A stretch of 60,371 nucleotides of DNA, the filler included. It is 5 parts of 5 records of this genome, joined end to end, with 100 filler letters (N's around TTAATTAATTAA, not from the genome) between each part and the next. Parts side by side here need not be neighbours in the genome. Positions count along the whole stretch, not along the records: positions 16,573 to 46,175 come from DRR723986_5043; 4 more parts are not named here. One strand, given 5' to 3'. The notes under the pieces are model-generated. The model had not been told where the DNA came from and searched no databases. It worked only from the letters and a program-made list of their open reading frames with translations. A program made the position numbers and the translations under genes. This document shows, one piece after another, positions 1 to 60,371 of this stretch (positions within the stretch are counted from its first letter, which is position 1; each line of letters opens with the position of its first letter).

Positions 1-42
1 ACGAACCCTGCACTACATGGAGCATACAACAAGGAGAACACC

Positions 43-924
43 ATGACCCAACATTCCGCAGGCGCCCGTTTTCGCCAGGCAGTGAAAGAAGAACAACCTT
101 TGCAAGTGATCGGCGCGATCAATGCCAATCACGCATTGCTGGCCAAGCGTGCCGGCTTCAAAGCCATTTACTTGAGCGGCGGCGGCGTGGCGGCTGGCTC
201 ACTGGGTCTGCCCGACCTGGGAATTTCAGGACTGGATGACGTGCTGACCGACGTGCGCCGAATTACCGATGTATGTGACACCCCCTTGCTGGTGGATGTC
301 GACACTGGCTTTGGTTCATCAGCCTTCAATATCGCTCGCACCACCAAGGCGATGATGAAAGCGGGTGCTGCAGCCATGCACATTGAAGACCAAGTGGGCG
401 CGAAACGCTGTGGCCACCGCCCCGGCAAAGCAATTGTGACCCAAGCTGAAATGGTAGACCGCATCAAAGCGGCCGTCGATGCCCGTGGTTCGGACGACTT
501 CGTGATCATGGCGCGTACAGATGCCTTGGCCGTGGAAGGTTTGCAATCGGCCATTGACCGCGCCTGCGCCTGCGTGGAAGCCGGTGCCGACATGATTTTT
601 CCCGAGGCAATGACCGAACTGAGCATGTACCAGCAGTTTGTGGACGCGGTGAAGGTGCCTGTCTTGGCCAACATCACTGAGTTTGGCTCAACCCCCTTGT
701 TCACCACCGAAGAACTGAAAGGTGTGGGCGTAGGCTTGGTGCTTTACCCCTTGAGTGCCTTCCGCGCCATGAACAAAGCAGCACAGAACGTGTATGAAGC
801 GGTGCGCCGCGATGGCACCCAGAAGAACGTACTGGACACCATGCAAACCCGAATGGAGCTTTACGACAGCATTGGCTACCACGATTTCGAGCAGAAACTG
901 GATGCTCTTTTTCAGCAGAAATAA
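43..924 (+). CDS. prpB: 2-methylisocitrate lyase
   Basis: KRCGHRPGK catalytic loop, [26 protein letters not shown] upstream; first gene of the prp operon. Confidence 0.97.
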
Positions 925-982
925 CTTGAATAAAACACTATAAACAATTGTTATAAAACACGATTCTTAACAGGAGACAGAA

Positions 983-2143
983 ATGTCTGAGCAACAAACA
1001 ACAACACCAGGCTTTAAGCCCAAAAAATCTGTAGCCCTTTCAGGTACTGCCGCTGGAAACACCGCCCTGTGTACTGTGGGCCGTACAGGCAACGATCTGG
1101 CTTACCGTGGTTACGACATTCTGGACTTGGCCACCACCACCGAATTTGAGGAAATCGCCTATTTGCTGGTGCACGGCAAGCTACCTACTGTGGCTGAGCT
1201 GGCTGGCTACAAACTGAAACTGAAAGCCTTGCGCGGCATTCCTGCGGGCGTGAAGCAAGCGCTGGAAGCTCTGCCCCCTTCAGCCCACCCAATGGATGTG
1301 ATGCGCACTGGTGTTTCCGTGTTGGGCTGCCTTCAGCCTGAAAAGGACGACCACAACCACCCCGGTGCACGCGACATTGCAGACAAGCTGATGGCCAGCC
1401 TTGGCAGCATGCTGCTGTATTGGTACCACTACAGCCACAATGGCAAGCGCATTGAAGTGGAAACCGATGATGACTCGATTGGCGGCCACTTCCTGCACCT
1501 GCTTCATGGTGAAAAGCCCCGCGACAGCTGGGTTCGCGCCATGCACACCTCCTTGATTCTGTATGCAGAGCATGAATTCAATGCGTCCACTTTCACCAGC
1601 CGCGTGGTGGCCGGTACAGGTTCCGACATGTATTCCGCCATTTGCGGCGGCATTGGCGCCTTGCGCGGCCCCAAGCATGGTGGCGCCAATGAAGTGGCGT
1701 TCGAAATTCAAAAGCGTTACGACAACCCGGATGAAGCCGAGGCGGACATTCGCGCCCGCGTGGAACGCAAGGAAGTGGTGATCGGTTTCGGCCACCCCGT
1801 GTACACCGTCAGCGACCCTCGCAACGTGGTGATCAAGAAAGTGGCGGAAGACCTGTCCAAAGAACAGAACAATATGAAGATGTACAACATCGCCGAACGC
1901 CTGGAAAGCGTCATGTGGGAAATCAAGAAAATGTTCCCGAACCTGGACTGGTTCAGCGCCGTGAGCTACCACATGATGGGCGTGCCCACCGCCATGTTCA
2001 CGCCTCTGTTCGTGATTGCCCGTACATCCGGCTGGAGCGCCCACGTGATTGAACAGCGCATCGACGGCAAGATCATTCGCCCAAGCGCCAACTACACCGG
2101 CCCTGAAGACCAGAAATTTGTACCCATCAAGGATCGCAAATAA
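983..2143 (+). CDS. prpC: 2-methylcitrate synthase
   Basis: [11 protein letters not shown]-terminus, [35 protein letters not shown]. Confidence 0.97.
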
Positions 2144-2145
2144 GC

Positions 2146-4764
2146 ATGAACACTCAATTCCGTAAAAACCTTCCGGGTACGAAGCTTGATTTCTTCGACG
2201 CCCAAGCGGCTGTGGATGCAATTGAAGCCGGCGCATGGGATAAGCTGCCCTACACCAGCAAAGTGCTGGCTGAGCAGTTGGTGCGCCGCTGTGAACCATC
2301 GGCTTTGACCGACAGCCTCAAGCAACTGGTATACCGAAAGCGCGACCTGGATTTTCCCTGGTACCCAGCCCGCGTGGTGTGCCACGACATTCTGGGCCAA
2401 ACCGCACTGGTGGACTTGGCTGGCCTGCGCAATGCAATTGCAGACCAGGGAGGTGACCCTTCCAAGGTAAACCCGGTGGTACCCACTCAATTGATTGTGG
2501 ACCATTCACTGGCTGTGGAATGTGGAGGTTTTGACCCCGACGCCTTCCAGAAGAACCGCGACATTGAAGAGCGCCGAAATGAAGACCGCTTCCATTTCAT
2601 TAACTGGACCAAAACCGCATTCAAGAATGTGGACGTGATTCCAGCCGGCAATGGCATCATGCACCAGATCAATCTGGAAAAAATGTCGCCGGTAGTACAA
2701 GTTCGCGATGGCGTAGCCTTTCCTGACACCTGTGTAGGCACTGACAGCCACACACCCCATGTGGATGCGCTGGGCGTAATCTCGATTGGCGTGGGTGGAC
2801 TGGAAGCAGAGACCGTGATGCTGGGCCGCGCCTCGATGATGCGCCTGCCCGACATCGTGGGCGTGGAACTGACTGGCAAGCGCCAGCCCGGTATTACGGC
2901 CACCGACATCGTACTGGAGCTGACCGCATTTTTGCGCAAGGAACGGGTGGTGGGGGCCTACATCGAATTTTTCGGTGAAGGCGCCAACAGTCTCAGCATT
3001 GGCGACCGAGCCACGATTTCCAACATGACTCCGGAATACGGCGCCACCGCCGCAATGTTCTACATTGATGAGCAAACCATTGACTACCTCAAGCTGACTG
3101 GCCGCGAAGATGAGCAGGTAAAGCTGGTGGAGCAATATGCCAAACACACCGGCCTTTGGGCGAGCAGAATGGTGGGTGCGGAATATGAACGCGTGCTGAA
3201 ATTTGATTTGAGCAAAGTGGTGCGAAGCATGGCTGGCCCATCGAACCCGCACGCCCGCGTGGCCACCACCGATTTGGCTGCCAAAGGCATTGCAGTTAAC
3301 CTGGACAAAGCACGTGAAGAGGAAGCCAAGGGTTTGATGCCCGATGGCGCAGTGATTATCGCCGCCATTACCAGCTGCACCAACACCAGCAACCCACGCA
3401 ACGTGGTTGCAGCTGCCCTGCTCGCCCGCAAAGCCAATCAGTTGGGTTTGGTGCGCAAACCTTGGGTGAAATCTTCTTTCGCCCCAGGTTCCAAAGTGGC
3501 CGAGTTGTATTTGAAAGATTCAGGCCTGCTGCCTGAACTGGAAAAGCTCGGCTTTGGTATTGTGGCGTTTGCCTGTACCACCTGCAACGGCATGAGTGGT
3601 GCATTGGACCCGAAAATTCAACAGGAAATCATCGACCGCGATTTGTACGCCACCGCAGTATTGAGCGGCAACCGCAACTTCGATGGACGAATTCACCCCT
3701 ATGCCAAGCAGGCATTCCTGGCCTCGCCCCCGCTGGTGGTGGCCTATGCCATTGCGGGCACCATTCGCTTTGACATTGAACGGGATGTGCTGGGTGTTGT
3801 GAACGGCAAGGAAATTCGCCTGAAAGACCTGTGGCCGAGCGATGAAGAAATCGATGCAATCGTGAATGAATTCGTCAAACCCTCCCAGTTCCGCGAAATT
3901 TATATTCCCATGTTTGATTTAGGTGCGATTGAAGAAGCGAAAAGCCCGCTGTACGACTGGCGGCCACAGAGCACCTACATTCGTCGCCCACCTTACTGGG
4001 ACACCGAAGGACAAGGTGCATTGGCTGCGCGGCCACGCACGTTGAAAAACATGCGCCCACTGGCGGTGCTGGGTGACAACATCACCACCGACCACCTGAG
4101 CCCATCGAACGCCATTCTGATGAATAGCGCAGCCGGTGAGTACCTGCACAAGATGGGACTGCCGGAAGAGGACTTCAACAGCTATGCCACCCACCGCGGC
4201 GACCACTTGACAGCACAGCGCGCCACATTCGCCAACCCCACCCTGCTGAATGAAATGGTGCGGGATGAAAACGGCAACGTGAAAAAAGGCTCACTGGCCC
4301 GCATTGAACCGGAAGGCAAGGTAACACGTATGTGGGAAGCGATTGAAACCTACATGGACCGTGGCCAGCCGCTGATCATCATTGCGGGTGCTGACTATGG
4401 CCAGGGTTCTTCACGCGACTGGGCCGCCAAGGGTGTGCGCCTGGCAGGTGTTGAAGCAATTATTGCCGAAGGCTTCGAGCGTATTCACCGCACCAACCTG
4501 ATTGGCATGGGCACCCTGCCCCTGGAATTCAAGTCAGGCGATACGCGCAAAACCTACAACATCGACGGCACCGAGGTGTTTGAAGTGGTGGGTGAGCGCA
4601 GCCCGCGCGCAACTCTGACTGTGGTGATGACCCGCAAGAATGGCGAGCGTGTGGAATTCCCCGTGACCTGCCGCCTGGACACCGCTGAAGAGGTTTCAAT
4701 CTATGAAGCCGGTGGCGTGCTGCAACGTTTTGCACAGGACTTCCTGGAAGGAAAGGCAGCATGA
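2146..4764 (+). CDS. acnD: Fe/S-dependent 2-methylisocitrate dehydratase AcnD
   Basis: Aconitase family: RVVCHDILGQTALVDLAGLR, AAITSCTNTSN, ACTTCNGMSG; located between prpC and prpF. Confidence 0.96.
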   Translation: MNTQFRKNLPGTKLDFFDAQAAVDAIEAGAWDKLPYTSKVLAEQLVRRCEPSALTDSLKQLVYRKRDLDFPWYPARVVCHDILGQTALVDLAGLRNAIADQGGDPSKVNPVVPTQLIVDHSLAVECGGFDPDAFQKNRDIEERRNEDRFHFINWTKTAFKNVDVIPAGNGIMHQINLEKMSPVVQVRDGVAFPDTCVGTDSHTPHVDALGVISIGVGGLEAETVMLGRASMMRLPDIVGVELTGKRQPGITATDIVLELTAFLRKERVVGAYIEFFGEGANSLSIGDRATISNMTPEYGATAAMFYIDEQTIDYLKLTGREDEQVKLVEQYAKHTGLWASRMVGAEYERVLKFDLSKVVRSMAGPSNPHARVATTDLAAKGIAVNLDKAREEEAKGLMPDGAVIIAAITSCTNTSNPRNVVAAALLARKANQLGLVRKPWVKSSFAPGSKVAELYLKDSGLLPELEKLGFGIVAFACTTCNGMSGALDPKIQQEIIDRDLYATAVLSGNRNFDGRIHPYAKQAFLASPPLVVAYAIAGTIRFDIERDVLGVVNGKEIRLKDLWPSDEEIDAIVNEFVKPSQFREIYIPMFDLGAIEEAKSPLYDWRPQSTYIRRPPYWDTEGQGALAARPRTLKNMRPLAVLGDNITTDHLSPSNAILMNSAAGEYLHKMGLPEEDFNSYATHRGDHLTAQRATFANPTLLNEMVRDENGNVKKGSLARIEPEGKVTRMWEAIETYMDRGQPLIIIAGADYGQGSSRDWAAKGVRLAGVEAIIAEGFERIHRTNLIGMGTLPLEFKSGDTRKTYNIDGTEVFEVVGERSPRATLTVVMTRKNGERVEFPVTCRLDTAEEVSIYEAGGVLQRFAQDFLEGKAA

Positions 4765-5948
4765 GCCAACAACTGAAGGTTCCCGCCACCTACATGCGTG
4801 GCGGTACCAGCAAGGGTGTGTTTTTCAGGTTGCAGGATTTGCCTGACGCATGCCAAAAGCCGGGCGAAGCACGCGACAAACTTTTGTTGCGTGTAATCGG
4901 AAGTCCTGACCCTTATGGCAAGCAAATCGACGGCATGGGTGGTGCTACATCAAGCACCAGCAAAACCGTGATTTTGAGCAAAAGCAGCAAGGCTGATCAC
5001 GATGTAGATTACCTGTTTGGACAGGTTTCAATCGACAAGGCCTTTGTGGACTGGAGTGGCAACTGCGGCAATTTGTCTTCTGCGGTGGGTTCATTCGCAG
5101 TGGCCAGTGGCTTGGTTGATCCTGCACGCGTGCCACAAAACGGCACTTGTGTGGTACGCATTTGGCAAGCCAATATTGGCAAAACCATTATTGCGCATGT
5201 GCCAATGACCAACGGGCTTGTTCAAGAAACCGGCGAATTTGAATTGGATGGGGTTACTTTCCCCGCGGCTGAAGTTCAGCTGGAGTTCTTGGACCCGGCC
5301 GATGAAGGCGAAGACGGTGCTTCAGGCTCTATGTTCCCCACTGGCAACCTGATTGACGACCTGGAAGTTCCCGGCATCGGCACACTGAAAGCCACGCTGA
5401 TCAATGCCGGCATACCCACCATTTTCGTCAATGCGGACAGCATTGGCTACACCGGCTGCGAGCTGCAAGACGACATCAACAGTGACCCCAAGGCATTGGC
5501 GATGTTCGAAACCATCCGCGCCCACGGTGCCGTGAAAATGGGCTTGATCAAACATATTGATGAAGCAGCCAAACGACAGCACACACCCAAAGTGGCGTTT
5601 GTTGCACCGCCAAAAACCTACACCAGCTCAAGCGGCAAGGTGGTTGAATCGGCAGGCATTGATTTGCTGGTGCGCGCCATGAGTATGGGCAAACTGCACC
5701 ATGCCATGATGGGTACAGCCGCAGTGGCCATTGGCACAGCAGCTGCCGTACCTGGAACCCTGGTGAATTTGGCAGCGGGTGGAACCGCACGAGAAGCCGT
5801 TCGCTTTGGACACCCAAGCGGCACCTTGCGCGTTGGGGCCCAAGCGGTGCTTGAAAATGGTCAATGGGCCGTCAAAAAAGCCATTATGAGCCGCAGTGCG
5901 CGCGTATTGATGGAAGGTTGGGTTCGCATACCTAACGATACGTTTTAA
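4761..5948 (+). CDS. prpF: 2-methylaconitate cis-trans isomerase PrpF
   Basis: YMRGGTSKG, SGNCGNL, SMGKLHHAMMGT, RSARVLMEG; ATGA overlap with acnD. Confidence 0.96.
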   Translation: MSQQLKVPATYMRGGTSKGVFFRLQDLPDACQKPGEARDKLLLRVIGSPDPYGKQIDGMGGATSSTSKTVILSKSSKADHDVDYLFGQVSIDKAFVDWSGNCGNLSSAVGSFAVASGLVDPARVPQNGTCVVRIWQANIGKTIIAHVPMTNGLVQETGEFELDGVTFPAAEVQLEFLDPADEGEDGASGSMFPTGNLIDDLEVPGIGTLKATLINAGIPTIFVNADSIGYTGCELQDDINSDPKALAMFETIRAHGAVKMGLIKHIDEAAKRQHTPKVAFVAPPKTYTSSSGKVVESAGIDLLVRAMSMGKLHHAMMGTAAVAIGTAAAVPGTLVNLAAGGTAREAVRFGHPSGTLRVGAQAVLENGQWAVKKAIMSRSARVLMEGWVRIPNDTF

Positions 5949-5983
5949 ACGATGGAACCAAGCTGATAAAGCTTGCCACTACA

Positions 5984-6027
5984 TGCACTTCAGTTTTTTT
6001 CGGTGCAATACCGAGAACTGAAGTGCA
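5984..6027 (+). terminator. long stem-loop after prpF (possible terminator or stabiliser)
   Basis: TGCACTTCAGTT (5984-5995) pairs with AACTGAAGTGCA (6016-6027), inner TCGGT/ACCGA stem; weak U tail. Confidence 0.5.
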
Positions 6028-6081
6028 GTTTCACCATTGCGAAAACTGTAGCAACAAGCCAAAGAGTGAGCAATTGCTCAC

Positions 6082-6181
6082 NNNNNNNNNNNNNNNNNNN
6101 NNNNNNNNNNNNNNNNNNNNNNNNNTTAATTAATTAANNNNNNNNNNNNNNNNNNNNNNNNNNNNNNNNNNNNNNNNNNNN
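6082..6181. other. artificial contig spacer
   Basis: 44 N + TTAATTAATTAA + 44 N; stop codons in all six frames. Confidence 0.99.
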
Positions 6182-6183
6182 AG

Positions 6184-8976
6184 ATCAATTTGCAAGGTTT
6201 CGATTCCGATGGTGGAACATTGGTCGATCCATTCCTATCGGGCGTTTTTGCCCTTGATGGCAGCGGCCCGTTCTCTCAAAGCGTCGATGACGATGGCGGC
6301 GTCGGGCGCGACAGCCTCGCCAACTTCACGCCCCCCGCGCAAGGCCAATACTATATCGAAGTGGCCGGATTTGATGACGAAGTGGGCAGCTATACGATCT
6401 CAATCGACGATCTGGGACTGCTCGATGATTTTGCGGCAGATGTATCAACAACCGGCCAGATTGACGCCAGCGGCAGCGTAACCGGAAATATCGATTTCCC
6501 CGATGACAGGGATTGGTTTCAGGCGGATCTGACGGCAGGTCGGCTTTATCAGATTGATCTGTTGTCCGAAGACGGACCAGGGGCCCTCAGCGATCCGTAT
6601 TTTTATGGTGTCTACGACAGCAACGGTGTGTTGATCAGCAACACCGAGAACGACGATGGCGGTGACGGCGCCAACAGCGCCTTGCAATTCTCGGTCGAAA
6701 CCTCAGGAACATACTATTTCTCTGCCGGAGGTTTTCTGGAAACCACAGGTCAATACCGCATGAACCTCAATGACTTGGGCGGCATAGTTGACAACGACAG
6801 CTTTGACATCACACTCGATTATCAAGGTCCGGAAGAGTTCCGCCAAGGCTTTGAAGAGGCCGCTGCGCGGTGGGAGAATGTGATTGTCGGTGATCTTCCG
6901 TTTGCTTCGGTCGAAGGCTACGGGTTTGTTGATGACATCCTGATAGAAGTGCAAATTGTCGACATTGATCTGGTGTTCGAAGGGGTTGAACAAGACATCC
7001 TTGCGATTTCAGGCGTGGTCGAACAACGCGGCACTGATCTCGCCTTGGGAGAGCTTTTGCCAACCCGATCACGGATTGTCGTCAACGCCGAAGCGGCTGA
7101 GAGGGTAAAGTTTAACATCGATGATCTGGCGGCGAACGCGATTGGACGCGCGCTTGGCTTTGGCAGCCTTTGGGAAGAACTTGGGCTGGTGCAAAACACC
7201 GATGGCGGGGCGGCCTATATCGGTTCCAACGCGCTGCGCGAATTTGCCGAAGTTCTGGGCACACCCAACGGCAGCGCCCTGCTTGAAGACGGTGCCAATG
7301 GCGGGCTTGCCAATGAGTACTGGCGCGAGAGCGTTCTCGGCAAAGAACTGATGACCCCCACCATCGGGTTCCGAACTGATGCCCCCCGCCCCCCCGGCGT
7401 GATCGACAATGCCCTTAGCGCCATTACAATCGGCGCGATGGAAGATCTTGGGTACCAGGTTAACTATGGCGCGGCGGATCCTTTTGCCCTGCCCACATTT
7501 GCCGGAACACAGGCCTCAGTGGTCCAAACGCCAGCCCCCTCACCCAACGCCGAAAATCCTGCGCCGGCCGCGCTTTCCCTTACCGATAATTACACTGATA
7601 TTCCAGGAGGCGAGACGATGTATTACGTCCGGCCAAATCTCCTGACCGAAAGTCCAGCCAGCTATGGGTTGGTCAACGGAAACACAAACCTGATCAGCGC
7701 CGATGGCACTTCTGCCCTGTTCCTTGAGGGGGTCACCGGGCAAAACCTGTTGATCGACTTGAACGGAGGCTTTGCCAAGAACAGCCCGGCGGCCGTGGCC
7801 GATCTCAGCGGGACAGTTCACACCGCCGAAGTGTTTTCGCAATCCGGCTCATCGTTGCTGCGGTTCGATTTCTCGCAAAAACCAGTCCAGATTCAAGATC
7901 TGTTGGCCGATTGGCCTGGGTTTGATTTCGCCGATGAAAACGTCATCGTCGTCGACAGCCTGCCCGGCGCATCGGTGCGCATTAATCCGGACGCGCAATT
8001 GGGGGACGGCAACCAAATCAATGCCGGAGGCAGCGATGATTACGTGCGGGGAAGTGATGCCGCCGAACATATCAATGGTGGCGCAGACAACGATATCTTG
8101 CTCGGACAAGGGGGCGACGACACCCTGATCGGCGGCAGCGGCACGGATATCATCGACGGCGGCGCAGGCCGAGATACGGCCGGTTTCTCCGGCGCGCAGA
8201 CCGCCTATACCCTGACGCTCAGCCCCACAGAGATCTTGATCGCGGATCGCCGAGTAGAAGGCGATGGCAGCGATACTCTGGTCAATGTCGAGCTTTTGGA
8301 TTTCTCCACCAACCTCTTTGGCGGTGCCTTTGATCTGGACCGTTTCGGTGGGCCAACGGGCCTATCGGTCGAAGATTTCCAAAGTTTTATAGAGCTTTAC
8401 ATCGCGTACTTCAACCGCGCCCCGGACGCCGTTGGCCTCAACTTCTGGGGCACTGCCTTTGCTAATGGCACAACTTTGTCTCAGATGGCGACCTTGTTTG
8501 TGGGTCAGGAAGAAACACAAGCCACCTACCCCACGGGGACCGCCTTTGATGTATTTGCCGAGGCCGTCTACAACAACGTGCTGGGCCGCACCCCTGATCA
8601 GGCCGGATTTGATTTCTGGGTTGGTCTACTGGAAACCGGTGCCGTCAGCCGGGAGGCTTTCATTCTCGAAGTGTTGCGCGGGGCGAAATCCGAATTGGAC
8701 CATAGCCAAGGCGAAGACTTTGTCGCGCAACAGTTGATTGACCGCGCATACCTTGCCACCAAGACGGACATCGGCACCTATTTCGCTGTCACCAAGGGCA
8801 TGTCAGACGTCAGCAACGCCACAGATGCGATGGCGCTTTTTGATGGCAGCCAGTCCAGCCAGGACGCCGCTGTTGCGGCCATCGATGCCTACCACATTGC
8901 CGCGCTTGATCCGGTCAATGGCGCGTTTCTGATGCCAGTGGTCGGGGTCTTGGATGATCCGTTTGCGATTGCCTGA
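6184..8976 (+). CDS. large secreted/surface protein, 5'-truncated: PPC-like repeats, leishmanolysin (M8)-like domain lacking zinc ligands, RTX Ca-binding repeats, C-terminal DUF4214-like domain
   Basis: Frame open to contig edge; DDDGG..S...F.....G.YY PPC-like repeats; GGxGxD nonapeptides (GQGGDDTLI, GGSGTDIID, GGAGRDTAG); LYIAYFNRAPDAVGLNFW and VYNNVLGRTPDQAGFDFW. Confidence 0.85.
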   Translation: MNLQGFDSDGGTLVDPFLSGVFALDGSGPFSQSVDDDGGVGRDSLANFTPPAQGQYYIEVAGFDDEVGSYTISIDDLGLLDDFAADVSTTGQIDASGSVTGNIDFPDDRDWFQADLTAGRLYQIDLLSEDGPGALSDPYFYGVYDSNGVLISNTENDDGGDGANSALQFSVETSGTYYFSAGGFLETTGQYRMNLNDLGGIVDNDSFDITLDYQGPEEFRQGFEEAAARWENVIVGDLPFASVEGYGFVDDILIEVQIVDIDLVFEGVEQDILAISGVVEQRGTDLALGELLPTRSRIVVNAEAAERVKFNIDDLAANAIGRALGFGSLWEELGLVQNTDGGAAYIGSNALREFAEVLGTPNGSALLEDGANGGLANEYWRESVLGKELMTPTIGFRTDAPRPPGVIDNALSAITIGAMEDLGYQVNYGAADPFALPTFAGTQASVVQTPAPSPNAENPAPAALSLTDNYTDIPGGETMYYVRPNLLTESPASYGLVNGNTNLISADGTSALFLEGVTGQNLLIDLNGGFAKNSPAAVADLSGTVHTAEVFSQSGSSLLRFDFSQKPVQIQDLLADWPGFDFADENVIVVDSLPGASVRINPDAQLGDGNQINAGGSDDYVRGSDAAEHINGGADNDILLGQGGDDTLIGGSGTDIIDGGAGRDTAGFSGAQTAYTLTLSPTEILIADRRVEGDGSDTLVNVELLDFSTNLFGGAFDLDRFGGPTGLSVEDFQSFIELYIAYFNRAPDAVGLNFWGTAFANGTTLSQMATLFVGQEETQATYPTGTAFDVFAEAVYNNVLGRTPDQAGFDFWVGLLETGAVSREAFILEVLRGAKSELDHSQGEDFVAQQLIDRAYLATKTDIGTYFAVTKGMSDVSNATDAMALFDGSQSSQDAAVAAIDAYHIAALDPVNGAFLMPVVGVLDDPFAIA

Positions 8977-8982
8977 ATGGGC

Positions 8983-9897
8983 TTAGCTGTCGGCCTCAGG
9001 CAGGGCTGGCAAAGACAGATGCGAATGGATGGTCACGTCGCCCTCTTCGTTGACGGACACCACCCGCAGATAGGGCGCCCCGGCGGCGGGATCGTCGGTG
9101 TGATCATGTGAAATCCCCGCAACCACGGCCGCCGAGCCGGGTTTCATCACGTAATCCTGAAACAAAGACAGCCTGAACCGGCATTGAAAGCTGTTGCAGA
9201 TATTGGCGCGATAGTTGCGCGGCAGGGTACAGCCCTGCACCCCATGATAGACACAGCTGCCCGATGTGCTTTGCTGCGGGATATGTTCAAGGTAGGTCTC
9301 GATGATCTCATCCGCTGTTGCCTCGGGATTGGACCACCGGAAATAGTCGATGACCTTTTTCTTGATAAAGGCGTGACGGTTCCCGCCCTGCAAACAGCAA
9401 TCCCCCTGACAGGCAATACACGCCGCATTGAGCGCCATTGGATCGGGCGCTTCCTGTGCGAGGCGGCGCTCATAGTCGGGATCATCCTCTGGCCGCTCGG
9501 GGGGCTCCTCTGTGGCATCGGTCGCCTCAAAGCTTTCAAGGACAGCCGCGCGTAGATTACTCTCAAACGCCAGTCGCCGCTCCGCAGGGAGCGGCACCAG
9601 CGGGATGTCCACATAGGGTGCCAAACCATGCGCCACGTCATCCAGATCATCCTCACCTATTTCCCGCGCCGCAGCTTTGATAACCCCCTCCGTGCGGGCG
9701 TGAGTGATATCAAGCCAGCGTTGGCATTGCTCTTCTTGTGATTTTGCCAACTGCCCGGACTGATCGATCTTTTGTCTGGTCGCGCATTCGGGACGGTCAC
9801 AATAGCCTGCATTGCCGCCCTGTTCAGGCGTCAACCGACGGCGGCAGGATTTGCAAAATACCGGGGCAGAAGGGTTATGCGGCTTAGGGGGCATCAA
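8983..9897 (-). CDS. Cys-rich protein with YkgJ/CxxCxxCC-like metal-cluster domain and N-terminal zinc-ribbon-like motif
   Basis: CIACQGDCC...CVYHGVQGC...RANICNSFQC; N-terminal CKSC...CDRPEC. Confidence 0.65.
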   Translation of the reverse strand: MMPPKPHNPSAPVFCKSCRRRLTPEQGGNAGYCDRPECATRQKIDQSGQLAKSQEEQCQRWLDITHARTEGVIKAAAREIGEDDLDDVAHGLAPYVDIPLVPLPAERRLAFESNLRAAVLESFEATDATEEPPERPEDDPDYERRLAQEAPDPMALNAACIACQGDCCLQGGNRHAFIKKKVIDYFRWSNPEATADEIIETYLEHIPQQSTSGSCVYHGVQGCTLPRNYRANICNSFQCRFRLSLFQDYVMKPGSAAVVAGISHDHTDDPAAGAPYLRVVSVNEEGDVTIHSHLSLPALPEADS

Positions 9898-10050
9898 GAG
9901 GAAGGCTCATGGTTTTGCAGATGTTGGTGATCCTGTATAAAGCACCGCCCTTTGGCCCAATTGCAACATTTCTTACTGCGCCAAAGCAAAAGGCGGCCCA
10001 AAAGGCCGCCAATCAGAAGTAAGTGTACCTACAAGTCCCGCGCTGCAAAC

Positions 10051-11085
10051 TCAGCCGCGCAATGCGTGGACCTGTGCAAAGGACAGCAATTGTCGGCTGT
10101 CTTCATCCCAAAGGTGCAGCCGCGCATTGGCAAAGCTCTCACCGATGGTCATTCGATTGCCAACATCAAGGTCAGGATGGTCACGCAGGACATCTGGCAA
10201 TCGGTAAAACGGAATACGGCTGTAAAGGTGATGCACATGGTGAATACCGATATTGGCCGAAAGCCACTGCAACACAGGCGGCAACACATAGTGAGAGCTG
10301 CCGTGCAGCGCAGCGTCATGCAAATCCCAGTCGGTGCTTTTGTCCCAATGGGTTTCTTCAAACTGGTGCTGCACATAAAACAGCCAGACACCCGCCGTGG
10401 CCGCCAGCAACGTAGATGGCAAAAAGATCAAAAGAACCGGTGCCAGCCCGCCAAAATAGATCACCAGACCCAGCACCGCGAGGATTGCCGCATTGGTCGC
10501 CATCGCACTGATCCAGTATTTCGCGCGGCCCATCAGGCCAAGCGGGATACGGTTTTGCAACAAAAAGATGTATCCCGGCCCCAGACCGAACAGAACCAGC
10601 GGATTGCGATACAGCCGATAATGCAGCCGCATGATCCAAGACAGTTCCTGATACTCTTGAACCGTCATTGTATGAATGTCACCCATCCCGCGCCGGCACA
10701 GGTTGCCAGAGGAACTGTGATGAACAGAATGCGTGTGACGCCAAACGTCATAGGGCGTGACCGTCAGAACCCCAAGAACACGGCCCACCCAGTCACTAAA
10801 AGTACGGCTCTTGAAAAATGCGCCATGGCCGCAGTCGTGTTGGATCGCGAACAAGCGCAGCAAGAAACCCGCGTTCAGCAAAGACAGCCCGAAGGTCAAC
10901 CAATAGCTGACCGACATTGCGGCCCAGGCCAGCGCCCAAAGCAAGATAAATGGAACCAAGGTCACGGCAAGCTCAAACGCGCTGCGGGTGGTCGCAGGTT
11001 CGCGGTAGCCAGAAAGAACTTTCACCCAGTCGCGTGAAGCACGAATTTCGGGCGCTTGCCCGGTAGAATTTTTATTAAGGGACAT
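10051..11085 (-). CDS. membrane fatty-acid desaturase
   Basis: Three His boxes HDCGH, HSVHH, HHVHH; FYVQHQFE; several TM segments. Confidence 0.93.
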   Translation of the reverse strand: MSLNKNSTGQAPEIRASRDWVKVLSGYREPATTRSAFELAVTLVPFILLWALAWAAMSVSYWLTFGLSLLNAGFLLRLFAIQHDCGHGAFFKSRTFSDWVGRVLGVLTVTPYDVWRHTHSVHHSSSGNLCRRGMGDIHTMTVQEYQELSWIMRLHYRLYRNPLVLFGLGPGYIFLLQNRIPLGLMGRAKYWISAMATNAAILAVLGLVIYFGGLAPVLLIFLPSTLLAATAGVWLFYVQHQFEETHWDKSTDWDLHDAALHGSSHYVLPPVLQWLSANIGIHHVHHLYSRIPFYRLPDVLRDHPDLDVGNRMTIGESFANARLHLWDEDSRQLLSFAQVHALRG

Positions 11086-11259
11086 GCGCCTGCTTCTATC
11101 GTTTGAATTTCTGATAAACGATTAACCCGTCGAATCAAGAAGACTCTTGGGTCTTTGCCGCGTCATAAGGCCATTTTCAGCTTGTTTGGCCAAGGCGCCG
11201 CGCAGCCGCACACGCGGGCCATGGCAAGATCAACCTGAACGAAGCTTGGTAAATGCGAC

Positions 11260-12054
11260 TTAAACCGCCGCCAATGGGCGGATCTTGCCTTTGAAGACCA
11301 CCTGCGCAATCTCGGTAACCCGTTCGGCATTGTCGGCGGCGAGTGCGCCATCTGCGTTCCATAGGCTGTTTTCAAATCCGATCCGCAGCTTGCCGCCCGC
11401 ACCGGCAGCAGCGGCCAGACAAGCGGTCTCTTGGCGGCCAAAGGCGCAGACAGCCCAGTCCAACGGCCGGTCCAGCGCGGCCTGCCAGGCCAGAAATGGA
11501 TCAAGATCGGCAGGCACCGATTGTTGCCCATCGCTGTAGCGGCCCAAGACAAAGATCGCCTGCAACGGGCCTGCACCCAGCTGGCCTTGCCGCGCCAGTG
11601 TTTCAAATCTTTGCAAGTCTTCAGGGCCATAAAGAATATGCTGCACCGCAATCCCGTTGCCGGCTGCCCAATGGTAGAAATCCAGAACCGCGGTTTGATC
11701 ATCGTCTGCCGTCATCTCGGCCAAGGAGACCGACACCAGATCGGGCCGAACCTCCCGCACGATCCGGCGCTGCTCTGACGGGCTGTAGCGGCCAACGGCC
11801 TCGGTGGTGATCTGCACCGCCATGTCAGGCACCGCAGCATGCAACGCCTCAAGCGCCTCTCGGTATTGCCCGGCATCCAAAACATGCGCGCCCTGCGCAT
11901 CCCGGATGTGAAGATGCAGCCCGTCGGCACCGGCCCTGAAACAGGCCTCCGCGGTGTGCAGGATCTCTGGCAGAGTGATCGGCAGTTTGGGATGATCCGC
12001 CTTGGTTTTGCGGGCGCCTGTGGGCGCGACCATCAGCGCAGGCAATGGCGTCAC
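11260..12054 (-). CDS. beta-keto acid cleavage enzyme (BKACE/Kce, DUF849)
   Basis: MVAPTGARKTKADHP, HLHIRD zinc motif, RIGFENS; overlaps aminotransferase stop. Confidence 0.9.
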   Translation of the reverse strand: MTPLPALMVAPTGARKTKADHPKLPITLPEILHTAEACFRAGADGLHLHIRDAQGAHVLDAGQYREALEALHAAVPDMAVQITTEAVGRYSPSEQRRIVREVRPDLVSVSLAEMTADDDQTAVLDFYHWAAGNGIAVQHILYGPEDLQRFETLARQGQLGAGPLQAIFVLGRYSDGQQSVPADLDPFLAWQAALDRPLDWAVCAFGRQETACLAAAAGAGGKLRIGFENSLWNADGALAADNAERVTEIAQVVFKGKIRPLAAV

Positions 12055-13370
12055 AACACTGCCCCAATGGCGGTGCCCAGCTTGGTTACGATCTCGTCGA
12101 TATGGTTGTCCTCAAGGATAAACGGCGGTGCGAGCAAGATGTGATCACCGCGCACACCGTCAATCGTCCCGCCCATCGGATAACAGATCAGGCCCGCAGC
12201 AAATGTCTCTTTCTTGAGCAGCTTGTTGATGCCCCGTTCGGGCGCAAAGGGCGCTTTGGTCTCGCGGTCCTCGACAATCTCGATGCCGCGAAAGAGACCC
12301 CTGCCCCGTATATCGCCGATGTTGGGATGCTGGCCAAAGGCCTGCTCCAGCGCCGCCTGCAATTTGCCCCCCATCTCGGCAGAGCGGTCCACCAGCCCGG
12401 CATCTGTGAGCTTGGTCAGCACGGCAAGCGAAGCGGCACAGGCGGTCGGATGGCCGACATAGGTGTGCCCATGCTGAAAAAAGCCGCTGCCATCCTCGAT
12501 CGCGGCATAAATCCTGGCGCTGCACAGCATCGCACCAATCGCCTGATATCCCGCGCCCAGCCCCTTGGCGATGGCGATGATATCGGGCGCAACGCCGTCT
12601 TCTTCGCAGGCAAACAGCTTGCCCGTGCGGCCCATACCGCACATCACCTCATCCAGGATAAGCAACACGCCATAGCGGTCGCAAATCTCGCGGATGCGTT
12701 TGAAATATCCCTCAACCGCCGGCACCGCACCAGCGGTCGCCCCGACCACAGGTTCGGCCACAAAGGCAAAAACGCTATCCTCGCCCAAACGCTTGATCTC
12801 GGCCTCCAATTCATTGGCAACGCGGATGCCATACTCCAACGTGGTTTCCTCATACCGCTTGCCGCGATACTCAAAACAAGGCGAAATATGGGTGGTCTCG
12901 ACCATCAACGGGGCAAAGGGCGCACGCCGCCATTCATTGCCGCCGGTGGCCAAAGCGCCCAAGGTATTGCCATGATAGCTTTGCCGCCTTGCAATCACAT
13001 GGCGGCGCTGGGGCTCGCCGATCTCGACAAAGTATTGCCGCGCCAGTTTGAGCGCGGCTTCCATCGCCTCGGACCCGCCGGACACCAGATAAACCCGGTC
13101 AATGCCTTCGGGCGCATGGGAAATCAGCTTGTCCGCCAGTTGTTCTGCGGGATCGGAGGTAAAGAAACTGGTGTGCGCATAGGCGATGCTGTCCAACTGG
13201 CCTTTGATTGCGGCAATCACATCGGGATCACCATGGCCAAGGCAAGACACTGCCGCCCCACCTGATCCGTCAAAATACTGTTTGCCCGATTGATCATAAA
13301 GATAGACCCCCTCGCCGCGCGCGACGGTGGGAAGGTTGGATTTGGTATGGCGCGGAAAGACATGTGACAC
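12051..13370 (-). CDS. class III (omega) PLP aminotransferase
   Basis: DGSGGAAVSCLGH, SYHGNTLG, ILDEVMCGMGRTG, IAKGLGAGY; probable GTG start at 13370 (MSHVFPRH) rather than 13454. Confidence 0.92.
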   Translation of the reverse strand: MSHVFPRHTKSNLPTVARGEGVYLYDQSGKQYFDGSGGAAVSCLGHGDPDVIAAIKGQLDSIAYAHTSFFTSDPAEQLADKLISHAPEGIDRVYLVSGGSEAMEAALKLARQYFVEIGEPQRRHVIARRQSYHGNTLGALATGGNEWRRAPFAPLMVETTHISPCFEYRGKRYEETTLEYGIRVANELEAEIKRLGEDSVFAFVAEPVVGATAGAVPAVEGYFKRIREICDRYGVLLILDEVMCGMGRTGKLFACEEDGVAPDIIAIAKGLGAGYQAIGAMLCSARIYAAIEDGSGFFQHGHTYVGHPTACAASLAVLTKLTDAGLVDRSAEMGGKLQAALEQAFGQHPNIGDIRGRGLFRGIEIVEDRETKAPFAPERGINKLLKKETFAAGLICYPMGGTIDGVRGDHILLAPPFILEDNHIDEIVTKLGTAIGAVL

Positions 13371-13479
13371 GGGAAGAACCCCCATTGGTGAAGCTGCCAT
13401 ATTGAAACATACGATTCTGTGATTGACTAGATGTGAAACAGATGAAACACTCACCTGATGCAGTCATCGGGGGGATGAT

Positions 13480-14346
13480 TTGTCGGATCTGTCGTTTGAA
13501 CAACAACTGTCGGGAAAATACGCCACGCTCAGCGCCAAGCTGAAGGAGGCGGCCGATTTTGTTGTGTCAAATCCGGTCGATGTCGCGACTCGCAGCCTGC
13601 GCACCATTTCCAAAGACGCCAAGCTGGCCCCGGCCACCTTTTCGCGCATGTCCAGCGCCCTCGGTTTTACCAGCTATGAAGAATTACGCGATCTGTTGCG
13701 ATTGGAAATCCAGCACCGGCCCGGATCATTTTCGCGCGGCGTCGAGGCCTTGCAGCAAAGCCATGATGAGGGCGACCCTGACTTTATCGCGCTGCATACC
13801 AATGCCTGCGCCTCGAACCTGCAAGCCCTGACCGGCCAGATCGACAAGGCCCGGCTCGATGCCTGTGTGGACCAGCTTTATCAAGCGCGGCGGGTGCTGG
13901 TGACAGGGGCGCTGGGGTCAACCGGTGTTGCGGAATACCTCACCTATATGGCCAGTTTCCTCTTTGACAACTGGTCCATGGCCAGCCGCATGGGCGCATC
14001 CCTGGCAAGCGGTCTGGTGGGGCTGTCCACCAACGACGCGCTGATCGTGATCACCAAACCGCCCTTTGCCAGCAAATCCATCAATGCCGCCAAAGAGGCT
14101 TTTGATGCGGGCGCCTATGTCGTGGTCATCACCGACACGCACACCTGCCCGGCGCTGGCCTATGCAACGGACAGCTTTATCGTGCCGACACAAAGTCCGC
14201 ATTTCTTTTCATCCTACACAACCACTTTGGTCCTGTGCGAAATCCTGATTGGCAAATTAGCCGCAATTTCAGGCACGTCCGCGCGGCACCGGATTGCCGA
14301 AGTGGAAAACAAGAATCGTCGTCTCAGCGAGGTCTGGGACGGCTGA
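13480..14346 (+). CDS. MurR/RpiR-family transcriptional regulator
   Basis: N-terminal HTH (SLRTISKDAKLAPATFSRMSSALGFTSYEEL) plus SIS domain (VVVITD). Confidence 0.9.
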   Translation: MSDLSFEQQLSGKYATLSAKLKEAADFVVSNPVDVATRSLRTISKDAKLAPATFSRMSSALGFTSYEELRDLLRLEIQHRPGSFSRGVEALQQSHDEGDPDFIALHTNACASNLQALTGQIDKARLDACVDQLYQARRVLVTGALGSTGVAEYLTYMASFLFDNWSMASRMGASLASGLVGLSTNDALIVITKPPFASKSINAAKEAFDAGAYVVVITDTHTCPALAYATDSFIVPTQSPHFFSSYTTTLVLCEILIGKLAAISGTSARHRIAEVENKNRRLSEVWDG

Positions 14347-14383
14347 CATCACCAAAAGTAAACATCAAACAAGGAGAGTATAG

Positions 14384-15352
14384 ATGTCTATCAACTGGAA
14401 ATTTTCTGCCGCAGGTCTGGCGCTGGGTGCGCTGATGGCACCTGCCGCGATGGCCGAAGAGTTCATCACAATCGGCACCGGCGGCGTAACCGGCGTGTAC
14501 TACCCAACGGGCGGCGCGATCTGCCGTTTGGTCAACAAAGGCCGCAAGGAACACGGCATCCGCTGCTCCGTGGAATCCACGGGCGGGTCGGTCTACAACA
14601 TCAACACCATCCGTGAGGGTGAGCTTGAGTTTGGTGTGGCCCAGTCCGACTGGCAGTACCACGCCTATAACGGCACATCCAAGTTTGCGGATGCTGGCAA
14701 GTTCGAAGGTCTCCGGGCGGTGTTCTCTGTCCACCCAGAGCCTTTTACCGTTGTGGCCCGCGCCGACGCTGGCGTGAAAAACTTTGACGACCTCAAAGGC
14801 AAGCGCGTCAATATCGGCAACCCCGGTTCCGGTCAGCGCGGCACAATGGAAGTTCTGCTGGAGGCCAAAGGCTGGACCACAGGTGATTTCGCATTGGCAA
14901 CCGAGTTGAAAGCGGCAGAACAGTCCGCGGCGCTCTGTGACAACCAGATTGATGCAATGGTCTACACCGTTGGCCACCCGTCCGGTTCCATCCAGGAAGC
15001 CACAACCGCCTGCGATTCCGTTCTGGTGACCGTTGATGGCGACGCTGTGAATGGCCTGATCGCGGACAACCCCTTCTACCGTTCCGCCACAATTCCGGGC
15101 GGCATGTATCGCGGCAATGACGGCGACACGATGACATTTGGTGTGGGCGCCACATTCGTGACCTCCACAGACGTGTCCGAGGAAGCGGTCTATGCGGTTG
15201 TGAAATCGGTGATGGAAAACATCGACGATTTCAAAAAGCTGCACCCAGCGTTCGCCAACCTTGACCCCAAGGAAATGGCAACCGCGGGTCTGTCCGCACC
15301 GCTGCACCCCGGTGCCGCGAAATACTACAAAGAAGCGGGCATCATCGAATAA
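14384..15352 (+). CDS. TAXI-family TRAP solute-binding protein
   Basis: Signal peptide; [46 protein letters not shown]. Confidence 0.95.
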
Positions 15353-15365
15353 TCGAGAGCCCATC

Positions 15366-15391
15366 AGAAAGGGGCGTTCGCGCCCCTTTCT
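15366..15391 (+). terminator. intercistronic hairpin after the solute-binding protein gene
   Basis: AGAAAGGGGCG-TTCG-CGCCCCTTTCT, perfect 11-bp stem followed by TT. Confidence 0.75.
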
Positions 15392-15447
15392 TTACGACCA
15401 GATAGAACAAAAAAGCAGCAATTTCTGCACTCAGGGGGACATTCTTC

Positions 15448-16472
15448 ATGGCCGAAAATTCACAAAACAGAGCGTTAAGCGAAGAGGAGCTTCAGGATCT
15501 TGTTGCCTCCTCCGACGCGGGCGCACGCGATCCTGCGGGGGGTGTCGGCACAATGCTGGCCATCGTCGCTGTGGTCTGGTCTTTGTTTCAGGTCTTGTTG
15601 GCCTCGCCGCTGGCCAATTACGTCCTGCCCGGCGATGTGATCAACAACTCGCGGCAGGTGCATTTGGCCTTTGCGGTCTTTTTGGCCTTCATGGCCTACC
15701 CCGCCTTTAAATCCAGCCCCCGCCATTACATCCCCATCGCCGATTGGATCATGGCCCTCGCCGGTGCATTCATCGCGCTGTATGGCTTTATCTTTTACCA
15801 AAAGATCGTTGACGCGGGCGGTCTGGCCGATGACGTGGACAAATGGTTCGCGCTGGCCGGTCTGCTGCTGCTGTTTGAAGGTGCGCGCCGCGCCCTCGGA
15901 CCCGCCATGGCAATTATTGCAGTGATCTTTCTGGGCTATGTGTTCTTTGGTTCATCCGAGATTGTGCCCGATGTCATCCGCTGGAAAGGCGCTTCGCTGA
16001 AAAAGGCGATGAGCCATATGTGGATCACCTCAGAAGGTGTCTTTGGTATCGCCCTTGGGGTATCGACCAAGTTTGTTTTCCTCTTTGTTCTCTTCGGTGC
16101 CCTGCTCGATAAAGCGGGTGCCGGGAACTACTTTATCAAGATGGCATTTGGCGCCCTTGGCCACCTCAAAGGCGGCCCAGCCAAAGCGGCGGTTGTCGGC
16201 TCTGCTGCGACCGGCCTGATCTCCGGCTCCTCCATCGCCAATGTTGTGACCACAGGCACATTCACCATTCCCCTGATGAAACGTGTTGGGTTCTCGTCTG
16301 AAAAGGCGGGCGCGGTTGAGGTTGCCTCCTCCGTGAACGGTCAGATCATGCCACCGGTGATGGGCGCGGCGGCGTTCCTGATGGTGGAATATGTCGGCAT
16401 TTCCTATGTCGAGGTGATCACCCATGCCTTCTTGCCGGCGACGATTTCCTACATCGCGCTGGTCTATATCGT
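15448..16472 (+). CDS. TRAP transporter fused (4TM/12TM) permease, 3'-truncated
   Basis: EGVFGIALGVS, GGPAKAAVV, SGSSIANVVTTGTFTIPLMK, GQIMPPVMGAAAF; runs into spacer. Confidence 0.93.
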
Positions 16473-16572
16473 NNNNNNNNNNNNNNNNNNNNNNNNNNNN
16501 NNNNNNNNNNNNNNNNTTAATTAATTAANNNNNNNNNNNNNNNNNNNNNNNNNNNNNNNNNNNNNNNNNNNN
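16473..16572. other. artificial contig spacer
   Basis: 44 N + TTAATTAATTAA + 44 N. Confidence 0.99.
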
Positions 16573-17400
16573 AGCATGTCACTCGCACCGCACATGATGC
16601 CAAACGCACGTACCGGCATCAAATACGGCAATGCCCAAATCATTGATCATATGGCACTAGACGGCCTGACGGATGCCTATGAAGGCGGCCCTATGGGCGT
16701 TTTTGCAGAATTATGTGCCGAGCACTATCAATTCAGCCGCGAGGCTCAAGACGCATATGCGATTGAATCGCTAAAGCGTGCGCAAAAAGCCATTGAAGAC
16801 GGCTCTTTTAAGGGTGAAGTAACCCCCGTTACGGTCAAAGGCCGACGCGGTGATGTTGAAGTTGCCCAAGACGAACAGCCGATGAAAGCGCGGTTTGACA
16901 AAATCCCAACCCTGCGCCCTGCCTTTAAGAAAGATGGCACTGTAACCGCTGCCAACGCCAGTTCAATTTCTGACGGTGCTGCGGCACTTGTTATGATGAC
17001 TTCGAGCGAAGCGGAAAAACGCGGGCTTATCCCCCTTGCCACGGTGAAAGCACACGCAAACTTTGCCCATGAGCCAGAATGGTTCACCACGGCACCGATT
17101 ACAGCGGTGAAAAGCGTCATGGAAAAGGCTGGATGGACAACTGAAGACGTTGACCTGTTTGAAATTAACGAAGCTTTTGCCGTGGTGCCAATGGCTGCAA
17201 TGCAAGAGCTGGGCCTTGACCACGCGAAGGTGAATGTGAACGGCGGTGCATGCGCACTAGGTCACCCTATCGGGGCCTCAGGCGCGCGCATCTGCGTAAC
17301 ACTCATTAACGCTCTCAAGAAGCGCGGTCTGAAAACCGGCGTTGCCAGCCTGTGCATTGGCGGCGGCGAAGCAACAGCCATCGCGCTTGAAGTGGCATAA
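16573..17400 (+). CDS. acetyl-CoA C-acyltransferase (thiolase), 5'-truncated
   Basis: EINEAF, GGACALGHPIGASG, LCIGGG. Confidence 0.95.
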   Translation, partial: SMSLAPHMMPNARTGIKYGNAQIIDHMALDGLTDAYEGGPMGVFAELCAEHYQFSREAQDAYAIESLKRAQKAIEDGSFKGEVTPVTVKGRRGDVEVAQDEQPMKARFDKIPTLRPAFKKDGTVTAANASSISDGAAALVMMTSSEAEKRGLIPLATVKAHANFAHEPEWFTTAPITAVKSVMEKAGWTTEDVDLFEINEAFAVVPMAAMQELGLDHAKVNVNGGACALGHPIGASGARICVTLINALKKRGLKTGVASLCIGGGEATAIALEVA

Positions 17401-17448
17401 GCCGGCGTATTGCAACGAAAACGGCCTTTCGACGAGTAGGATAAAGGT

Positions 17449-18582
17449 ATGATGCTCACTGAAGAACAGCGCATGGTGCAAGACATGGCCCGCGCCTTCG
17501 CGCGTGATGAAATTGCCCCTAAAGCGGCAGCATGGGAAAAAGCGGGCGAAATTCCGGCTGATTTTCTGCGTGAAATGGGCGCACTTGGCCTCATGGGCAT
17601 GACCGTACCAGAAGAATGGGATGGCGCAGAAACAGATTATACTTCCTATGCACTCGCGTTAATCGAGGTTGCTGCCGGAGACGGTGGATTGTCGACGCTT
17701 ATGAGCGTCAACAACGCCCCTGTTTGCGCCGCTATCCTTGCCAATGGCAGCGCCGAACAAAAAGAACGCTTTCTCAAGCCCCTCGCCCGCGGTGATATGA
17801 TCGGCGCCTTCTGCTTAACCGAACCACAAGCTGGCTCAGATGCTTCGCAGTTAAAAACAAAAGCCGAGCGCACCAACAGCGGCTGGAAGTTAAATGGCAC
17901 CAAACAATTCATAACCTCTGGCAAAATTGCAGGTGTGGCAATTGTGTTTGCTGTCACTGACCCTTCCGCTGGTAAGCGAGGGCTTTCTGCGTTTCTGGTA
18001 CCAACCGATACACCCGGCTACCGGGTTGCCAGCGTTGAGCATAAGCTGGGGCAAAAGTCATCAGACACGTGTCAGATCACTTTTGAAGATATGGAAGTAC
18101 CAACCGACTGCCTGATGGGCGCGGAAGGCGACGGCTATAAAATTGCGCTTTCCAATTTGGAAACTGGCCGTATCGGCATTGCAGCACAGTCAGTGGGCAT
18201 GGCAAAGGCCGCTTATGACTATGCCCTTAATTATGCAAAAGAACGCGAAACCTTTGGAAAACCCATCGTTGACCATCAGGCTGTCGGCTTTCGCCTCGCT
18301 GACATGGCAACCGAGCTGCAGGCAGCAGAACTAATGGTGCTTAATGCTGCATCAAAAAAAGATGCTGGCGAACCCTGCTTGAAAGAAGCCTGCATGGCGA
18401 AGTTATTTGCCAGTGAAACCGCTGAGAAAATATGCTCTGCGGCCATTCAAACCCTTGGTGGCTATGGCTATTTGTCAGAATACCCGGTCGAGCGTATCTA
18501 CCGCGATGTAAAGGTTTGCCAAATTTACGAAGGCACATCTGACATCCAGCGCATGGTTATCAACCGCGAAATCAAGAAGTAG
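17449..18582 (+). CDS. acyl-CoA dehydrogenase
   Basis: FCLTEPQAGSDA, NGTKQFIT, QTLGGYGY, QIYEGTSDIQR. Confidence 0.95.
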   Translation: MMLTEEQRMVQDMARAFARDEIAPKAAAWEKAGEIPADFLREMGALGLMGMTVPEEWDGAETDYTSYALALIEVAAGDGGLSTLMSVNNAPVCAAILANGSAEQKERFLKPLARGDMIGAFCLTEPQAGSDASQLKTKAERTNSGWKLNGTKQFITSGKIAGVAIVFAVTDPSAGKRGLSAFLVPTDTPGYRVASVEHKLGQKSSDTCQITFEDMEVPTDCLMGAEGDGYKIALSNLETGRIGIAAQSVGMAKAAYDYALNYAKERETFGKPIVDHQAVGFRLADMATELQAAELMVLNAASKKDAGEPCLKEACMAKLFASETAEKICSAAIQTLGGYGYLSEYPVERIYRDVKVCQIYEGTSDIQRMVINREIKK

Positions 18583-18592
18583 CCACTGGCCT

Positions 18593-19405
18593 TTACTCCC
18601 GCGCCAACATGCTTTCAATTTCGGTCAGCATGTCATAGGTGGCCTTCTTGCCCAGCGCGATCAACTCGTCTGCCTGCGTAAAGTCGGCCATATCGATGTG
18701 GCCGATACGCGGGGTAATCAGCACATCAGGCATATCAGTTTTCAGATTAGCCTGACTAAGCGCCCGAAGCGCCAATGACCAGCCTGCCCTTGCTGTTTTC
18801 ATCGCTGCAAGGGAGGGCTTTTTCATGTCGGGGTCAAAACCAAGCCTGCGTGACCGGCCCCGATAATCACCCTGCAAGTCTATGGCAATAATCTTGTTCG
18901 CGCCCAAGTTTCGTGCTGCTTGCACTGGTATGGGGTCTGCAACGCCGCCATCAACTAGCAGCAAGCTCTCGGTTTGCACTGGTGGCAACATGCCCGGAAT
19001 GGCGGACGACGCCCTAAGTGCTGTCACAACATCGCCGCGGTCCATAACCACTTTTTCGCCCGAATAGAGGTCAGCGGCCACGGCAGCAAAAGGTTTAACC
19101 AACTCTTCAATAGTTTTATGGCCAAAATGGCTGCGCAGACGCTGCTCAATTTTTCCTGCGCCCAGCAAGCTACCTTTCTTAAAGCCCAGTTCACCCATCG
19201 ACAGCATTTCACGCAGCGATATTTCACGGGCGATATCTTCCAGTTCATCAAGGATATCAGCGGCAATGCATGCACCAACGATTGCGCCGATGCTGGTACC
19301 AGACACAACATCAATGGGAACGCCTTCGTCTTCGAGTACGCGCACAACGCCAATATGCGCCCATCCAAGCCCTGCACCACCACCCAGCGCCAATCCTACT
19401 GCCAT
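18593..19405 (-). CDS. patatin-like phospholipase (RssA-like)
   Basis: LALGGGAGLG, GTSIG, DGG motifs; probable start MAVGLAL at 19405 behind SD AGGAG. Confidence 0.92.
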   Translation of the reverse strand: MAVGLALGGGAGLGWAHIGVVRVLEDEGVPIDVVSGTSIGAIVGACIAADILDELEDIAREISLREMLSMGELGFKKGSLLGAGKIEQRLRSHFGHKTIEELVKPFAAVAADLYSGEKVVMDRGDVVTALRASSAIPGMLPPVQTESLLLVDGGVADPIPVQAARNLGANKIIAIDLQGDYRGRSRRLGFDPDMKKPSLAAMKTARAGWSLALRALSQANLKTDMPDVLITPRIGHIDMADFTQADELIALGKKATYDMLTEIESMLARE

Positions 19406-19464
19406 GAAAAACTCCTGTTTTCTTTTAGAAGTGGGAACAGGAAACCCGCCTTGCAAGGTTTTAG

Positions 19465-20826
19465 TTACAGAATTCCTCGGCTTTGCTGACTTTGCATTTG
19501 CTCGACAATCTCAGGGTTCCCGTAGCGCAGCGGTGACAACATATCTGCGTAATCAGGCAATTCGCGGTCTAGCACATGCCGCGCTAGCAAATCCCCGCTG
19601 GCGCAAGCGGCCATTGTGCCAAAACCAGATAAAGCGCCAGCAACATAAAAACCATCAACATCCGTCGGCCCCAAAAGTGGCCAATTCTCTTCTGTCAGCG
19701 TATAAAACCCGCCGTAATGCACCATGCTGCGCGGCAACTGGCCGTAATAGGCTTTCAGTGCCGGGTTGAGCCGGGCAGCCCCGCGTAGGACTATCTCAGG
19801 GAACTGATCATCAAAAGACGGTGTAAAGGAAACCGGTGCTGTCGCCTGATTGTAAGCCCAACCAAGCTTTACCCATGTGCCGTTATCGCCGCCTTCTGGC
19901 CTGCAATGGACCGCCCCCGGTAATTCCTCTGCTAACCAGGAAAAATCAGGGTCATCAGCCAAAAGCTGCTGTTCTTCTTTGCTCCAGTCCAGATGTTGTG
20001 GGTCCAGGTCAATAGCGAATGGCATGGTGCGGTTGATTGCCTTCTTGGTGTCTTCAAAAGCAATTTTCTGCTGAACCCAGTTTTCAATCGGTAACTCAAC
20101 ACCCAATTTTGCTGCCAACTCACCAACAAACGGCCCAGCAGCATTTACAATCTGGTCTGCCCTTATCTTGTCGCCGCCCAGCAATGTAACGCTGTAAATG
20201 TTGCCCCGTTCTATGTTTTCAACTTTACTGGTTAATCGTTTGCCGCCCGCTTCCCGAAAAGCCTGCAGCATATATTGCCCCATTTGCTGCCCACTGATCA
20301 TACCAGCGCGGCGAATATGAATGACGGAACGAATGTCTTTGTCAAAATAGGGAAAGCTTTTTTCGATCAATGCCTTGTCGGTCAATACATCAACGCCTCC
20401 TAGGGCGCTTTGCCAGTCCGCCTTTACAGCCGGGCGATACGCAGCAGCACTGTTGCGATCATGAATGCGTATCTGGTTGTGCGAACTACCGGCATACCCC
20501 GCATTTAACTGTTCCAAATGCTCATCAATGTCTATGTGGCGTGTAGCTAAAACATAGCCGCGACGGGTCATCTGGAGGATGTTTTCACTGTCCTTTGCAA
20601 TCTCCTCCATCAGGTCAATACTATGGTCTGTAAAAGCCCGCATCATGGGGTTTGGCCACCAGTTACGATAATTTTCGCCTGACTGCGCCGATGTAAATGC
20701 CATTGGTTGTCCGCAGTCAACTAATGTGACATCTACTTTAGGATCGTGCTTCTTTAAATAGTAAGCGACCGAAATGCCAACGCTGCCCGCACCGACAACT
20801 AATATATTTGTTCTATCGTCAGTCAT
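19465..20826 (-). CDS. FAD-dependent oxidoreductase (DAO/sarcosine oxidase-like)
   Basis: VVGAGSVG, VNAAGPF, GALSGFGTMAA. Confidence 0.85.
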   Translation of the reverse strand: MTDDRTNILVVGAGSVGISVAYYLKKHDPKVDVTLVDCGQPMAFTSAQSGENYRNWWPNPMMRAFTDHSIDLMEEIAKDSENILQMTRRGYVLATRHIDIDEHLEQLNAGYAGSSHNQIRIHDRNSAAAYRPAVKADWQSALGGVDVLTDKALIEKSFPYFDKDIRSVIHIRRAGMISGQQMGQYMLQAFREAGGKRLTSKVENIERGNIYSVTLLGGDKIRADQIVNAAGPFVGELAAKLGVELPIENWVQQKIAFEDTKKAINRTMPFAIDLDPQHLDWSKEEQQLLADDPDFSWLAEELPGAVHCRPEGGDNGTWVKLGWAYNQATAPVSFTPSFDDQFPEIVLRGAARLNPALKAYYGQLPRSMVHYGGFYTLTEENWPLLGPTDVDGFYVAGALSGFGTMAACASGDLLARHVLDRELPDYADMLSPLRYGNPEIVEQMQSQQSRGIL

Positions 20827-20829
20827 TTT

Positions 20830-21420
20830 CTAATTTTTATCTAAATAATTATTAGCAAAATCAATATTTTGTAGTGTATTTATATTGTAAAACATTAATA
20901 TGTTATCCGTTTCAAAAACAACCTCTCGCACACCTAAAATATCCAGCATTTGGTTTACGGTTCGAACATCATCTTCCTTAAAAGATTTGGTAAACTGTGA
21001 TTGGCACGTAAGCGGCCAGATAGCACACAACCCGTGACGCCTATCCTCGGCAACAACACAAACTGGCTGTGACCCAATTTGATTTTCTTGTAAGCTGTTC
21101 ACCATATCACTGGGGAAGAAAGGCACATCAACCGGCATAGTCACCAGCACCTCAGCCCCTATCGAGCGCGCCCAGTCAAAACCAAGCATAACACCAGCTA
21201 GCGGGCCTAATTCCTTGCCATCAACTTTCGGCTCATGAAGTGTAATATAGTCATCATGGTTAGAACCAAGAGGCAGGTTCGCTGCCAAAGCGTCCACCTG
21301 CGGTATAAACCTTTTGGCGGTATGTTCCAACAGCGTTAGATCGCCTAATTTTTTATTGAATTTGTGGCTCCCGAGCCTACGGGATTTTCCACCGGCCAAT
21401 ATTAGCCCTGCCGTTTTCAT
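20830..21420 (-). CDS. mobA: molybdenum cofactor guanylyltransferase
   Basis: LILAGGKSRRLG, GPLAG, PVDVPF, NINT. Confidence 0.85.
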   Translation of the reverse strand: MKTAGLILAGGKSRRLGSHKFNKKLGDLTLLEHTAKRFIPQVDALAANLPLGSNHDDYITLHEPKVDGKELGPLAGVMLGFDWARSIGAEVLVTMPVDVPFFPSDMVNSLQENQIGSQPVCVVAEDRRHGLCAIWPLTCQSQFTKSFKEDDVRTVNQMLDILGVREVVFETDNILMFYNINTLQNIDFANNYLDKN

Positions 21421-21524
21421 TTTTTAGTGCTGCTTTGTTCGTTTGTATAAAATTACAGTCTGCTACTATATTAGCGAAGGCAAGCCTTCTCTATAAAAAC
21501 TGCTAAAGCAATGAAAGCATCTAC

Positions 21525-23723
21525 ATGACCAACAGCACCCAAAATAACAATGCTATTGTCGGTGGTGGCATGAAAAAAGTGCTGTATACCTTAAACACAG
21601 TGCGAAAAATGGGCGCACGTAAAGCCGCCAAAGCCTTGAACTCAAACAACACATGCAAGGCCTGCGCGCTGGGTATGGGCGGTCAAAATGGTGGTATGAC
21701 CAATGAGGCCGGAGAGTTTCCGTCCGTATGCAACAAAAGCGTTCAAGCGCAGTCTAGCGATGTACAAGCGGCGATCCCAACCGAGATATTCGACCATACA
21801 TTAGCAGAACTACAAGAGCTTGATGGCCGGGAGATGGAGCATTTGGGCCGCCTAAACACGCCCTTACACAAAAAGCCAGATAGCGACAAGTTCACACCCA
21901 TCGGCTGGGATCAAGCAATGGCCCTAGCCGCTGATAAGCTGAAACAAACCAACCCTAACCGTAGTTTTTTCTATTCCTCTGGCCGGTCGTCTAACGAAGC
22001 CGCCTTTGTTTTCCAGCTTTTCGCCCGGTTGTTTGGCACTAACAATGTCAACAACTGCAGCTATTATTGCCATCAGGCAACAAGCGTGGCGCTTGGCTCT
22101 ACGGTCGGTACCGGCACCGCAACCATTGAACTGGAAGACCTTGGCGGCTGCGACATGATATTTGTGGTCGGTGCCAACCCCTCGTCTAACCACCCCCGGT
22201 TTATTCACAAACTTAAGGCTTGCCGCGAGCGCGGCGGTAAGGTTGTGGTTATCAATCCGGCGAAAGAACCGGGCCTGTTGAAATTTGCAGTTCCCAAAAG
22301 CCCCAAGTCCCTTCTTACAGGCGGTAGTGAGATAGCCAGTGATTATCTTCAGCCAAATATAGGCAGCGATGTTGCTGTTTTCACGGGGCTAGCCAAAGCT
22401 GTGATTGAACAAGACGCCGTTAACGAGGGCTTTATTGAACAGTTTGCCGATGGCTACGAAGACTTTCTATCTTCAATCAATAGCATGGATTGGCAAACGC
22501 TTTGCGACCTAACCGGTTTAACCAAACAAGACTTCCACCGCGTTGCAGGCCTTTATGCCAAAGCAGAAAAGGTCATATTTGCCTGGGGCATGGGGTTAAC
22601 ACACCACACCAACGGCGTTGAAAATATTGAAAACCTTGTAAACTTTGCGCTACTGCGCGGCATGATAGGCACACGCCATGCGGGATTGTTGCCGCTTAGG
22701 GGGCATTCAAACGTGCAAGGCATCGGCACCATTGGGGTAAAGCCGGTTATACAGGAAGATGTGTTTGCCCGCATGGAAGCGGCTTTCGGCATTACTTTGC
22801 CGCGCACTAAAGGCATGGACACTATGGCCTGCATGCAGGCTGCGCACGACGGCGCCATTGATGCTGCGCTGATCATGGGTGGAAATTTATATGCTGCCAA
22901 CCCCAACACCGCTTGGGCTAGCGAGGCGCTTGATAAAATTGGCTTCAAAATGTTTTTAACTACCACCCTGAACAAAGGCCATGTAAACGGTGTGGAAACT
23001 GGTGAAAGCTTGATAGTACCTGTAACGGCCCGCGACGAAGAATGGAGCCCGACAACACAGGAAAGCATGTTTAATTTTGTGCGCCTTAGTGACGGTGGCA
23101 TTGAGCGCCATGACTGTGTGCGCCCTGAAAGTGTTATTTTGTGTGATTTGGCTGATAGCGTGCTGAACGACCTGCCTTTTCAGTTTAGCAAATTCAAAGA
23201 CCACCGCAACACCCGGCAAGTAATTGCAGACATTGTACCGGGCATGGAAGCATTGGCTGATATCGATGTGGCCAAAAAAGAATTTCATGTTCACGGAAGG
23301 CTGCTTCACACGCCTGAATTCAAAACATCAACAGGTAAAGCTGCGTTCAAACCCTGCACATTGCCCGTTAAGTCTGTTGGAAACGCAGACTACCCCTATG
23401 TTCTAGCCACCTTGCGCAGCGAAGGGCAATTCAATTCTATCATCTATGAAAACCATGACAGCTACCGACAAACAGACGACCGCTGGTGCGTGATGATGAA
23501 CAAAAATGATATTGCTGCCCTTGGGTTAGGTAATGAAGACCGTGTGACATTGAAGTCAGCATTTGGGGAGATGCAAGCGGTAAAAGTGTTCCCGTTCGAT
23601 GTACCATCGGGCAACCTGCTGTGTTACTATCCGGAAGCTAACGCCTTAACCGGTATTGCCGTTGACCCGCGCAGTAAAACGCCGTCCTTTAAAAACACAG
23701 CTGTATCGATTGAAGTAAACTAG
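21525..23723 (+). CDS. FdhF/YdeP-family molybdopterin oxidoreductase
   Basis: FYSSGRSSNEA, NNCSYYCH, PLRGHSNVQG, TLRSEGQFNS, YYPEAN, SKTPSFK. Confidence 0.92.
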   Translation: MTNSTQNNNAIVGGGMKKVLYTLNTVRKMGARKAAKALNSNNTCKACALGMGGQNGGMTNEAGEFPSVCNKSVQAQSSDVQAAIPTEIFDHTLAELQELDGREMEHLGRLNTPLHKKPDSDKFTPIGWDQAMALAADKLKQTNPNRSFFYSSGRSSNEAAFVFQLFARLFGTNNVNNCSYYCHQATSVALGSTVGTGTATIELEDLGGCDMIFVVGANPSSNHPRFIHKLKACRERGGKVVVINPAKEPGLLKFAVPKSPKSLLTGGSEIASDYLQPNIGSDVAVFTGLAKAVIEQDAVNEGFIEQFADGYEDFLSSINSMDWQTLCDLTGLTKQDFHRVAGLYAKAEKVIFAWGMGLTHHTNGVENIENLVNFALLRGMIGTRHAGLLPLRGHSNVQGIGTIGVKPVIQEDVFARMEAAFGITLPRTKGMDTMACMQAAHDGAIDAALIMGGNLYAANPNTAWASEALDKIGFKMFLTTTLNKGHVNGVETGESLIVPVTARDEEWSPTTQESMFNFVRLSDGGIERHDCVRPESVILCDLADSVLNDLPFQFSKFKDHRNTRQVIADIVPGMEALADIDVAKKEFHVHGRLLHTPEFKTSTGKAAFKPCTLPVKSVGNADYPYVLATLRSEGQFNSIIYENHDSYRQTDDRWCVMMNKNDIAALGLGNEDRVTLKSAFGEMQAVKVFPFDVPSGNLLCYYPEANALTGIAVDPRSKTPSFKNTAVSIEVN

Positions 23724-23857
23724 CCATTACCTGACTATTGTTTAGGCTTTGTCCCGGCAGCCGGTTGGTCAGTCCCGTTCCTGTAAAAGCGTCTTTAAAC
23801 CAGTTCTATTCCTACTTTATTCACCAATAAACGGTGCTTTACTAGGAAGGAATACTC

Positions 23858-24421
23858 ATGAAAAACACACTCATCATTGGGCTTATGCTTGCTGTGGCCT
23901 CATTTACCGCTAAGGCGCAAGACACGATACCCGATCAATCAAAAACACCCCATGCGGCGATGCAAAGATTAGCGCCAATGGCAGGAAAATGGTCAATGGT
24001 GCTGGAATACTCTCCGGACGAAGGCAAAACCTGGCAGCAATCAGCACCTTCTGATGTGGAGGCTGCCTACCAGCTAAAAAGCCTCATTTTGGGCGAAAAG
24101 CCAACTGGGCCTGCCGCGTCAATTTTTCAAACCGCCACGACCTACAGTTATGATCAATACCGTAACACCTACCGCATTGCTGTGATGGATGATACGTGGG
24201 GCATAATGGACATTTACGAAGGCAATATTGAAGATGGTGCTCTTGTTGCGACCAACCTGAAATCGGGTACTACTTTTCCCATCAGTGAAAGCGTCTCTCG
24301 CGCCTTTAGGTTAAAAATCAAATTTTTAAGTCCAACCCAGCGTACTTTGGAAATTGATAAATCGGATGATGGCGGCAAAAGCTGGCAACCAAACTTTAAT
24401 TTGGTTTATACAAAAAAATAG
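23858..24421 (+). CDS. secreted hypothetical protein, DUF1579-like beta-barrel
   Basis: Signal peptide; LAPMAGKW, SDDGGKSW; SD AGGAAGG. Confidence 0.6.
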   Translation: MKNTLIIGLMLAVASFTAKAQDTIPDQSKTPHAAMQRLAPMAGKWSMVLEYSPDEGKTWQQSAPSDVEAAYQLKSLILGEKPTGPAASIFQTATTYSYDQYRNTYRIAVMDDTWGIMDIYEGNIEDGALVATNLKSGTTFPISESVSRAFRLKIKFLSPTQRTLEIDKSDDGGKSWQPNFNLVYTKK

Positions 24422-24739
24422 ACCAAGCGAATTTCATCTAGAAACTGGTGTGGCGATCAAATGGTGGCCGCACCAATTTCATATACAGGGCTGTCGACTC
24501 ATTCATTCAGTTCATCGATTAAATTTTTGGACAAGTAAGTTCTAATTTCGAGGAGTTTGACTCTATTTTTGGCCAGTTTAGGTCCAATTTTTTGGAGTTG
24601 AGCCTGATTTTCGCTTGCAAAATCTCAAAAATGACAAATCAAATTCAATCAATAGTGCCAAATTGAATTTATTGTGCGCCGAATGTGATTTGAGTACAAA
24701 CAAGCGCCGTGGCACCTTTTTTGTTCTTAAACAGGGTAT

Positions 24740-25330
24740 GTGTATTCAGTGCAGCAAAATCTTTCTTCATTGCTCAAGGACATCAGGGCTTGCACGCTTT
24801 GTGCAGCTTCGCTTCCATGCGAACCGCTCCCTGTTCTTCAGGTTAGCTCCAATGCGAAAATTTTGATTGTGGGCCAAGCGCCGGGCCGTAGGGTTCAGGA
24901 AAGTGGTGTGCCATTTGATGACCCTAGCGGAGACAGGCTTCGTCAATGGATGGGCATTGACCGGGACACATTCTACGATGCGGAAAAAATTGCTATTATT
25001 CCTATGGGGTTTTGTTACCCCGGCACAGGCAAATCTGGTGACTTGCCACCGCGCCCGGAATGCGCCGATGCATGGCGCGCGCCCTTGATGACGTTAATGT
25101 CCAACGTAGAGCTAACTTTGGTAATTGGCCAGTATGCCATTGCATGGCACTTACCTGATGAACGCAAAAACACGCTCACAAAAACCGTGCAAAACTGGCA
25201 ACAACACTGGCCAAGTAAGCTAGTGCTGCCCCACCCTAGCCCGCGCAATAACATATGGTTAAAGAAGAACTCTTGGTTTGAGGGTGAACTATTGCCGCCT
25301 TTGCAGAAACGCATCAAGGAACTGCTTTAA
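24740..25330 (+). CDS. uracil-DNA glycosylase superfamily protein
   Basis: ILIVGQAPG, PMGFCYPG, PPRPEC, LPHPSPRN; start uncertain. Confidence 0.9.
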   Translation: MYSVQQNLSSLLKDIRACTLCAASLPCEPLPVLQVSSNAKILIVGQAPGRRVQESGVPFDDPSGDRLRQWMGIDRDTFYDAEKIAIIPMGFCYPGTGKSGDLPPRPECADAWRAPLMTLMSNVELTLVIGQYAIAWHLPDERKNTLTKTVQNWQQHWPSKLVLPHPSPRNNIWLKKNSWFEGELLPPLQKRIKELL

Positions 25331-25332
25331 AC

Positions 25333-25364
25333 AAAAAAAGGCGCAGCCTTAAGCCGCGCCTTTT
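25333..25364. terminator. bidirectional terminator between UDG and ssb
   Basis: A7-GGCGCAGC-loop-GCCGCGCC-T4 between convergent genes. Confidence 0.7.
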
Positions 25365-25388
25365 ACAAATAGATAATTCTCTAAATTC

Positions 25389-25901
25389 TTAGAACGGGAT
25401 TTCATCATCCAAGTCACTAGAACCGCCTGCTGGCGCACCGCCGCCAAAGCCTCCGCCCTGTTGACCACTACCCTGCTGTCCTGCACCTTGAGCCTGGCCG
25501 CCACCATAGCTGGACTGATTATCACTAAAGCCACCGCCAGCGCCGTCATTGCGGCTATCTAGCATCGTCAATTCGCCGCGAAAGCGCTGCAGAACCACCT
25601 CAGTGGAATATTTCTCAACGCCTGATTGATCAGTCCATTTACGGGTTTGAAGCTGGCCTTCCACATACACTTTGGAGCCCTTCTTCAAATAATTTTGCGC
25701 AACCTTGGCCAAGTTTTCGTTGAAAATTACTACCCGGTGCCATTCGGTTTTGTCCCGCCTTTCACCAGTATTTTTGTCGCGCCAGTTTTCCGACGTTGCA
25801 ACTGACAGGTTCACCACAGGATTACCGTCTTGCATGGTACGCACTTCAGGGTCACGGCCCAGATTACCAACCAAAATTACTTTATTTACACTACCAGCCA
25901 T
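25389..25901 (-). CDS. ssb: single-stranded DNA-binding protein
   Basis: [19 protein letters not shown], Gly-rich tail, C-terminal DDEIPF; start at 25901. Confidence 0.98.
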
Positions 25902-26023
25902 CAGGGCCCCCTTATTGAAACATTTCGAGGGTTCAGCATACAGCAAACTGTATAGCCGCCTCTTTACCGCTGGGACCATAAACCACAAATGCCCACGCTT
26001 GCAAAAGGTAATTGGGGAATTTT

Positions 26024-26038
26024 GTTCTATTTTTGTTC
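26024..26038. promoter_or_regulatory. alphaproteobacterial LexA (SOS) box upstream of ssb
   Basis: GTTC-TATTTTT-GTTC (GTTC-N7-GTTC). Confidence 0.85.
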
Positions 26039-26184
26039 TTTTTTGCTTTTGAATATATTTATTCTTCAATTCGCCGCCATTTTCAGGCACTTCACCGCGC
26101 TGGTATAGCCAAATTAAAACAAACCGTTAGGCTAATTTTGGGACTTTCAGTTGTATAAATACTGAATGAAATAAGGGAAGAGCG

Positions 26185-26739
26185 ATGACACCACTAAAAA
26201 TTACATTTGCGGCCCTCGTGCTTGCTGGAATGGCCGCATCACCTGCGATGGCCAGACAAGCCACCACAGCGCCAGCAACTCCGCCACCACCGCCCTGCAC
26301 ACAGGACGAAAACTTTCGTGCCTTTGATTTTTGGGTCGGAGACTGGGAAGTATCGGCATGGCCCGGCGGCGGCACCATAGGCGGCCATAATAAAATTTCA
26401 CCGGTTGAAGGCGGGTGTGCTTTGGAAGAGCGCTGGACCAATTCGCAAGGCGGCACTGGTCGCAGCCTGAATTATTATAACCCCATAACCGGCAAATGGC
26501 GACAGCTTTGGGTTGCTGGCGGCTACTCAATTGATATTGAAGGTGGTTTGAAAAACGGTGGTATGGCGCTTGAAGGCACCATTTATTATTACCGCCAGAA
26601 TAATTCTGTGCCCTTCAAAGGAACTTGGACACCACAGGAAGACGGCAGTGTTCGACAGTTTTTTGAGCAATATAACCCTGAGACCAAAGAATGGGCTGTT
26701 TGGTTTGACGGAAAATATGTACGCTACACGCCTGAGTAA
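26185..26739 (+). CDS. secreted hypothetical protein, DUF1579-like
   Basis: Signal peptide; FDFWVGDWEV, CALEERW, WRQLWV, WFDGKY. Confidence 0.65.
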   Translation: MTPLKITFAALVLAGMAASPAMARQATTAPATPPPPPCTQDENFRAFDFWVGDWEVSAWPGGGTIGGHNKISPVEGGCALEERWTNSQGGTGRSLNYYNPITGKWRQLWVAGGYSIDIEGGLKNGGMALEGTIYYYRQNNSVPFKGTWTPQEDGSVRQFFEQYNPETKEWAVWFDGKYVRYTPE

Positions 26740-26755
26740 AGTTCCCTACTATCCG

Positions 26756-27163
26756 TCATAAAGCAGCGTAGCCTTCCACAGACTGCGCTGCTTCTGCAAT
26801 TGGCTGTATTCCTAGCATTCGCGAACGTGTGAATATTTCATAAACAACAGGGAGGCCGCTGGTGTCATCAAGCGTAGCCGTATTAATGTTAGCAATATCA
26901 GTATCCTCAACACCGCACCATTGAAGTGGTGTGCCGCATTTACGGCAAAACCGGCGAACCGCTTGATCACTCAATGAAATTTCACCTTCAGGCTCTGTAA
27001 TCCAGCATAGCTGATCAGCCTTTACAGTTGTCACAGTGGCAAATGCAGCGCCAGACTGCTTCTGGCAATCTCGGCAGTGGCAATTGCCTGTTTCTGCGCT
27101 TGTCAGGTCAATCGTATATCTCGCCGCACCGCACAGGCAGCCGCCTTCTCGAATATCTTTCAT
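26756..27163 (-). CDS. GFA/CENP-V family protein
   Basis: GGCLCG, CHCRDCQK, RRFCRKCGTPL; start MKDIREGG behind SD GGAGG. Confidence 0.9.
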   Translation of the reverse strand: MKDIREGGCLCGAARYTIDLTSAETGNCHCRDCQKQSGAAFATVTTVKADQLCWITEPEGEISLSDQAVRRFCRKCGTPLQWCGVEDTDIANINTATLDDTSGLPVVYEIFTRSRMLGIQPIAEAAQSVEGYAAL

Positions 27164-27192
27164 ATGACCCTCCATTCCTAAAAAGGCATCCG

Positions 27193-27603
27193 TTATTGAG
27201 ATGCCTGCTTAATTTGATCTGTGTAAGACGCTGGAAAGCCCAAACTCTCCGACAGTTTCAACAGTTTCTTTGCATATTCCTTATTCTCACCAACAATTTT
27301 TTCTGGCGGTAAATTGTAGCAAATAGCCTCAACCTCATCGCCGCCTTCAGTGATTACGCACAGCTTTTCGGGCACATAATCCGCGACGGATGCCTCATCA
27401 TACAGAGCTTCGACCATGGCAGAAGGAATATCCATCAACACGCCATAAACCTGCCCACCCTTTTGGGGCACAAGCGTTGCCCGCTCACTAATGCGAATGG
27501 CAAAATCGTGAACCCACCCAACGCATAAAGTTTCCGGGGTAATCTCTTGTTTTTCAAGGATATTAACGTCCATGAACAAGCCATAAAAAAATGTTTGCAT
27601 CAA
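27193..27603 (-). CDS. gamma-glutamylcyclotransferase-like protein
   Basis: FFYGLFMD N-terminus, VYGVL, similar size to GGCT/AIG2 fold. Confidence 0.7.
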   Translation of the reverse strand: MMQTFFYGLFMDVNILEKQEITPETLCVGWVHDFAIRISERATLVPQKGGQVYGVLMDIPSAMVEALYDEASVADYVPEKLCVITEGGDEVEAICYNLPPEKIVGENKEYAKKLLKLSESLGFPASYTDQIKQASQ

Positions 27604-27635
27604 ATGTACCCATTTTTGTCAGGAGTGGTTGCATT

Positions 27636-27650
27636 GTTCTTTATTTGTTC
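27636..27650. promoter_or_regulatory. LexA (SOS) box upstream of uvrA
   Basis: GTTC-TTTATTT-GTTC. Confidence 0.85.
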
Positions 27651-27751
27651 TTATCACGGCGTTATTGTCAAGCCGCTTGACACAGACACCAAAACCGCCC
27701 CATTCATAGCATGAAAACTGGTCACACAGTTGGCCCCAACGAGATAAATAT

Positions 27752-30610
27752 ATGCTTACAAAAATTTCAGTGCGCGGCGCGCGCGAGCATAACCTCAAAT
27801 CGGTTAATGTAGATATCCCGCGCGACAAGCTGGTTGTGATCACCGGCCTATCCGGCTCCGGCAAGTCATCGCTTGCCTTTGACACCATCTATGCGGAAGG
27901 CCAGCGGCGCTACGTGGAAAGCCTGAGTGCGTATGCCCGGCAGTTTCTGGAAATGATGCAAAAGCCTGATGTTGACCATATTGAAGGCCTGTCGCCTGCT
28001 ATTTCCATCGAACAAAAAACCACCAGCAAAAACCCGCGCTCCACCGTTGGCACCGTAACTGAAATATATGATTACATGCGCCTATTGTGGGCAAGGGTCG
28101 GCGTTCCCTACTCGCCTGCCACCGGCCTGCCCATCGAAAGCCAGACGGTAAGCCAGATGGTTGACCGCATTATGATGCTGGAAGAAGGCGCAAGAATATA
28201 CCTTCTCGCGCCTATTGTGAGGGGTCGCAAGGGTGAATACCGTAAGGAATTCGGCGAGCTCCAGAAACGTGGCTTTCAGCGCGTAAAAGTAGACGGCGAG
28301 TTTTACCTGATTGAGGACGTGCCGATGCTGGATAAGAAATACAAGCACGACATTGATGTTGTTGTTGACCGGTTGGTCGTGAAAAGTGGGCTGGAACAAC
28401 GACTAGCAGACAGTGTGGAAACTGCGCTGGACCTTACTGATGGCCTTGTGGCTTACGAGCTGGCATCCAAAGGCGAAACCGATCAGGAACGCCACCTGAT
28501 GTCGGCAAAGTTCGCCTGCCCTGTTTCTGGCTTCATCATTGAAGAAATTGAGCCGCGTCTATTTTCCTTCAACAACCCCTTTGGGGCCTGCCCGGAATGC
28601 GATGGACTTGGCAACAAACTATACTTTGACCCTGACCTTGCCGTGCCAGACAAAAGCAAAACCGTGCGCGCAGGCGCGCTAGCCCCCTGGGCAAGTCGCG
28701 CCAATAACCCTTCGCCGTTTTATTTTCAGGCGCTAGAGGCTGTTGCCAATCATTTTGGTGTGTCGCTGGACAACCCCTGGAACGATTTGCCTGAAAAAGT
28801 GCAGAATGCCTTTCTTTTTGGCACCGGGAAAAAGGACGTGACCATTGTTTACGCTGATGGCAAGCGTAAATTTGAAGTGAACAAACCCTTTGAAGGTGTT
28901 TTGAACAACATTGAACGCCGCTGGCGCGAAACCGACAGCAACTGGATGCGGGACGAACTGTCAAAATATCAGTCGTCCACAACTTGCACCACGTGTGCTG
29001 GTGCGCGCTTGAAACCAGAAGCCTTAGCGGTAAAAATTGATGCCACGCACATAAGTGACGTTACAGCCATGTCGGTATCAGCCGCGCATGAATGGTTTAC
29101 AACCCTGCCCGAGCGCTTAACCGAAAAACAGCAACAAATTGCTGAGAAAGTGCTGAAAGAAATTCAAGACCGCCTTGGGTTCCTGAACAACGTAGGTTTG
29201 CAATATCTTACGCTAAGCCGTTCTTCGGGCACATTGTCAGGCGGTGAAAGTCAGCGCATTCGGTTGGCGTCACAGATAGGCTCCGGCCTTACAGGCGTGC
29301 TGTATGTGTTAGATGAGCCATCGATTGGTTTGCACCAGCGCGATAATGACCGCTTGCTGGAAACGCTTAAGAACCTGCGCGATATAGGCAACACTGTGTT
29401 GGTAGTGGAACATGACGAAGACGCCATTCGTACCGCCGACTATGTTATTGATATGGGCCCCGGTGCCGGTGAGCACGGCGGCATGGTTGTCGCTGAAGGA
29501 AAGCCCGAGAAAGTAATGCGCAACCCTAAAAGCCTAACCGGGCAATATATGACTGGTAAACGCTCTGTGCCTACGCCAGAGGCCCGCAGGCCCGGAAAAG
29601 GTACGTTCCTTACTGTCAAGGGTGCTACAGCCAACAATCTGCGCGGTATTGACGGTAGCATACCGCTAGGCACACTCACCTGCATTACAGGCGTATCGGG
29701 GTCTGGCAAGTCCACTTTCACCATTGAAACGCTTTATAAAGCAGTTGCCAAGCATTTGAACAAAAACCGCATGATGCCGGGGCCGCATACGTCAATCGAA
29801 GGGCTTGAGCATCTGGACAAAATTGTCGATATCGACCAAAGCCCCATTGGCCGCACGCCGCGGTCTAACCCCGCTACCTACACCGACGCCTTTACGCCAA
29901 TACGTGATTGGTTTGCTGGCCTACCCGAGGCACAGGCACGTGGCTACAAGCCTGGGCGCTTTTCTTTCAATGTGAAAGGTGGGCGGTGTGAAGCTTGCCG
30001 CGGTGATGGCATGATCAAAATTGAGATGCATTTCCTACCGGATGTGTATGTGCAATGTGACCAGTGCAAGGGTAAACGCTATAATAGAGAAACATTAGAA
30101 ATATTATTTAAAAACAAATCTATATCTGATGTTCTTGATATGACAGTTGAAGATGGATGCGCCTTTTTCAAGGCTGTTCCTGCTATTCGAAATAAGCTTG
30201 AGATGCTAGAGAAAGTAGGGCTTGGTTACATACGTGTTGGCCAACAGGCTACAACCCTTTCCGGCGGTGAGGCACAGCGGGTAAAGCTCGCCAAAGAACT
30301 ATCTAAACGCTCCACCGGGAAAACCTTATATATTCTCGACGAACCCACCACCGGCCTGCACTTTGAGGACATTCGTAAATTGATGGAAGTGCTACAGGCC
30401 TTGGTTGACCAAGGCAATACAGTTGTTGTGATCGAGCATAACCTGGAAGTGATTAAAACCGCTGACTGGATATTAGACCTTGGGCCCGAGGGCGGTGACG
30501 GCGGCGGTGAGATTGTGGCTATCGGCACACCAGAAGATGTAGCCAAGTCAGCTAAAAGCTATACAGGCCAATATCTTGCCCCAGTTCTAGCGCGGCAGGC
30601 AGCTGAGTAA
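27752..30610 (+). CDS. uvrA: excinuclease ABC subunit A
   Basis: Two Walker A ([16 protein letters not shown]), LSGGE signatures, zinc fingers. Confidence 0.99.
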
Positions 30611-30729
30611 ACCACTGTTAAACGGCACCCTTGCGGTTTATTCAGCTTGGCTTAAGCTTGAGCCTGTCAAACTATTGCCATTGTACAGCGTTTAAATTGC
30701 CCAACTGATAATTACCCGGAAGAAATACT

Positions 30730-32364
30730 ATGAAGTTTAACCGCCCGTTCCTGTTCATCGCATTTTCTCTATCATTTCCAGCACTTCAGTCACAAATGGT
30801 GATAGCAGATGATGTTTCCGTTGAGGCCCCCATAAGCGCGGTCACCATGTACCGGAACGGCGGCGCTATCGTCACCCGCACAGGCACCTTCACCCTGCCC
30901 GCCGGCAACCACAGCGTTATCATTAGTGGTTTAACTGAAGATATGGACAATGAATATGGGTTGCGGGCGCAGTTCACCGGTGGAAGCGCACTGGTGTCGC
31001 AAGTGCGGCTGGAAGAACAATTTAGCAGCCAGACCACTTCTGAAACACAAAAAGCCATCAACGCAAAAATTGAAGCCTTGATCGCGCAAAATGCAGCAGA
31101 TCGCGCATCGCTGGATTCGTTAAAAATTCAACTGGACGTTATTGAAAAGCTTGGAACAAACGCCGGTAACAAAGTAGCTGAAGGCAACTCAGACCCGGAC
31201 ACATTGTTTGCGGCCCTTCAGAAATCTCTTGAATTTGTTCGCACCAACAGCAGCGCTATCGTTGCAGAACGCACTGCCTTAAATGCGTCCATCAGAGACC
31301 GTGACCGGGAAATTCTGGCTCTAAATCAACAGCTAGAGCAAACCGGCTCTGAGCGCAAAAGCTTTATCGACGCCAATCTCTCTGTCACAAATGTAGCTGC
31401 CAGCACCGTCACGCTACAGCTTTCTTACAGGGTGAATGATGCCAATTGGTCGGTTGAAACCGACGCAAGCCTGGATAGCGCTGCAGAGACGGCCAGCGTT
31501 AGGCTTTTTGCCAATGTTAGCCAACAAACCGGCGAAAACTGGGCCAATGTACCTTTGAAGCTATCAACCACATCGCCATCAAGCAGAATTAACAACAATA
31601 AACCGCGCCCAATTTACATGAACTTGATAGACCCAAAAGAAATTCGGGAACGCGCACAAACTGACCGGCGCTTGCAAAGTGCAGCTGCCTTTGATGTAGA
31701 AGAAGTCGTAGTTACCGGCAGCAGGCAAAAGTTTAACAACACCACCTTCGATGCAGAGTTTGTCATTGATCAGCCCGTTACGCTGGCTTCCGATGGCTCG
31801 GAGCAACGCTTCGTGGTGTCGACAGCCAATGCAGATGCTGACGTTGTCTTGCGCACAACGCCGCGGCAAGATCGCACCGCGTATGTCTATGCTGACGCAG
31901 AGTTAACCGGTTTCCCTTACCTGACCCGTCCTTCCGTTTCGCTTAGCCGCGACGGTACCTTTGTTGGGAACGGCCAATGGCCTGACCTTCAGCCTGGAAC
32001 ACCGCTGGAATTACCGTTTGGGTCCACAGACCGTGTGAAAGTGGAAACTATCACCCTACCTAGCGAAGACGGCGGCAGCGGAATATTCAGAAAGCGCGTG
32101 AATAAGGAAGAACGCCTGCAGTTCCGCATCACCAACAATAATTCTGTTGCCGTGATGATTGAGGTTTTTGACCGCGTCCCCACGTCCCGCCACGAAGACC
32201 TGAAAATTGAACGCCTTTCAGGCAGCACAACCCCCACCGCCAATGATGTCGGTGGGCAGCCCGGTGTGATGATGTGGCGGAAAACACTGGCCGCTGGGGA
32301 AGTTTGGGCAATCAACAACTGGTATAAAATCAGTCACCCTGAAGACAAACGCCTGACCCGATAA
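30730..32364 (+). CDS. DUF4140/DUF4139 (MuiA-like) exported protein
   Basis: Signal peptide, VTMYRNGGAIVTR, coiled coil, QQTGENWANVPLKLST, FDRVPTSRHE. Confidence 0.8.
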   Translation: MKFNRPFLFIAFSLSFPALQSQMVIADDVSVEAPISAVTMYRNGGAIVTRTGTFTLPAGNHSVIISGLTEDMDNEYGLRAQFTGGSALVSQVRLEEQFSSQTTSETQKAINAKIEALIAQNAADRASLDSLKIQLDVIEKLGTNAGNKVAEGNSDPDTLFAALQKSLEFVRTNSSAIVAERTALNASIRDRDREILALNQQLEQTGSERKSFIDANLSVTNVAASTVTLQLSYRVNDANWSVETDASLDSAAETASVRLFANVSQQTGENWANVPLKLSTTSPSSRINNNKPRPIYMNLIDPKEIRERAQTDRRLQSAAAFDVEEVVVTGSRQKFNNTTFDAEFVIDQPVTLASDGSEQRFVVSTANADADVVLRTTPRQDRTAYVYADAELTGFPYLTRPSVSLSRDGTFVGNGQWPDLQPGTPLELPFGSTDRVKVETITLPSEDGGSGIFRKRVNKEERLQFRITNNNSVAVMIEVFDRVPTSRHEDLKIERLSGSTTPTANDVGGQPGVMMWRKTLAAGEVWAINNWYKISHPEDKRLTR

Positions 32365-32372
32365 AACTGAAT

Positions 32373-32398
32373 GGCACCAAGGCCAGCGCTTTGGTGCC
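32373..32398. terminator. hairpin between convergent genes
   Basis: GGCACCAAGGC-CAGC-GCTTTGGTGCC. Confidence 0.55.
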
Positions 32399-32970
32399 TA
32401 AAAGCTACTGCCGGGCTGTGTTAAAAACTCAACCTCTTCCGGCGTGCTTTTCCGACCCAAAATATCATTGCGGTGCGGATAACGGCCAAATCGATCAATA
32501 ATCTTTTTGTGGGCATATTCAAATTTCAGGCTACCTTCCAAGCCGGGTTCGTCAAATATTTTTACGGCTTGCTCATGAATGAGAGGGCTTTCGCTGTGCA
32601 TATAGGGCATGTACAGAAAACTGCGCCAATCATTGGTCCAGCCGGCATGGACATTCAAGGCAATCGCTTCCTGCGCTAGTACAAGCGCCAAACTATCGCT
32701 TGCAAATGAACGTGGGTCACCCCTGTACATATTGCGCGGAAATTGGTCCAAAACAATGACCTCAGCAAGCCTGCCAAGACCTCGCGACCGCCAATGCGAA
32801 AGCTCACCAACATGAGCGGCGGCATGAACATGCTGAAAACATCGGGCAACCAAAGCATCAAAAGCCTCAGACTTGTTCCACCATGCCTTTGGTCCAGCTT
32901 CATTAAACCAAAAATGCAGAATGTCTTCAGGTGTAACACTAAGGGTCATTGGCTTGTCTTTCTCATTCAT
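32398..32970 (-). CDS. DUF924 family protein
   Basis: ILHFWF, IVLDQFPRN, FLYMPYMHSE, FGRYPHRN. Confidence 0.9.
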   Translation of the reverse strand: MNEKDKPMTLSVTPEDILHFWFNEAGPKAWWNKSEAFDALVARCFQHVHAAAHVGELSHWRSRGLGRLAEVIVLDQFPRNMYRGDPRSFASDSLALVLAQEAIALNVHAGWTNDWRSFLYMPYMHSESPLIHEQAVKIFDEPGLEGSLKFEYAHKKIIDRFGRYPHRNDILGRKSTPEEVEFLTQPGSSF

Positions 32971-33111
32971 ATTAAACTTTGTGCAAACATCGGCGCACGG
33001 CCATAATCCGCTTTAAGAAATCATAAACGCCACGCTGTCCTCACTTTTTTCTTACAATATTATCCGGCCTCCGGTAAACAAGCGCGGTAAATTAAAGGAA
33101 CGATTATCGTT

Positions 33112-34455
33112 ATGAGCAATACAACAAAACCCGTTCATATCATTGGTGGTGGCCTTGCAGGGTCAGAGGCCGCGTGGCAAGTAGCCGAGCGCGGCGTACC
33201 TGCTGTTTTGCACGAAATGCGCCCGGTGCGGAAAACCGATGCCCACCACACCGATGGTTTGGCAGAACTGGTATGCTCAAACTCGTTCCGGTCTGACGAC
33301 GCGGAAAACAATGCTGTTGGTCTGTTGCACGCAGAAATGCGGCAAATGAACTCGTTGATCATGGCGTCTGCCGACAAACACAAGGTGCCCGCCGGGTCTG
33401 CCCTGGCAGTTGACCGTGATGAGTTCTCAGCCGAAGTGACAGGCAAGCTTGAAGCCCATCCGCTTCTTACCATCGAACGCGAGGAAATTGCCGGCCTGCC
33501 CCCTAAAGACTGGGACAGCGTGATCATCGCGACGGGGCCGCTTACCTCACCAGCGCTTTCTGAAGCAATTCTGGAGCTTTGCGGCGAAGACAGTTTGGCG
33601 TTTTTTGATGCCATCGCCCCTATCGTTTACAAAGATAGCATTAATTTTGACATCGCATGGTTCCAAAGCCGCTATGACAAAGGCGAAGGGGCTGACTATA
33701 TCAACCTGCCGATGAACAAAGAGCAATATGACGGTTTCATTGACGCATTGAACACCGGTCAAAAAGCCGACTTCAAACAATGGGAAAAAGACACCCCCTA
33801 TTTCGAAGGCTGTATGCCCATTGAAGTGATGGCAGAACGCGGCCCGGAAACCCTGCGCTTTGGTCCTATGAAGCCTGTGGGGCTGCAAAGTCCTTATCTA
33901 GAGGGTCAATGCCATGCAGTGGTGCAGTTGCGCCAGGACAACAAGCTAGGCACGCTTTATAATATGGTCGGGTTCCAAACCAAACTGACTTACGGCGAAC
34001 AAACGCGCATTTTCAAAACCATTCCGGGCCTGGAAAATGCACAATTTGCAAGGCTGGGTGGCTTGCACCGCAACACTTTCATCAACAGCCCCATGGTTTT
34101 GGACGACTTGATGCGGATGAAAGCAGACCAACGCCTGCGCTTTGCCGGTCAAATAACCGGTGTTGAAGGATATGTCGAAAGTGCAGCAATGGGATTGATG
34201 ACAGGGGTTATGGCCGCAACAGAAAGGCTGGGCGGCACACCAGTTACACCGCCCAATACAACGGCCTTTGGGGCGCTTATCCATCACATTACTGGCGGCG
34301 CTGACGCTAAAACCTTCCAGCCCATGAATGTTAACTTTGGCTTGTTTCCGCCAATGGAAGGCAAAATGAAAAAACGAGACCGCAGACCCGCAAAAGCCAA
34401 GCGTGCGCTTGAAGCACTAGACATGTGGAAGTCTGAGCTGGCTGAAACTGCATAA
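33112..34455 (+). CDS. trmFO: folate/FAD-dependent tRNA m5U54 methyltransferase
   Basis: [41 protein letters not shown]. Confidence 0.97.
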
Positions 34456-34518
34456 AATAAAAAAGGAGCCCAAAAGCTCCCTTTATGCGCCGTATCGGCA
34501 ATGTGTGCTTTTTAGTAT

Positions 34519-35019
34519 TTACTGACCGTTATTTGCATTCTCGGCAACCATTTCCGCTTTTTCCGCCTTATAAGTTCCAAGCGCGGCGGTCACTGTATCA
34601 AGTGCGGGACAGCCCTCAACACATAACCTTGCCAGTTTATCGCGGTTTGCTTCCGCCCGGTCAATCATGTCGCGTTTCAAGAAAGCAACAGCTTGTGCTT
34701 CAAGGGCTACATGCTCATTAGGGTCAATCGCCAAAGCCTGACGGTAATATTTCAAGCCGCGACCAACACGCCCCTGAGCTTCGTGGGTTTTCCCCAAGCC
34801 AATCAACGCATTCAAATTAGCAGGGTCCGCTACAAGCGCGCGTTCAAACAAGGTTTGCGCTTCTTCTACTTTGTCCGCCTTTTGCGCCATTTGAGCTTCG
34901 CGCACCAATACTTTGGAAACGTCTTTATACTTGCTATCCGCCGATGATTGCCCAGAAAGAGCCAATGGAATAGCCAAAGCCCCAACAAGGGCGGTAATTG
35001 TTAAAAACCGAACGCGCAT
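34519..35019 (-). CDS. exported tetratricopeptide-repeat protein
   Basis: Signal peptide; FERALVADPAN, YRQALAIDPNE. Confidence 0.8.
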   Translation of the reverse strand: MRVRFLTITALVGALAIPLALSGQSSADSKYKDVSKVLVREAQMAQKADKVEEAQTLFERALVADPANLNALIGLGKTHEAQGRVGRGLKYYRQALAIDPNEHVALEAQAVAFLKRDMIDRAEANRDKLARLCVEGCPALDTVTAALGTYKAEKAEMVAENANNGQ

Positions 35020-35074
35020 TCAATAACCTCATCAAACAAGTACTTAAATCAGGCACTATTATAGCCCACAATTC

Positions 35075-35524
35075 CTAATTGTCTGTATCTTTCCTAAAAG
35101 TCAAAAGCCTTTGTCGAATTTCACTTGGTAAATGGTTAAACCCAACCAAAAGCAAGCTGGCAATCAGCAGAACACTATATTCCATGCCGTTTCTACCCAG
35201 CCCCACAACAAACCAACCTTCCTGCATGTGCACCATAAAAATACCGGTGGCATATATGCAGGCATACAAACCGCACAGATGCGGCGTGAAACGTGAACCA
35301 AATGCCATGACAATACTGCCAACAATTTCAAGCAACGTTATGCCCCAGGCAATCAATATGCCCACCATCAGGCCATGAGTATCCAAAAAGTTGCCAAAAG
35401 GGGTCACTCCGTCAGCCAGCAAGCGCGCCCAGCCATGCGCCGCGATGATAAGACATAACAATACCCTGAATAAAAGCAGACCAAGTATATTGTCTGATTT
35501 CACACTACTCAAATTTTCAGCCAT
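35075..35524 (-). CDS. DoxX family membrane protein
   Basis: HGWAR, GWFVVGLGRNGMEYS, four TM segments. Confidence 0.85.
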   Translation of the reverse strand: MAENLSSVKSDNILGLLLFRVLLCLIIAAHGWARLLADGVTPFGNFLDTHGLMVGILIAWGITLLEIVGSIVMAFGSRFTPHLCGLYACIYATGIFMVHMQEGWFVVGLGRNGMEYSVLLIASLLLVGFNHLPSEIRQRLLTFRKDTDN

Positions 35525-35569
35525 TTCCTGTGTTCACTTGTCCAAGAACCATTCCCAAGGACTAGAAAG

Positions 35570-36895
35570 CTAGGTTTTTTCGATAATGGCAACAAAAAAG
35601 CCGTCAGTCTGGTGCTGGTGCGGGACGAATTGCAGCATAGCTTCATTTTTGGCAGCAGTTTGTGGTGCCTCAGACGGCAAAACCTTACCCCAAATCGATT
35701 TGTAATTAACCAGCTTCCAATCAGCTGTACCATGTGCGGCAAAAAACGCATCAACAACAGCTTCATTTTCTTCATACAGAATTGAGCAGGTCATATAGAC
35801 CAATCTACCGCCAGCCGACACCATTTGGGCCGCTTCGGCCAATAATGCTAGCTGAAAGCCAGCATAATCTGTGATTTGCTTGCTAGATAGACGCCAGCGT
35901 TGATCAGGGTTGCGCCGCCAGGTGCCTGTGCCTGAGCACGGTGCATCAACAACAACCCTGTCAGCCTTGCCTGTGAAGCCCGCCAGAATGCGATCTCTGT
36001 TCGACCCTTGTTCTGGAATAGCCTTAACCTGAATGTTGCGGCAACCTGACCGCTGAGATCTTGCGGTAAGCGCTGACAACCTCTTGCCAGAAGCGTCAAA
36101 GGCGAACAACTGGCCTTTGTTTTCCATTAGGGCGGACAAAAGTAGGCTTTTGCCTCCTGCGCCAGCACAGAGGTCTACGACAGCCATGCCAGGCTCTGCG
36201 TCCACCAAATAACAAGCCGCCTGTGCGGCTTCGTCCTGAACCTCTATTTTACCAGACGTATACAGATCAGTCCCCGTTATGCGCACTTTACTATTTGATC
36301 TATATCCAACTGGAGAAAGCTTTGATTTTTCAATATCTTCTGATATTTTTTGAAGGTTACTACTTAGGGTGCCATCAGACTTTAAAGGATTGCTTCTCAT
36401 ATCCAGCGGCGCTGTTCCGTTCAGGCTCGCAATAGCCGCCTCAAAGGTAACACCGAACCGCTCGCGGAGGGCCGGTTCCAAAAACTCCGGTACCTCATGC
36501 GCTGCTGAAATAGGCTTTTGGTTAGCCTCTTCAAAGACAGTGAATTGATTAACCGCCTGCTGTTCTGCATCAGACATTTTTTCGGGACTGTGGGCCGTCT
36601 CATCCCCAAACATGGTGAGGTCTTCTGGGGCGTTTTTAACCAAATAGCTTATGAGCAAAGAACGACCAGATACAGGTAGCCCAACACCGTTCAATCGCCA
36701 AACATGATAGCCTCTACGCCGAATAACATCGTAGGAAAGGGCTGAAATCGCTCTGCGGTCCTTGGACCCGATATACCGCCGATTACGGGAATAATCAGCA
36801 ACAACGCGGTCAGCCGGCGCCGTTAGCGTGCGTATCCCCTCCTCAACACCGTCAAGGATTTCAATAACCGCTTGAAGGCGAGCCGCTGGGCGCAT
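35570..36895 (-). CDS. RsmB/NOP-family RNA m5C methyltransferase
   Basis: EVQDEA, DLCAGAGGK, VDAPCSGTG, YMTCS, TDGFF. Confidence 0.92.
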   Translation of the reverse strand: MRPAARLQAVIEILDGVEEGIRTLTAPADRVVADYSRNRRYIGSKDRRAISALSYDVIRRRGYHVWRLNGVGLPVSGRSLLISYLVKNAPEDLTMFGDETAHSPEKMSDAEQQAVNQFTVFEEANQKPISAAHEVPEFLEPALRERFGVTFEAAIASLNGTAPLDMRSNPLKSDGTLSSNLQKISEDIEKSKLSPVGYRSNSKVRITGTDLYTSGKIEVQDEAAQAACYLVDAEPGMAVVDLCAGAGGKSLLLSALMENKGQLFAFDASGKRLSALTARSQRSGCRNIQVKAIPEQGSNRDRILAGFTGKADRVVVDAPCSGTGTWRRNPDQRWRLSSKQITDYAGFQLALLAEAAQMVSAGGRLVYMTCSILYEENEAVVDAFFAAHGTADWKLVNYKSIWGKVLPSEAPQTAAKNEAMLQFVPHQHQTDGFFVAIIEKT

Positions 36896-36913
36896 TTTTT
36901 GTCCTAATATTAA

Positions 36914-38383
36914 TTACTTGGCCGGATAATTTGGAGATTCGCGCGTGATGGTTACATCATGCACATGACTTTCCTGCAAACCTGAATTAGTGATGCGAAC
37001 AAATTGGGCGTTGGTGCGCATATCATCTACAGTGCGGTTGCCTGTGTAACCCATGCTGGCACGCAAACCGCCAACCAATTGGTGCAGCACATTTGATGTA
37101 CTACCTTTGTATGGCACCTGGCCTTCAACCCCTTCAGGCACAAGCTTCAGCGCATCTTTAACGTCATCCTGAAAATAACGGTCTGCAGAACCACGGGCCA
37201 TAGCCCCCACTGACCCCATGCCGCGGTATGCCTTGTACGAACGACCTTGATACAAGAACACCTCGCCTGGTGCTTCTTCAGTGCCCGCAAGCAAGGATCC
37301 AACCATGCAAAGGTTAGCGCCAGCAGCAATGGCCTTGGCCACATCGCCAGATGTTCTAAGGCCACCATCAGCGATAATAGGAATATTCTGCTTATTTGCC
37401 GCTTCAGCCACATCGTTTACTGCCGTTAACTGCGGCACGCCTACACCCGCAACAATGCGGGTTGTACAAATAGAGCCAGGGCCAATACCAACCTTAAGAC
37501 CGTCAGCGCCAGCATCGATTAATGCTTTCGCGGCGTCTTCAGTGGCAATATTTCCCGCAACCAACTGAACATTACTATATGCCTTCTTAATGCGCGCAAC
37601 TTGCTCAATCACTCGCGATGAATGGCCATGTGCCGTATCCAAAACGATGAGATCACATTCAGCATCAACCAGCGCACCAGCGCGCTCAAAGCCTTTATCA
37701 CCAACGGTTGTGGCAGCAGCCACCCGCAAACGACCTTTTGAATCTTTACAAGCATTCGGGTGCGCAACCGCTTTTTCCATGTCTTTTACGGTTATCAAGC
37801 CAACACAGCGATAGTCATCATCAACAACAATCAATTTTTCGATCCGGTGTTGATGGAAAAGACGCTTCGCCTCCTCAGACGACACCCCTTCTTTTACCGT
37901 GATCACCTTTTTGGTCATCAACTCGTTGGCGGGCTGCTCCATGTGGGTGGCAAAGCGCACATCCCGGTGGGTTAAAATACCAACCAACTTATTGGCGCCG
38001 GTACCCTCACCGCGTTCAACAACCGGAATACCGGAGATTTTGTGGCGGTTCATTAATTCCATGGCATCGGCCAAAGTTTGGTCTGGGAACATGGTTACCG
38101 GGTTTACCACCATGCCGGACTCGTATTTTTTAACCGAGCGAACCATGGCCGCTTGTTCTTCATCGGTCATGTTACGGTGCAAAACACCCATGCCGCCCGC
38201 TTGTGCCATTGCAATGGCCATAGGTGCTTCCGTTACGGTGTCCATAGCGGCGGACAACAGCGGGATGTTGAGATTTATTGACTGCGTGACACGCGTTGCA
38301 ACATTTACCTGTGCGGGCATCATATCGCTAGCAGCGGGAACAAGAAGAACGTCATCAAACGTTAAGCCGAGGCGAATATCCAT
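36914..38383 (-). CDS. guaB: IMP dehydrogenase
   Basis: [11 protein letters not shown] pair, [19 protein letters not shown]. Confidence 0.99.
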
Positions 38384-38610
38384 AATAAGTCCTGCGTTTC
38401 TAGGGGCTTCGCGCCAATTAGCGCTGTGGCCCTAGCCTTTCAATCTTATGTGGGAAAGGCAAAATCCACTTGGATCCAGGGTTTGGATGTTCGCGCTTCA
38501 ATACCGCGAAGCGCATATAAAATGCAATGGGATTCTGCAAAGAAGACATCACATCGCTGCGAGCCTTCGTTTCAGGTCACTTTTGATCAGGTTTTTTACG
38601 GCCGAAAGTG

Positions 38611-39306
38611 CTATTGCCCCTTAAAGCCTTGGGCAAGAACAAACCATTCTTTCGAATCAGCCCGGCTGGCAGGCGGTTTTGCATGTTTAACCGACTTAAA
38701 ATGCTGCTGCATTCTGGTCATCAGCTCAGTGTCACTGCCACCCTGCAAAACTTTAGCGACAAATGTGCCGCCTTCGCCCAAGACCTTAATCGCAAAGTCA
38801 AGCGCCGCCTCACACAGCGCCATTGTGCGCATCTGATCAGTTTGACGGTGTCCTGTAGCAGAATTAGCCATATCCGATACAACAAGGTCAACGGGGCCAT
38901 TAAGCGCAGCCATAAGCCGGTCTTCGGCGTCCACATCAAGGAAATCCATCACCCATATTTCTGCGCCAGGAAGTGGCTCCACTTCTTGCAGATCAATACC
39001 GATAATTTGTGCACTGCTTGGCAATTTTTTGGTTAAAATTTGTATCCAACCACCCGGTGCACAGCCAAGGTCTACAACACGCTGTGACCCTTTGATAAAA
39101 TCATACCTGTCATCTAGCTCTAAAAGCTTAAAGGCGGCACGCGTCCGGTAGCCCAAACGATTAGCCTCGGCCACATAGGGGTCATTCAACTGTCGTTGAA
39201 GCCAACGTGTTGATGAGGGCTTTCGGCCTCGCGCCGACTTCACCCGCACCTTAGCGCCGCGTGCACGGCTTTTTGTTTGCGACTGCCTGTTCCACCCTTT
39301 TGACAT
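38611..39306 (-). CDS. rlmE: 23S rRNA Um2552 methyltransferase
   Basis: YRTRAAFKL, DLGCAPGGW, SDMA, KPPASRADSKE; TAATG overlap with ppx. Confidence 0.95.
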   Translation of the reverse strand: MSKGWNRQSQTKSRARGAKVRVKSARGRKPSSTRWLQRQLNDPYVAEANRLGYRTRAAFKLLELDDRYDFIKGSQRVVDLGCAPGGWIQILTKKLPSSAQIIGIDLQEVEPLPGAEIWVMDFLDVDAEDRLMAALNGPVDLVVSDMANSATGHRQTDQMRTMALCEAALDFAIKVLGEGGTFVAKVLQGGSDTELMTRMQQHFKSVKHAKPPASRADSKEWFVLAQGFKGQ

Positions 39307-40676
39307 TATTCTGTTTGCCCTTTTTGAGCTGCATCTGTTGACGACTTGCCCAATTCCGGTTGGCGAATCACTGCACTGTTTATATGCAGAGGTGGCTCAT
39401 CAATTTGCATTAGACCACGCAAAATACCTTCTCGAATGCCACGATCAGCAACCCGCAGGCTTGGCACCGGCCACATATCCAGAATGGCTTCCAATATAGC
39501 ACAGCCCGCAACCACCAAGTCTGCCCGCTCGTCACCAATACAAGGCTCAGCCGCTCGCTGCTGTGGGGTCATTTCCGCTACTTTGCGCGACAAGGCACTG
39601 ATGTCTTTTGACTTCATCCATGCGCCATCAACTTTATCGCGGATATAACGCGGCAATCCCAAGTGCAAACTGGCAAGTGTTGTAACGGTGCCTGATGTGC
39701 CTAAAAACTGCGTGTCAGGGCCACCAAACACAGCGCTTAATGCGTGTGCATCTTCAAAAGCTTGTAATTGGTGCGAGATCGTTGCGACCATATCTTTGTA
39801 ACGCTGTGCATATACAGCGGCAGGGTCGGCTTTAGAAGCACTAGTAGAGTCACTCGTAAATTTCTCTGTTAAATTAACCACACCCCAAGGTACCGACATC
39901 CAACCATGTATTTCATTAGCGCGGTTCTTATGGCACTTAACCCAAATTAGCTCGGTGCTGCCGCCACCGATGTCGAACACCAGAACATTCTTCATTTCTG
40001 GCGCAATCAAAGATTGGCAACCCAGCACAGCAAGACGTGCTTCCTCACCAGCAGAAATGACATCCAGGTTAATGCCTGTCTCGCGCTTAACACGCGCTAC
40101 AAATTCTTCAGAGTTATCAGCAATACGGCAGGCTTCCGTTGCAACATGGCGCATGCAATTTACGTTGCGCCGCGCAAGTTTCTCTGCGCAGACTTTCAAC
40201 GCGTCTATGGTTCTATCCATGGCATCGTCAGACAAACGGTTGTCTTGGCCTATGCCCTCGCCTAGGCGAACAATGCGTGAGAATGCATCAATAACCCTGA
40301 AACCGTTTCTAGATTGTTTAGCGATTAACAGGCGGCAATTATTGGTGCCTAGATCTATTGCGCTATAGATTGCACTTCTGCGCGATGACGCACGATGCCG
40401 TCCGGTATTTTGCTTTCGCCCCTTACTGCGCGCATCGCCGCGTCGTTGAGAATTTTTTCTTGTGTTGTTTAGCGCCTGATCGCCAGGATTGGTAGCCGCG
40501 TTATGAAGGTCGGCCTGCTCGGTGTTTTGCACTTCGGGGTCTGAACGCTTTTTCGCTCGGTTTGGCTTGCGCCTTCTACCAGACCGTTTCCGTCCGGGCT
40601 TTTCCGATACTTTGGCCTTATCTGGCCCTTCGCGTCGACCACCTGCACCGCTATCGGCGCTGATGTCGAGGGACAT
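39306..40676 (-). CDS. ppx: Ppx/GppA exopolyphosphatase with basic N-terminal extension
   Basis: AIDLGTNNCRL, ATEACR, DIGGGSTE, DRGIREG. Confidence 0.9.
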   Translation of the reverse strand: MSLDISADSGAGGRREGPDKAKVSEKPGRKRSGRRRKPNRAKKRSDPEVQNTEQADLHNAATNPGDQALNNTRKNSQRRGDARSKGRKQNTGRHRASSRRSAIYSAIDLGTNNCRLLIAKQSRNGFRVIDAFSRIVRLGEGIGQDNRLSDDAMDRTIDALKVCAEKLARRNVNCMRHVATEACRIADNSEEFVARVKRETGINLDVISAGEEARLAVLGCQSLIAPEMKNVLVFDIGGGSTELIWVKCHKNRANEIHGWMSVPWGVVNLTEKFTSDSTSASKADPAAVYAQRYKDMVATISHQLQAFEDAHALSAVFGGPDTQFLGTSGTVTTLASLHLGLPRYIRDKVDGAWMKSKDISALSRKVAEMTPQQRAAEPCIGDERADLVVAGCAILEAILDMWPVPSLRVADRGIREGILRGLMQIDEPPLHINSAVIRQPELGKSSTDAAQKGQTE

Positions 40677-40814
40677 AACATTTCTCTTTTACTAATCGCG
40701 ATTGATATCAACCGCTCACTTGCCCTTCTATTAGCATCAAACAACCCCATTGCCAATGACCGGAAGCAAAAACCTCATAATATTCAAGCCGCAAGGGCAT
40801 ACTGCATATATTTT

Positions 40815-40870
40815 GTTCTTATTTTGTTCTTGACACTTGCCGTCACCACGAATAAGAACAAAGAAAGAAC
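40815..40870 (+). promoter_or_regulatory. sigma70-type promoter bracketed by two LexA boxes
   Basis: GTTC-TTATTTT-GTTC (40815-40829), TTGACA (40830-40835), 17-nt spacer, TAAGAA (40853-40858), GAAC-AAAGAAA-GAAC (40856-40870). Confidence 0.8.
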
Positions 40871-40884
40871 ATTGGAGCAAGAAA

Positions 40885-41109
40885 ATGAGCATAAGCCATA
40901 TAGTTATACTAGGTATTTTCATCGTGTTAGGTAGCGCGGGGCTAGCTATGATGCAGTCTGCGTTAAGCACAGCGTGGAAGGCAACTGGCCTTACTTTGAC
41001 CCGTAATGGTCAAAAGCATCGCTCAATGAAGTACTCTCAGACAAGCCCGGTGGCCGCAAATTATTCTTTGGCTAAAGCAAACTTGAAAATAAGCCGACCT
41101 CTTCTCTAA
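40885..41109 (+). CDS. small basic protein with one N-terminal hydrophobic segment, putatively SOS-induced (74 aa)
   Basis: SD GGAG at 40874-40877, ATG 40885; MSISHIVILGIFIVLGSAGLAMM then Lys/Arg-rich tail. Confidence 0.65.
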   Translation: MSISHIVILGIFIVLGSAGLAMMQSALSTAWKATGLTLTRNGQKHRSMKYSQTSPVAANYSLAKANLKISRPLL

Positions 41110-41250
41110 ACATCAAATAGCCTGAGCATAATTTAGTCCGGGCATAATTGAGAATGCCTATTTAAGATAGATTAGCTGCACAATACCTCACAAGCTAGTT
41201 TATGGGTGTTGTTCCTTTATTAAGAAAAAATAGTAGGCAGCTTATCGTGT

Positions 41251-41400
41251 AAAAAATAAGGCGCGGTGTACTGCCTTTGAAAGCAAAAACACCGCGCCTA
41301 TTCCGAGCGAAACCCCCAGGTGAGGCCCGGTATCAGTGTAACGAGCGGCTGCAACATAGTGCGCCAAATATCTGGTATCACCTCCCCAAGCTAACCAGTA
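41251..41400 (-). ncRNA. candidate structured sRNA ending in an intrinsic terminator (5' end uncertain)
   Basis: 11-bp stem 41259-41269/41289-41299 with U6 tail on minus strand; internal GGGGAGGUGAU able to pair with downstream UCACCU. Confidence 0.4.
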
Positions 41401-41609
41401 TAAGCCCGTTTCAACTGATGGAAAGCTATCGAACTGGATTCACTGCTTCGAGTCAAGTTTCGTTCACAAATTTTTAACAATCAAATTCACAGCAACCTAG
41501 GACTGTGACTTTTATGTTTCGAATTTATTTCAGTAGTACAAAATACTTCAACGAAAGTTGAAAAAAACGCATCAATATTTCTCACATTCAGCGCCTACTC
41601 AACCTACTA

Positions 41610-42461
41610 TTAACCAATGGGTTCGCCTTGATACTCTGAAACTCGGCAATATTGGTCCGCGCTCACACGTTTAATTCGGGTGCAAAGCGCGTCAGCTTCT
41701 TGTTCATTAATGAATGGCCCTGCAACTAGGCGCATAAATGTGCCGATACCTTCTTGGCTCTGTACATATAATAACGGCGTTAATCCTTGCAAATCGCCCG
41801 CATATGTTTGTGCCAAATTACTCCAACCGCTGTTAACTTGGTCTTTACTTCTAAACGACGCTAGGTGAACGCCAAAGAAAGCTTCTTCGCTACGTTTCAC
41901 ATTGCTAACCGGCGTCGCATCAGATGCGTTAGCACCCTCTTCAGGGTCAACAGCAGCGGCTTTCTCAGCACGGCCTGTCGGTGCTTTTGTATTCGCAGCA
42001 AATGCTGGCGCTCCATTGTCCGTCATTTCAACGGAAAACAATCGGTTTTCCAGTTTCTTCAATTGATCGCGAATAACAGAGACATCGTTCCGCACGCGGC
42101 CAACCGACGCTTCTAGTTTTGGGTCCTGTTTTATCGTGGATACTTTTTCATTAATTTCTGAAAGCACCATTTCCTGAGAACGAACGTGTTGAACAAGTTC
42201 AACATACAAACGCTCAAGCGCATTAAAACGATCTCGCAGTGCCCGATGATCTTCAGAAACGAACCCAACATCATTCTCTAGTGCTTGTTGCCTTGCTTCT
42301 ACAAGCACGTCTTCACCTTGCCAAAGGTTTTGACTGGCACAGGCTGGCAACAAAAACATTAGTGCTGCCGCCGCGCCTATCCGTGCATTTTTTGCCCCAA
42401 TATTTCTTGAGTACCCAAATGTATGTACCATTTTGCCGACCTCCAAATGTGGATAAACCAT
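41610..42461 (-). CDS. SPOR-domain lipoprotein with coiled coil
   Basis: Lipobox-like LLPAC; C-terminal GVHLASFRS...RLVAGPF...ALC; start uncertain. Confidence 0.8.
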   Translation of the reverse strand: MVYPHLEVGKMVHTFGYSRNIGAKNARIGAAAALMFLLPACASQNLWQGEDVLVEARQQALENDVGFVSEDHRALRDRFNALERLYVELVQHVRSQEMVLSEINEKVSTIKQDPKLEASVGRVRNDVSVIRDQLKKLENRLFSVEMTDNGAPAFAANTKAPTGRAEKAAAVDPEEGANASDATPVSNVKRSEEAFFGVHLASFRSKDQVNSGWSNLAQTYAGDLQGLTPLLYVQSQEGIGTFMRLVAGPFINEQEADALCTRIKRVSADQYCRVSEYQGEPIG

Positions 42462-42657
42462 TGTTTAAATTGATGTAAAAGCATCAACCACTTTCAGCAT
42501 CAAAGACTTGAAGGATAAATTGCAATTAGGGTGCCAAAACAGCCATAGCTAACCTTTGCTATCGCCCAAGCAACTAAGGACTAAATATTTAGAGGGGTAT
42601 ATGTGTGTTTTTGGAAAAAATAATGCCGACAGCTGATACGTCAAATAGCCAGCTTGG

Positions 42658-43404
42658 CTATGGCCGACGTTCATTTTTAGCAGCACTTCTACGCTTATAG
42701 GTCATTACGGTAACTGGCATACTGCATAGATAAAACACACCGATGCCAAACATGACTGTCCATGTGCGAACAAATAGCCCTGCTATCACTATACCAATGA
42801 CCAACATGACAGGCACAAAAGCTGATTTGGGAACCCGAAAAGCTTTTAAGGACATAGTAGGAATTGTTGAAACAATAAGTAGCGCAATCGCAACGCCGTA
42901 AGCCCCGGAAATAAGAGGGTAGTCTCTAATCAAATCGCTGCCAGAAGCAAAATCAAGCATCATAGGCATCAATAAAAGGCCCGCCCCCATTGGTGCTGGC
43001 ACACCCGTGAGATAGCCTAACATTTTACGAGGTTCTTCTTCGTCTTCCATTCTTGCATTGAAACGCGCCAACCTAAGCGCCATTGCAGTGGCATATATGA
43101 GCGCAACAGCCCAGCCCAACCGGTCTAAACTTTCAAGCGTCCATAAATATAAAACAACGGCAGGCGCAACACCGAAAGCAACAACATCTGACAAACTATC
43201 AAGCTCGGCGCCAAACTTACTTGTGCTTTTCAAAAGGCGTGCAACAGTACCGTCCAAACCGTCAAAAATACCAGCAAGTGCAATTGCAGCAACCGCAAGC
43301 TCCCACTTACCTGCCAAAGCAAACCGAATGGCTGTTACGCCCGCCATAAAAGCACACAGCGTAACCACATTAGGCAAGATTGTGCGGATTGAAATTGCTC
43401 GCAT
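42658..43404 (-). CDS. pssA: CDP-diacylglycerol--serine O-phosphatidyltransferase
   Basis: DGLDGTVAR...FGAELDSLSD, LRLARFN; adjacent to psd. Confidence 0.93.
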   Translation of the reverse strand: MRAISIRTILPNVVTLCAFMAGVTAIRFALAGKWELAVAAIALAGIFDGLDGTVARLLKSTSKFGAELDSLSDVVAFGVAPAVVLYLWTLESLDRLGWAVALIYATAMALRLARFNARMEDEEEPRKMLGYLTGVPAPMGAGLLLMPMMLDFASGSDLIRDYPLISGAYGVAIALLIVSTIPTMSLKAFRVPKSAFVPVMLVIGIVIAGLFVRTWTVMFGIGVFYLCSMPVTVMTYKRRSAAKNERRP

Positions 43405-43441
43405 GAATATGAACTTTCAGTCTGAAAACAATGAATGCGTT

Positions 43442-44104
43442 CTAGGCGCTACGGGCAATAATCGTTTCACCGCCAATCATTGTTTGACCAACATCAACGG
43501 TCGCCGTCAAGCCTTTGGGTAGGTAAATATCAGTACGACTTCCGAAACGTATAAGGCCAAAATGATCACCGCGAGCAACTTCATCGCCTTCTTTCAGATC
43601 ACAAAGAATGCGCCGCGCAACCAAACCGGCAACTTGGGCGAAAGCAATGTCATGGCCGTCTTCTGTCGTCATTCGAACCAGCTGACGCTCATTTTCTTCA
43701 CCTGCTGTATCATCGGCAGCACTTAGAAACTTCCCGTGCACATATGCCAAGTTAGTTATTTTACCGGCTGCAGGCACACGGTTTACATGCACATTGAAAA
43801 CAGAAAGAAAGATAGAAATTCTGACCATAGGCTCTTCACCCATGCCTAGTTCTGCGGGTGGTGTCATTTCAACAACTGCACTCACAGTGCCATCAGCTGG
43901 GCTCACCAGCACTCCGTCGGCTTTTGGTACAACCCTATTCGGGTCACGGAAAAAATAGATGCACCAAGCCGTTACCAGCAAACCAATCCAACCCAGGGTT
44001 GGGGCTACAAAATAAAATAACAGTAAAGACACCGCAAAGAATACTGCGATAAACCTATGCCCCTCTTTATGAATTGGGGTTAAAACAGCGTCCGACGCTT
44101 TCAT
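43442..44104 (-). CDS. psd: phosphatidylserine decarboxylase proenzyme
   Basis: FFRDP, SPADG, FNVHVNR, IRFGSRTD cleavage motif. Confidence 0.95.
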   Translation of the reverse strand: MKASDAVLTPIHKEGHRFIAVFFAVSLLLFYFVAPTLGWIGLLVTAWCIYFFRDPNRVVPKADGVLVSPADGTVSAVVEMTPPAELGMGEEPMVRISIFLSVFNVHVNRVPAAGKITNLAYVHGKFLSAADDTAGEENERQLVRMTTEDGHDIAFAQVAGLVARRILCDLKEGDEVARGDHFGLIRFGSRTDIYLPKGLTATVDVGQTMIGGETIIARSA

Positions 44105-44282
44105 GGATTAACTTTCTTTAATTGCCTACTGGTTAACAGTTATAATCAGAATTTCACAAGAGGCTTTCACCATATTGCACTATCTGTGTCTATAGCTGGC
44201 TTGCAAAACTTGGCACACACTGGCGATTTTCATCGATAACGTCAAGCAACCCGGCCAACAAGCACTGCAATACTATAGCGGC

Positions 44283-45293
44283 TTACTGTTTGATCGGCAA
44301 TTTGAAGACTTGTCCTGGGTATATTAAATCAGGGTCAGATATTTGTTCACTATTTTCACCAAAAATAAGGGTGTACCGCACGCCAGACCCATATAATTGA
44401 CGAGCAATTTGCCATAACGTATTACCAGGGCGAACAAAAACACCGCCTTCTGCAAGGCTTTGATCAATCGCTTCCCCTGTGACGAAGGGCTGTTCTACAC
44501 GCAATTGAACCTGGCCGTCTCCAACTGTCTGATCTACTCTAATCATGTGATCACCATCAGACAGTGGCTGATCAGCAAGTTTTATTGACCAACGACCAGT
44601 GTCATTTGCGCGCACGCTCTTGACAAATTGGCCGTCTAGATACAACCGAACTTCTACCCGCGGTAATGACCGACCCGTAACCACAGACCCATTCCCGGCA
44701 CCGTAATCTACAGTGTCTACACTTAAACTATCGCCTACCTCGGCAAAAGCAGCCACACCCGGTTTTTGCAAAACTGTACTAGGACCAGTCCCCTCTTTCG
44801 GCGTTAAGACCGCCACAACACCGTTTTGCTCACGTTCAATGAATCGGTCCGTATCGCGGGTGGGTACAGAAACCACAACAACATCCGTCGCTTCAGACTG
44901 CTGATTGGTTTTCCGATCCACGGCTTTCAAATTTAGTTCAACTGACCCAGCTTCCAAAGGTTCATCAAGAATAATTACCCATTCGCCGTCTTCATTTGCG
45001 ACAACCTGAGCAATTTTTTCACCGTTTGCATATAGTTCAACGTCAGCACCAGCTGCCATGCGCCCCGCTATAACACCTGTGCCGCCCCGCGATATTCTGA
45101 CAAGATCAAATGCAGGAACTGATGCATCGGCAACCGGCGCTTCTATAGCTGTATCTAAGGGCAGTTCATCAGCATTTTGCGAATCTTCATCACTACCAGA
45201 AAGAACATAAAACACGGCAACGCCCAAGCCGATGGCTACAGCGAAGAATGCAAAAAAATTATTTTTCCCAGAAGCGTTTGCCAACAGGGCCAT
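44283..45293 (-). CDS. membrane-anchored protein with Ig-like domains and C-terminal LysM
   Basis: N-terminal TM; VRPGNTLWQIAR...PDLIYPGQVF. Confidence 0.88.
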   Translation of the reverse strand: MALLANASGKNNFFAFFAVAIGLGVAVFYVLSGSDEDSQNADELPLDTAIEAPVADASVPAFDLVRISRGGTGVIAGRMAAGADVELYANGEKIAQVVANEDGEWVIILDEPLEAGSVELNLKAVDRKTNQQSEATDVVVVSVPTRDTDRFIEREQNGVVAVLTPKEGTGPSTVLQKPGVAAFAEVGDSLSVDTVDYGAGNGSVVTGRSLPRVEVRLYLDGQFVKSVRANDTGRWSIKLADQPLSDGDHMIRVDQTVGDGQVQLRVEQPFVTGEAIDQSLAEGGVFVRPGNTLWQIARQLYGSGVRYTLIFGENSEQISDPDLIYPGQVFKLPIKQ

Positions 45294-45453
45294 ATTGTAT
45301 CACTACTCACGAAGGGCGAGCGCTGTCATTTGCTCTATTACCCGATTAAATATTACTCATACCAATCCGGTCATTATTATTATAGATAATTTTATCATAA
45401 ACGTGTCAAAAGTTTGTTGAACCGCAAAAAAAAATGGTCGCGAGGTGTTTCTT

Positions 45454-46023
45454 ATGGCTGATCAAAATAAAATACAGTCTGTTTGTGTCTACTGCGGTTC
45501 TCGCTTTGGAAACAAAGACTTATATCAGGCACAGGCTAAAGAATTAGGACACCTTATTGCTGATGCAGGCTTTTCATTGGTTTACGGCGCAGGCAGTATT
45601 GGCCTGATGGGCGTTGTTGCGCGGGCTGCACGCGATAAGGGCGCAGACGTTATAGGTATTATTCCTGAGCATTTGGACGATGTTGAAATTACGCAGTCGG
45701 GGCTGGCTGAGTTACACATTACGGACAATATGCATCAACGCAAAAAAATGATGTTTGAGCGGTCCGATGCTTTCATTGTTTTGCCCGGCGGGCTGGGCAC
45801 GCTGGACGAGACTTTGGAAATGATGACCTGGGCGCAACTTAGTTTGCATAGCAAGCCTATTATTTTGGTAAATTCAAATGGGTATTGGTCGCCTTTGGTT
45901 GAACTTGTAAACCATGTAGTAGCCGACGGCTTTGCATCTGCGGAAAACGGTGAACTTTTGACGGTTGCCTCTTCCCCAAAAGAAGCAATTGCTATCTTGG
46001 ACACAATAAACCAACAATACTAA
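45454..46023 (+). CDS. LOG family (TIGR00730) nucleotide phosphoribohydrolase
   Basis: VCVYCGS, MHQRK, LPGGLGTLDE; SD GAGGTG. Confidence 0.93.
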   Translation: MADQNKIQSVCVYCGSRFGNKDLYQAQAKELGHLIADAGFSLVYGAGSIGLMGVVARAARDKGADVIGIIPEHLDDVEITQSGLAELHITDNMHQRKKMMFERSDAFIVLPGGLGTLDETLEMMTWAQLSLHSKPIILVNSNGYWSPLVELVNHVVADGFASAENGELLTVASSPKEAIAILDTINQQY

Positions 46024-46175
46024 AGTTTTTATTGTGAACCGATATAAAATACGGCGATTTTGTCCAGTTTGCACTTCAAACGCTGGCTGCAAGGTGCTAG
46101 TGTCCGGGCCAATATCAATAAATTATGAGCTAAAGATTCGGCAGAAATTAAACAATGTCGTTCAATCCAAAGAGT

Positions 46176-46275
46176 NNNNNNNNNNNNNNNNNNNNNNNNN
46201 NNNNNNNNNNNNNNNNNNNTTAATTAATTAANNNNNNNNNNNNNNNNNNNNNNNNNNNNNNNNNNNNNNNNNNNN
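46176..46275. other. artificial contig spacer
   Basis: 44 N + TTAATTAATTAA + 44 N. Confidence 0.99.
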
Positions 46276-46635
46276 GAGTTTTCCGGCGGTCAGCGCCAGC
46301 GCATCTCCATCGCACGGGCGCTCGCGACGCGGCCCAGGTTCCTGATCTGCGACGAGCCTACCTCGGCACTCGACGTGTCGATCCAGGCGCAGATCCTGAA
46401 CCTTTTGAAGGATCTTCAGGAAGAACTTGGGCTGACCATGCTGTTCATCAGCCACGATCTGGCCGTGATCCGGCAGATGTGCAACCGCATCGGCGTCATG
46501 CGCCATGGCGAGTTGTGCGAGGTGGCAGACTGCGACCAGCTCTTCGAAGCGCCGCAACACCCCTATACCCGCGAACTCCTGAACCTGATGCCGTCACTGG
46601 AGTTGCTGTCGCGGGCAAACCTCGCAACGGCCTGA
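46276..46635 (+). CDS. peptide ABC transporter ATP-binding protein, C-terminal fragment
   Basis: [31 protein letters not shown]; open from contig edge. Confidence 0.93.
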
Positions 46636-46900
46636 AGGAACCGGCGGCGTTGTCGCCGGCCTTCCCAAGTCTTTGAAGATGAGTCTTTTTTCGGATTCGG
46701 CCGAGTCGCTGACTTGACTCCAAGCCCCACCCCGATTCTCCGGTGACCGCAAAACGTTAGTCACAATCCAGTCCGAACCGGGCAGTTTTTGCCGCCCAGG
46801 GCGCCACTACGATCTGCACCCAAATAGATTCATTCTGATTTTTAGTCCGGACCCGATTGTTAACAGATGTTAACTATGTTTTTCCGGCGCGCCCAAACGT

Positions 46901-46926
46901 AAAAGGGAGAGCCTTTCGGCTCTCCC
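46901..46926 (-). terminator. orphan intrinsic terminator
   Basis: Minus strand GGGAGAGCC-GAAA-GGCTCTCCC-TTTT. Confidence 0.75.
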
Positions 46927-47253
46927 ATTAATATACCACACCCCGAAATAATCTTCGTCCAGAGGACTATTAAATACAGGCCCTCAATACTTGCAGGCCG
47001 TTTAAAAAATTACCCTTTTATACTACCCGCAATTCAGTTTCGCTCAAGTTCCACGCTGCACAAATGGTCAGCACCCATTCCGATGCACTGCGACTGGGAC
47101 AGGCAACATGCTTACCGAACTGACTCTGCTGCATTGCCTGTCTCCGGCCGCTCCCGCATTTTCAGACGGTCCCCAGGGCGTGCCGTTTGTATCTCCAGTT
47201 GGCCCACGACCCGGTTCCAGCAGAAGAATTCCAGATACGAGAGCCGACCGGCT

Positions 47254-48813
47254 ATGCCGAAAACATCATTGATTTCAGTTCTTTGGGCATTTTTTCTTGT
47301 CATTGCCGTAGTGTGCCTTGTTCTGGCTCTGGCAGCAGCAGGCGGAGAACCTTCTGACGCCGCGACGTCACTTTTGGTTTTCGGTTCCTACAGCGCCTTA
47401 ATTTTCAGCATGTTTTCCGCGATTTTTTCGCTTCTCGGCCTCTCTTTTTCGCTCAACACCTCTATCGGCCGACCCTTGACGCTTTTCACGGCGCTGGTCA
47501 GCACCGGATTGCTTGCCGTTTCGACCGGCCTCCACCTGTCCGGTCCGACATCGCCCCAGACCAATGCACCCGCCCTTGCCGCAGCTTTCCTGATGGTGCT
47601 GCGGGCGTTCGGTGTGGTTCTGCTGCCACCAAGGGGTGACCTCAGCGGAGTGCCACAAGCGGCATGGTCTGTCCTGTTGGCGCTGCTGGCTGCCGGTACC
47701 TGGTGGTGGGTCCTCGACAGGACCGAGGCCCCGGCCGCTCTTGCAGCCGCTCTGCTTCTTTCCTGGCCGCAACTGATCGACGGAATAAACGCATTCGCGG
47801 ACAAGGTCTTTCACAAGGCAGCACTGGCGGCAGGCGCCCGTGACATTGCCCCCGGCGCCTTCACCAAGGTCGCTCATGCCCGCGATATCCTCATCGACAA
47901 GGCTGCCGTGATGTCTGGACCCAACCTGATGGTCACCAATGTCATGGCCTTCAACAACGAGCCGAAAACGCTCCTGGCCGTTGCCGCCTCCGCTGAAGCC
48001 GGATCAACCCACCCAGTCGCCCGGGCCCTGCGCGAACTGGCCAGCCAGTGGCAAGTCGCCCTCAAGATGCCGGACCGGTTCGAACCGACACCTGGTCTGG
48101 GTGTTGTTGCGCTGCTCGGCGGACAGACCGTGGTGATCGGCACGACGGACCTCCTGAAGCGCCTCAAGATCGACAGTTTTACCGCCGACGCCATTGCCCG
48201 GTCGCTGGAAGCAGACGGCAAGACGGTGCTGCGTGTCGCTGTCGGGGGACGCGTCGTGGGTGTTTTAGGACTGGAAGGCACATTGCGTCAGGATGCCGGC
48301 GTTGCGGGGATGGCCCTGCGCAAAGAGGGCCTCGTGCCGTGGCTGTTCAGTGGTGACAGCCCCAACACACGCAGCGCGCTGGCTGGCATGCTTGGCCTAG
48401 AGCTGACCGATGATCCGAAGCCGGGAGAAACCGCGCCCGAGGCCGCCTCACGCTGCTTTCCGGACACGCCTCCCCTGGTCCTGACCCTGTCGCAGGACCG
48501 TATGGCGCTTGAACTGCGCGAAGGCGTCACGCCCGGAAAGGGCGGGGCCGATGCAAGGCATTCTCCCCTTGCTGTCAGCGACACCGACGACATTGGAGCC
48601 TTCCCTGCCCTGAAGGCGCTGGCCATGCGCCGCAATCTGCTGGCCGTCCACGCCCGCCGGCTGCTGTCAGGTCTCTGGCTTTTCGCCGGCCTGTGCGGTG
48701 CCTTGACCCTCCTTCCTCTGTCGGCCGCACCCGTTCTTTTCGCTATCTGTCTCGCCGTCCTTTGGACATTTGCCCGATTTTCCATTGCAGATACGCTGCA
48801 CCGGAATTCATGA
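47254..48813 (+). CDS. degenerate P1B-type ATPase-like membrane protein
   Basis: TM N-terminus; DKAAVMS in place of DKTGTLT; AEAGSTHPVA, PGLGV, LFSGD; start MPKTS probable. Confidence 0.7.
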   Translation: MPKTSLISVLWAFFLVIAVVCLVLALAAAGGEPSDAATSLLVFGSYSALIFSMFSAIFSLLGLSFSLNTSIGRPLTLFTALVSTGLLAVSTGLHLSGPTSPQTNAPALAAAFLMVLRAFGVVLLPPRGDLSGVPQAAWSVLLALLAAGTWWWVLDRTEAPAALAAALLLSWPQLIDGINAFADKVFHKAALAAGARDIAPGAFTKVAHARDILIDKAAVMSGPNLMVTNVMAFNNEPKTLLAVAASAEAGSTHPVARALRELASQWQVALKMPDRFEPTPGLGVVALLGGQTVVIGTTDLLKRLKIDSFTADAIARSLEADGKTVLRVAVGGRVVGVLGLEGTLRQDAGVAGMALRKEGLVPWLFSGDSPNTRSALAGMLGLELTDDPKPGETAPEAASRCFPDTPPLVLTLSQDRMALELREGVTPGKGGADARHSPLAVSDTDDIGAFPALKALAMRRNLLAVHARRLLSGLWLFAGLCGALTLLPLSAAPVLFAICLAVLWTFARFSIADTLHRNS

Positions 48814-48928
48814 CGGGCGCATTCTCAGATTGTGGAACCGAAATCGGGTTTCAGCGCCTTTACAGCCTCATGGAGCTGGTGTTTATCGGCTTTTGACACT
48901 TTGTGAGTGCATTGAGGGATGAGGCGAC

Positions 48929-50728
48929 ATGAGCGACACCAAAACACCGAAACTGCGGTCCGCCGCCTGGTTCGACAATCCCGACAATCCGGGCATGACC
49001 GCGCTCTATATCGAGCGTTACCTGAATTTCGGCATCACGCGTGAAGAGCTGCAGTCGGGCAAACCGATTATCGGCATCGCCCAGACCGGCTCTGACCTTT
49101 CACCCTGCAACCGCCACCATCTGGAGCTGGCCAAGCGTGTGCGCGAAGGTATTCGCGACGCCGGTGGTATTGCCTTCGAATTTCCGGTTCACCCGATCCA
49201 GGAGACCGGCAAGCGCCCGACCGCGACACTGGACCGGAACCTGGCCTATCTTGGTCTCGTCGAACTGCTGTATGGCTACCCCATCGACGGCGTGGTGCTG
49301 ACAATCGGCTGTGACAAGACCACACCTGCCTGCCTGATGGCCGCCGCAACAGTGAATATTCCAGCCATCGCGCTGTCCGTCGGTCCGATGCTGAACGGCT
49401 GGTACAAGGGCGAACGCACGGGCTCCGGCACCATCGTCTGGAAGGCCCGCCAGATGCTTGCCGCTGGCGAGATCGACTACAAGAGCTTCATGGACCTCGT
49501 CGCCTCCTCCGCGCCGTCTGTCGGCTTCTGCAACACCATGGGCACGGCAACGACCATGAACTCGCTGGCCGAAGCCCTGGGCATGCAGCTTCCGGGGGCG
49601 GCCGCCATTCCAGCGCCTTACCGTGAGCGCGGTGCAATTTCCTACGAGACCGGCAAACGCATTGTCGACATGGTGCGCGAGGATCTGAAACCCTCCGACA
49701 TCATGACCCGCGAAGCGTTCGAGAACGCCATTGTCGTCAACTCGGCCATCGGTGGTTCGACCAATGCACCGATCCATCTGAACGGCATTGCCCGCCATCT
49801 GGGTGTCGAGCTGGACAACGACGACTGGCAGGAGATCGGCCATGACGTGCCGCTGCTGGTCAATCTGCAGCCGGCCGGAGAATATCTCGGCGAGGATTAC
49901 TTCCACGCAGGCGGCGTGCCTGCCGTCGTCGCGGAGCTGATGCGAAACGGCAAACTGCCACATCCGGGCGCGCTGACCGTCAACGGCAAGGGCATCGGCG
50001 ACAATTGCGACGGTGTCGTCACAGACCTGCCGGACGTCATCAAGCCCTTCAACAATCCGATGAAAGACAAGGCCGGTTTCATCAACCTGAAGGGCAACCT
50101 GTTCGACAGCGCCATCATGAAGACCAGCGTCATCTCGGAAGAGTTCCGCGACCGCTATCTCTCCAATCCGGACGATCCGGAAGCGTTCGAGGGCCGTGCC
50201 GTTGTGTTCGAAGGGCCGGAGGATTACCACGACAACATCGACAATCCGGACCTTGAGATCGATGAGCACTGCATGTTGTTCATTCGCGGCACCGGCCCGA
50301 TCGGTTATCCGGGCGGTGCCGAGGTGGTCAACATGCAGCCACCCGCAGCCCTGATCAAACGCGGGATTACATCCCTGCCCTGCATCGGCGACGGCCGTCA
50401 GTCGGGCACATCCGGTTCGCCGTCGATCCTGAACGCATCTCCGGAAGCTGCTGCCATGGGTGGACTCGCGCTTTTGAAAAGCGGGGACCGTGTGCGCATC
50501 GATCTGAGGAAGGGCACTGCCAACATCCTGATTTCCGATGAGGAGCTTGCACAACGTCGCACGGACCTGGAAGCGGCGGGTGGCTTCAAGGTAGCGGAGA
50601 GCCAGACACCCTGGCAGGAGATCCAGCGCGGCATGATCGGGCAGTTCGACAAGGGCATGGTTCTGGAGCCGGCGGTTAAATACCAGGACGTCGCGCATAC
50701 CAAGGGGCTGCCACGGGACAATCATTGA
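48929..50728 (+). CDS. IlvD/Edd-family sugar-acid dehydratase (D-xylonate dehydratase-like)
   Basis: RSAAWFDNP...[38 protein letters not shown]-terminal RDNH. Confidence 0.92.
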
Positions 50729-50780
50729 ACTGACGATCCTGTCAGTTGGATTGCCTCTGGCACCGCGAAATGTTGAAATT

Positions 50781-50885
50781 CTCCGTCATTACCGGACTTG
50801 ATCCGGCAATCCATGCGATGATCACGGCGGCCGCGCTGCCGGTGAAGCGACAGGGCTCCCATGGTCAAGCCATGGGATGACGGAG
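50781..50885. repeat. CGTC-type palindromic (REP-like) element
   Basis: Terminal IR CTCCGTCAT/ATGACGGAG; arms CCGGA-CTTGA-TCCGG and CCCATGG-TCAAG-CCATGGG. Confidence 0.8.
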
Positions 50886-51011
50886 CATGTGGCGAAACGC
50901 TCCCGGCGGCGCATCTCTTTCGACACAGATTTCTACTTGACGATTACGTAAACGTCATGCTTCAAGAGGGCAAAGACGGGCTCCGGCCCAATTCAAACGG
51001 GAGAAAACGAC

Positions 51012-51293
51012 ATGTCCTTGGAACAGCTTACCGAAGGTGTCCGCGCAAAGGTTGCCGATGGCGGTATAGAAGAATCCGTCAAGTTCGATCTTGGGGAAAC
51101 GGGTATCATCTTCCTGCAAGGCTCCAGCGTTTCCAACGAAGATGACGAGGCAGACTGCACCATCAAGATGTCCGCCGAAGACCTCGGTGACCTTCTCTCG
51201 GGTGATCTGAACCCGACGGCTGCCTTCATGGGCGGCAAGATGCAGGTGGAAGGTGACATGAGCGTTGCCATGAAACTCGGCAGCATCGTCTAA
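51012..51293 (+). CDS. SCP2 sterol/lipid-binding domain protein
   Basis: ADCTIKM, LNPTAAFMGGKMQVEGDMSVAMKL; SD GGGAG. Confidence 0.92.
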   Translation: MSLEQLTEGVRAKVADGGIEESVKFDLGETGIIFLQGSSVSNEDDEADCTIKMSAEDLGDLLSGDLNPTAAFMGGKMQVEGDMSVAMKLGSIV

Positions 51294-51318
51294 GCAAGCC
51301 TTTACAGCAGACCTTTTC

Positions 51319-51348
51319 AAGCCGGTCCCAACAGGGCCGGCTTTTTTT
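51319..51348 (+). terminator. intrinsic terminator of SCP2 gene
   Basis: GCCGGTCCC-AACA-GGGCCGGC-T7. Confidence 0.85.
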
Positions 51349-51388
51349 GTTCCACGATCTCCACTCCCACCTCCCCCATTCCCATCAG

Positions 51389-51498
51389 CCTCATCCTGAG
51401 GAGCCCGGTACAGCCGGGCGTCTCGAAGGATGGGCCGCTTGTTTCGGAGTGTGCCGCCCATCCTTCGAGACAGGCCTTTGGCCTTCCTCAGGATGAGG
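51389..51498. repeat. second palindromic (REP-like) element
   Basis: CCTCATCCTGAGGA/TCCTCAGGATGAGG termini, inner GTCTCGAAGGATGGGC/GCCCATCCTTCGAGAC. Confidence 0.82.
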
Positions 51499-51554
51499 TG
51501 GCGGGGATGTGGCCCGGTGAAGGACGTGAAGGCTCCCTCCCGGGTCCGGCAAAC

Positions 51555-51583
51555 AAAAAAAACGGCGGGCAAGGCCCGCCGTT
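51555..51583 (-). terminator. intrinsic terminator of dctM-like gene
   Basis: AACGGCGGGC/GCCCGCCGTT stem with U8 tail on minus strand. Confidence 0.85.
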
Positions 51584-51607
51584 CGAGATTCTGGATGGTC
51601 CGGGTCG

Positions 51608-52531
51608 TTACCGGTTTGTGATGATTTCCGGTCCCATCAGGCTGTAGGGCAGCCAGGTGGACAGGGCCGGGACATAGGTCACCAGGATGAGGAACAGGAG
51701 CAGGATGAGCACGAACGGCGCTGCCGCCTTGACCACCTGCACCAGACTCATCCCCGTTATCCCCGATGTGACGAACAGATTGAGCCCGATTGGCGGCGTG
51801 ATCATGCCGATTTCCATGTTCACGACCATGATGATGCCGAGGTGAACCGGATCGACGCCGAGTTCCATGCCGATCGGGAAGACCACCGGCGCCACGATCA
51901 GAAGCAGGCCCGACGGTTCCATGAACTGACCACCAAGCAGCAGCAGCAGGTTGACCGCGATCAGGAAGGTGAACCAGTTGAAACCGGCTCCGACCATCCA
52001 GTCGGTGATTGCCTGCGGAATCCGCTCCGATGTCAGCACGTGGGCAAACAGCAGGGCGTTGACGATGATGAACATCAGCATGATGGTCGTCTTCGCCGCA
52101 TCCACCATCACCTTCTTGGTGTCCTTGTGGAACATGGCCGGAAGAAACTTCCAGACGATCAGTCCGATATTCCGACCCCAGATCTTTGCGCCGATACCAT
52201 AGATGGACGGCAGCTCGGCAGGGCTGACACGGCCACGCAGAAGCGGATAGCCAATCAGCGCAGCCAGCAGGACAATGGCACTGTCGATGCCGTAGAAACC
52301 CTGTCTGTCCGTGACCATGCCGGCGATGCTCGACCAGGCGAACATTGCGGCAATCCCGTAGGTGATGGTCTTGAAACCGGCCAGCCCCAGAGGGCCGTCC
52401 TGTTCCTGTACCCAGCGAATGCCACTGAGCGGGCCCATGTCGCGATAGACGAAGAGTGCCACGAGGCAGGCATAAACGGCTGCCACTGCCGCAGCTTCGG
52501 TCGGGGTGAAGATACCGCCGTAGATGCCGCC
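51608..52531 (-). CDS. dctM: TRAP transporter large permease (DctM family), 5'-truncated
   Basis: GGIYGGIFTPTEAA, GQFMEP, DPVHLG, ITPPIGLNLFV. Confidence 0.9.
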   Translation of the reverse strand, partial: GGIYGGIFTPTEAAAVAAVYACLVALFVYRDMGPLSGIRWVQEQDGPLGLAGFKTITYGIAAMFAWSSIAGMVTDRQGFYGIDSAIVLLAALIGYPLLRGRVSPAELPSIYGIGAKIWGRNIGLIVWKFLPAMFHKDTKKVMVDAAKTTIMLMFIIVNALLFAHVLTSERIPQAITDWMVGAGFNWFTFLIAVNLLLLLGGQFMEPSGLLLIVAPVVFPIGMELGVDPVHLGIIMVVNMEIGMITPPIGLNLFVTSGITGMSLVQVVKAAAPFVLILLLFLILVTYVPALSTWLPYSLMGPEIITNR

Positions 52532-52532
52532 C

Positions 52533-52632
52533 NNNNNNNNNNNNNNNNNNNNNNNNNNNNNNNNNNNNNNNNNNNNTTAATTAATTAANNNNNNNNNNNN
52601 NNNNNNNNNNNNNNNNNNNNNNNNNNNNNNNN
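52533..52632. other. artificial contig spacer
   Basis: 44 N + TTAATTAATTAA + 44 N. Confidence 0.99.
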
Positions 52633-52662
52633 TCGGAGGTTCGAATCCTCTCACTCCGACCA
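52633..52662 (+). tRNA. 3' part of a tRNA, probably tRNA-Pro (T arm, acceptor 3' strand, CCA); anticodon not visible
   Basis: GGAGG-TTCGAAT-CCTCT-CACTCCG-A-CCA. Confidence 0.8.
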
Positions 52663-52974
52663 GTAAAATCCAAAACTTACAAGACCTCCACAAATGTGCT
52701 TACAGCCACGGTAAGCACAAACTAAGCGCGGCATGGGTAAATCCGGGTCAGTTCGGGTTGAATGGAGGGGCAGAAACCCTCTCGTGGTCGCGTAGTCCGC
52801 CAATCTAGGACAGAGCGCCACAAAGAAGTGCCAGTCCTCGTCACATGGGGCTCCGGGCTCTGACCCCTGGTGCGTTCGGTACTGCACCGCTTTGCGATCA
52901 CCTACTTTCCCAGTCGTTGGGTTTCCCGTTCGCGGCAGGGATAGCTGCGACCGGCCTGCCTCCACAGCGGAAGA

Positions 52975-54285
52975 TCACACCTTGGACTTCAACCGGATGA
53001 CGCCTGCTTCGGACAAAGAGTGGGCCAGCTCTGTACAGCGTTCGATGGTTTCGCCGATGATCTCGGAAATGCCGAACAGGCTGGTCTGTCCATCGCAATA
53101 GGCCAGGAAGTTCATCATCGCCCGGACCTTTTGCCGTGACTCCTTTGTGCTGAGCGTGGGGTATAGCCCGCGCTTTCCAAGCTGCGGTTCGCACGGGAAC
53201 ACCGGTTCGTAGATTGCGTTGGCTTCCAGCGCCCGCACGCAAGCCTGAAGCACGGAATAGGCCCCCTCCAGCCCGCTTGGGGTGACGAAATCGAGGTTGT
53301 CCAGCGAGGTATGGTATTCCGGGTATCTGCCGTATTTGGACCGCATGATCGACACCACCGGCAGATCCACCATCGGGCTACAGAATTGCCGCTCGTCGCT
53401 GCCGCGTTCAAGGAACGAGTAGCGGTCGAACTTTGGAACAAAGGCCTCCAGAACGCTGAGCGCTACCTGATCTGCCACGGTTCCGCCAACGCGTGAGGGC
53501 ATAAAGGAATATGTCCGGTCATCGCCAACACAGGTCACGACGAAGCCCGCATGAACCTTCTGCTTCAGATGTTCCAGATGCCGGTTGAGGTAGATGATGG
53601 CGCCAATGGTTTCGGGGACAAAGATGAAGCGATAGGTAAAGCGCCGGTCCCGACCAGCCAGCCAACGCGCCAGAGCCATTGCAACGGCCACGCCCGACAG
53701 CTCGTTATTGGCCATCTGGGGGTGACAGAGATAGGTCGAGAAGATGATTTCCCGATCTTCACTGCCGGGCAGGACAAGATCAGCGTAGTTGATCACGCCG
53801 GGCTGAAGATCCGCATCCACAACCGCACGGTACTTGCCCGGCACAAGGGCATCGCGCTGTCGTTGGCTCAGGCAGAACCCCCATCTGCGTTCGTAGTAGG
53901 AGGTCACATAGGGGATCGCCTCCGGCTGATCGGGAAGGGAATAGAGATGCTGTTGCAACTCGTCCAGATCCATCCATTGATCAACCGGCTCTGAATAACC
54001 AAGAACGTGAAGCCCGTGATCCGCCAGATCAACGACACGCTCGCCTGACTCGTTCTCGATATAGGCATCGCGCAGCGTCCATTCATCGGGAACGGTCCAG
54101 TCAAAAACCTTGCTGCCGGAAGCAATCTCATGACATTCGAGGTCAGGGAGAAGCCCCTTCATGTATGTCAGGGTCTTGCGGACGCCTGGGCCTGAAAGGC
54201 TCCGCTTCATTGGGAAGAGATCGGCAATCCAACCATACATCTGTTCGCCGATCCCGGTCGGGTCGGGACGCAGTCGATCTGTCAT
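52975..54285 (-). CDS. DUF4910 (DUF2172) aminopeptidase-like glycan-locus protein
   Basis: FDWTVPDEW, PYVTSYY, STYLCHPQMANNELSG, RGSDERQF, YHTSLDNL, C-terminal wHTH. Confidence 0.9.
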   Translation of the reverse strand: MTDRLRPDPTGIGEQMYGWIADLFPMKRSLSGPGVRKTLTYMKGLLPDLECHEIASGSKVFDWTVPDEWTLRDAYIENESGERVVDLADHGLHVLGYSEPVDQWMDLDELQQHLYSLPDQPEAIPYVTSYYERRWGFCLSQRQRDALVPGKYRAVVDADLQPGVINYADLVLPGSEDREIIFSTYLCHPQMANNELSGVAVAMALARWLAGRDRRFTYRFIFVPETIGAIIYLNRHLEHLKQKVHAGFVVTCVGDDRTYSFMPSRVGGTVADQVALSVLEAFVPKFDRYSFLERGSDERQFCSPMVDLPVVSIMRSKYGRYPEYHTSLDNLDFVTPSGLEGAYSVLQACVRALEANAIYEPVFPCEPQLGKRGLYPTLSTKESRQKVRAMMNFLAYCDGQTSLFGISEIIGETIERCTELAHSLSEAGVIRLKSKV

Positions 54286-54288
54286 CCG

Positions 54289-54966
54289 TCAAGCACCCTT
54301 GGGCTTACGGGCGAGAATTTCCCAGTTGGCGTAGACTTCGTAGGGTTTGGTGCTCATGTCGACAGATTCAACGTGATGCAGTTTTTCGAGATCGAGACAG
54401 CCTTGGAAAAGGTCTTCAATCTCGTTCTTGGAATAGAACGCAATCTGACCAACTCCCGCATAGGGGCCGTCCTCGGACAGGATCATTCCGCCGTCCATTT
54501 TCTGGCCGCGTGCTGTGGCCCGGTCAGAATAGATTTCCGAGTGCAAGGCTCCGCCGGGCACCAGCACGCGCGCAACCTCCTGGACTGCGCGTTTCACCAC
54601 AGGCTTGGGGGCTTGCGAAAAACCTGCGCGTTCAATGACAAGATCGAAGCTGGCATCCTCGAACGGCAAGGCGGTGAAATCGGCAACCCGCAGATCGGCA
54701 TTAAGGCCCTCGGCATCGAACCATTTGCGGGCGTGGTCAATCACCGGCTCACTGGCATCGATCCCGGACACGTCAAACCCTTCGCGCGCTGCAAACCACA
54801 GGTTATTACCGGCACCGCAGCCGACCTCCAGAATCCGCGTAGCTGCGCGGTCCTTGTCTCTGGGCCGATTCCTGAACAGAAAGGTGACAACCGAAGAAAA
54901 GGGGTAGCGGTTGAGCTGTTGACCTGAACCGTATATCTCGTCCCAGACGGGGTCGAAGGATTGCAT
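54289..54966 (-). CDS. class I SAM-dependent methyltransferase
   Basis: ILEVGCGAGNN, LPFEDASFD, VLVPGG; start MQSFDPVW. Confidence 0.9.
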   Translation of the reverse strand: MQSFDPVWDEIYGSGQQLNRYPFSSVVTFLFRNRPRDKDRAATRILEVGCGAGNNLWFAAREGFDVSGIDASEPVIDHARKWFDAEGLNADLRVADFTALPFEDASFDLVIERAGFSQAPKPVVKRAVQEVARVLVPGGALHSEIYSDRATARGQKMDGGMILSEDGPYAGVGQIAFYSKNEIEDLFQGCLDLEKLHHVESVDMSTKPYEVYANWEILARKPKGA

Positions 54967-55009
54967 GTTTTTCGATCTCTCTCTCGCTGTTTGGGACAAC
55001 ATTCACCTT

Positions 55010-56023
55010 ATGAACGAAACGTCAAACGAATTCTATGTCCCCGGACTGATGGATCTTTCCAAGTATCAACTGGTGCGGACAGAGCCGGATTCACAGTGGG
55101 ATTCCTTCGTCGAAAGCTCTCCGCAGGGGACGATTTTCAGCACGTCAGCCTTTCTGAACGGCACCGGTCGACGCCTTGGGCTGTGGTATTGCCTGAAAGG
55201 AAAAGCCCCGGTTGGAGGCGTCGCTCTGATCGAATCCGAAGACGGACGATCCGCGATTGTTGCCCCTCATGTCATCCATGGCGGCCCGATGTTTGCCCCT
55301 GCACCTCCCGAACAGAACCGATCCCAGGTCATATCGGAAGAGTTCCGGATTATCAGCGCATGCCTGCGCGATCTGGCCGATAGCTACGACGAGGTCGCCT
55401 TCGCCTGCGGGCCGGCCATCGAAGACCTGAGGCCGGTCCAATGGCACAATTACGGAACCGACGGGCGCAAGTTCGATCTGACATTGCGCTACACGTCCTA
55501 CCTGGACCTCGTGGGTTCGGACCTGCCCTTCGCGCAACACCCGGTCTACCTCGCGTGCAACAAGTCCCGGCGGCAGGAAATCCGCTACGGGGTCGCGTCC
55601 GGCATCCGTGTCGAGGACGGTGGCGAAGCGGAAACGTTCCTGGACCTTTATCGCCGCACATTCGAACGACAGGGACAGGCCGTCAGCGAAGAAGAGCTTT
55701 CATTCCTGTCCGGCCTTCTCGGGCACTTGTCGCAGGCTGGCCGGCTCAGGGTCTACACGGCCCTGACCGCTGAAAATGTGGTTGGGTCTGTCGCGGTGTT
55801 CGGAACCGATGCCAAGCGCGCCTACTACCTCTATGGGGCAAACAACCCCGATCTTCGCGACACTCAATGCGGCACCATGGCATTGTTTCAGGCGTTCCTT
55901 AAGCTTGGTCAGGACGGCTTTCGGCAGGTTGATCTGGAAGGAATCAACAGCCCCAAGCGAGGTTACTTCAAGCTAAGCTTCGGCGGAACGATCACGCCGT
56001 ATTTCCAGGCCCGAATGACATGA
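55010..56023 (+). CDS. FemAB-like GNAT acyltransferase
   Basis: WDSFVESSPQGTIF, KSRRQEIR, AYYLYGA, DLEGINSP...FKLSFGG; start 55010 or 55049. Confidence 0.8.
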   Translation: MNETSNEFYVPGLMDLSKYQLVRTEPDSQWDSFVESSPQGTIFSTSAFLNGTGRRLGLWYCLKGKAPVGGVALIESEDGRSAIVAPHVIHGGPMFAPAPPEQNRSQVISEEFRIISACLRDLADSYDEVAFACGPAIEDLRPVQWHNYGTDGRKFDLTLRYTSYLDLVGSDLPFAQHPVYLACNKSRRQEIRYGVASGIRVEDGGEAETFLDLYRRTFERQGQAVSEEELSFLSGLLGHLSQAGRLRVYTALTAENVVGSVAVFGTDAKRAYYLYGANNPDLRDTQCGTMALFQAFLKLGQDGFRQVDLEGINSPKRGYFKLSFGGTITPYFQARMT

Positions 56024-57105
56024 GAAAAACACTCGGTGTCTTCATGAACGGTGCCCCGATGATGGAGGGGTTCTTCCACGTTGTCGCCGCGCTTCGGGCC
56101 AATGACCGGGTCAACCTGCGCATCTATGTTCCGTCCGGCTATCTGCGTCGGGAACCGCGCGCCCGGGCCGTGTTTGCGCAGGCGGGGCTGCGCCCCATCG
56201 TGGTGCCGAACGTCCTGCTGAAGCAGTTCCACAGCTGGTGGTTCCGAGGCCTCGACGCCACCATAGCGATTTCTGACCCGATCACTGACCGAACCACCTA
56301 CCGGCATCGTCACAGGGCAGCCGTTGCGCAGGGACTGCCGATCATATTTGTGCAGCACAGCGCGGTTCAGGGCGGTCTTAATTTCCCGATGCCCCTTTAC
56401 GATGCAAAGGAATATGCCTCTTCCCTGATCCTCACCTACACACCAATGGATCACATGGCCTATCACTTCACGCCTGACACGATGGCCAAGATGCGCACCG
56501 TCGGTTTCTTGAAGAAATACCCGCTGCCGTTGCATCAACCGACGGGTGAACTGGCTGAAATTCTGTCACGGTTCGAAAAACGGGTTGTTCTGTGCCACTC
56601 TTTCCGTTGGGCGTTTGAACGCTTTGACACCTCGGAACACACCCGCTTCTTCGAGATGGTTGAACAAAGCGCGAAGGAGAACCCCGATATTCTCTACATT
56701 CTGCGCCCTCATCGGGGAAAATCCGGGGGGGAGATCCAGCAGCAGCAGGACTTCCTGACGCGAAATCCGAACATCATCGTTTCGAACACCGATCGCGGGC
56801 CGCTTGCAGGGCTGTCGCTTTATGACATCGTGGGGTTTTCCGACGCGCTTGTCAGCCATGCATCGACAGCCGTGCTTGATGGGCTTTATGGCGGCATTCC
56901 GGCTGCCATTCTGGCAGAAACATCCGGCGATGTCTGGTTCCCCACCCTGCCCCGTGTCAGCGACGCGCAAAGCCTGTCTGCATTTCTGAACTCGGCGCGA
57001 ATAGACGACCCGGTGTATCAGGATCTGATCGAGGAGTTCGGTCAGTTCGACGAAAATATTCAGCGCGCAAGCAGAGCCATCGAGGACTATCTCGAAGCAT
57101 TGTGA
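56020..57105 (+). CDS. GT-B-like polysaccharide biosynthesis protein (family uncertain)
   Basis: FVQHS, LRPHR, SHASTAVLDGLYGGIP; ATGA coupling with GNAT. Confidence 0.55.
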   Translation: MRKTLGVFMNGAPMMEGFFHVVAALRANDRVNLRIYVPSGYLRREPRARAVFAQAGLRPIVVPNVLLKQFHSWWFRGLDATIAISDPITDRTTYRHRHRAAVAQGLPIIFVQHSAVQGGLNFPMPLYDAKEYASSLILTYTPMDHMAYHFTPDTMAKMRTVGFLKKYPLPLHQPTGELAEILSRFEKRVVLCHSFRWAFERFDTSEHTRFFEMVEQSAKENPDILYILRPHRGKSGGEIQQQQDFLTRNPNIIVSNTDRGPLAGLSLYDIVGFSDALVSHASTAVLDGLYGGIPAAILAETSGDVWFPTLPRVSDAQSLSAFLNSARIDDPVYQDLIEEFGQFDENIQRASRAIEDYLEAL

Positions 57106-57135
57106 CCGACCAAGCGCAAGAAGTGAGGAACCGGC

Positions 57136-58512
57136 ATGGAACGGGTTCAGATAATCGGTGGTGGCTTTCGGGGCATCGTTCTGGCGTATCTGGCTCGGCA
57201 GGCCGGGCATGAAGTCACGCTGATCGAGGCCGGAAAGCGGCTTGGGGGCGTGCTGAACTGCGTGTCATGGAATGGGTTTGACCTCGATCTTGGCTGCCAC
57301 CTGTTCGACAATGTCGATGACCGGGCGACCTCGCTGGTCTTCGAGATCGCAGGGGGGACGAACGCCTTCCATCCGGTTGAGGTGCATTATGCATCCAAAG
57401 CCGGGGGCGAGGTGGTGGACGGCATTGCAATCCCAAGCTTTCAAGGCCTTCCGGTGGAAGATCAGGCGCGTATGCTGTTTGATCTGATCGCCACTTGCAG
57501 CGAGGAGCAGCCTGATCCGGCAAGCCTTGGCGCGTCCCTGACGGGGCGTTTCGGGTCCGGAATTGCATCAAGACTACGCCCGATGGCGGCCAAGATGTTC
57601 GCTGAAGACCCAGATCTTCTGGCCGCCTCGGCGCTTGAGATGGGCTTGTTTCGCCGCGTCCGCTTTCTGGATGACGATGTCGCGCGGCTTCTCAAGACAC
57701 TTCCGGCGCTGGATGACAGGCTGGCGGTCTCCAGCGTAACAGCACCTATGGAATTCTATTCAGATGTGCGCGAACGCCCCTATCGAAACTTTTACCCATC
57801 AAGGGGAGGAATGGGCGGGTTCACCAATGCCGCCGCGCAGACGCTCGCCCGGATGGGCGTGGATATCAGGCTCGAGACCGGGATCGAGCAGGTTGAAACC
57901 AATGGGGACACTCACGAAACACGGCTTTCAAGCGGCGATACCCTGATTTCTGACTGCCTATTTTCGACACTAACGCCCGATGCCAATGAACGTCTTTTTC
58001 TGAAACGGCAGCGCTTGTCCGATTTGACATGGGCCGTACCGATGGCGCTGATCTATTTCTCTGTTCGGGCCGACGACCTGACCGGTCTGCACTACATGCA
58101 CAATTTCAACGAGGCCGAACTGATGTTCCGGGGGTCTGCACCCGGTCTTTACGGCAGACAGATCAAGTCGGATGGCACGACCTATGTCTGCGCAGAAATA
58201 CCAACCAGAATGGATGGCATCGCATGGACCGAAACCGAAGCCATGGTGCCCCGGATCTGGGAAGAGCTGCAAATAAGTGCGCTGGTGCGCCCCGGGGCCG
58301 CATTTGAGGCTTTCCACATTCTGCGTGCGCCCAAATCGTTCAGTGTCGGGCGAATTGGCCACGCGCGTGAATTGGCACGGGTTCAGGACGAATTGGCCAG
58401 TCGCCACCCCGCAGTTCATTTTTCTGCTGATATGGCTTTTGCGAAATCCGCAATCCTCTCGGAAGTCATGAAATCTGCAAAAGATGATCTGGGCTGGTTG
58501 GCGCCGGACTAG
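57136..58512 (+). CDS. FAD/NAD(P)-binding oxidoreductase (HemY/UDP-galactopyranose mutase-like fold)
   Basis: IIGGGFRG, EAGKRLGG, DLGCHLF, YPSRGGMG; SD GAGGA. Confidence 0.75.
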   Translation: MERVQIIGGGFRGIVLAYLARQAGHEVTLIEAGKRLGGVLNCVSWNGFDLDLGCHLFDNVDDRATSLVFEIAGGTNAFHPVEVHYASKAGGEVVDGIAIPSFQGLPVEDQARMLFDLIATCSEEQPDPASLGASLTGRFGSGIASRLRPMAAKMFAEDPDLLAASALEMGLFRRVRFLDDDVARLLKTLPALDDRLAVSSVTAPMEFYSDVRERPYRNFYPSRGGMGGFTNAAAQTLARMGVDIRLETGIEQVETNGDTHETRLSSGDTLISDCLFSTLTPDANERLFLKRQRLSDLTWAVPMALIYFSVRADDLTGLHYMHNFNEAELMFRGSAPGLYGRQIKSDGTTYVCAEIPTRMDGIAWTETEAMVPRIWEELQISALVRPGAAFEAFHILRAPKSFSVGRIGHARELARVQDELASRHPAVHFSADMAFAKSAILSEVMKSAKDDLGWLAPD

Positions 58513-58553
58513 GCAAACATTGCCAAATCACGATTGGTGCCAAGCAGTACCCG

Positions 58554-58612
58554 AAAAAAACCCGGCGCATGGCCGGGCCAGTCCAACAGGGAGGTAGGTG
58601 TTTATCACCTTG
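58554..58612 (-). ncRNA. suhB/alpha-r8-like small RNA
   Basis: 5' hairpin AGGTG/CACCT, CCTCCCTGTTGGACT core, CCCGGC/GCCGGG terminator + U7; promoter TTGACT-N17-GATAGT at 58646-58618. Confidence 0.7.
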
Positions 58613-58661
58613 CGTAAACTATCGGTTGCTTTTGCCAATTAGTCAACATTTAGGGGTTAAC

Positions 58662-59348
58662 TCAGGCCAATAGACGATATCCGCCACTTTCTGTGACCAA
58701 AATGCGCGCATTCGAGGGGTCAGGCTCGATCTTCTGCCGCAACCGGTAGATATGGGTTTCCAGCGTATGTGTCGTCACCCCGGCATTATAGCCCCAGACC
58801 TCATGCAGCAGCACATCACGGGCCACGACGCCATCCTGGGCGCGATAGAGGAATTTGAGGATATTGGTTTCCTTCTCGGTCAACCGGATCTTCTTCATAT
58901 CGTCAGTTTCCAGCATCTTCATCGCGGGCTTGAAGGTATACGGCCCAAGTTGGAAAACAGCGTCCTCAGATTGCTCGTGCTGGCGCAACTGCGCCCGGAT
59001 GCGGGCCAGAAGGACAGGAAACTTGAAGGGCTTGGTCACATAATCGTTGGCACCCGCATCGAGCCCGAGAATGGTATCGGCATCGCTGTCATGACCGGTC
59101 AGCATCAGCACCGGGCATTTCACCCCCTGCTTTCGCATCAGACGGCACAGTTCGCGGCCATCGGTATCAGGAAGGCCAACATCAAGGATCACCAGATCGT
59201 AAATCGCTTCCTTGGCCTTTTGCAGACCCTCTGTTCCGTTCCCGGCTTCGAACACGTCGAAATCTTCGGTCATCACCAGCTGTTCGGCCAGCGCTTCACG
59301 CAGATCTTCGTCGTCGTCGACCAGCAGGATTTTCTTCAGATTGGCCAT
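58662..59348 (-). CDS. cenR: OmpR-family response regulator, CenR/OtpR orthologue-like
   Basis: DDDEDLREALAEQL, RLTEKETNILKFL, WGYNAGVTTHTLETHIYRLRQKIE. Confidence 0.85.
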   Translation of the reverse strand: MANLKKILLVDDDEDLREALAEQLVMTEDFDVFEAGNGTEGLQKAKEAIYDLVILDVGLPDTDGRELCRLMRKQGVKCPVLMLTGHDSDADTILGLDAGANDYVTKPFKFPVLLARIRAQLRQHEQSEDAVFQLGPYTFKPAMKMLETDDMKKIRLTEKETNILKFLYRAQDGVVARDVLLHEVWGYNAGVTTHTLETHIYRLRQKIEPDPSNARILVTESGGYRLLA

Positions 59349-59516
59349 TTGGGTGACTCCCGTTGCTTGTTGTTATCAGGACATGTCGTGGGAAAACGTC
59401 TGTGACAAGGGGACCGAAAAACTTATCACGCAGCCGTGTCGGACAGAGAGCAAATGTTTCAAATCGCTACAGGGCAGTCTACATGGGAACATGTAACCGC
59501 CGTTCAGGATACCGAC

Positions 59517-60371
59517 ATGCCGCTTCTGCCCACCCCGTCCGAGCTTGCAGCCCGCGCCCGCGCCGATCTGCGCGTGGGGTTGCCGGTTGTGGTGGGCAGT
59601 TCTTCTGGCATTGCCATTCTGGCGGCGGAAACGCTGACCGCTTCGCGGTTGGAGGCAATCCGCCAGATCGGGACATTGGTGCTGGTGATCACCGACCGTC
59701 GGGCGGAAACGCTCAAGGCCCGCGCCTATGACGGCGATATCGCGCGGCTGCAAATTCCCGACGATGCCGATGCCACCTGGATCCGCGCGGTGGCTGATCC
59801 GGCGGACGATCTGCGCATGCCGATGAAGGGGCCCCTTTCCGCACAACGAGAAGGCGAGGCCGGGCTTCACAGGCTGGCGATTGCCCTCGTCAAATCGGCG
59901 CAGCTGTTACCTGCCGCCCTTGTTGTTGCCTTGCACGATGCCAAGGCCTTTGCCAGAGACCGGAACCTGACATTGCTGTCGCCCGAGGCCACGCATCAGG
60001 ATCTACTGATCCACCATACGCTGAACCCCGTCGCTGCTGCCCGCTTGCCGATAGAAGCCGCCGATGCGGGGCGTCTGCACATCTTTCGCCCGGACAATGG
60101 CGGAACAGAACACTACGCCATTCAGATCGGCAGGCCAGATCGAGACGCCCCGGTCCTGACCCGGCTGCATTCTGCCTGCTTTACGGGTGACGTGCTGGGA
60201 TCTCTGAAATGCGATTGCGGGCCGCAGTTGCGCACGGCACTGGCCGAGATGGGCAAGGCTGGCGCTGGCGTCCTGCTCTACCTTAACCAGGAAGGCCGCG
60301 GAATTGGGCTGGCCAACAAAATGCGCGCCTATTCGCTTCAGGATCAAGGGTTTGACACTGTCGAGGCCAAT
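59517..60371 (+). CDS. ribA: GTP cyclohydrolase II, 3'-truncated (absent from ORF track because it has no stop in the window)
   Basis: Hand translation: [19 protein letters not shown]...[23 protein letters not shown]...[28 protein letters not shown]. Confidence 0.93.

Follow-up and report, generated by a model that had tools for sequence, protein, structure and literature searches.

A 74-codon open reading frame (ORF) in the stretch of DNA analysed here, a window of 60,371 bases, starts behind two LexA-type boxes and lies divergent from ppx. Is this ORF a genuine SOS gene and, if so, what might its product do in a damaged cell? An earlier note, made from the sequence of the window, had taken the boxes for SOS/LexA operators and the product for a small membrane protein with a checkpoint or toxin role. 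Unrelated small proteins have repeatedly given rise to division inhibitors and membrane toxins that are induced in the SOS response, and to our knowledge almost none of these are known in Alphaproteobacteria outside Caulobacter. Among the papers covered by our literature searches, none names both Kordiimonas and LexA, and none of those listed on alphaproteobacterial LexA/SOS small membrane proteins describes the family reported here.

Promoter architecture and the LexA motif

The features of the locus are listed in Table 1. By inspection of the sequence, box 1 directly abuts the -35 hexamer. Box 2 is in the opposite orientation, reading GTTC-N7-GTTC on the minus strand, and the last three bases of the -10 hexamer form part of it. 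It spans the -10 and the likely transcription start, as placed by consensus, and the 5' UTR is predicted to be about 20 nt long. The promoter anatomy given in the earlier note (both boxes, TTGACA, TAAGAA, the 17-nt spacer and GGAG) was exact to the base.

Table 1. Features of the small-ORF locus, in positions of the window.
Feature	Position	Strand	Remarks
ppx promoter candidate	TTGGCA 40756-40751; -10 at 40733-40728	-	17-nt spacer, TGnTAATAG; sequence reading
LexA box 1, GTTCTTATTTTGTTC	40815..40829	+	Half-sites GTTC 40815-40818 and GTTC 40826-40829
-35 hexamer TTGACA	40830..40835	+	Sequence inspection
Promoter spacer	40836-40852		17 nt
-10 hexamer TAAGAA	40853..40858	+	Assigned by consensus only; 17 nt 3' of -35
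LexA box 2, GAACAAAGAAAGAAC on + strand	40856..40870	-	GAAC 40856-40859 and GAAC 40867-40870
Shine-Dalgarno GGAG	40874..40877	+	7 nt 5' of ATG
74-aa ORF, candidate single-pass membrane protein	40885..41109	+	Including stop; ATG 40885
Conserved structured sRNA gene, convergent with ORF	41248..41430	-	Comparative sequence
sRNA terminator hairpin with U run	41260-41300	-	
sRNA candidate -35 TTGACT	41456-41451	-	

Exact GTTC-N7-GTTC motifs occur seven times in the window against 1.68 expected, a count reached in none of 100 shuffles. Four of the seven have T-rich spacers, namely the two at the small ORF and those at 26024 and 27636, which precede ssb and uvrA as the earlier note had said; Pfam searches identified both genes. 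The three matches with G+C-rich spacers (5274, 35999 and 57128) are probably due to chance. Allowing one mismatch made the search uninformative in the window, with 52 matches versus 42.6 expected.

Related genomes carry the same motif at the expected regulator gene. In all five examined, lexA itself carries GAACTAAAAGAGAAC just 3' of TTGAC, and box 2 of the small ORF matches this box in both orientation and position. A stricter box, TGTTC-N7-GTTCT, gave 13 sites in genome G001 versus 6 for the reversed control, with sites adjoining ssb, a Y-family polymerase, an S24 peptidase, a radical-SAM gene and ribonucleotide reductase. Two perfect boxes in the promoter, and the occurrence of the motif at both lexA and core SOS genes, are what membership of an alphaproteobacterial LexA regulon looks like at the sequence level. 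These comparisons support the view, already taken in the earlier note, that the GTTC-N7-GTTC boxes are the LexA operator of this lineage.

Each of five genomes has exactly one copy of the inverted two-box pattern, always at the small-ORF promoter, and the control pattern gave no match. Across the class sample it is present in 7 of 401 genomes, versus 8 of 401 for the reversed control. In two of the six other alphaproteobacterial genomes with two boxes, the pattern lies directly before tiny hydrophobic ORFs (32 and 34 aa); a scan of the two peptides matched no family. Because the pattern is no commoner than its reversed control, any general link between paired boxes and small membrane peptides rests on these two loci outside the clade. 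As judged from these genomes, the two-box promoter is rare, and it is strictly conserved within the clade. In Caulobacter, about 97% of the SOS promoters carry a single box, according to the available excerpt of a recent preprint (10.1101/2025.01.26.634973).

Conservation of the ORF and features of its product

The homologous small ORF with its boxes, divergent from ppx, was present at 16 of 16 Kordiimonadales-labelled loci and at none of 19 other loci. Within the surrounding order-level sample, 24 of 121 genomes had a strong match to the protein family, and all 24 keep both perfect boxes, which bears out the conservation check (ORF plus boxes in relatives) that the earlier note had proposed. 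Weak matches were also seen in L091 (both boxes), in L092 (one box), and in L093 and L094, which have no boxes and were taken as false. Among the 16 ppx-linked loci, box 2 is perfect throughout and box 1 in all except L014, where it reads GTTC..GTGC; L015, with a diverged ORF of only 34 aa, was included in these box counts and excluded from alignments.

Across 33 distinct orthologous promoters the two boxes and the -35 are retained, with the boxes spaced 40-45 bp apart (mode 41) and a box 1 consensus of aTGTTCtntTTTTGTTCTT. The -35 reads TTGACN in 28 of the 34 promoters listed, TTTACA in three and TTGAT/TTTAT in three, one of which is a reverse-strand reading. The equivalent of the -10 in the orthologues is TA(A/G/T)(A/G)A(A/G) in front of GAAC, and 17 additional orthologues have a purine-rich stretch of the GGAG/GGAGG/AAGG type between box 2 and the start codon.

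Pairwise differences per site at codon positions 1, 2 and 3 are 0.50, 0.34 and 0.70, respectively, and the comparison of the window with L001 gave a dN of 0.107 and a dS of 1.27. This substitution pattern indicates that the small ORF is under purifying selection, and the comparisons as a whole indicate that it is a real, conserved gene. It is a single-copy core gene with fixed synteny across the clade, and the family was found only in Kordiimonas, Eilatimonas and their relatives. A cultured member of the group, Kordiimonas aquimaris JCM 16665, has the locus, with WP_262695358.1 as its orthologue. Because all members come from one clade, the co-conservation of ORF, boxes and synteny amounts to few independent events.

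The earlier note had described the product correctly, with an exact start codon, 74 residues, 8 Lys/Arg, no Asp/Glu and one hydrophobic helix; in our analysis the hydrophobic segment starts at residue 5. AlphaFold2 predicts a helix at residues 3-34, with a pLDDT of >90 over residues 1-30 and a disordered tail. All 39 family members have a single hydrophobic segment, with total lengths of 53-77 aa and tails of 20-45 residues. Taken together, the 39 members have no Lys/Arg before the segment and 254 Lys/Arg versus 72 Asp/Glu after it, and the C-terminal flank is net positive in every one. The most likely topology is N-terminus out and C-terminus in, with about five periplasmic residues and a basic tail that is predicted to be cytoplasmic because of the charge distribution around the helix.

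The transmembrane helix has no charged residues. Within the family, F12, G16 and Q24 are invariant, G19 is kept in 38 of the 39 members and H5 in 34. The helical periodicity of conservation peaks at 95-100 degrees, a level reached by 66 of 5000 shuffles, and the conserved helix face consists of H5, L9, F12, G16, G19 and M23, with Q24 at its boundary. The predicted cytoplasmic tail is poorly conserved among members.

The earlier note had recognised no homology for this protein, and neither did our searches of Pfam, NCBIfam and PHROGs, none of which holds a family matching this one. Pfam gives no family for the window protein, and across the 39 members no Pfam family was matched by more than three (best E 0.022). 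A match to NCBIfam cytochrome b561 (E 0.009, 15.8 bits versus a cut-off of 170) was rejected as noise. A search of 401 class genomes with the family profile returned one strong match and three at E 0.001-0.004, with no relative in the 400 other sampled alphaproteobacterial genomes. Only four proteins were found among 1.84 billion protein representatives. A feature-based protein atlas returned only unnamed small-protein clusters, plus one with CNNM in 52% of its members, and gave no lead. Fused forms were sought among longer proteins and none were found, which is weak evidence.

Proposed function and comparison with known division inhibitors

The protein is probably a DNA-damage effector, for example a cell-division brake, because the two-site, LexA-clamped promoter arrangement is kept throughout the clade. 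Our preferred reading, to which we give a probability of about 0.5, is that it would be an SOS-induced division inhibitor that acts like SidA, with no sequence relationship to it picked up by the family profile. The division role rests on analogy, because there is no detectable homology to any characterised division inhibitor, and a checkpoint or toxin role, as suggested in the earlier note, is likewise argued by comparison with SidA, DidA, YneA and TisB.

The near-consensus sigma-70 promoter is bracketed by two inverted LexA operators with centres 40-45 bp apart, or roughly four turns of the helix. Under the division-inhibitor reading, a LexA dimer on each operator would shut this promoter as long as the DNA is undamaged, and very tight repression would be expected from operators that abut the -35 and cover the -10 and start. 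RecA-stimulated cleavage of LexA would free a strong promoter with a leader of ~20 nt and a good Shine-Dalgarno, giving a rapid burst of protein. The conserved helix face would then pack against a membrane protein of the division machinery, and constriction would be blocked until repair is finished, as with SidA and DidA on FtsW/FtsI/FtsN. Binding by LexA, induction on damage, orientation in the membrane and the target in division are all inferred here from sequence.

SulA (PF03846) was found in none of the five related genomes, with a positive E. coli control, and the window protein itself has no PF03846 match. We count the absence of SulA in the relatives, which suggests a vacant niche, as support for a division inhibitor. 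Points against this function include the predicted topology, which exposes almost nothing in the periplasm, unlike YneA and SosA, and the variation of the cytoplasmic tail among members.

One of the closest analogs is SidA of Caulobacter. In the available excerpts, SidA is described as a 29-aa LexA-controlled inner-membrane inhibitor that binds FtsW (PMC4211646), and deletion of lexA is said to make Caulobacter filament except where sidA has been removed as well (preprint 10.1101/2025.01.26.634973). Going by these excerpts, the two systems share an alphaproteobacterial SOS gene behind GTTC-N7-GTTC boxes, a strong, early-type promoter, and a small single-helix inner-membrane protein in which the transmembrane helix is the informative part (PMC4211646; preprint 10.1101/2025.01.26.634973). 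They differ in that SidA is almost purely transmembrane, whereas members of the present family are 53-77 aa long with a long basic tail. The present promoter also has two operators rather than the single one usual in Caulobacter (same preprint excerpt), and the ORF has a convergent small RNA (sRNA) partner. The sequence comparison with SidA draws on the family profile, which found no relative in the 400 other sampled alphaproteobacterial genomes.

DidA, a 71-aa single-pass protein that acts on FtsN/FtsW/FtsI, is comparable in size, single-helix layout and short flanks, as far as the available excerpt describes it (PMC4211646). However, DidA is SOS-independent and activated by DriD, and the family profile detected no homology to it.

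The genes for YneA (Bacillus subtilis) and SosA (Staphylococcus aureus) adjoin lexA, and the active part of these proteins is extracellular. In G001, by contrast, lexA (C1:2111106) and the small gene (C1:1883694) are about 227 kb apart, the tail is predicted to be cytoplasmic, and no LysM or other domain was found. What the proteins have in common, according to the available parts of the sources, is LexA control, an N-terminal transmembrane helix and a length of about 60-100 aa, and YneA is reported there to act on FtsW (PMC13396833, PMC6851548).

A convergent sRNA gene and competing readings

Downstream of the ORF lies a conserved structured sRNA gene that was absent from the earlier note and that strengthens a toxin-antitoxin rival. 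It is adjacent, on the opposite strand and in single copy in all 24 genomes with the protein family, at 79-167 nt from the ORF stop (seven loci). We found the sRNA in 24 of 121 order-sample genomes, in 1 of 150 class-sample genomes and nowhere else. By these comparisons, the sRNA is one not described before, it accompanies the small-protein gene without exception, and it may be functionally linked to the ORF. No Rfam family was found in eight related loci; matches to suhB/mmgR (19 bits versus a gathering score of 41) and to the S15 leader (19.5 bits versus 39.5) were rejected. ARAGORN found no tRNA or tmRNA. There is no LexA box, with up to one mismatch, near the sRNA promoter and no canonical plus-strand terminator between the ORF and the sRNA gene.

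Because this convergent gene adjoins the ORF in 24 of 24 genomes, the main rival to a division inhibitor is an SOS-induced type I toxin of the TisB/IstR-1 or DinQ/AgrB type, which we nevertheless consider unlikely. Such a toxin would form oligomers in the inner membrane and collapse the proton-motive force, leading to growth arrest or persistence, and the apparently LexA-independent sRNA would serve as antitoxin through read-through antisense overlap or transcriptional interference. In Escherichia coli, TisB/IstR-1 and DinQ/AgrB each consist of a LexA-repressed small hydrophobic membrane peptide and a neighbouring sRNA gene without a LexA box, and the present locus has the same ingredients. 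A layout in which the sRNA is convergent with the ORF is characteristic of type I toxin-antitoxin loci and not of sidA. The box-free sRNA promoter and the lack of an intervening terminator fit a toxin as well; a double operator suits a product that is dangerous when leaky, and the small-residue motif G16-x-x-G19 could drive self-association.

The pairing expected of an antitoxin was not seen, however. Complementarity between sRNA and mRNA, with the mRNA taken up to the shared hairpin, was not above shuffled controls in eight species. The longest Watson-Crick runs are 6-9 nt and lie at non-homologous positions, and in seven of the eight species they are matched by 15 or more of 40 shuffles (by 5 of 40 in the eighth, L007); duplex energies are no better than those of shuffles. 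The invariant sRNA loop CUUGGGGAGGUGA cannot pair with the ribosome-binding site of the mRNA because both are purine-rich. Classical type I toxin mRNAs carry translation-blocking leaders, whereas the leader here is unstructured, with a predicted length of ~20 nt and an exposed Shine-Dalgarno. Charged residues that could line a pore are missing from the helix, and the protein is two to three times longer than the E. coli peptides, with no Pfam match to any toxin family. Type I loci are usually patchy and multi-copy, whereas this one is single-copy, core and fixed in position clade-wide, and its arrangement is convergent rather than overlapping or divergent as in the E. coli pairs. The co-occurrence of sRNA and protein inside one clade, moreover, counts as a single evolutionary event.

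It is likewise improbable, in our judgement, that the protein is an SOS-induced membrane protein with some other role, neither division inhibitor nor toxic. It could then modulate a transporter, a respiratory complex, a membrane protease or an envelope-stress sensor, or could anchor a cytoplasmic factor to the membrane by its basic tail. One conserved helix face indicates a partner without naming it, the atlas search returned unnamed small proteins only, and many LexA-regulated genes of Caulobacter are still without a known function, according to the available part of one source (PMC13384398). Yet the double operator is unique and sits on what looks like the strongest promoter of the regulon, as would suit a product that must not be present during normal growth; the tail is too variable for a specific recruitment site, and there is no co-transcribed partner gene.

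A decidedly unlikely arrangement would join both genes in a new kind of clade-restricted damage switch made up of the double-LexA-clamped membrane protein and a constitutive convergent sRNA. The sRNA loop would mimic a Shine-Dalgarno and pair with the 3' end of 16S rRNA, and convergent transcription or 3' overlap would make the two genes mutually antagonistic. If this were true, the level of damage needed before the membrane effector appears would be fixed by the sRNA, and the effector gene, once induced, would turn off a ribosome-acting RNA.

The alternative offered in the earlier note, that the boxes also affect the divergent ppx-rlmE operon, is less likely, and a version in which they mainly act there and the small ORF is incidental is hardly credible. 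Although the boxes sit within the 209 nt that separate ppx from the ORF, the bracketed -35 and -10 point towards the small ORF, and ppx has a conserved promoter candidate of its own at ~58 nt from box 1 (TTGCCAATG block in 5 of 7 aligned loci). The ppx match lies anywhere between 191 and 552 nt from the ORF, whereas the box-to-ORF geometry is fixed. In addition, ppx outside the clade has no nearby box (0 of 19 loci), and purifying selection acts on the small ORF.

The family thus stands as an SOS effector candidate, backed by comparative genomics, for a whole marine lineage, and it offers named residues for mutation (H5, F12, G16, G19 and Q24). From its two-operator promoter one might learn how very tight repression is achieved with the asymmetric alphaproteobacterial LexA box. 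If the target of the proposed division inhibitor is FtsW, FtsI or FtsN, the family would provide a third independent route to the same division step.

Paired LexA boxes in front of a conserved small gene

The window contains seven exact GTTC-N7-GTTC motifs against 1.68 expected, a count reached by none of 100 shuffled sequences. This motif is described as the established alphaproteobacterial SOS box (10.1101/2025.01.26.634973; PMC9578287). Four of the seven have T-rich spacers: two lie at the small ORF, and one each lies upstream of ssb (position 26024; SSB domain by Pfam in the minus-strand ORF 25392–26090) and uvrA (position 27636; ORF 27752–30610 by Pfam), as the earlier note had reported. 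The other three perfect matches, at 5274, 35999 and 57128, have G+C-rich spacers, and that at 35999 is inside an ORF (35570–36895). Given this context and the number expected, they are probably chance matches. The promoter elements, both boxes, the GGAG and the ORF described by the earlier note were all found in the window sequence (see table). The position of the −10 predicts a transcript start near 40865 and a leader of about 20 nt.

Coordinates of the features discussed (window positions unless a locus is named)
Feature	Position	Strand	Basis or source
Box 1, GTTC-N7-GTTC	40815–40829		
−35, TTGACA	40830–40835		
Spacer, 17 nt	40836–40852		
−10, TAAGAA	40853–40858		
Box 2, GAAC-N7-GAAC	40856–40870		
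Shine-Dalgarno, GGAG	40874–40877		
Small ORF, ATG to stop	40885–41109	+	
Ppx/GppA protein	39306–40676	−	Pfam
Candidate ppx promoter: TTGGCA, 17 nt, TGnTAATAG	40756–40751 (TTGGCA); 40733–40728 (−10)	−	Reading of aligned blocks
Structured sRNA, ~170–185 nt	41248–41430	−	Conservation, fold, terminator
Tiny hydrophobic ORF behind inverted LexA-box pair	L097:1550–1645		G115
Tiny hydrophobic ORF behind inverted LexA-box pair	L098:1582–1683		G387

Using the Ppx/GppA protein as query, we collected 35 loci from public genomes. The best 16 (L001–L016; best-segment identity 56–76%) are labeled Kordiimonas, Eilatimonas, Kordiimonadaceae or Kordiimonadales, though for two the label is just Alphaproteobacteria and for one Sphingomonadales; the remaining 19 (38–45%) belong to Hyphomonas, Henriciella and unclassified MAGs. 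These identities and labels indicate that the window DNA comes from a Kordiimonadales-type marine alphaproteobacterium. Conservation of the ORF with its boxes was borne out: at 14 of the 16 Kordiimonadales loci, tblastn and scripts found a small ORF that shares the N-terminus and is oriented divergently from ppx, and at L011 and L015 the same boxes are followed by ORFs that have diverged further. Boxes are present at all 16 loci, both perfect in 15, while L014 has one perfect and one single-mismatch box. At the 19 loci outside Kordiimonadales, no box lies close to ppx.

A six-frame profile search of 121 genomes from the order-level group around the related genome G001 gave strong matches (E ≤ 2.4e-7) in 24, and in all 24 both perfect boxes flank a TTGA-type −35. 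Four weaker matches comprise one with both boxes, one with a single box and two without. Among 401 genomes sampled across the class, G001 itself was the sole strong match. Pairwise differences per site at codon positions 1, 2 and 3 are 0.50, 0.34 and 0.70 (first 32 codons, 16 sequences), the closest pair has a dN of 0.107 and a dS of 1.27, and a purine-rich ribosome-binding stretch lies between box 2 and the start codon in 17/17 further orthologues. Together with the conservation, these features show that the ORF encodes a protein under purifying selection.

Removal of duplicates left 33 distinct orthologous promoters from a list of 34 rows, one of which is a reverse reading (L013/L075). The box 1 consensus, aTGTTCtntTTTTGTTCTT, directly abuts the −35, and box 2, aAGAACAnaaaAaGAACa, has its first bases within the −10. 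Over the 34 rows the box centers are separated by 40 bp (6), 41 (15), 42 (2), 43 (9) or 45 (2), close to four helical turns, so two LexA dimers would be placed on the same DNA face, flanking the site where RNA polymerase binds. The pattern GTTC-N7-GTTC, 15–40 nt, GAAC-N7-GAAC has a single match in each of five related genomes (G001–G005; 3.6–4.4 Mb), always at the small gene, and its reversed control does not occur in them; no second two-box promoter was found elsewhere in the five. In contrast, about 97% of Caulobacter SOS promoters are reported to have one box (preprint 10.1101/2025.01.26.634973). The small-ORF promoter would thus be the most tightly repressed of the regulon.

The same motif marks other genes of the lineage. 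A single-copy lexA in each of G001–G005 has GAACTAAAAGAGAAC a few bases after TTGAC, the expected autoregulatory site. The stricter form TGTTC-N7-GTTCT has 13 sites in G001 (L041–L053), two of them at the small gene, against 6 for the reversed control. Others adjoin ssb, a Y-family polymerase, an S24 peptidase, a radical-SAM gene, ribonucleotide reductase, a C5 DNA methylase, cytidylate kinase and some ORFs with no Pfam family, and these sites would outline the local SOS regulon.

The small protein and its convergent RNA

The ORF encodes 74 residues with eight Lys/Arg and no Asp/Glu, as previously counted. The earlier note recognized no homology, and searches agree: Pfam gave no match and NCBIfam only noise. 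Relatives numbered one by word-indexed search, four by exhaustive HMMER against 1.84 billion representatives and nine by profile search, any name carried being "hypothetical protein," as for the K. aquimaris orthologue (WP_262695358.1). No longer fused form was found, and when 39 members were scanned against PHROGs and Pfam, no family was common to more than three.

In the 39-member alignment, F12, G16 and Q24 are invariant, G19 is kept in 38 and H5 in 34, and little is conserved beyond about residue 34. AlphaFold2 with the family alignment gives a single helix at 3–34 (pLDDT >90 at residues 1–30) and a disordered remainder. In every member a single 19-residue segment, whose first residue falls within positions 1–6, is strongly hydrophobic, with no Lys/Arg before it in any member and 254 Lys/Arg against 72 Asp/Glu after it. 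Read by the positive-inside rule, this charge distribution predicts an outside N-terminus and an inside C-terminus. Conservation is periodic over residues 3–31, peaking at 95–100 degrees per residue (reached by 66/5000 shuffles). H5, L9, F12, G16, L/M20, M23, L27 and V30 form a single face, with G19 beside it. Such a face, conserved and carrying small residues, suggests that the helix packs specifically against another helix within the membrane, be it that of a partner or of a second copy of the protein.

Window positions 41249–41527, 3′ of the small ORF, show 73–84% identity over 230–283 nt in five related loci and partial conservation in nine more, exceeding that of the protein's tail. A hairpin at 41260–41300 followed by a U run forms an intrinsic terminator on the minus strand, and hairpin variants give G-U pairs on that strand versus A-C mismatches on the plus strand, evidence for a minus-strand RNA. 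The 17-sequence alignment has 38 pairs, 10 with compensatory changes, including the stem presenting an invariant loop, CUUGGGGAGGUGA, presumably complementary to the 3′ end of 16S rRNA. The minus-strand fold has a z of −3.76, and a candidate −35 lies upstream (41456–41451, minus strand; TTGAC conserved at 41456–41452). No LexA box (≤1 mismatch) was found near the sRNA, and Rfam has no family for it at gathering score. A covariance model finds it once per genome in 24/121 order-sample genomes, exactly the 24 with the protein, always adjoining the small ORF on the opposite strand, and in G001 only among 150 class-sample genomes. It appears to be a previously undescribed, single-copy sRNA limited to the small protein's clade. 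Just past it lies a gene for a 283-aa protein (41610–42461, minus strand) with a lipoprotein-like N-terminus and a C-terminal SPOR domain; SPOR domains bind septal peptidoglycan, so this gene is division-associated.

Candidate functions

The earlier note's observation is confirmed, far beyond chance, and it is very probable that a real gene, a membrane protein and double LexA control coincide here. [quoted passage not shown] FtsW is also the reported target of Bacillus YneA (PMC13396833). The five related genomes contain no SulA domain. The two-box pattern is no commoner in the class sample (7/401 genomes) than its control (8). Outside the clade it occurs in six genomes: one match is lexA itself, and in two genomes (G115 and G387) A+T-rich, operator-like boxes directly precede tiny hydrophobic ORFs (32 and 34 aa). 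The L097 ORF was found in the protein collection with no name attached, and a family scan of the two peptides matched nothing. Both look like possible SidA-type peptides, which fits a division-inhibitor role for the small protein.

A serious, though clearly less probable, rival is a type I toxin with the convergent sRNA beside it, since a constitutive sRNA adjoining a LexA-repressed membrane peptide matches the logic of tisB/istR-1 and dinQ/agrB. However, sRNA-mRNA complementarity is no better than in shuffles, the mRNA leader is minimal and unstructured, the helix is uncharged and the small gene is a core gene at a fixed position. The perfect co-occurrence of sRNA and protein proves little, as all members come from one clade and it amounts to a single historical event. 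Some other membrane role is about as probable as the toxin.

The boxes might also act on the divergent ppx-rlmE, as the earlier note allowed. Seven aligned intergenic regions have separate conserved blocks nearer ppx, including TTGCCAATG in a candidate ppx promoter ~58 nt from box 1 (kept in 5/7) and GCTCACTT in the ppx leader (invariant in 7/7), and the small ORF lies anywhere from 191 to 552 nt away from the ppx match while box-to-small-ORF geometry is fixed. Given this separate promoter candidate and fixed geometry, direct LexA control of ppx-rlmE is unlikely, and a main action on ppx is very improbable.

The family is thus new and unrelated by sequence, although the kind of SOS effector it may represent is already known; its locus combines an unusual, strictly conserved two-operator promoter with a new sRNA partner.
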